In this document: in pieces, positions 1 to 10,981 of the stretch
Layout of the letters: every line of letters starts with the position of its first letter
Numbering within the stretch: the first letter of the stretch is position 1
From: Candidatus Tectimicrobiota bacterium
GTDB taxonomy: Bacteria; JACPSX01
DNA length: 10,981 nucleotides
Assembly: GCA_016193065.1 (NCBI GenBank)
Contig: JACPSX010000017.1
Coordinates: 1 to 10,981, forward strand
Direction of reading: 5' to 3'
Position numbers and translations under genes: made by a program
Notes under the pieces: generated by a model
What the model saw: the letters and a program-made list of their open reading frames with translations, nothing else
Told to the model about the DNA's origin: nothing
The model's database searches: none

Positions 1-467
1 ATCCCGGGGATGGATATCCCTTCCGCATGGATGTCATAGCCGTTGGGGAAATACCCTCCCGGGTAGGCTCCCCCGGAATCCATCTGGTGGGCCCGGCACA
101 GGGTAAAGAACAGGAGCTCGCCCTTGTAGAAAATGGGGCGGTAGAACCCCCAGTCGGGCAAGTGGCAGCAATAGCCGTGGTAGGGGTCGTTGACCAGGAT
201 CACGTCCCCCGGATTCAAGTTCCCCTTGAACTTGTTCAGCACGTACTCCACGGAGAGCTTCCCCCCCAGGTACTGGATGGACAGGCCGATGGGGATGGCC
301 ACCGTGCGCCCCGTGCCGTCCCAGATCCCCATGGAGACGTCGTGGAGCTGGGCAATCAGGTAATTCTGGGCGGTGCGATCGATGACGTGGCGCATCTCCT
401 TGCAGGTATTCTGGAAGGAGTGCCACACGGTGGACAGAGTGAGGGGATCGACTCGACCGGCAACCAT
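1..467 (-). CDS. Hydantoinase B/oxoprolinase family subunit, N-terminal 155 codons; continues past the left window edge
   Basis: Manually translated from ATG at 467-465, 7 nt after the upstream stop: MVAGRVDPLTLSTVWHSFQNTCKEMRHVIDRTAQNYLIAQLHDVSMGIWD...LNPGDVILVNDPYHGYCCHLPDWGFYRPIFYKGELLFFTLCRAHQMDSGGAYPGGYFPNGYDIHAEGISIPG. It has the family motifs DPxT, PGDVxxxNDPY..HxPD, HxxDxGG.PG and EGxxIP, with no stop in frame. Confidence 0.93.
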   Translation of the reverse strand, partial: MVAGRVDPLTLSTVWHSFQNTCKEMRHVIDRTAQNYLIAQLHDVSMGIWDGTGRTVAIPIGLSIQYLGGKLSVEYVLNKFKGNLNPGDVILVNDPYHGYCCHLPDWGFYRPIFYKGELLFFTLCRAHQMDSGGAYPGGYFPNGYDIHAEGISIPG

Positions 468-474
468 TCTCGTT

Positions 475-2547
475 TTACCTCCGGGTGAGGATGTAGTTTT
501 TCACGCCGTCAACACAGCAGCGGTAGGAAGACGGGATGACCACCGTCGTGGTCTTCTCCTCGACGATTGCCGGGCCTTCCAGTGTGTGCCCGGCGCGTAA
601 TTTGCTGCCATCATAAATCGGGGTGTCTTCATACCCCTTGGTCAGGTTCCACAGGACAGGACGGCGGCGCTTGAGGGCCTGATCGGCCTTCACTGTCGCC
701 TGCGGAATCTCGGCCAGCTTCAAGGGGTCCTGGCGCGCCGTGGCTTTGAGCCGCGCATTGAGGAACTCTACCTCCCGCCCGGGCATGTGGAACGTAAAGA
801 GATCCTGGTGGCGGCGGTGAAAGGCCTGCACGATCTCCTCCAGTTCCCGGGAACCGATCTTCCCGATAGGTACCTCGGTCACCTCCACCTCGTGGAACTG
901 CCCCAAATAGCGCATCTCCAGCGAGCGCCTCAGCACCGTATCCTGCGGGGAAATCCCAATCTCCCCCAGAACCTGGCGGGCCTCCACCTCCATCTCCGCA
1001 AAGAGCCGGTTCACCCGCTCCAGCTCCAACAAGCTCTTGCGGGAAATAATCGAGCGGGCAAAATCCCGCCCCACCTCCATGTTCAGCATCCCAAAGGCAC
1101 TGTAGGTGGCCGCATAGCGGGGGATGATCACCGTGGGAATCTCCAGAAGCTCGGCCAGGTGCGCCCCGTGCACGGGCCCCGCGCCCCCGCCCACCACCAG
1201 GGCAAAGTCCCGCACGTCGTAGCCCCGCTTGGTGGAAATCTCGGTCATCTTGTCGGCCATCACGGAATTGACCGTGGTGAAGATCGTGCGGGCCGCACTG
1301 GGGACATCGAGCCCCAGAGGCTCCCCCACGGTGCGGATCGCCTGCTCGGCCAGATCGGGCTTCAGGGGGATTTCTCCCCCCAAGAAGTAATCCGCCGGGA
1401 CGTAACCCAACATCAGGTCCGCGTCGGTCACCGTGGGCTGGGTGCCCCCCTTCCCGTAGCATGCGGGTCCCGGATCAGCACCCGCGCTTTGCGGACCCAC
1501 CTGCAGGAGCCTCAGGGAATTGATCCAGGCAATGCTCCCCCCGCCGGCCCCCACGCTGGGGACGTCCACCATCTTCATGGCCACCCGCTCATCCCCAACC
1601 CAGTTATAATCCGTCGTCGGGATCATCCCATCCCGGATCAGGCAGACGTCGTAGCTCGTGCCGCCCATGTCCACGGAGAACAGGTTGTTGCTGTGGATGC
1701 ACTGGCCCAGCCGGATGGCGCCCGCCGGAGCCGCGGCGGGGCCCGAGCCGATCAGGGAGACCGCCCGGCGCGCCGATTCCTCCACGGATTGAACCAGGCC
1801 CCCGCCCTGAACCAGGTAGAGCGTCCCCTTGAATCCAAGCTCCCTCAACCGGTTCGTTAGGGCCTTCAGGTAATTGGCAGTAATCGGCCCCACCGCAGCA
1901 CTGACCACCGTGGTGCTGAAGCGTTCGTATTCCCTGTAGACGGGGAGGACCTCGTGAGAAGCGGTCACATAGGTACCGTTCAATTCCTGCCGGCAGATCT
2001 CCAGTGCCCGCTTTTCATGGGCTGGGTTGATGTAGCTATGTAGAAAGCAGATGGCGACTGCTTCGACCTTGTCTTCCTTTAATTTCTTGATGGCGGCGTA
2101 AACGTCTTCTTCCTTTAGAGGCTTCAGGATCTCCCCCGTATGAATCGTTCTCTCCTCGACGGGGAGGCGTAAATAGCGCGGCACCAGGGGCTTGTACGGA
2201 GGAACAAAGACATTAAAGCGGGAGGTGCGGAGGTTTTTGTAGCCCCGGCGAATCTCGATGGTGTCCCGAAACCCTTTGGTGGCCATAAGTCCCACTTTGG
2301 CGATCCGGCCCGTCAGCAAGGCATTGGTGGACAAGGTGGTGCCGTGGGCAATGAGCAGTCCCACATTGGACATGAATTGCGGCAACTCCAGGCCGAAAAA
2401 CGCAGCCGCTTTCGTTAAGACATTGGTCAAGCCAAGAGTGGGATCCTGCGGTGTGGTTGGGGACTTAAAAGCATGAACTTGTCCCTGCTCGTCAAGGACG
2501 AGGCAGTCCGTAAAAGTCCCCCCCACGTCTATCGTGGTCTTGATCAT
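475..2547 (-). CDS. Hydantoinase A/oxoprolinase family ATP-binding subunit (HyuA / acetophenone carboxylase gamma-like), 690 aa
   Basis: Motifs IDVGGTFTD, HGTTLSTNALL, REYERFSTTVV, SGPAA, DMGGTSYDV, GAGGGSIA, VGPQSAGADPGPACYGKGG, PTVTDAD, GGAGPVH, MRYLGQFHE and GPAIVEEKTTT. AAGGAG RBS at 2561-2556. Confidence 0.96.
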   Translation of the reverse strand: MIKTTIDVGGTFTDCLVLDEQGQVHAFKSPTTPQDPTLGLTNVLTKAAAFFGLELPQFMSNVGLLIAHGTTLSTNALLTGRIAKVGLMATKGFRDTIEIRRGYKNLRTSRFNVFVPPYKPLVPRYLRLPVEERTIHTGEILKPLKEEDVYAAIKKLKEDKVEAVAICFLHSYINPAHEKRALEICRQELNGTYVTASHEVLPVYREYERFSTTVVSAAVGPITANYLKALTNRLRELGFKGTLYLVQGGGLVQSVEESARRAVSLIGSGPAAAPAGAIRLGQCIHSNNLFSVDMGGTSYDVCLIRDGMIPTTDYNWVGDERVAMKMVDVPSVGAGGGSIAWINSLRLLQVGPQSAGADPGPACYGKGGTQPTVTDADLMLGYVPADYFLGGEIPLKPDLAEQAIRTVGEPLGLDVPSAARTIFTTVNSVMADKMTEISTKRGYDVRDFALVVGGGAGPVHGAHLAELLEIPTVIIPRYAATYSAFGMLNMEVGRDFARSIISRKSLLELERVNRLFAEMEVEARQVLGEIGISPQDTVLRRSLEMRYLGQFHEVEVTEVPIGKIGSRELEEIVQAFHRRHQDLFTFHMPGREVEFLNARLKATARQDPLKLAEIPQATVKADQALKRRRPVLWNLTKGYEDTPIYDGSKLRAGHTLEGPAIVEEKTTTVVIPSSYRCCVDGVKNYILTRR

Positions 2548-2555
2548 CCAAAATT

Positions 2556-2561
2556 CTCCTT
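2556..2561 (-). promoter_or_regulatory. Shine-Dalgarno (AAGGAG) of the hydantoinase A gene
   Basis: Minus strand reads TTAAGGAGAATTTTGGATG, with 8 nt between the SD and the ATG at 2547. Confidence 0.85.
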
Positions 2562-2606
2562 AAATGCGTAAAGATGGGCTGGCTAGACTGCCCCCCGGCC
2601 AACTAC

Positions 2607-2636
2607 TCTGATTCCAGTTATTTACAGGGAATCAGA
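2607..2636. repeat. Perfect 9-bp inverted repeat TCTGATTCC-N12-GGAATCAGA (leader hairpin or operator)
   Basis: Arms read directly at 2607-2615 and 2628-2636, between the putative promoter and the RBS of the minus-strand operon. Confidence 0.75.
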
Positions 2637-2675
2637 AGGGTAATTTCAGGGCAGGAACCGCAGAACAAAAGCAAG

Positions 2676-2703
2676 ATTATCACAGGCAATTGCCCATTCT
2701 CAA
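2676..2703 (-). promoter_or_regulatory. Putative sigma70 promoter of the hydantoinase operon
   Basis: Minus strand has TTGAGA (2703-2698), a 16-nt spacer and GATAAT (2681-2676), with an extended -10 TGn (TGTGATAAT). Each hexamer matches consensus at 5 of 6 positions. Confidence 0.55.
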
Positions 2704-2979
2704 TAGGCAACCAAGATTATTTTTGTAGCACGTTTTTCCCGGGAATAATCCCGCTCCTTTCGCCGTTTCTCTCCGCTGCATACGACTTTCCAGCACTGCT
2801 TTGGATGGCCTCTTCGGACCTTTCCCGCCACAGGCCCAGGGTAGGGAAAATGGCTCAAGAAAATGATGTAACTACATTCTGTACCGGGGCTGGGATCAAT
2901 GTTAATTCTTTCATGGTTGTTCTTCGAAAGGCGTGTTGGTCCATTGCCATCCCGGCGAGATCCGAAGGGACGGATGACC

Positions 2980-3672
2980 ATGCTGAAATGCCGTTGGGAA
3001 CTCTGCCCCCTGCGCCGCAACGGGATTCTCGCGGAGGAAAACGCCCAGCAGCTTGATGATTACCGGCGCCAGATCTACCCCAGTTTTTACGCCAAGCGCC
3101 AGGTCATCTTTCACGAGGGCAACCCCTGCTTGGGAATCCACGTGCTGTGTTCGGGAACAGTAAAACTGACCCAGACCGATCGCTTCGGTAGGATCCACCT
3201 GCTGAAAATCGTCAAGCCGGGAGACATCATCGGGGACATGGCAGCCTATGAATACCCGGTCTATGCGGTCACGGCCGAAACGGTCGAAAACTGTACGATC
3301 TGTTTTCTACCCAAAGCCGCCCTGCTCGAATTTCTGAACCGCCATTCCGACGTGGCTCTGCGCCTCATCTCCTTGCTGAGTCAGGAATTGCGCAACTCCC
3401 AGGAAAAGATGCGGGATTTCGCCCTGAAAGATGCCGAGGCTCGGCTGGCCACTTTCCTTACAAAACTCGGTGCCGATTACGGCGAGCGCAGCAAGGAAGG
3501 GGTCCGTTTTCGGCTCCCCTTGTCCCGCGGGGAGTTAGCCGAAGCCATCGGAGTCGCACCTGAGACCGTAATTCGCCTCCTGGGCAAGCTTTCCGAAAAA
3601 CGGATTCTAAAGGTCAGAGGCCGTCACTGCGTCATCTCGGACCCCAGCCGCCTGCAAAAGATCGCGGACTAA
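2980..3672 (+). CDS. Crp/Fnr family transcriptional regulator, about 230 aa, Cys-rich
   Basis: Effector beta-barrel (IFHEGNP..IHVLCSGTVKL...IVKPGDIIG), dimerisation helix, AEARLATFL, and HTH LPLSRGELAEAIGVAPETVIRLLGKL. Start moved from 2899 to ATG 2980 (alternative 2974) because GAAGGGA lies at 2964-2970. Confidence 0.93.
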   Translation: MLKCRWELCPLRRNGILAEENAQQLDDYRRQIYPSFYAKRQVIFHEGNPCLGIHVLCSGTVKLTQTDRFGRIHLLKIVKPGDIIGDMAAYEYPVYAVTAETVENCTICFLPKAALLEFLNRHSDVALRLISLLSQELRNSQEKMRDFALKDAEARLATFLTKLGADYGERSKEGVRFRLPLSRGELAEAIGVAPETVIRLLGKLSEKRILKVRGRHCVISDPSRLQKIAD

Positions 3673-3698
3673 GGCGGGAGGCAGGTCGCGGTGGAAAA

Positions 3699-3712
3699 CT
3701 GATTATTATCAA
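3699..3712. promoter_or_regulatory. FNR-type binding box CTGAT-TATT-ATCAA
   Basis: 9 of 10 match to TTGAT-N4-ATCAA, in the intergenic gap between the Crp/Fnr gene and an Fe-S enzyme operon. Confidence 0.75.
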
Positions 3713-3733
3713 TGTAGACCTTGCTCTTCCTCC

Positions 3734-3761
3734 TTGTTCGTAAGGCAGACCTACTTAAACT
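3734..3761 (+). promoter_or_regulatory. Putative sigma70 promoter of the oxidoreductase operon
   Basis: TTGTTC (3734-3739), 16-nt spacer, TAAACT (3756-3761). This would put the FNR box centre at about -61.5/-62.5. Confidence 0.4.
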
Positions 3762-3785
3762 TGGGTCTAAACAGATACCTGAACG

Positions 3786-3798
3786 GTTGTTTAACAAC
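3786..3798. repeat. 13-bp palindrome GTTGTT-T-AACAAC, possible operator
   Basis: Perfect 6-bp arms around one base, ending 23 nt before the gamma-subunit ATG. Confidence 0.5.
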
Positions 3799-3821
3799 TC
3801 CATCAGGATACCAAAGATTCC

Positions 3822-4412
3822 ATGTGGGAGATCCGGTTCCACGGCAGAGGAGGACAGGGAGCCGTTATTGCGTCCAAGATCCTGGCGTCCGCCCTTTTTA
3901 GGGAAGGCCTGTACACCCAGGCTTTCCCTTCCTTCGGGGCGGAGCGGCGCGGGGCTCCAGTGGCGGCTTTCCTGCGCGCCGATCGGGCTCCCATCCGGGT
4001 GCGGGGGGAGATGGCAGGCGCCGACCACCTGCTGATCCTGGATGTCTCCCTGCTTGCTCTCCCGGATCTCCTGAAAGGGTACCGGGAGTCGGGATGGATC
4101 ATCATCAACAGCCCCTGTGCCCCGCTGGATCTGGGTTTCCCCCTTCACTATCGGGTGGCCACCGTGGATGCCGACCGGATTGCCTGGGGCCTGGAGCTGG
4201 GGAGCCGGGCTTTCCCCATCGTCAACACCGCCATACTCGGGGCCTTTGCCCGGGCCAGCGGTCTGGTCTCGGTAGAGTGCCTAAACGACGCTATGAACCC
4301 CTTTATCTCCGTGAAACCCGAGAGGAATCGGAAGGCGATCCGTCAGGCCTACGAGGAGGCAAACCTTAGCGCTCCGCGACCCTTTGAGGTGGAACCGTGC
4401 GCGCAGGGATAG
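3822..4412 (+). CDS. porC: 2-oxoacid:acceptor oxidoreductase gamma subunit (PorC/PorG family), 196 aa
   Basis: EIRFHGRGGQGAV, QAFPSFGAERRGAPVAAF, IIINS, VDADRIA, PIVNTAILGAFAR and NRKAIRQAYE. Confidence 0.95.
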   Translation: MWEIRFHGRGGQGAVIASKILASALFREGLYTQAFPSFGAERRGAPVAAFLRADRAPIRVRGEMAGADHLLILDVSLLALPDLLKGYRESGWIIINSPCAPLDLGFPLHYRVATVDADRIAWGLELGSRAFPIVNTAILGAFARASGLVSVECLNDAMNPFISVKPERNRKAIRQAYEEANLSAPRPFEVEPCAQG

Positions 4413-6094
4413 AAAGCAGTCAGACCTCTACCCTCGTCGCCATATCCACCGGGACGATGGACTGGAACCACACGGGGACTTGGCGCACGCTAAAACCCGT
4501 CTTTCAGACGTTCATCCCCCCTTGCGAGTTGGGTTGCCCCACTGGCGGAAAAATGCGGGAAGTCGCGGCGCTCTTGGCTGCCGACCGATTGCGAGAGGCA
4601 TGGGAGACCTTGGTTATGAACAACCCCTTGCCCGCCGTCTGCGGCCGGGTCTGCAATCATCCTTGCGAGGAGGCCTGCAGCCGCAAGGAACTCGATGAAG
4701 CCGTTTCCCTGCGCGGAATCGAGCGTCACCTGGGGGACTTGGCCCTCAAGAATGGCTGGCACTTCTCTCCTCCAGACCAGATCTGGCCCGAGCGCGTTGC
4801 CATCATCGGCAGCGGTCCCGCAGGTCTTGCTTGCGCTTTCCACGTGCGCCGGCTCGGTTATGGAGTCACCCTGTTTGAAGCCCGAGAGACCCCTGGCGGC
4901 CTTTTACGCTACGGGATCCCCGAGTACCGCCTGTCCCGCGGCATTCTCGATGGGGAGATCTCCCACATTCTGAGCTTAGGGATCGAACTCCAGTTGCGGA
5001 GGTCACTGGGCCAAAATCTCTGGATACAGGATCTGCAGGGCTTCAGGGCGATCTTCCTGGCTACTGGTTTGAGCAAGAGCCGCCGCCTCTACATTCCCGG
5101 AGAAACGTTGCCCGGCGTCCTGTCCGGGCTGGAGTTCCTGGATACAGTGAACAGCAATTCCCGTCCCAACCCGGGCCACCATGTGGTGGTCGTTGGCGGC
5201 GGAAACACGGCCATTGACGCCGCCCGTTCAGCCCTGCGTCTTGGAGCGCGAACCCACGTGGTTTACCGGCGCACACGGGAAGAAATGCCCGCCATCTCTG
5301 AGGAAGTCGAGGCGGCTCGCAGGGAAGGGGTCGAGTTCACATTTCTCACCATACCCGTCTCCATTGAGCACTCCCAGGAAACTACAAGCGGCCGGACGTC
5401 GTTACGGCTGTGCTGCCGGCGCGCGCGCTTCGGAACCTCAGACGCCGGCGGTCGCCCGCAAGTATTCCCGATCCCCCACACCGATTTCATCATAGATGGG
5501 GTCACCAGCGTCATCGCGGCGGTCGGAGAAGAGGCAAACCTGGAGGAGCTCGATCTAAGCCATCTGCAAAGTGACGGCGGAAAACTGGCACTCAGTGCCG
5601 AGCAAGAGAGCGTGATCCCGAACCTCTTCGTGGGGGGAGATCTGGCCTCCGGCGCAGACACCGTGGCGTCGGCCCTGGCCAGCGGCAAGCAGGCCGCCCG
5701 GGCAATTCAGCGGCGTCTGCGAGGCCTGCCGGAAGGCATCTCACCAGAAACTCCCTGGACGGGAAAGATTAACCCCGATTATTTTCTCTCTTCCCCACGA
5801 GCCTCTGCTGCGACTCTTCGCTTAAGCCAACGGGAGAGTTCGTTTGCGGAGGTGAACCAGGGACTTACCCACGAGACCGCCGTTCAGGAATCCCGCCGCT
5901 GTCTTTCCTGTGGATTATGTACCCGCTGCGAGGTCTGCTGGGCCTTCTGTCCCGACCGGGCGGTGGAAAAGGGGGATGACGAATACTGGATCGATTACGA
6001 GCACTGTAAGGGCTGCGGCATCTGCGCCGTGGAATGTCCCCGGGGGGTTATCGCTCTGGCCTTGGAACACCCCTATGCGGGCCGGGAGCTCTAA
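4397..6094 (+). CDS. Delta-subunit (PorD/VorD-like) 2[4Fe-4S] ferredoxin fused with a GltD/NfnB-like FAD/NADP(H) oxidoreductase, 565 aa
   Basis: GTG start after GAGGT, overlapping the gamma gene by 16 nt. Motifs in order: NHTGTWRTLKP; PPCELGCP and CGRVCNHPCEEAC; FAD-binding IIGSGPAG; GGLLRYGIPEYRL; VVGGGNTAIDAAR..VYRR; GGD; FAEV..G...ESRRCLSC; CTRCEVCWAFCP; IDYEHCKGCGICAVECP. Confidence 0.9.
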   Translation: MRAGIESSQTSTLVAISTGTMDWNHTGTWRTLKPVFQTFIPPCELGCPTGGKMREVAALLAADRLREAWETLVMNNPLPAVCGRVCNHPCEEACSRKELDEAVSLRGIERHLGDLALKNGWHFSPPDQIWPERVAIIGSGPAGLACAFHVRRLGYGVTLFEARETPGGLLRYGIPEYRLSRGILDGEISHILSLGIELQLRRSLGQNLWIQDLQGFRAIFLATGLSKSRRLYIPGETLPGVLSGLEFLDTVNSNSRPNPGHHVVVVGGGNTAIDAARSALRLGARTHVVYRRTREEMPAISEEVEAARREGVEFTFLTIPVSIEHSQETTSGRTSLRLCCRRARFGTSDAGGRPQVFPIPHTDFIIDGVTSVIAAVGEEANLEELDLSHLQSDGGKLALSAEQESVIPNLFVGGDLASGADTVASALASGKQAARAIQRRLRGLPEGISPETPWTGKINPDYFLSSPRASAATLRLSQRESSFAEVNQGLTHETAVQESRRCLSCGLCTRCEVCWAFCPDRAVEKGDDEYWIDYEHCKGCGICAVECPRGVIALALEHPYAGREL

Positions 6095-7264
6095 ATGGAA
6101 AGTCTCAAAGCGGGAGCGCAGGTCATCGAAGGGAACACCGCGGCGGTCATCGCTGCCGCCCTCGCCCGCGTGCAGGTGATTGCGGCTTACCCGATCACCC
6201 CCTCCAGCCCCATCGTGGAGAGCCTCTCCGATTTGTGCGCCCAAGGCAAACTCCAGGCCCGCTTTATTCCCGTGGAATCTGAACATTCCGCCATGGCCGC
6301 TTGCATTGGAGCGGCCATGACCGGATGCCGGACCTTTACGGCCACCTCTTCCCAAGGGCTGGCCCTCATGCACGAGCTTCTGCACTGGTCGGCCGGCAGC
6401 CGTCTTCCGATCGTTCTGGTAAATGTGAATCGGGCCCTGGCTCCCCCCTGGACCATCTTCTGCGACCAGAGCGATGCGTTCTCCCAAAGGGACACGGGGT
6501 GGATGCAGATTTACTGCGAAACCGCCCAGGAGGTTTTGGACTCGGTCCTGCAGGCATACCGGATCAGCGAGGAAGTCCTCCTGCCCTGCATGGTGAACAT
6601 GGACGGTTTCTATCTCTCCCACACCGCAGAGCCCGTAGAGGTTCCAGATCCTAAGGAAGTCGATTGCTTTTTGCCTGGTTTTGAACCCCGCTTCCATCTC
6701 GACGCAGCCGATCCTCATGCCTTCGGTGGGGGCACTGCACCGGCCCCCTACATGGAGTTTCGCCATCAGATGCAAGAGGCCATGGAGGAGGCCAAGGACC
6801 GGATCGTGAGGGTGGGTGAAGAATTCGGCCGGCAGTTCGGCCGTTCCTACGGCTTGCTGGAACTCTACCGGGCAGAGAATGCCTCCCTTCTGGTGGTCAC
6901 CTCGGGCTCGATCACCGGTACTGCGCGCGAAGCCGTGGACGGGCTCCGGGATCAAGGGCTCGCCGTAGGGCTGCTGCGGGTGCGGTTCCTGCGACCTTTT
7001 CCCGCTGAAGAGGTACGTCGGGCGGTTTCAAGCGCAGAAACTCTCCTGGTTCTGGACCGGGCCGTCTCTTACGGCCAGGGGGGCACCTTAGCCCAGGAAT
7101 TCAAGGCAGCCCTCTACGGCCAGGACCGGCTTCAAATTTTCTCGATCGTCATGGGACTCGGCGGCGCTCCGGTGACCCGGCAGATGATCGAGGAGACCAC
7201 CCTGATGGCCCTGGAGAGGACGCTGGATCCCTGCCGGTCTCACTGGCTTGGAGGAACGATATGA
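6095..7264 (+). CDS. vorA: 2-oxoacid:ferredoxin oxidoreductase alpha subunit, 2-ketoisovalerate (VorA)-like, 389 aa
   Basis: AYPITP, VESEHSAMAACIGA, TFTATSSQGLALMHE, LHW, NRALAPPW, QRDTGWMQ, LSHT and RPFP. The LHW and APPW variants resemble Thermococcales VorA as I recall it, so the subfamily is less certain than the family. ATG abuts the upstream TAA, with a GGGAG RBS. Confidence 0.88.
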   Translation: MESLKAGAQVIEGNTAAVIAAALARVQVIAAYPITPSSPIVESLSDLCAQGKLQARFIPVESEHSAMAACIGAAMTGCRTFTATSSQGLALMHELLHWSAGSRLPIVLVNVNRALAPPWTIFCDQSDAFSQRDTGWMQIYCETAQEVLDSVLQAYRISEEVLLPCMVNMDGFYLSHTAEPVEVPDPKEVDCFLPGFEPRFHLDAADPHAFGGGTAPAPYMEFRHQMQEAMEEAKDRIVRVGEEFGRQFGRSYGLLELYRAENASLLVVTSGSITGTAREAVDGLRDQGLAVGLLRVRFLRPFPAEEVRRAVSSAETLLVLDRAVSYGQGGTLAQEFKAALYGQDRLQIFSIVMGLGGAPVTRQMIEETTLMALERTLDPCRSHWLGGTI

Positions 7265-9498
7265 TCGGCGCTCAACCTCCATTGTCCCTGCCCGCCCCGG
7301 AACTGATGGGGGCCGGCAACTTGGCCTGCGCAGGCTGCGGAGCCAACCTGGCCATGCGTCTGGCTTTGAAGGCCCTGGGAGAGAAGACCATCGTCCTGAT
7401 CCCCGCCTCTTGCTGGGCCGTCTTTGACGGCCCGTATCCGTTCTCCTCTCTGCGCGTCCCCCTGCTCCACGTGGCCTTTGAGGCAGCCGCTTCAACCGCT
7501 GCCGGCGTACGGGCAGGCCTTGCGGCCCGGGGAGATGATCAGACGCTGGTCATGGCGTGGGCAGGAGACGGGGGGACTTTCGACATCGGTCTGCAGGCCC
7601 TGTCTGCTGCGGCGGAGCGGAACGACGATTTCCTCTTTGTCTGCTATGACAATGAAGCCTACATGAACACGGGAATCCAGCGCAGTTCAGCCACGCCGCA
7701 GCAAGCTTGGACGACGACGACCCCCCTCCCAACTCCCAAAAGCCAGCCCAAGAAAAACATCATGGCCATCATGGCCGCCCATCGGATCCCTTATGGTGCT
7801 ACGGCCTGCGTAGCCTATCCCGAAGATTTGGTCGAAAAATTCCGGACCGCCCGGGAGATTCGAGGGTTCCGGTTTATCCACCTTCTAGCGCCCTGCCCCC
7901 CGGGGTGGAAGTGTGACCCCTCGCTCACGGTAACCCTGGGGAGGCTCGCGGTCAGGAGCTGTTACTTCCCTCTCTATGAGGTTCGTGCGGGGAAGAACTA
8001 CCGGATCACCATTCAGGAAAACCAGACTCCCCTCCAGGATTACGTGGCCCCCCAAGGGAGGTTCCAACACCTCACCTCGGCGGACATAGAAACCCTGGAA
8101 CGGGAAGTTCAAGAAGAATGGCAGAGGCTCCAGAGTTGCGCCTCATCGCAGACTCCGCCTTCCAGCATCCAGTTCGTCCCCATCCGGAGGAAAAAGACCA
8201 TGTATTGGGAAAAAGAGATGGAGTGCATGCCCCGTGAAGAGCTCAGGACCGTTCAGCTTCGCAGGCTGAGGGATACGGTACAGCGTGTTTCGGAAAAGGT
8301 CCCCTTCTACCAGGCAATCCTCAAGGAAAGAGGGGTGCAGGCGGACGACATCCGCTCCCTGGAAGACATAAAGGGCTTGCCTTTCACACTGAAGGACGAC
8401 TTCCGCAAGACCTATCCGTTTGGCCTCTTTGCCGTTCCGCTCAAAGAAATCGGCCGGATTCATGCCTCCTCGGGAACCACGGGGAAACCCATTCTGGGCG
8501 GGTACACACGCAAGGATCTAGATCTGTGGAGCGATCTCATGGCCCGCACGTTGACAGCGGGCTCCGTCACCCACGAAGACGTGGTGCAGAACGGCTACGG
8601 CTACGGCCTTTTCACGGGCGGGTTGGGCTTCCACATGGGAGCCGAGCGCATCGGAGCTGTGGTCATCCCTATGTCGGCGAGCGCTACAGACAGGCAAATC
8701 CTGTTCATGCAGGACCTGGGTCCCACAGTCCTTACCTGCACCCCCTCCTTTGCCCTTTACCTGGCAGAGACCATGGAGGGCATGGGAATCGACCCGCGCA
8801 AGCTCAAGCTGCGGGTGGGATTCTTCGGCGCCGAGCCTTGGACCGCGGAAGCCCGCCGCCAGATCGAGGAAAAACTCGGCTTGAGAGCCCATGACATATA
8901 CGGCCTCACGGAGATCATCGGGCCCGGAGTTTCAGTGGAGTGCGAGGCTCAAAACGGACTCCATTTGAACGAGGATCACTTCTACCCGGAGCTGATCAAT
9001 CCCGACACCCTGGAGCCCGTGGGCCCCGGCGAACCGGGGGAGCTTGTGCTGACCACCCTGACCAAGGAAGCTCTGTCGGTCCTCCGCTATCGCACCCGGG
9101 ACATCACCACCCTGAACTGGAGTCCCTGTGAATGCGGGCGTACCCTGGTCCGCATGGGGAAGGTTCTCGGTCGCAGCGACGACATGCTCATATACAGGGG
9201 AGCCAACCTCTACCCCTCTCAGGTGGAGGGCCTCCTCTTCGCCTTTGCGGAGCTGGAGCCCATCTATCTGATTGTCCTGAGCCGGGAAAAGCAACGCGAT
9301 GAACTTGAGATCCGGGTGGAGGCCAAGCCCGAGATTTACCGGGGTGGCCCCACAGCCCTCATGGAACTGGCCCAACGGATCCAGAACAAGTTCCGGGACT
9401 TCATCAACCTGTCTCCCAGGATCTCCGTGGTGGAGAGGGGATCCATCGAGCGCAGCATCGGCAAGGCCAAGCGGGTTATGGACCTGCGGGCGCAATAG
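7261..9498 (+). CDS. vorB: In-frame fusion: 2-oxoacid oxidoreductase beta subunit (VorB/PorB-like, about aa 1-292) plus phenylacetate-CoA ligase family domain (aa 314-745)
   Basis: Beta part: ACAGCG, IPASC, TPP motif WAGDGGTFDIGLQALS...YDNEAYMNTGIQRS, AHRIPY and APCPPGW. ATGA overlap with the alpha gene and GGAGG at 7250-7254. No stop before 9496-9498. Confidence 0.88.
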   Translation: MIGAQPPLSLPAPELMGAGNLACAGCGANLAMRLALKALGEKTIVLIPASCWAVFDGPYPFSSLRVPLLHVAFEAAASTAAGVRAGLAARGDDQTLVMAWAGDGGTFDIGLQALSAAAERNDDFLFVCYDNEAYMNTGIQRSSATPQQAWTTTTPLPTPKSQPKKNIMAIMAAHRIPYGATACVAYPEDLVEKFRTAREIRGFRFIHLLAPCPPGWKCDPSLTVTLGRLAVRSCYFPLYEVRAGKNYRITIQENQTPLQDYVAPQGRFQHLTSADIETLEREVQEEWQRLQSCASSQTPPSSIQFVPIRRKKTMYWEKEMECMPREELRTVQLRRLRDTVQRVSEKVPFYQAILKERGVQADDIRSLEDIKGLPFTLKDDFRKTYPFGLFAVPLKEIGRIHASSGTTGKPILGGYTRKDLDLWSDLMARTLTAGSVTHEDVVQNGYGYGLFTGGLGFHMGAERIGAVVIPMSASATDRQILFMQDLGPTVLTCTPSFALYLAETMEGMGIDPRKLKLRVGFFGAEPWTAEARRQIEEKLGLRAHDIYGLTEIIGPGVSVECEAQNGLHLNEDHFYPELINPDTLEPVGPGEPGELVLTTLTKEALSVLRYRTRDITTLNWSPCECGRTLVRMGKVLGRSDDMLIYRGANLYPSQVEGLLFAFAELEPIYLIVLSREKQRDELEIRVEAKPEIYRGGPTALMELAQRIQNKFRDFINLSPRISVVERGSIERSIGKAKRVMDLRAQ
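8200..9498 (+). CDS. paaK: Phenylacetate-CoA ligase (PaaK) family AMP-forming acyl-CoA ligase, 432 aa, with an internal start inside the fused ORF
   Basis: GGAGG at 8186-8190, 9 nt, then ATG at 8200 (MYWEKEMECMPREEL). Motifs LPFTLKDD, YPFGLFAVP, IHASSGTTGKP, YGYGLFTGGLG, GAEPW, DIYGLTEIIGPG, RYRTRD, GRSDDM and GKAKRVMDLR. The substrate is not established. Confidence 0.88.
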   Translation: MYWEKEMECMPREELRTVQLRRLRDTVQRVSEKVPFYQAILKERGVQADDIRSLEDIKGLPFTLKDDFRKTYPFGLFAVPLKEIGRIHASSGTTGKPILGGYTRKDLDLWSDLMARTLTAGSVTHEDVVQNGYGYGLFTGGLGFHMGAERIGAVVIPMSASATDRQILFMQDLGPTVLTCTPSFALYLAETMEGMGIDPRKLKLRVGFFGAEPWTAEARRQIEEKLGLRAHDIYGLTEIIGPGVSVECEAQNGLHLNEDHFYPELINPDTLEPVGPGEPGELVLTTLTKEALSVLRYRTRDITTLNWSPCECGRTLVRMGKVLGRSDDMLIYRGANLYPSQVEGLLFAFAELEPIYLIVLSREKQRDELEIRVEAKPEIYRGGPTALMELAQRIQNKFRDFINLSPRISVVERGSIERSIGKAKRVMDLRAQ

Positions 9499-9508
9499 GA
9501 GACCACCC

Positions 9509-10621
9509 ATGGCAAGAATTGCCGTCATCCCCGGAGACGGCATCGGCGTGGACGTCACCCGGGAAGCCATCAAGGTCCTGGAGACCTTAAGGGAGCTGAT
9601 GGGGACTCCACTGGAACTCGTCGAGTTCGATCTGGGCGCCGAGCGAACCCTGAGGACAGGGGTGTCCCTTCCTCCAGGAACCTTCGAGGATTTCCGGCAA
9701 AACTACGATGGGATCTTCCTGGGCGCCCTGGGGGACCCGCGGATTCCCGACATGTCTCACGCCCGGGAGATCCTCCTGGAGATGCGCTTTCAACTGGATC
9801 TCTACATCAACCACCGCCCCGTCCGCCTCCTGGACGAATCCCTCTGCCCTCTGAAAGGTAAAGGAGTAAGCGACGTCAACTTCGTGGTCTTCCGGGAAAA
9901 CACCGAGGGGCTCTATGTGGGCATCGGAGGAATCTTCAAGAAGGGGACGCCGGATGAGGTGGCCCTTCAGGAAGAAGTGAACACCCGCAAGGGGGTCGAG
10001 AGGATCATTCGCCACAGTTTTGAGTACGCCCGGGCCCATGGCCTGGGCAAGGTGACCATGGCGGACAAGAGCAACGCCCTGCGCTACGGCCACGATCTCT
10101 GGCAGCGTGCCTTCCAGGAAGTGGCAGCGGAGTACCCGGAAGTGGAAGCGGAGCATCTCTTCATCGATGCCCTGACCATGCAGATGATCCGCAAACCGGA
10201 GCAATTCCAGGTCATCGTGACGAACAACATGTTTGGCGACATTATCACAGATCTCGGCGCTGCACTCCAGGGCGGGCTGGGCATGGCGGCTTCCGGGAAC
10301 ATCAACCCGAACGGTGTCTCCATGTTCGAGCCGGTCCACGGGTCAGCTCCAAAGTATGCGGGGCAGAACGTGGCCAATCCCATCGGGGCCGTCCTCACGG
10401 CGCAGATGATGCTCCAGCACCTGGGCTTCCCACGGGAGGCGGCGGTGGTGGAAGAGGCAGTCGTGGAGGCAATCCGCCGCCGGCAAGTGACGCGTGACCT
10501 GGGAGGCCCTCTGGGCACGCGAGAGGTAGGGGATTTCATCCGTCGGGAGATCGGTGAATTGGCCAAAACCATGACGCACGGCAACTCATTGGGGCGTGCG
10601 ACGGGCACCCGTCCATCGTGA
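9509..10621 (+). CDS. leuB: Isocitrate/isopropylmalate dehydrogenase family protein (LeuB-like), 370 aa
   Basis: ATG 9509 follows AGGAG (9497-9501), which overlaps the upstream stop. Motifs IAVIPGDGIG, R..LDLYINHRP, FRENTEGLY, DKSNAL, FIDALTM, NMFGDIITD and FEPVHGSAPKYAGQNVANP. Confidence 0.88.
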   Translation: MARIAVIPGDGIGVDVTREAIKVLETLRELMGTPLELVEFDLGAERTLRTGVSLPPGTFEDFRQNYDGIFLGALGDPRIPDMSHAREILLEMRFQLDLYINHRPVRLLDESLCPLKGKGVSDVNFVVFRENTEGLYVGIGGIFKKGTPDEVALQEEVNTRKGVERIIRHSFEYARAHGLGKVTMADKSNALRYGHDLWQRAFQEVAAEYPEVEAEHLFIDALTMQMIRKPEQFQVIVTNNMFGDIITDLGAALQGGLGMAASGNINPNGVSMFEPVHGSAPKYAGQNVANPIGAVLTAQMMLQHLGFPREAAVVEEAVVEAIRRRQVTRDLGGPLGTREVGDFIRREIGELAKTMTHGNSLGRATGTRPS

Positions 10622-10631
10622 AGGAAACGCC

Positions 10632-10981
10632 ATGGGAATGACGATCAGCGAGAAGATCCTGGCCGGTCACTCGGGAAAACCCGAAGTGGAGCCTGGCCAG
10701 CTCCTCTTTGCAAAGGTGGACCTTTCCCTGGCCACGGATATCGTCACCGCGCTGACCGTCCAGGTCTTCGAGGAGATGGGGGGGAAGATGCTCGCCGATC
10801 CGGAACGGATCGTTCTGGTCAACGATCACTATGTACCTGCCAAGGACATTGCGTCGGCCAAGCTCTCCAAGACCATGCGGGAGTTTGCCCGCCGCTACGG
10901 GATTAAATACTACTACGAGGTGGGCCGGGCCGGAATCTGTCACGTTCTCCTCCCCGAGGAGGGACACGTCCTCCCGGGAGA
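10632..10981 (+). CDS. leuC: 3-isopropylmalate dehydratase/homoaconitase family large subunit (LeuC type 2), N-terminal part; continues past the right edge
   Basis: Manually translated: MGMTISEKILAGHSGKPEVEPGQLLFAKVDLSLATDIVTALTVQVFEEMGGKMLADPERIVLVNDHYVPAKDIASAKLSKTMREFARRYGIKYYYEVGRAGICHVLLPEEGHVLPG. It has the MTxxEKIL, DHxVP and GICH motifs, with an AAGGA RBS at 10621-10625. Confidence 0.9.
   Translation, partial: MGMTISEKILAGHSGKPEVEPGQLLFAKVDLSLATDIVTALTVQVFEEMGGKMLADPERIVLVNDHYVPAKDIASAKLSKTMREFARRYGIKYYYEVGRAGICHVLLPEEGHVLPG

Follow-up and report, generated by a model that had tools for sequence, protein, structure and literature searches.

The DNA analyzed here, hereafter the window, is 10,981 nt long and makes up an entire contig of a metagenome-assembled genome (G000) of a groundwater bacterium whose phylum has barely been sampled. 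The plus strand of the window carries six open reading frames with the domain content listed in a first-pass annotation, as confirmed by profile matches, and together they make up the 5' half of a cluster that spans at least 17 kb on one strand. The order is a CRP/FNR-family regulator, a palindrome, 2-oxoacid oxidoreductase (OFOR) gamma, GltD/NfnB-like::delta, alpha, beta::PaaK-type ligase, LeuB, LeuC, LeuD, IorA, IorB, a short LeuA-type synthase, and a Liv-type ABC importer, represented downstream by its binding protein and permeases. The rest of leuC and everything after it were read on a second contig (G000:C5). The same continuation is present in the only congener (G001), whose contigs C145, C340, and C334 tile reciprocally with those of G000, and the contig break in leuC is bridged by run contigs (X2 record 15 and X4 record 31). 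The leuD, leuA-type, and transporter genes that the first-pass annotation proposed to look for downstream are thus all there. No aminotransferase was found in the assembled cluster of either genome.

Transcriptional layout and upstream region

The genes of the window are closely packed. Those for gamma and GltD-delta overlap by 16 nt, those for GltD-delta and alpha abut, and those for alpha and beta overlap by 4 nt (ATGA). The beta::PaaK stop codon (9498) is followed by an 11-nt spacer containing GGAG and the leuB ATG at 9510, and 11 nt likewise separate the leuB stop (10621) from the leuC ATG (10633). The overlaps and abutment described earlier are correct, but the spacers are 11 nt rather than 10 nt, leuB begins at 9510 instead of at the longer open reading frame's ATG at 9299, and the start of leuC is likewise corrected to 10633. 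On C5, the leuD-iorA and iorA-iorB junctions are 10 nt apart or overlapping; wider gaps lie between leuC and leuD (250 nt) and between the leuA-like and binding protein genes (115 nt). No terminator-like site was found on the plus strand between 2400 and 10981, and the only promoter-like match on this strand was at 8891 to 8918 (3 matches on both strands versus 2.0 expected). A separate leuB promoter had been named as evidence against a single operon; neither a promoter-like nor a terminator-like signal lies between the ligase and leuB. The window genes appear to be transcribed as one unit.

The CRP/FNR-family regulator (2899 to 3672, plus strand; cNMP_binding, HTH_Crp_2, and Crp) probably starts later than 2899, because its alignment with the congener begins at residue 16. 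In the 149-nt gap between this gene and that for gamma sits a TGAT-N4-ATCA palindrome (TGATTATTATCA, 3700 to 3711) with CRP/FNR-type half-sites, 111 nt upstream of the gamma ATG. The motif occurs once in the window against a mean of 0.14 in shuffled sequences, and since 28 of 200 shuffles also contained at least one copy, it is weak taken alone; its TGAT and ATCA arms are conserved in the congener. The locus had been described as an FNR-controlled operon. The packing supports an operon, but the regulator scored 92.3 against the Fnr model (cutoff, 228), which reduces the rest of the description to a CRP/FNR-family site and gene.

Two genes on the minus strand precede the regulator. A hydantoinase-B-type subunit (3 to 467) runs off the window start, leaving its N-terminal part (best solved match, 6yra_B "Hydantoinase," 85.4 bits); it is 91.6% identical in the congener and is divergent from the cluster, with no demonstrated link to it. 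The second (475 to 2547) encodes a hydantoinase-A/caprolactamase-alpha-like subunit of an ATP-dependent hydrolase or carboxylase (Hydantoinase_A, Hydant_A_N, and Hydant_A_C) that scored 651 bits against the CapA model, below the cutoff of 1000. A tblastn search with its product matched 12 contigs, the window contig among them.

The window oxidoreductase and its two fusions

The plus-strand genes for OFOR gamma (3822 to 4412; PF01558, TIGR02175 174.2 against a cutoff of 81.1), the 565-aa GltD/NfnB-like NAD(P)H flavoprotein::delta protein (4397 to 6094; Fer4_20, Pyr_redox_2, and Fer4), POR/VOR-type alpha (6095 to 7264; POR_N and PFOR_II), and the 745-aa thiamine pyrophosphate-type beta::PaaK-type acid-CoA ligase (7261 to 9498) encode the same subunits, with the same domains, as PorCDAB/VorCDAB. 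PorA_Arch, VorA, and the VorB subfamily are the best-scoring models, but the scores stay below every POR/VOR equivalog cutoff (alpha, 455.4 versus 550 for PorA_Arch; beta, 388.3 versus 405). The nearest solved chain to alpha is 9bt4_B, a PFOR alpha subunit (307 bits). What sets the window enzyme apart from POR/VOR is a pair of fusions, one joining delta to a GltD/NfnB-like NAD(P)H flavoprotein and the other joining beta to a CoA ligase.

In the first of these fusions, the N-terminal 500 residues match NfnB/GltD-type modules, which are also the nearest solved chains (NF009410, 513.9 against 516), while PorD-type matches cover residues 503 to 557, the C-terminal dicluster "delta" (2x[4Fe-4S]). 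Unlike those modules, this one is joined to an OFOR delta, and the cluster contains no NfnA-like partner, so electron bifurcation is not indicated. By established redox potentials, an NAD(P)H-linked OFOR is expected to favor oxidative decarboxylation. The GltD::delta fusion recurs, with the gene order unchanged, at 31 of 80 loci, which represent many phyla.

In the second fusion, beta occupies residues 1 to ~295 (TPP_enzyme_C, 9 to 295) and the ligase residues ~314 to 745 (ligase match, 318 to 743). The protein aligns with that of the congener over 745 columns without a gap, linker included, and with 87% identity. Only these two fused clusters were found, which restricts the fusion to one genus. 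Both fusions are thus genuine. The nearest solved relatives of the ligase part are phenylacetate-CoA ligases (411 bits to 2y27), and its closest free-standing relatives adjoin IorAB in 16 of 31 loci. The IorA and IorB of the cluster are at equivalog level (697.6 against 650.9 and 239.9 against 237, respectively); their genes, the customary partners of such a ligase, lie beyond the window and were out of sight of the first-pass annotation. Together with the related ligase, they recall the IorAB-PaaK module, which interconverts arylpyruvate and arylacetyl-CoA in aryl-acid salvage or fermentation. Unlike in that module, the ligase here is detached from iorAB and fused to the beta of another OFOR, leuB, leuC, and leuD intervene, and a LeuA-type gene directly follows iorB.

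In padEFGHI-padJ, OFOR subunit genes, with that for beta last, are followed by a ligase gene. The subunit set and the beta-then-ligase order of the window recall this system, the phenylglyoxylate:NAD+ oxidoreductase and phenylacetate-CoA ligase of denitrifiers, and both pair a POR-type OFOR and an NAD(P)-reducing component with a PaaK-type ligase. It is nonetheless very improbable that the oxidoreductase and ligase genes encode a Pad-like system, in which an NAD+-dependent phenylglyoxylate (arylglyoxylate) oxidoreductase would work with its own phenylacetate-CoA ligase. The four Pad equivalog scores fall far under their cutoffs (gamma, 144.6 versus 300; delta, 43.5 versus 150; alpha, 312.4 versus 700; beta, 217.8 versus 700) and below those of the POR/VOR models, and the NAD(P) module, being GltD/NfnB-like, goes unmatched by the PadH model, which has no match in the window and its best matches on contigs C27 and C211. 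The resemblance to padEFGHIJ drawn in the first-pass annotation thus fails at the level of equivalog membership. PMC5109826 summarizes the padEFGHI-padJ pathway.

Leucine-type genes and their linkage to oxidoreductases

The window leuB (9510 to 10621, plus strand, with a start codon and ribosome binding site) encodes the second LeuB-type 3-isopropylmalate dehydrogenase (IPMDH) of the genome (NF002898, 414.4 against 393; 1w0d, 279 bits). It is followed by the first 116 residues of a LeuC-type isopropylmalate/alkylmalate isomerase large subunit (10633 to 10981, plus strand; TIGR02083 positions 1 to 114), which continues on C5. The congener's cluster LeuC scored 606.9 against the LEU2 threshold of 610.65, the highest of four LeuC paralogues, and the cluster-type LeuD has a specificity-loop motif of its own that is absent from the three paralogues in the genome. 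The short LeuA (~413 to 440 aa) consists of an HMGL-like catalytic domain without the LeuA_dimer regulatory domain. It reached no curated equivalog (best, 193.8 versus 517), and its pocket has Met and Val where aligned solved homocitrate synthases have Arg and Ser/Thr. In three of five near-complete genomes, it is the sole LeuA-family and the sole HMGL-like gene, so it is probably an isopropylmalate synthase lacking the regulatory domain; LeuA_dimer scored above its cutoff in none of the five. The gene is frameshifted in the G000 assembly.

The set therefore resembles the leuA-leuCD-leuB leucine pathway in its LeuB above the IPMDH cutoff, its LeuC at the LEU2 threshold, and its hydrophobic synthase pocket; it differs in the missing LeuA_dimer and in being a second copy set among OFOR genes. 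The check for a separate housekeeping set found canonical LeuA (779.7 against 532), CimA (814.7 against 450), and LeuB (481 against 353.2) elsewhere in G000, and a biosynthetic need for the second set is thus not evident. HphABCD is the cyanobacterial homophenylalanine pathway, a 2-oxoacid homologation. The LeuA/LeuCD/LeuB-like trio could likewise add one carbon to an aromatic 2-oxoacid, but its companions here are OFORs and a ligase, not peptide synthetases.

Of 80 metagenome loci carrying a homologue of the short LeuA, 5 had IorAB and 23 had LeuB; for the 15 flanked by 4 kb or more on each side, the counts were 4 and 8. The order IorA-IorB-LeuA-like is shared by L165, L185, L187, and G000/G001, lineages only 58 to 72% identical, and at L151 IorB is separated from LeuA-like by a PaaK gene and another gene of the IorB type (gamma-like). 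In two genomes of another family (G065 and G228), window-type alpha/beta genes (57 to 59% identity) directly precede LeuA-like, aminotransferase, LeuC, LeuD, and LeuB. The exact vor-ligase-leu linkage is confined to the genus, as is the beta::ligase fusion, while OFORs recur beside LeuA-like/LeuCD/LeuB genes in unrelated contigs and genomes. Related clusters also hold catabolic-looking genes for aldehyde:ferredoxin oxidoreductase, acyl-CoA dehydrogenase, thioesterase, and alcohol dehydrogenase.

These genes might not form one pathway at all. A leucine operon (leuB-leuC-leuD and short leuA) could lie between two systems that act independently, namely a central-metabolic oxidoreductase of the POR/VOR type linked to NAD(P)+ and the common IorAB-PaaK pair for aromatic amino acid fermentation or salvage, the fusion having arisen by neutral loss of a stop codon. 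We consider this unlikely but deserving of serious weight. The short LeuA is the lone family member in the three genomes above and sits mostly in housekeeping-like or variable contexts, with IorAB missing from 75 of 80 metagenome loci and no adjacent OFOR at 21 of the 23 loci in genomes. At all 31 other loci, the gamma/GltD-delta/alpha/beta module is self-contained, with no ligase, Leu, or Ior gene accompanying it on the same strand, and its neighbors differ among the 17 examined, so its link to the rest of the cluster may be a local accident. The fusion is limited to one genus, LeuB and LeuC score at or near IPMDH and isopropylmalate isomerase (IPMI) equivalogs, and the operon is possibly the main one of the genome, since its LeuCD is the best isopropylmalate isomerase candidate there. 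Set against this are the canonical LeuA, CimA, and LeuB elsewhere in G000, the tight junctions in the window and at leuD-iorA and iorA-iorB (with the 250- and 115-nt exceptions), and a fusion linker free of indels between species. Moreover, the OFOR-LeuA-like adjacency is hard to call chance, because it recurs at 58 to 72% identity and arose with two OFOR types.

Proposed pathway and its substrates

The reading that we favor, tentatively and with a somewhat less than even chance of being right, is that of one metabolic unit in which hydrophobic acids or acyl-CoAs and 2-oxoacids are interconverted and one carbon is added. It draws on the operon-like packing, the continuation on C5 and in the congener, the two conserved fusions, the recurrence of OFORs beside elongation genes, the leucine-type scores of LeuB, LeuC, and the short LeuA, the IorAB partners of related ligases, and the Liv-type import genes. 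We infer the coupling into a single pathway, its direction, and its substrates as follows. Once imported, an acid would be activated by the ligase domain, and the acyl-CoA would be reductively carboxylated to a 2-oxoacid by the ferredoxin-linked IOR. The short LeuA would condense the 2-oxoacid with acetyl-CoA, LeuCD would isomerize the product, and LeuB would carry out an oxidative decarboxylation. The longer 2-oxoacid could then be transaminated to an amino acid, or the NAD(P)+-linked OFOR could turn it into the next-higher acyl-CoA. The aminotransferase in one of the recurring OFOR and LeuA-like/LeuCD/LeuB linkages speaks for an anabolic direction. Several observations run against this proposal: an NAD(P)H-linked OFOR, expected to be oxidative, is hard to square with being fed by a fused activating ligase, the nearest solved ligases act on phenylacetate, the cluster itself lacks an aminotransferase in the assemblies, related clusters look catabolic, G000 already has the canonical LeuA, CimA, and LeuB, the GltD-delta OFOR module stands alone elsewhere, and the short leuA is frameshifted in the G000 assembly.

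The same steps could also serve arylacetate catabolism. Phenylacetate would yield phenylpyruvate (ligase and IOR), 2-oxo-4-phenylbutyrate (LeuA-like, LeuCD, and LeuB), 3-phenylpropionyl-CoA (NAD(P)+-linked OFOR), and, by beta-oxidation, benzoyl-CoA and acetyl-CoA. The aryl-acid type of the ligase and IOR, an oxidative last step suited to the NAD(P)+-linked OFOR, and the peculiar LeuD loop motif are consistent with this route. So are a bzd-type benzoyl-CoA reductase above curated cutoffs, acyl-CoA dehydrogenases, ETF, and hydratases in the genome, and the acyl-CoA dehydrogenase, thioesterases, and aldehyde:ferredoxin oxidoreductases of related clusters. A further point in its favor is that sulfate reducers, according to PMC5109826, lack PadB and PadEFGHI and have an unclear route to benzoyl-CoA. 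The route is quite improbable all the same, given that other genomes appear to use the short LeuA as their ordinary isopropylmalate synthase, the scores of LeuB and LeuC point to IPMDH and IPMI, the G065 cluster includes an aminotransferase, and the binding protein is Liv-like.

For the favored single unit, the most likely substrates are branched chain, with isobutyrate converted to 2-oxoisovalerate and on to 2-oxoisocaproate in the leucine branch; aryl acids are the second choice. The first-pass annotation knew of no described operon with this full combination, and no published description of it was found in the literature either. The parts of the cluster belong to known families, and the combination of two 2-oxoacid oxidoreductases, a fused ligase, a second leucine-type set, and an importer appears to be new.

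Gene content and control region of the window

The window is one entire contig (C293) of a MAG, G000, of 2.90 Mb in 294 contigs with 86% completeness. All six ORFs that the first-pass annotation had assigned to a single operon were recovered on the + strand, filling positions 3822 to 10981. They encode the gamma subunit of a 2-oxoacid:ferredoxin oxidoreductase (OFOR; PF01558, TIGR02175 174.2 > 81.1), a 565-residue GltD::delta fusion, OFOR alpha (Pfam domains POR_N and PFOR_II), a 745-residue beta::ligase fusion, a LeuB that passes an IPMDH equivalog cut-off (NF002898, 414.4 > 393), and a LeuC cut off by the window end after 116 residues. Every protein of the cluster belongs to a known family. 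Gamma and GltD::delta overlap by 16 nt, GltD::delta abuts alpha, and alpha overlaps beta::ligase by 4 nt; 11-nt spacers containing ribosome sites of the GGAG type precede LeuB and LeuC. A simple scan of the + strand returned no terminator-like site and a single promoter-like match, within the ligase domain; both strands together gave three such matches versus 2.0 expected. Gene calls in other loci rest on family matches, and a simple GC3-based ORF picker mis-called the LeuB of the window.

A CRP/FNR-superfamily regulator gene (cNMP-binding domain, 67.5 bits; HTH_Crp_2, 63.4 bits; both above cut-off) lies upstream of the six ORFs, on their strand. The palindrome TGATTATTATCA at positions 3700 to 3711, between this gene and gamma, is the sole TGAT-N4-ATCA in the window. 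Shuffled sequences contained a mean of 0.14 such sites, and because at least one occurred in 28 of 200 shuffles, the statistics alone are weak. The palindrome is a reasonable operator candidate given its position and the conservation of both arms in the only congener genome, G001, where the intergenic region is 86% identical overall. The first-pass annotation had proposed the operon as a candidate for FNR control. The regulator scores 92.3 against a cut-off of 228 with the Fnr model NF008365, and its only cysteine motifs are a C-X4-C close to the N terminus and a C-X2-C in mid-protein, which presumably do not match the canonical FNR N-terminal cysteine cluster. What is left of that claim is a CRP/FNR-type site beside a CRP/FNR-type gene. 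A 160-codon ORF on the + strand (2574 to 3056) that overlaps the regulator start matched no family, and its identity to the congener sequence is just 41.6%, whereas the regulator reaches 91.7%. This ORF is unlikely to be a gene, and the true start of the regulator likely lies downstream of position 2899.

Upstream of the regulator, hydantoinase A- and B-type genes lie on the opposite strand. Hydantoinase-A/acetophenone-carboxylase-type genes matched the window's positions 475 to 2547 by tblastn on 12 contigs of the 2.9-Mb genome at 28 to 38% identity (besides the window, C6, C48, C127, C102, C123, C82, C98, C84, C54, C244, and C202), an unusual expansion.

The OFOR module and its two fusions

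The gamma, alpha, and beta domains of the OFOR are present and intact, and both species keep the GDGG/TPP region. Residues ∼40 to 440 of GltD::delta form a GltD/NfnB-type NAD(P)H flavoprotein (NF009410, 513.9 versus a cut-off of 516), and residues ∼503 to 557 resemble a PorD-type two-cluster ferredoxin, the putative delta domain, present as a C-terminal fusion (Fer4 and Fer4_9 at residues 508 to 552; TIGR02179, 55.5 < 60.05). The nearest solved chains are NfnB/GltD-type modules for the flavoprotein part and a four-subunit PFOR for alpha. Models specific for POR or VOR all scored below their cut-offs (PorA_Arch, 455.4 < 550; VorA NF006232, 402.6 < 646; VorB subfamily NF008818, 388.3 < 405; PorB, 350.1 < 405). 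Established redox chemistry would favor the direction of oxidative decarboxylation for an OFOR coupled to NAD(P).

In the second fusion, residues 9 to 295 are an OFOR beta subunit (TPP and TPP_enzyme_C) and residues 318 to 743 a PaaK-type adenylating CoA ligase. A search scored 8000 candidates of 409 to 1304 residues, and among the best 120, two clusters were full length: the window protein and P0002 (87% identity, 745 residues, 12 members). The remaining 118 matched over the ligase part, 57 to 59% of the query. Among 41 genomes, the full-length protein occurs in G000 and G001 only, and the gap-free alignment of the two versions spans 745 columns and takes in the linker. On this pattern of occurrence and alignment, the fusion is real, maintained, and genus specific.

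The ligase domain has the PaaK architecture (AMP-binding and AMP-binding_C_2) and keeps the SSGTTGKP and C-terminal GKAKR motifs. Its solved relatives are phenylacetate-CoA ligases (411 bits for 2y27, then 403 and 397 bits) and a 2-hydroxyisobutyryl-CoA synthetase (6hdw, 180 bits). Since it falls below the PaaK equivalog cut-offs (TIGR02155, 525.9 < 646.3; NF041878, 552.2 < 700) and has a solved relative acting on 2-hydroxyisobutyrate, we do not assign it to one substrate. IorA and/or IorB flank 16 of the 31 loci that match the ligase part; the ligase belongs with IOR.

The gene order had been likened to the padEFGHIJ cluster. As a statement of membership, this likeness did not survive model scoring: four Pad equivalogs scored far below their cut-offs (PadE, 144.6 versus 300; PadF, 43.5 versus 150; PadG, 312.4 versus 700; PadI, 217.8 versus 700) and below the POR/VOR models, and the PadH model (NF045765) had no match on C293, so membership in PadEFGHI was rejected. 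The best PadH-model matches in G000, both short of the cut-off of 475, lie on C27 (9047 to 10246, 287 bits) and C211 (8412 to 9257, 222 bits), the latter ∼1.6 kb from an opposite-strand match of OFOR-alpha-like or IorA-like type.

Gamma, GltD::delta, alpha, and beta recur in the window order in 31 of the 80 genome-contig loci kept, which by record title come from many phyla. A PaaK gene flanks none of these 31 other modules. In one locus (L034), LeuB, LeuC, and LeuD lie on the opposite strand, 4.6 to 9.9 kb from the module, and another (L037) has IorAB upstream on the opposite strand. Among 118 ORFs at 17 loci, no conserved neighbor gave a substrate clue, and the one recurrent neighbor was an HTH_3/Cupin_2 regulator. 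It lies directly upstream of gamma in four Desulfobacterota-labelled loci (L059, L064, L071, and L073), and a fifth (L066) has a Cupin_2-only ORF upstream of the module. In G000 and G001, the CRP/FNR-type gene takes its place. An HTH_3+Cupin_2 regulator also lies between LeuB and LeuC in a metagenome locus (L111, 1513 to 2103).

The cluster beyond the window and its elongation set

The phylum of the window MAG is represented by two species genomes only, G000 and G001, in the collection searched, which marks a very sparsely sampled lineage. Four sequencing runs, all labelled groundwater metagenome and from one study, contained 89% or more of the words sampled. The assemblies of G000 and G001 each bridge the breaks of the other. 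On contig C145 of G001, gene content and order match those of the window from the hydantoinase genes up to residue 167 of LeuB (DNA 81.5% identical over 10,053 columns), and C340 carries the LeuB end, LeuC, a spacer of ∼250 nt, LeuD, and the IorA start. Contig C5 of G000 holds LeuC from residue ∼111, LeuD, IorA, IorB, a LeuA-type synthase (here short LeuA), and a Peripla_BP_6 binding protein, which on C334 of G001 is followed by LivH- and LivM-type permeases. IorA and IorB on C5, outside the window, both pass IOR equivalog cut-offs (TIGR03336, 697.6 > 650.9; NF005322, 239.9 > 237). Among contigs of four groundwater DNA runs of one study with at least 80% likeness to C340, one record from X2 and one from X4 span the G000 break position, at about L103:2600 on C340 (X2 record 15, 2342 to 3317; X4 record 31, 2273 to 3317). 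The cluster thus covers at least 17 kb on a single strand, and the LeuD, LeuA-type synthase, and transporter genes that the first-pass annotation had proposed to look for downstream are all there, the transporter as Liv-type importer genes.

Both MAGs break within the leuB-leuC region. The first ∼36 nt of C5 (L104 1 to 40), just before a conserved GADSHTC, match neither the window end (10940 to 10981) nor G001, and this divergence suggests that the break between C293 and C5 is an assembly-graph tangle among LeuC/aconitase-family paralogs. The LeuC-LeuD spacer (L104 939 to 1187 on C5; L103 1438 to 1690 on C340) is 89% identical between the species, versus about 81 to 82% for the flanking coding DNA, with a nearly invariant core of ∼70 nt. 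Its predicted fold has a free energy of −98.1 kcal/mol versus −82.8 ± 5.05 kcal/mol for shuffles (z = −3.04), and a 70-codon ORF overlaps it in G000. The spacer had no Rfam match at E ≤ 1, no gathering-score match was found in the window, C5, or C340, and no conserved RNA was found in the LeuC-LeuD spacers of distant clusters (mean column identity, 41%).

Short LeuA has an HMGL-like domain and no LeuA_dimer domain; its best equivalog score is 193.8 versus a cut-off of 517. It belongs to a large family of proteins of ∼413 to 440 residues, named 2-isopropylmalate synthase or “LeuA family protein” in their sources. Its motif VMFVTED occupies the position of V-R-F-(S/T)-A-E-D in the two solved homocitrate synthases aligned, with Met and Val replacing Arg and Ser/Thr, and alignment to solved structures places Ala where 6ktq has His. 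We take the Arg, Ser/Thr, and His of homocitrate synthases to bind the distal carboxylate of 2-oxoglutarate. The substitutions argue for a hydrophobic 2-oxoacid as the predicted substrate, against 2-oxoglutarate. A homocitrate/2-oxoadipate role for the elongation set was rejected on the loss of Arg and Ser/Thr from the synthase and the IPMDH score of LeuB. In G000, the short LeuA gene lacks ∼67 nt near codon 371 (L104 about 5256 to 5265), and its frame is changed relative to G001 and to P0121, a cluster of 439 residues and 97% identity. The catalytic barrel is intact, and ∼70 C-terminal residues are lost or altered, through either an assembly error or a strain-specific lesion.

In a domain-wide sample, the short LeuA family was found in 24 of 301 genomes (E ≤ 1e−90). 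Five near-complete genomes with it (96 to 100%, four families; G065, G222, G061, G059, and G079) have short LeuA as the sole HMGL-like gene in three cases and as one of two in the other two. No LeuA_dimer match above cut-off occurred in any of the five, versus 14 of 14 control genomes. Most simply read, these gene complements make short LeuA the isopropylmalate synthase that those lineages use, and perhaps their citramalate synthase too; a LeuA lacking the regulatory domain would appear to serve whole lineages as the housekeeping enzyme. Canonical LeuA seems to have given way to this widespread, uncharacterized type in several lineages.

A separate housekeeping leucine gene set in G000 was established in part. 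LeuA_dimer matches occur on C166 and C15 only; the former is a canonical LeuA (779.7 > 532) and the latter a CimA (814.7 > 450) adjoining homoserine dehydrogenase and aspartate kinase. The LeuB model TIGR00169 accepts a paralog on C127 (481 > 353.2) and scores the window LeuB at 271.1, below the same cut-off. A separate housekeeping LeuCD was not secured, because the cluster's own set scores highest of four against LEU2-type equivalogs: LeuC, 606.9 (G001) versus 610.65 (TIGR02083); LeuD, 217.7 (G000) and 215 (G001) versus 245.85. This LeuC passes the subfamily model NF001614 (604 > 385). The three other sets score 415 to 487 for LeuC and 109 to 180 for LeuD. One (C229) combines a DHO_dh/Fer4 protein, a LeuB-like gene, LeuC, LeuD, and two RraA-like aldolase/decarboxylase genes; one (C214) has LeuC and LeuD beside aspartate-semialdehyde dehydrogenase; and one (C139) has LeuC, an NMT1-type binding protein, a PEP-mutase/ICL (isocitrate-lyase)-family gene, and LeuD, which presumably recalls dimethylmalate-type pathways. 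An ARYC(T/N)-like loop is common to the cluster-type LeuDs of G000, G001, and five metagenome loci, with the third residue varying in two of the five (ARHCN and ARRCN), and is absent from the three LeuD paralogs of G000; that it bears on specificity is only a lead.

Recurrence of the linkage and readings of the cluster

We collected 80 metagenome loci with a short LeuA homolog (58 to 72% identity), 15 of which have at least 4 kb on both sides. Within reach of the synthase were a LeuB of the window type in 23 of the 80 (8 of the 15 long loci), IorA with IorB in 5 (4), LeuC in 5 (3), and LeuD in 6 (3). The order IorA-IorB-short LeuA is found in L165, L185, and L187 as in G000 and G001; L151 differs in having two genes, a PaaK and a second IorB-type (gamma-like) one, placed between IorB and short LeuA. 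These clusters also hold PaaK genes (L151, L187, and a fragment in L185), aldehyde:ferredoxin oxidoreductases (L151 and L165), thioesterases (L165 and L185), an acyl-CoA dehydrogenase (L185), Zn-alcohol dehydrogenases (L165 and L187), and a Liv-type importer (L187). Among 23 genome loci from 22 genomes, two of one family (G065 and G228) have POR/VOR-type alpha and beta genes, 57 to 59% identical to those of the window, directly before short LeuA. In the closed genome G065 (L198), two hydroxyacyl-CoA dehydrogenases, an enoyl-CoA hydratase, and a second OFOR (alpha, beta, and gamma) are followed by alpha, beta, short LeuA, a PLP aminotransferase, LeuC (662.5 > 610.65, passing the equivalog), LeuD, and LeuB (450.5 > 393). 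An aminotransferase, proposed in the first-pass annotation as an anabolic marker, is thus present in one related cluster. Together with the IorAB loci, G065 and G228 indicate that OFORs of two types became neighbors of the elongation set. Short LeuA has no adjoining OFOR in most loci (75 of 80 metagenome and 21 of 23 genome loci).

The adjacency of OFOR and short LeuA recurs in other genomes; the beta::ligase fusion is confined to G000 and G001, and the GltD-OFOR module is independent elsewhere. We tentatively read the cluster as one functional unit, a reading whose chance falls a little short of even, on its recurring adjacency, tight packing, and shared chemistry: OFORs make or consume the 2-oxoacids that LeuA-type enzymes condense and LeuB-type enzymes release. 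An acid would be activated to its acyl-CoA, converted to a 2-oxoacid, and extended to the 2-oxoacid one carbon longer, which would yield an amino acid or the next acyl-CoA. Within this reading, branched-chain substrates and a role in anabolism or salvage are the likelier, given the leucine-type scores, a hydrophobic pocket, an importer of Liv type, and the aminotransferase found in G065. Several facts count against it: G000 has canonical leucine genes elsewhere, the first OFOR is wired to NAD(P), the ligase is of aryl type, related clusters carry accessory genes that look catabolic, and the GltD-OFOR module is independent at all other loci. In the main rival reading, which is unlikely but has an appreciable minority chance, a leucine operon simply adjoins OFOR systems to which it is unrelated.

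A bolder rival, which we consider improbable, is a catabolic route for the homologation of aromatic acids. It is favored by a bzd-type class I benzoyl-CoA reductase in G000 (BzdN, 554 > 453.8; BzdO, 699.9 > 448.6; BzdQ, 498 > 380.2), which shares contig C149 with acyl-CoA dehydrogenases, ETF, and hydratases; the branched-chain indications point the other way. Its full form, a molybdenum-enzyme-independent “homologation shunt” in anaerobic arylacetate degradation, is quite improbable. Phenylacetyl-CoA would be reductively carboxylated by IOR to phenylpyruvate, elongated by the LeuA-like, LeuCD, and LeuB enzymes to 2-oxo-4-phenylbutyrate, and converted by the NAD(P)+-linked OFOR to 3-phenylpropionyl-CoA, from which beta-oxidation would give benzoyl-CoA and recover the spent acetyl-CoA. 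In its passages on sulfate reducers, one source describes these organisms as lacking PadB and PadEFGHI and the route from phenylacetyl-CoA to benzoyl-CoA there as unclear (PMC5109826). An aromatic version of the pathway would bear on this open question in anaerobic phenylacetate degradation and, if true, would explain how phenylacetate enters the benzoyl-CoA pathway in strict anaerobes without PadBCD and PadEFGHI. Contig C149 (L191 and L192) also encodes a second activase, a two-subunit PFOR-like OFOR, and an 843-residue HoxU/NuoG-like::GltD-like protein; its acyl-CoA dehydrogenases number two, as do its hydratases, which are Oah/BadI-like, and a FixC-type gene accompanies ETF. From its gene content, the organism looks like an anaerobic degrader of aromatic compounds.

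The literature searched, which did not include subscription journals or supplements, held no description of the beta::ligase fusion, of the full gene combination, or of the linkage of OFOR and short LeuA, and nothing relevant on the GltD/delta subunit, padH/padI, or 2-oxo-4-phenylbutyrate/phenylpropionyl-CoA. If the genes of the cluster cooperate, they would provide a compact route from a carboxylic acid to the next-higher 2-oxoacid or acyl-CoA through CO2 fixation by OFOR and leucine-type elongation. Three elements reach beyond the window: the short LeuA type, the recurring link between OFOR and elongation genes, and the widespread GltD::delta OFOR, for which we predict a direct coupling of 2-oxoacid oxidation to NAD(P).

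Follow-up and report, generated by a model that had tools for sequence, protein, structure and literature searches.

A 10,981-nt stretch of a Candidatus Tectimicrobiota contig (JACPSX010000017.1; hereafter the window) contains an open reading frame in which the TPP-binding beta subunit of a 2-oxoacid:ferredoxin oxidoreductase (OFOR) continues without a stop codon into a PaaK-type acyl-CoA ligase. This raises the question of whether the cell produces one bifunctional protein or two separate enzymes and, in the former case, what joining them would accomplish. A first-pass annotation of the sequence had offered a sequencing error, a recent stop loss and a real fusion as explanations. The locus was compared with that of a second species of the same genus (G001; the genome carrying the window is G000), both species being groundwater bacteria.

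Organisation of the fused gene and its neighbourhood

The features of the window are summarised in Table 1. The OFOR subunit genes are arranged in the order gamma-delta-alpha-beta, and the alpha stop codon overlaps the beta start codon (ATGA, 7261-7264). The LeuC-like gene is truncated by the contig edge in G000, and in G001 it is continuous with genes for a LeuD-like protein and IorA. The cluster continues on contig C5 of G000 and on the G001 contigs with LeuD-like, IorA, IorB and isopropylmalate-synthase-like (IPMS-like) genes and one for a BCAA-type binding protein.

Table 1. Features on the plus strand of the window and the evidence on which each assignment is based.
Feature	Position	Strand	Basis
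Crp/Fnr-type regulator, upstream of the operon	2899..3672	+	cNMP_binding and HTH_Crp_2
OFOR gamma subunit	3822..4412	+	PF01558; TIGR02175 174 bits (cut-off 81)
GltD-like NAD(P)H/FAD subunit fused to PorD-like two-cluster ferredoxin (delta)	4397..6094	+	NF009410 513.9 bits (cut-off 516); PorD_Arch at residues 503-557; Pyr_redox_2, Fer4_20, Fer4
OFOR alpha subunit	6095..7264	+	POR_N and PFOR_II; PorA_Arch 455 bits
Fused ORF: OFOR beta subunit, linker and PaaK-type ligase	7261..9498	+	Single frame, 745 aa
PorB/VorB-type TPP-binding beta domain (residues 1-290)	7261..8130	+	NF008818, conserved residues, fold
Linker Q291-T313 (23 aa)	8131..8199	+	dN/dS, pLDDT, tails of free beta subunits
Shine-Dalgarno-like GGAGG	8186..8190	+	Nine bases 5' of internal ATG (8200-8202)
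Complete PaaK-type acyl-CoA ligase domain (residues 314-745)	8200..9498	+	TIGR02155, M314 alignment, fold, conserved residues
LeuB-like isopropylmalate dehydrogenase, 10 bases 3' of the fused gene	9509..10621	+	NF002898 414.8 bits (cut-off 393)
LeuC-like aconitase-family large subunit, N-terminal part, ending at the contig edge	10596..10979	+	PF00330 profile positions 1-122

The N-terminal half belongs, judging from its sequence, to the PorB/VorB-type beta subunits of OFORs and is encoded together with alpha, gamma and delta subunits. TPP_enzyme_C (PF02775) was detected at residues 69-207 (65.9 bits). The VorB-type model NF008818 (residues 9-294, 388 bits) and the PorB model NF008819 (350 bits) both scored under their cut-offs of 405, and thus no substrate class was given to this half. 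The GDG motif (102-104) and N131 of the TPP fold were conserved in all 22 beta sequences aligned, as were Cys23, Cys26, Cys51 and Cys212, the expected ligands of the proximal [4Fe-4S] cluster in this family. The predicted fold matched the beta subunit of the four-subunit M. acetivorans PFOR (9bt4_C; target-normalised TM 0.78, 41% identity), whose genes follow the same subunit order. As the first-pass annotation expected, the beta domain ends where the conserved part of free beta subunits ends, at a W..L motif that is followed in them by tails of 0-28 residues.

The linker (QSCASSQTPPSSIQFVPIRRKKT; residues 291-313) had been described as about 22 residues long; its existence was borne out, and the count is 23. 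All three plus-strand frames are devoid of stops across 8100-8210, and the CAG, TCA and TCG codons pointed out earlier are present, several linker codons being one change short of a stop. The predicted structure had pLDDT values of < 50 at residues 298-314, between a helix at 273-295 and a helix beginning at 318, suggesting a flexible linker.

A full PaaK-type N-terminus follows, likewise in agreement with the earlier description: M314, from which 432 residues remain, falls in the initiator Met column of 12 of the 13 free PaaK homologues aligned, and the 13th starts one column later. The ligase half contains AMP-binding (PF00501) and AMP-binding_C_2 (PF14535) domains at residues 403-743. The PaaK model TIGR02155 aligned over nearly its whole length (positions 2-422 of 422; residues 322-743) with 526 bits, below its cut-off of 646.3, and NF041878 gave 552 bits against a cut-off of 700. 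With both equivalog cut-offs missed, this half is a PaaK-family member by sequence, not a proven phenylacetate enzyme. In the P-loop (SSGTTGKP, 403-410), G405, T406, K409 and P410 were conserved in 22 of 22 sequences, as was Lys735, and T407 and G408 in 21 of 22. The fold resembled 2y27 and 4rvo (TM 0.93-0.95). Within G000, no other ligase was closer than 37% identity to the fused half.

Conservation of the open frame

The window is colinear with G001 over positions 1-10010 (81.5% nucleotide identity), and the aligned locus carries the same 745-aa ORF with 87% amino acid identity, no gaps and no stops. Eight distinct 745-aa protein variants from metagenomes (ENA/JGI contigs) all had the G001 linker. 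Contigs assembled from two other runs, X1 (7640-9498) and X2 (7645-9474), also span the junction, each with six differences and no gaps, none of the differences being listed in 8100-8210. The junction was thus free of stops and frameshifts in both species, the eight variants and the two run assemblies, which refutes a sequencing error.

An open frame by itself is weak evidence, because the linker stays open in 60% of cases when 14 substitutions are placed in it at random. The 14 linker differences between G000 and G001 fell at codon positions 1, 2 and 3 in the proportions 2/3/9 (third-position excess, binomial P 0.017), corresponding to 8.5 synonymous and 5.5 non-synonymous changes (dS 0.87) and a dN/dS of 0.13, a small test on 23 codons in a comparison that covers two species and, beyond them, near-identical metagenome variants. 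For the same species pair, dN/dS was 0.065 in the beta domain and 0.097 in the ligase domain. The linker evolves as coding sequence and is shared by both species; the fusion is therefore older than the species split and under selection, and with dS of about 0.8-1.1 between the species, a recent loss of the stop codon is not supported.

We consider it very probable, on these comparisons, that this is a genuine bifunctional gene, whose single translation product combines the last subunit (beta; TPP, [4Fe-4S]) of a four-subunit POR/VOR-type oxidoreductase with a complete AMP-forming ligase of the PaaK type, that catalytic signatures are kept in both halves, and that the 23-residue linker is under purifying selection. 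The opposing view, that an error deleted the stop or the gene was freshly broken and the cell makes two proteins, could appeal to the near-stop codons in the linker and to the 432-aa ligase calls that some databases give for the sister population, but is hardly credible given the shared open frame, the absence of indels, coding-type substitutions at dS of about 0.9 and the lack of any stand-alone beta subunit closer than 60% identity among the 120 short matches listed out of 2,120. Three cluster members are such 432-aa calls, starting at the internal ATG, and some populations may have a stop in the linker; in G001, the one readable genome with a ligase sequence identical to these calls, the open frame extends upstream through the beta subunit.

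Relationship to other OFOR-ligase associations

Within the best 120 of 7,822 and the best 150 of 24,313 protein matches, the beta::ligase fusion occurred in a single genus, and literature searches turned up no description of an AMP-forming ligase attached to an OFOR subunit. The upstream neighbour of free PaaK homologues was an IorB/POR-domain gene in 9 of 32 cases (gaps of 0-43 nt), while aminotransferases and ACT proteins accounted for five and three, respectively. BT_0428 (PDB 4r1l/4rvo), which we presume to be an IOR-adjacent ligase gene, shares 45% identity with the fused ligase half (TM 0.95). In Bacteroides, clusters of iorAB and a PaaK-like arylacetate-CoA ligase gene resemble the present locus in having the ligase directly behind the last OFOR subunit, but comprise separate genes and a two-subunit IOR, whereas here the ligase is covalently attached to a TPP-binding subunit, the beta chain of a four-subunit POR/VOR-type OFOR. 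PMC13285125 describes this colocalisation of the Bacteroides IOR with an arylacetate-CoA ligase of the AMP-forming type and suggests that the role is biosynthetic, and its section 2.7 treats fusions among OFOR subunits as well known. The known fusions link OFOR subunits to one another. The covalent fusion is thus a rare variant of an association that was already known.

A second, equally rare fusion type, IorB::PaaK, was found in two clusters, P0133 (635 aa) and P0282 (640 aa; named 'MAG: indolepyruvate oxidoreductase subunit beta [Acidobacteria bacterium]' at NCBI). It likewise places a terminal OFOR subunit N-terminal to a complete PaaK-type ligase across a short, basic, Pro-rich junction, and its ligase halves formed one group of seven sequences with the fused half in a quick tree (SH-aLRT 92, unresolved). 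Its partner, however, is a POR/gamma-type domain (PF01558) rather than a TPP beta subunit, and the junction Met is lost in one of the two.

Among characterised enzymes, PaaK1 and PaaK2 of Burkholderia cenocepacia (2y27, 2y4n, 2y4o) matched residues 320-743 (410 bits, 46-47% identity, TM 0.93) and have the same P-loop and C-terminal Lys. Unlike the fused ligase, which falls below the TIGR02155 cut-off, they are free-standing and serve aerobic phenylacetate catabolism. The phenylglyoxylate:NAD+ oxidoreductase PadEFGHI also adds a flavin/NAD(P)H subunit to an OFOR core, and Pad models appeared among the matches, but in the present locus the flavoprotein is fused to delta. All Pad models scored far below their cut-offs (PadI 218 vs 700, PadG 312 vs 700, PadE 145 vs 300, PadF 43.5 vs 150).

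Possible function of the fused enzyme

In the proposed mechanism, each beta subunit of the oxidoreductase would carry one tethered ligase, so that the two activities would be made 1:1 and acyl-CoA from one active site would be set free beside the other. That the tether keeps both enzymes around a shared acyl-CoA seems slightly better than an even proposition. The alternative that tethering provides co-expression and 1:1 dosage only, with two enzymes acting independently on a common acyl-CoA pool, is unlikely. It agrees with the restriction to one genus among the matches covered, with free PaaKs operating elsewhere next to separate OFOR genes and with the predicted disorder of the linker; against it, the linker is constrained like the domains, and the independent second OFOR-subunit::PaaK fusion suggests a recurrent advantage. 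Fusion and shared-intermediate mechanism taken together, the explanation as a whole is reasonably probable.

As to direction, the ligase would convert an organic acid, ATP and CoA to acyl-CoA, which the oxidoreductase would reduce and carboxylate (acyl-CoA + CO2 + 2 e- to 2-oxoacid), and the 2-oxoacid might then feed the neighbouring LeuA/C/D/B-like chain elongation and amino acid synthesis. This assimilatory direction appears to be the likeliest single option, if somewhat short of an even chance. The LeuB- and LeuC-like genes in the window, and the LeuD-like, IorA, IorB and IPMS-like genes beyond it, provide a biosynthetic context. Established redox potentials, however, make NAD(P)H too weak a reductant for the reductive carboxylation of acyl-CoA. 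With a GltD-like NAD(P)H/FAD protein as the electron-input subunit, oxidative decarboxylation is favoured, which counts against assimilation. An NAD(P)+-linked oxidoreductase might accordingly oxidise a 2-oxoacid to acyl-CoA, and the tethered ligase, running in reverse (acyl-CoA + AMP + PPi to acid + ATP + CoA), might conserve energy. This catabolic coupling suits the flavoprotein-delta fusion and the redox potentials, but the adjoining Leu-like genes are biosynthetic and we know of no reverse-acting PaaK. An AMP-forming acetyl-CoA synthetase is reported to be used in reverse for ATP synthesis in Syntrophus aciditrophicus (PMC4992975), whereas AMP-forming ligases typically favour acyl-CoA synthesis (PMC13285125). 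Overall, we regard catabolic coupling as rather improbable.

Probable origin of the linker and possible internal start

The fusion probably arose when the beta stop codon was lost and translation read through a short spacer into an adjacent ligase gene, an event that predates the divergence of the two species known in the genus. The linker is probably the old C-terminal tail of the beta subunit plus the former intergenic spacer, which would have carried the ribosome-binding site of the ligase, and the ligase domain would begin at its ancestral start codon. None of 48 beta-only loci had a ligase match, and the presumed ancestral order, with separate beta and ligase genes in succession, was thus not seen; of the 33 loci whose flanks were checked, 29 extended for at least 1500 nt on the downstream side.

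Both species retain the Shine-Dalgarno-like motif before the internal ATG (GGAGG-N9 in G000, exactly where the first-pass annotation put it, and AGGAG-N7 in G001), which is no more than suggestive of an internal start. Tentatively, the retained motif and ATG might also yield a free 432-aa ligase. A stronger version, in which the free protein makes up most of the ligase in the cell and the 745-aa chain is a minor species or one that serves assembly alone, is quite improbable. In its favour, the motif is strong, well spaced and preserved through different bases, two rare Arg codons, AGG (10.9%) and AGA (6.6%), are employed in it, M314 is kept in both species, and of the 10,218 internal in-frame ATGs counted in 1,488 long ORFs of G000, only 3.2% follow a strong motif (GGAGG or AGGAG at -17 to -5). 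The same bases, however, encode a conserved basic patch (RRKK/RRRK), and amino acid constraint may account for them; the junction Met has been replaced by Ile in one IorB::PaaK lineage (P0282), and ribosomes translating beta would read through regardless.

Implications

The effect on general knowledge is modest, for a fusion restricted to a single genus and an association that was already known. For annotation, it serves as a warning, as public gene calls for the sister population place the start of a 432-aa ligase at the internal ATG although the upstream frame is open in G001. At its most ambitious, and at a level we regard as unlikely, the locus would encode a self-contained acid-to-2-oxoacid carboxylation machine of an uncultivated groundwater lineage: a tethered ligase and an NAD(P)H-linked four-subunit oxidoreductase that activate scavenged acids and carboxylate them reductively without releasing acyl-CoA, in a cluster of 11 genes that also includes a second oxidoreductase (IOR) and the full LeuA/C/D/B-like chain-elongation set, plus a free 432-aa ligase from the same gene. 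So far, gene neighbourhood has been the main basis for linking PaaK-type ligases with OFORs, and the debate on the direction is between amino acid synthesis from scavenged acids and amino acid fermentation. Coupling and direction could be studied in vitro with the fused enzyme, a compact system in which a single chain, a fixed 1:1 ratio and an electron module of the NAD(P)H type come together. The natural covalent fusion is evidence of the 'Rosetta-stone' kind that the acyl-CoA used by PaaK-type ligases is also that of 2-oxoacid oxidoreductases, which ties both enzymes to one pathway.

Architecture and genomic context of the fused gene

The first-pass annotation had described a TPP beta subunit fused in frame to a PaaK-type acyl-CoA ligase, and the single open frame with its profile matches to both halves bore out this description and its coordinates. 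The GGAGG-N9-ATG motif that it had placed inside the frame was likewise read from the sequence, and stops were absent from every plus-strand frame across 8100-8210, as it had also stated for about 8120-8200.

Features of the fused gene and its surroundings (window positions unless another contig is named)
Feature	Position (nt)	Strand	Residues	Remarks
gamma subunit	3822-4412	+		upstream, same operon
GltD-like NAD(P)H/FAD protein fused to C-terminal PorD-like two-cluster ferredoxin	4397-6094	+		NF009410, 513.9 bits vs 516
alpha subunit	6095-7264	+		upstream, same operon
Fused ORF	7261-9498	+	745	single open frame
Beta half			9-294	POR/VOR-type OFOR beta; NF008818 388 bits, NF008819 350 bits (both below cut-off, 405 each); Pfam TPP_enzyme_C
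Linker	8131-8199	+	Q291-T313	23 residues between halves
GGAGG	8186-8190	+		nine bases before ATG
Internal ATG	8200-8202	+	Met314	432 residues from here on
Ligase half			322-743	TIGR02155 phenylacetate-CoA ligase, positions 2-422/422, 526 bits (below cut-off, 646); Pfam AMP-binding, AMP-binding_C_2
LeuB-like dehydrogenase	9509 onward	+		downstream; NF002898, 414.8 bits vs 393
LeuC-like gene	to 10979	+		after LeuB-like gene; start only
Contig C5 of the same genome (locus L094)	3-5980			in order: rest of LeuC-like gene, LeuD-like, IorA, IorB, synthase-like gene, BCAA-type binding protein

Starts and stops overlap at two junctions of the operon, namely ATGA at the alpha stop and beta start (7261-7264) and 16 bases at the gamma end and GltD-like start (4397-4412), and such overlaps are signs of translational coupling along it. 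Metagenomes and relatives yielded 48 beta loci, of which 26 carried a gamma/GltD/delta/alpha/beta module. OFORs with this NAD(P)-linked architecture thus seem to be common but rarely described, and a literature search for a GltD-type OFOR subunit returned nothing useful. On contig C5, IorA scored 697 bits (vs 650.9), and the synthase-like gene was short and resembled isopropylmalate, citramalate and homocitrate synthases. One contig of G001, a second species of the genus, joined the LeuB-like, LeuC-like, LeuD-like and IorA genes; the G001 loci of this region are L095 and L096. The fused gene appears to head a larger cluster that brings together two OFORs, the ligase and a complete set of genes for 2-oxoacid chain elongation. 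In the window's genome (G000), a contig end interrupts this cluster, and a direct join of C293 to C5 was rejected, with no exact overlap and agreement at four of eight overlapping residues, and the adjacency was seen in G001 only.

At the other end of the window, hydantoinase/oxoprolinase A and B genes (window 3-2547, minus strand; L093, 7465-13845) lie divergently and adjoin a Crp-type regulator; in G001, a second HydA paralogue (60% identity) was located just beyond. No Rfam match was obtained within the window, and a promoter and terminator scan of it gave nothing exceeding shuffles.

Conservation of the fusion

In a search of 41 genomes, G001 carried the same 745-aa frame (residues 1-744, 87% identity) without any stop, and window 1-10010 was colinear with one G001 contig at 81.5% nucleotide identity. 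BLASTP gave 647/745 identities with no gaps against P0002, which represents its cluster and differs little from the G001 protein P0130. The 12 members of this 90% cluster comprised eight different 745-aa variants, each from ENA/JGI contigs and with an identical linker, three 432-aa calls and one 319-aa fragment. The 432-aa calls, compared as protein sequences, begin at Met314, and one of them (P0121) equals the final 432 residues encoded by the G001 frame. In G001 itself the frame is open. Logan contigs from two runs of one study also crossed the linker (X1 record 7, 7640-9498; X2 record 16, 7645-9474), each with six differences, no gaps and none of the differences listed within 8100-8210, although they lend weak independent support because the sample from which the window came may be among these runs. 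The sequencing runs that contain the stretch were groundwater metagenomes, and no RNA run containing it was listed among 11. A sequencing error, one of the readings initially offered, is contradicted by the open frame in G001, the eight metagenome variants and the contigs across the linker. In the search of relatives, no genome of the genus other than G001 was available, and the remaining 39 carried the label "same domain"; close sampled kin of the lineage therefore seem to be lacking.

The alignment of orthologous loci proposed in the first-pass annotation revealed neither a stop nor an indel in the linker of G001. Across the 23 linker codons, 14 bases differ between G000 and G001: two at first, three at second and nine at third codon positions, a third-position excess with a binomial P of 0.017 against an even spread. 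Of these differences, 8.5 count as synonymous and 5.5 as non-synonymous (dS 0.87, dN/dS 0.13); between the same genomes, dN/dS was 0.065 in the beta part (dS 1.14) and 0.097 in the ligase part (dS 0.77). Since the linker frame stays open in 60% of random substitution sets, the evidence lies in the substitution pattern, not in openness alone. Judged by this pattern, the linker is translated and constrained, which supports a real fusion. Furthermore, the fusion arose before the two species diverged, and any stop loss was therefore not recent, contrary to a second initial suggestion.

Integrity of the two halves

Alignment A3 (35 rows: nine fusions, 13 free ligases and 13 free beta subunits) was used to assess conserved residues and was also the basis of the structure model. 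Cys23, Cys26, Cys51, Cys212, GDG102-104 and N131 were kept in 22/22 beta rows, and the P-loop SSGTTGKP (403-410) and Lys735 in 22/22 ligase rows, except T407 and G408 (21/22). In a PDB sequence search, the ligase half matched PaaK1 (2y27, 410 bits) and BT_0428 (4r1l, 409 bits), and the beta half matched the Methanosarcina PFOR beta chain 9bt4_C (230 bits). The AlphaFold model (mean pLDDT 76.4, pTM 0.72) gave Foldseek matches to 4rvo_B (TM 0.95 normalised to target, 45% identity) and 2y27_A (TM 0.93) for the ligase half and to 9bt4_C (TM 0.78, 41% identity) for the beta half; none of the matches listed spanned both halves, with aligned stretches of at most 488 columns. Both halves look functional on these criteria. 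The last beta helix was predicted at 273-295 and the first ligase helix from 318, with pLDDT < 50 at residues 298-314; the model thus describes the linker as flexible, with a tether length of about 17-22 residues.

Probable origin of the junction and possible internal start

In A3, 12 of the 13 free PaaK homologues had their initiator Met in the column of Met314, the 13th beginning one column later, and 32 free beta subunits ended 0-28 residues past the BLAST match end, itself located at the conserved W..L motif or shortly beyond it. The most plausible reading of the linker is therefore an old beta tail followed by a former spacer with its ribosome-binding site, the two having probably been joined through stop loss. 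The presumed precursor, a beta gene followed by a separate ligase gene, was not found among 90 other fetched loci (48 beta only, 42 ligase only), as no ligase match occurred at any of the 48 beta loci, for which same-strand maps were drawn. At least 1500 nt of downstream sequence was available at 29 of the 33 beta loci checked. Of 24 ORFs located downstream of free beta subunits, 18 were scanned and proved mutually unrelated, with no conserved gene among them. A match in genome G038 (267-743, two stops), an apparent beta remnant before a ligase, was rejected because its upstream gene was TonB-like.

The Shine-Dalgarno-like motif before Met314 is GGAGG-N9 in G000 and AGGAG-N7 in G001, the shift reflecting two changes, CGG to CGA (synonymous) and AAA to AGA (Lys to Arg). 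Of 10,218 internal ATGs, 3.2% follow a motif of this kind; among Arg codons, AGG accounts for 10.9% and AGA for 6.6%. Internal initiation at Met314 is possible from the sequence, and it stays a lead since the motif bases double as codons of a conserved basic patch.

Distribution and related gene arrangements

Only P0001 and P0002, both clusters of beta::ligase proteins, spanned the junction among the best 120 of 7,822 matches to residues 200-420 in a collection of 5.8 billion clusters. The closest free beta subunit was 60% identical among the best 120 of 2,120 matches (proteins < 409 aa), and no further ligase in G000 exceeded 37% identity. A HMMER scan of 1.84 billion representatives gave no protein with both halves among the best 150 of 24,313; the cluster of P0001 was not visible as a fusion there, so such a library can conceal fusions behind representatives that lack one and is weak evidence of absence. 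In the same scan, P0213, P0239, P0246, P0261 and P0275 (about 680-730 aa) matched the beta half through their C-terminal part and are probably alpha::beta fusions. Nothing relevant was found in the literature on a fused OFOR and PaaK-type ligase.

The upstream neighbours of 32 of 35 free PaaK homologues were scanned, leaving out L030, L032 and L033, whose neighbours equal that of L028 in size and position. Nine were PF01558 (IorB-type) genes at gaps of 0-43 nt; the others were aminotransferases (five), ACT proteins (three), enoyl-CoA hydratases (two), another PaaK (one), other families (seven) and genes without a family (five). Additionally, a second, independent kind of OFOR-subunit::PaaK fusion, IorB::PaaK, was represented by two clusters, P0133 (635 aa) and P0282 (640 aa, 81% identical to P0133, same build); the junction Met is kept in P0133, and Ile occupies that place in P0282. 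A quick tree placed the ligases of both fusion kinds within one seven-row group (SH-aLRT 92), inside which branching was unresolved. One study reports colocalisation of the Bacteroides IOR and an AMP-forming arylacetate-CoA ligase and suggests a biosynthetic role, while noting that this IOR is also involved in forming phenylacetate (PMC13285125).

Proposed function

The analysis establishes a single chain in which both enzymes are intact and the linker between them is constrained and flexible. The ligase and oxidoreductase activities would share one acyl-CoA, and the tether would fix a 1:1 ratio and release the intermediate beside the second site. Considering the bias that AMP-forming ligases usually show and the biosynthetic nature of the neighbour genes, we tentatively favour the assimilatory direction, from acid through acyl-CoA to 2-oxoacid. 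That the two activities share a chain without kinetic coupling seems somewhat unlikely. Use of the ligase in reverse, yielding ATP, is quite unlikely given the same bias and neighbours, although the redox potentials of an NAD(P)H-type electron module speak for the oxidative OFOR direction. The beta::ligase fusion is real, selected and lineage-restricted, and it represents a variant of an OFOR/PaaK association already known.
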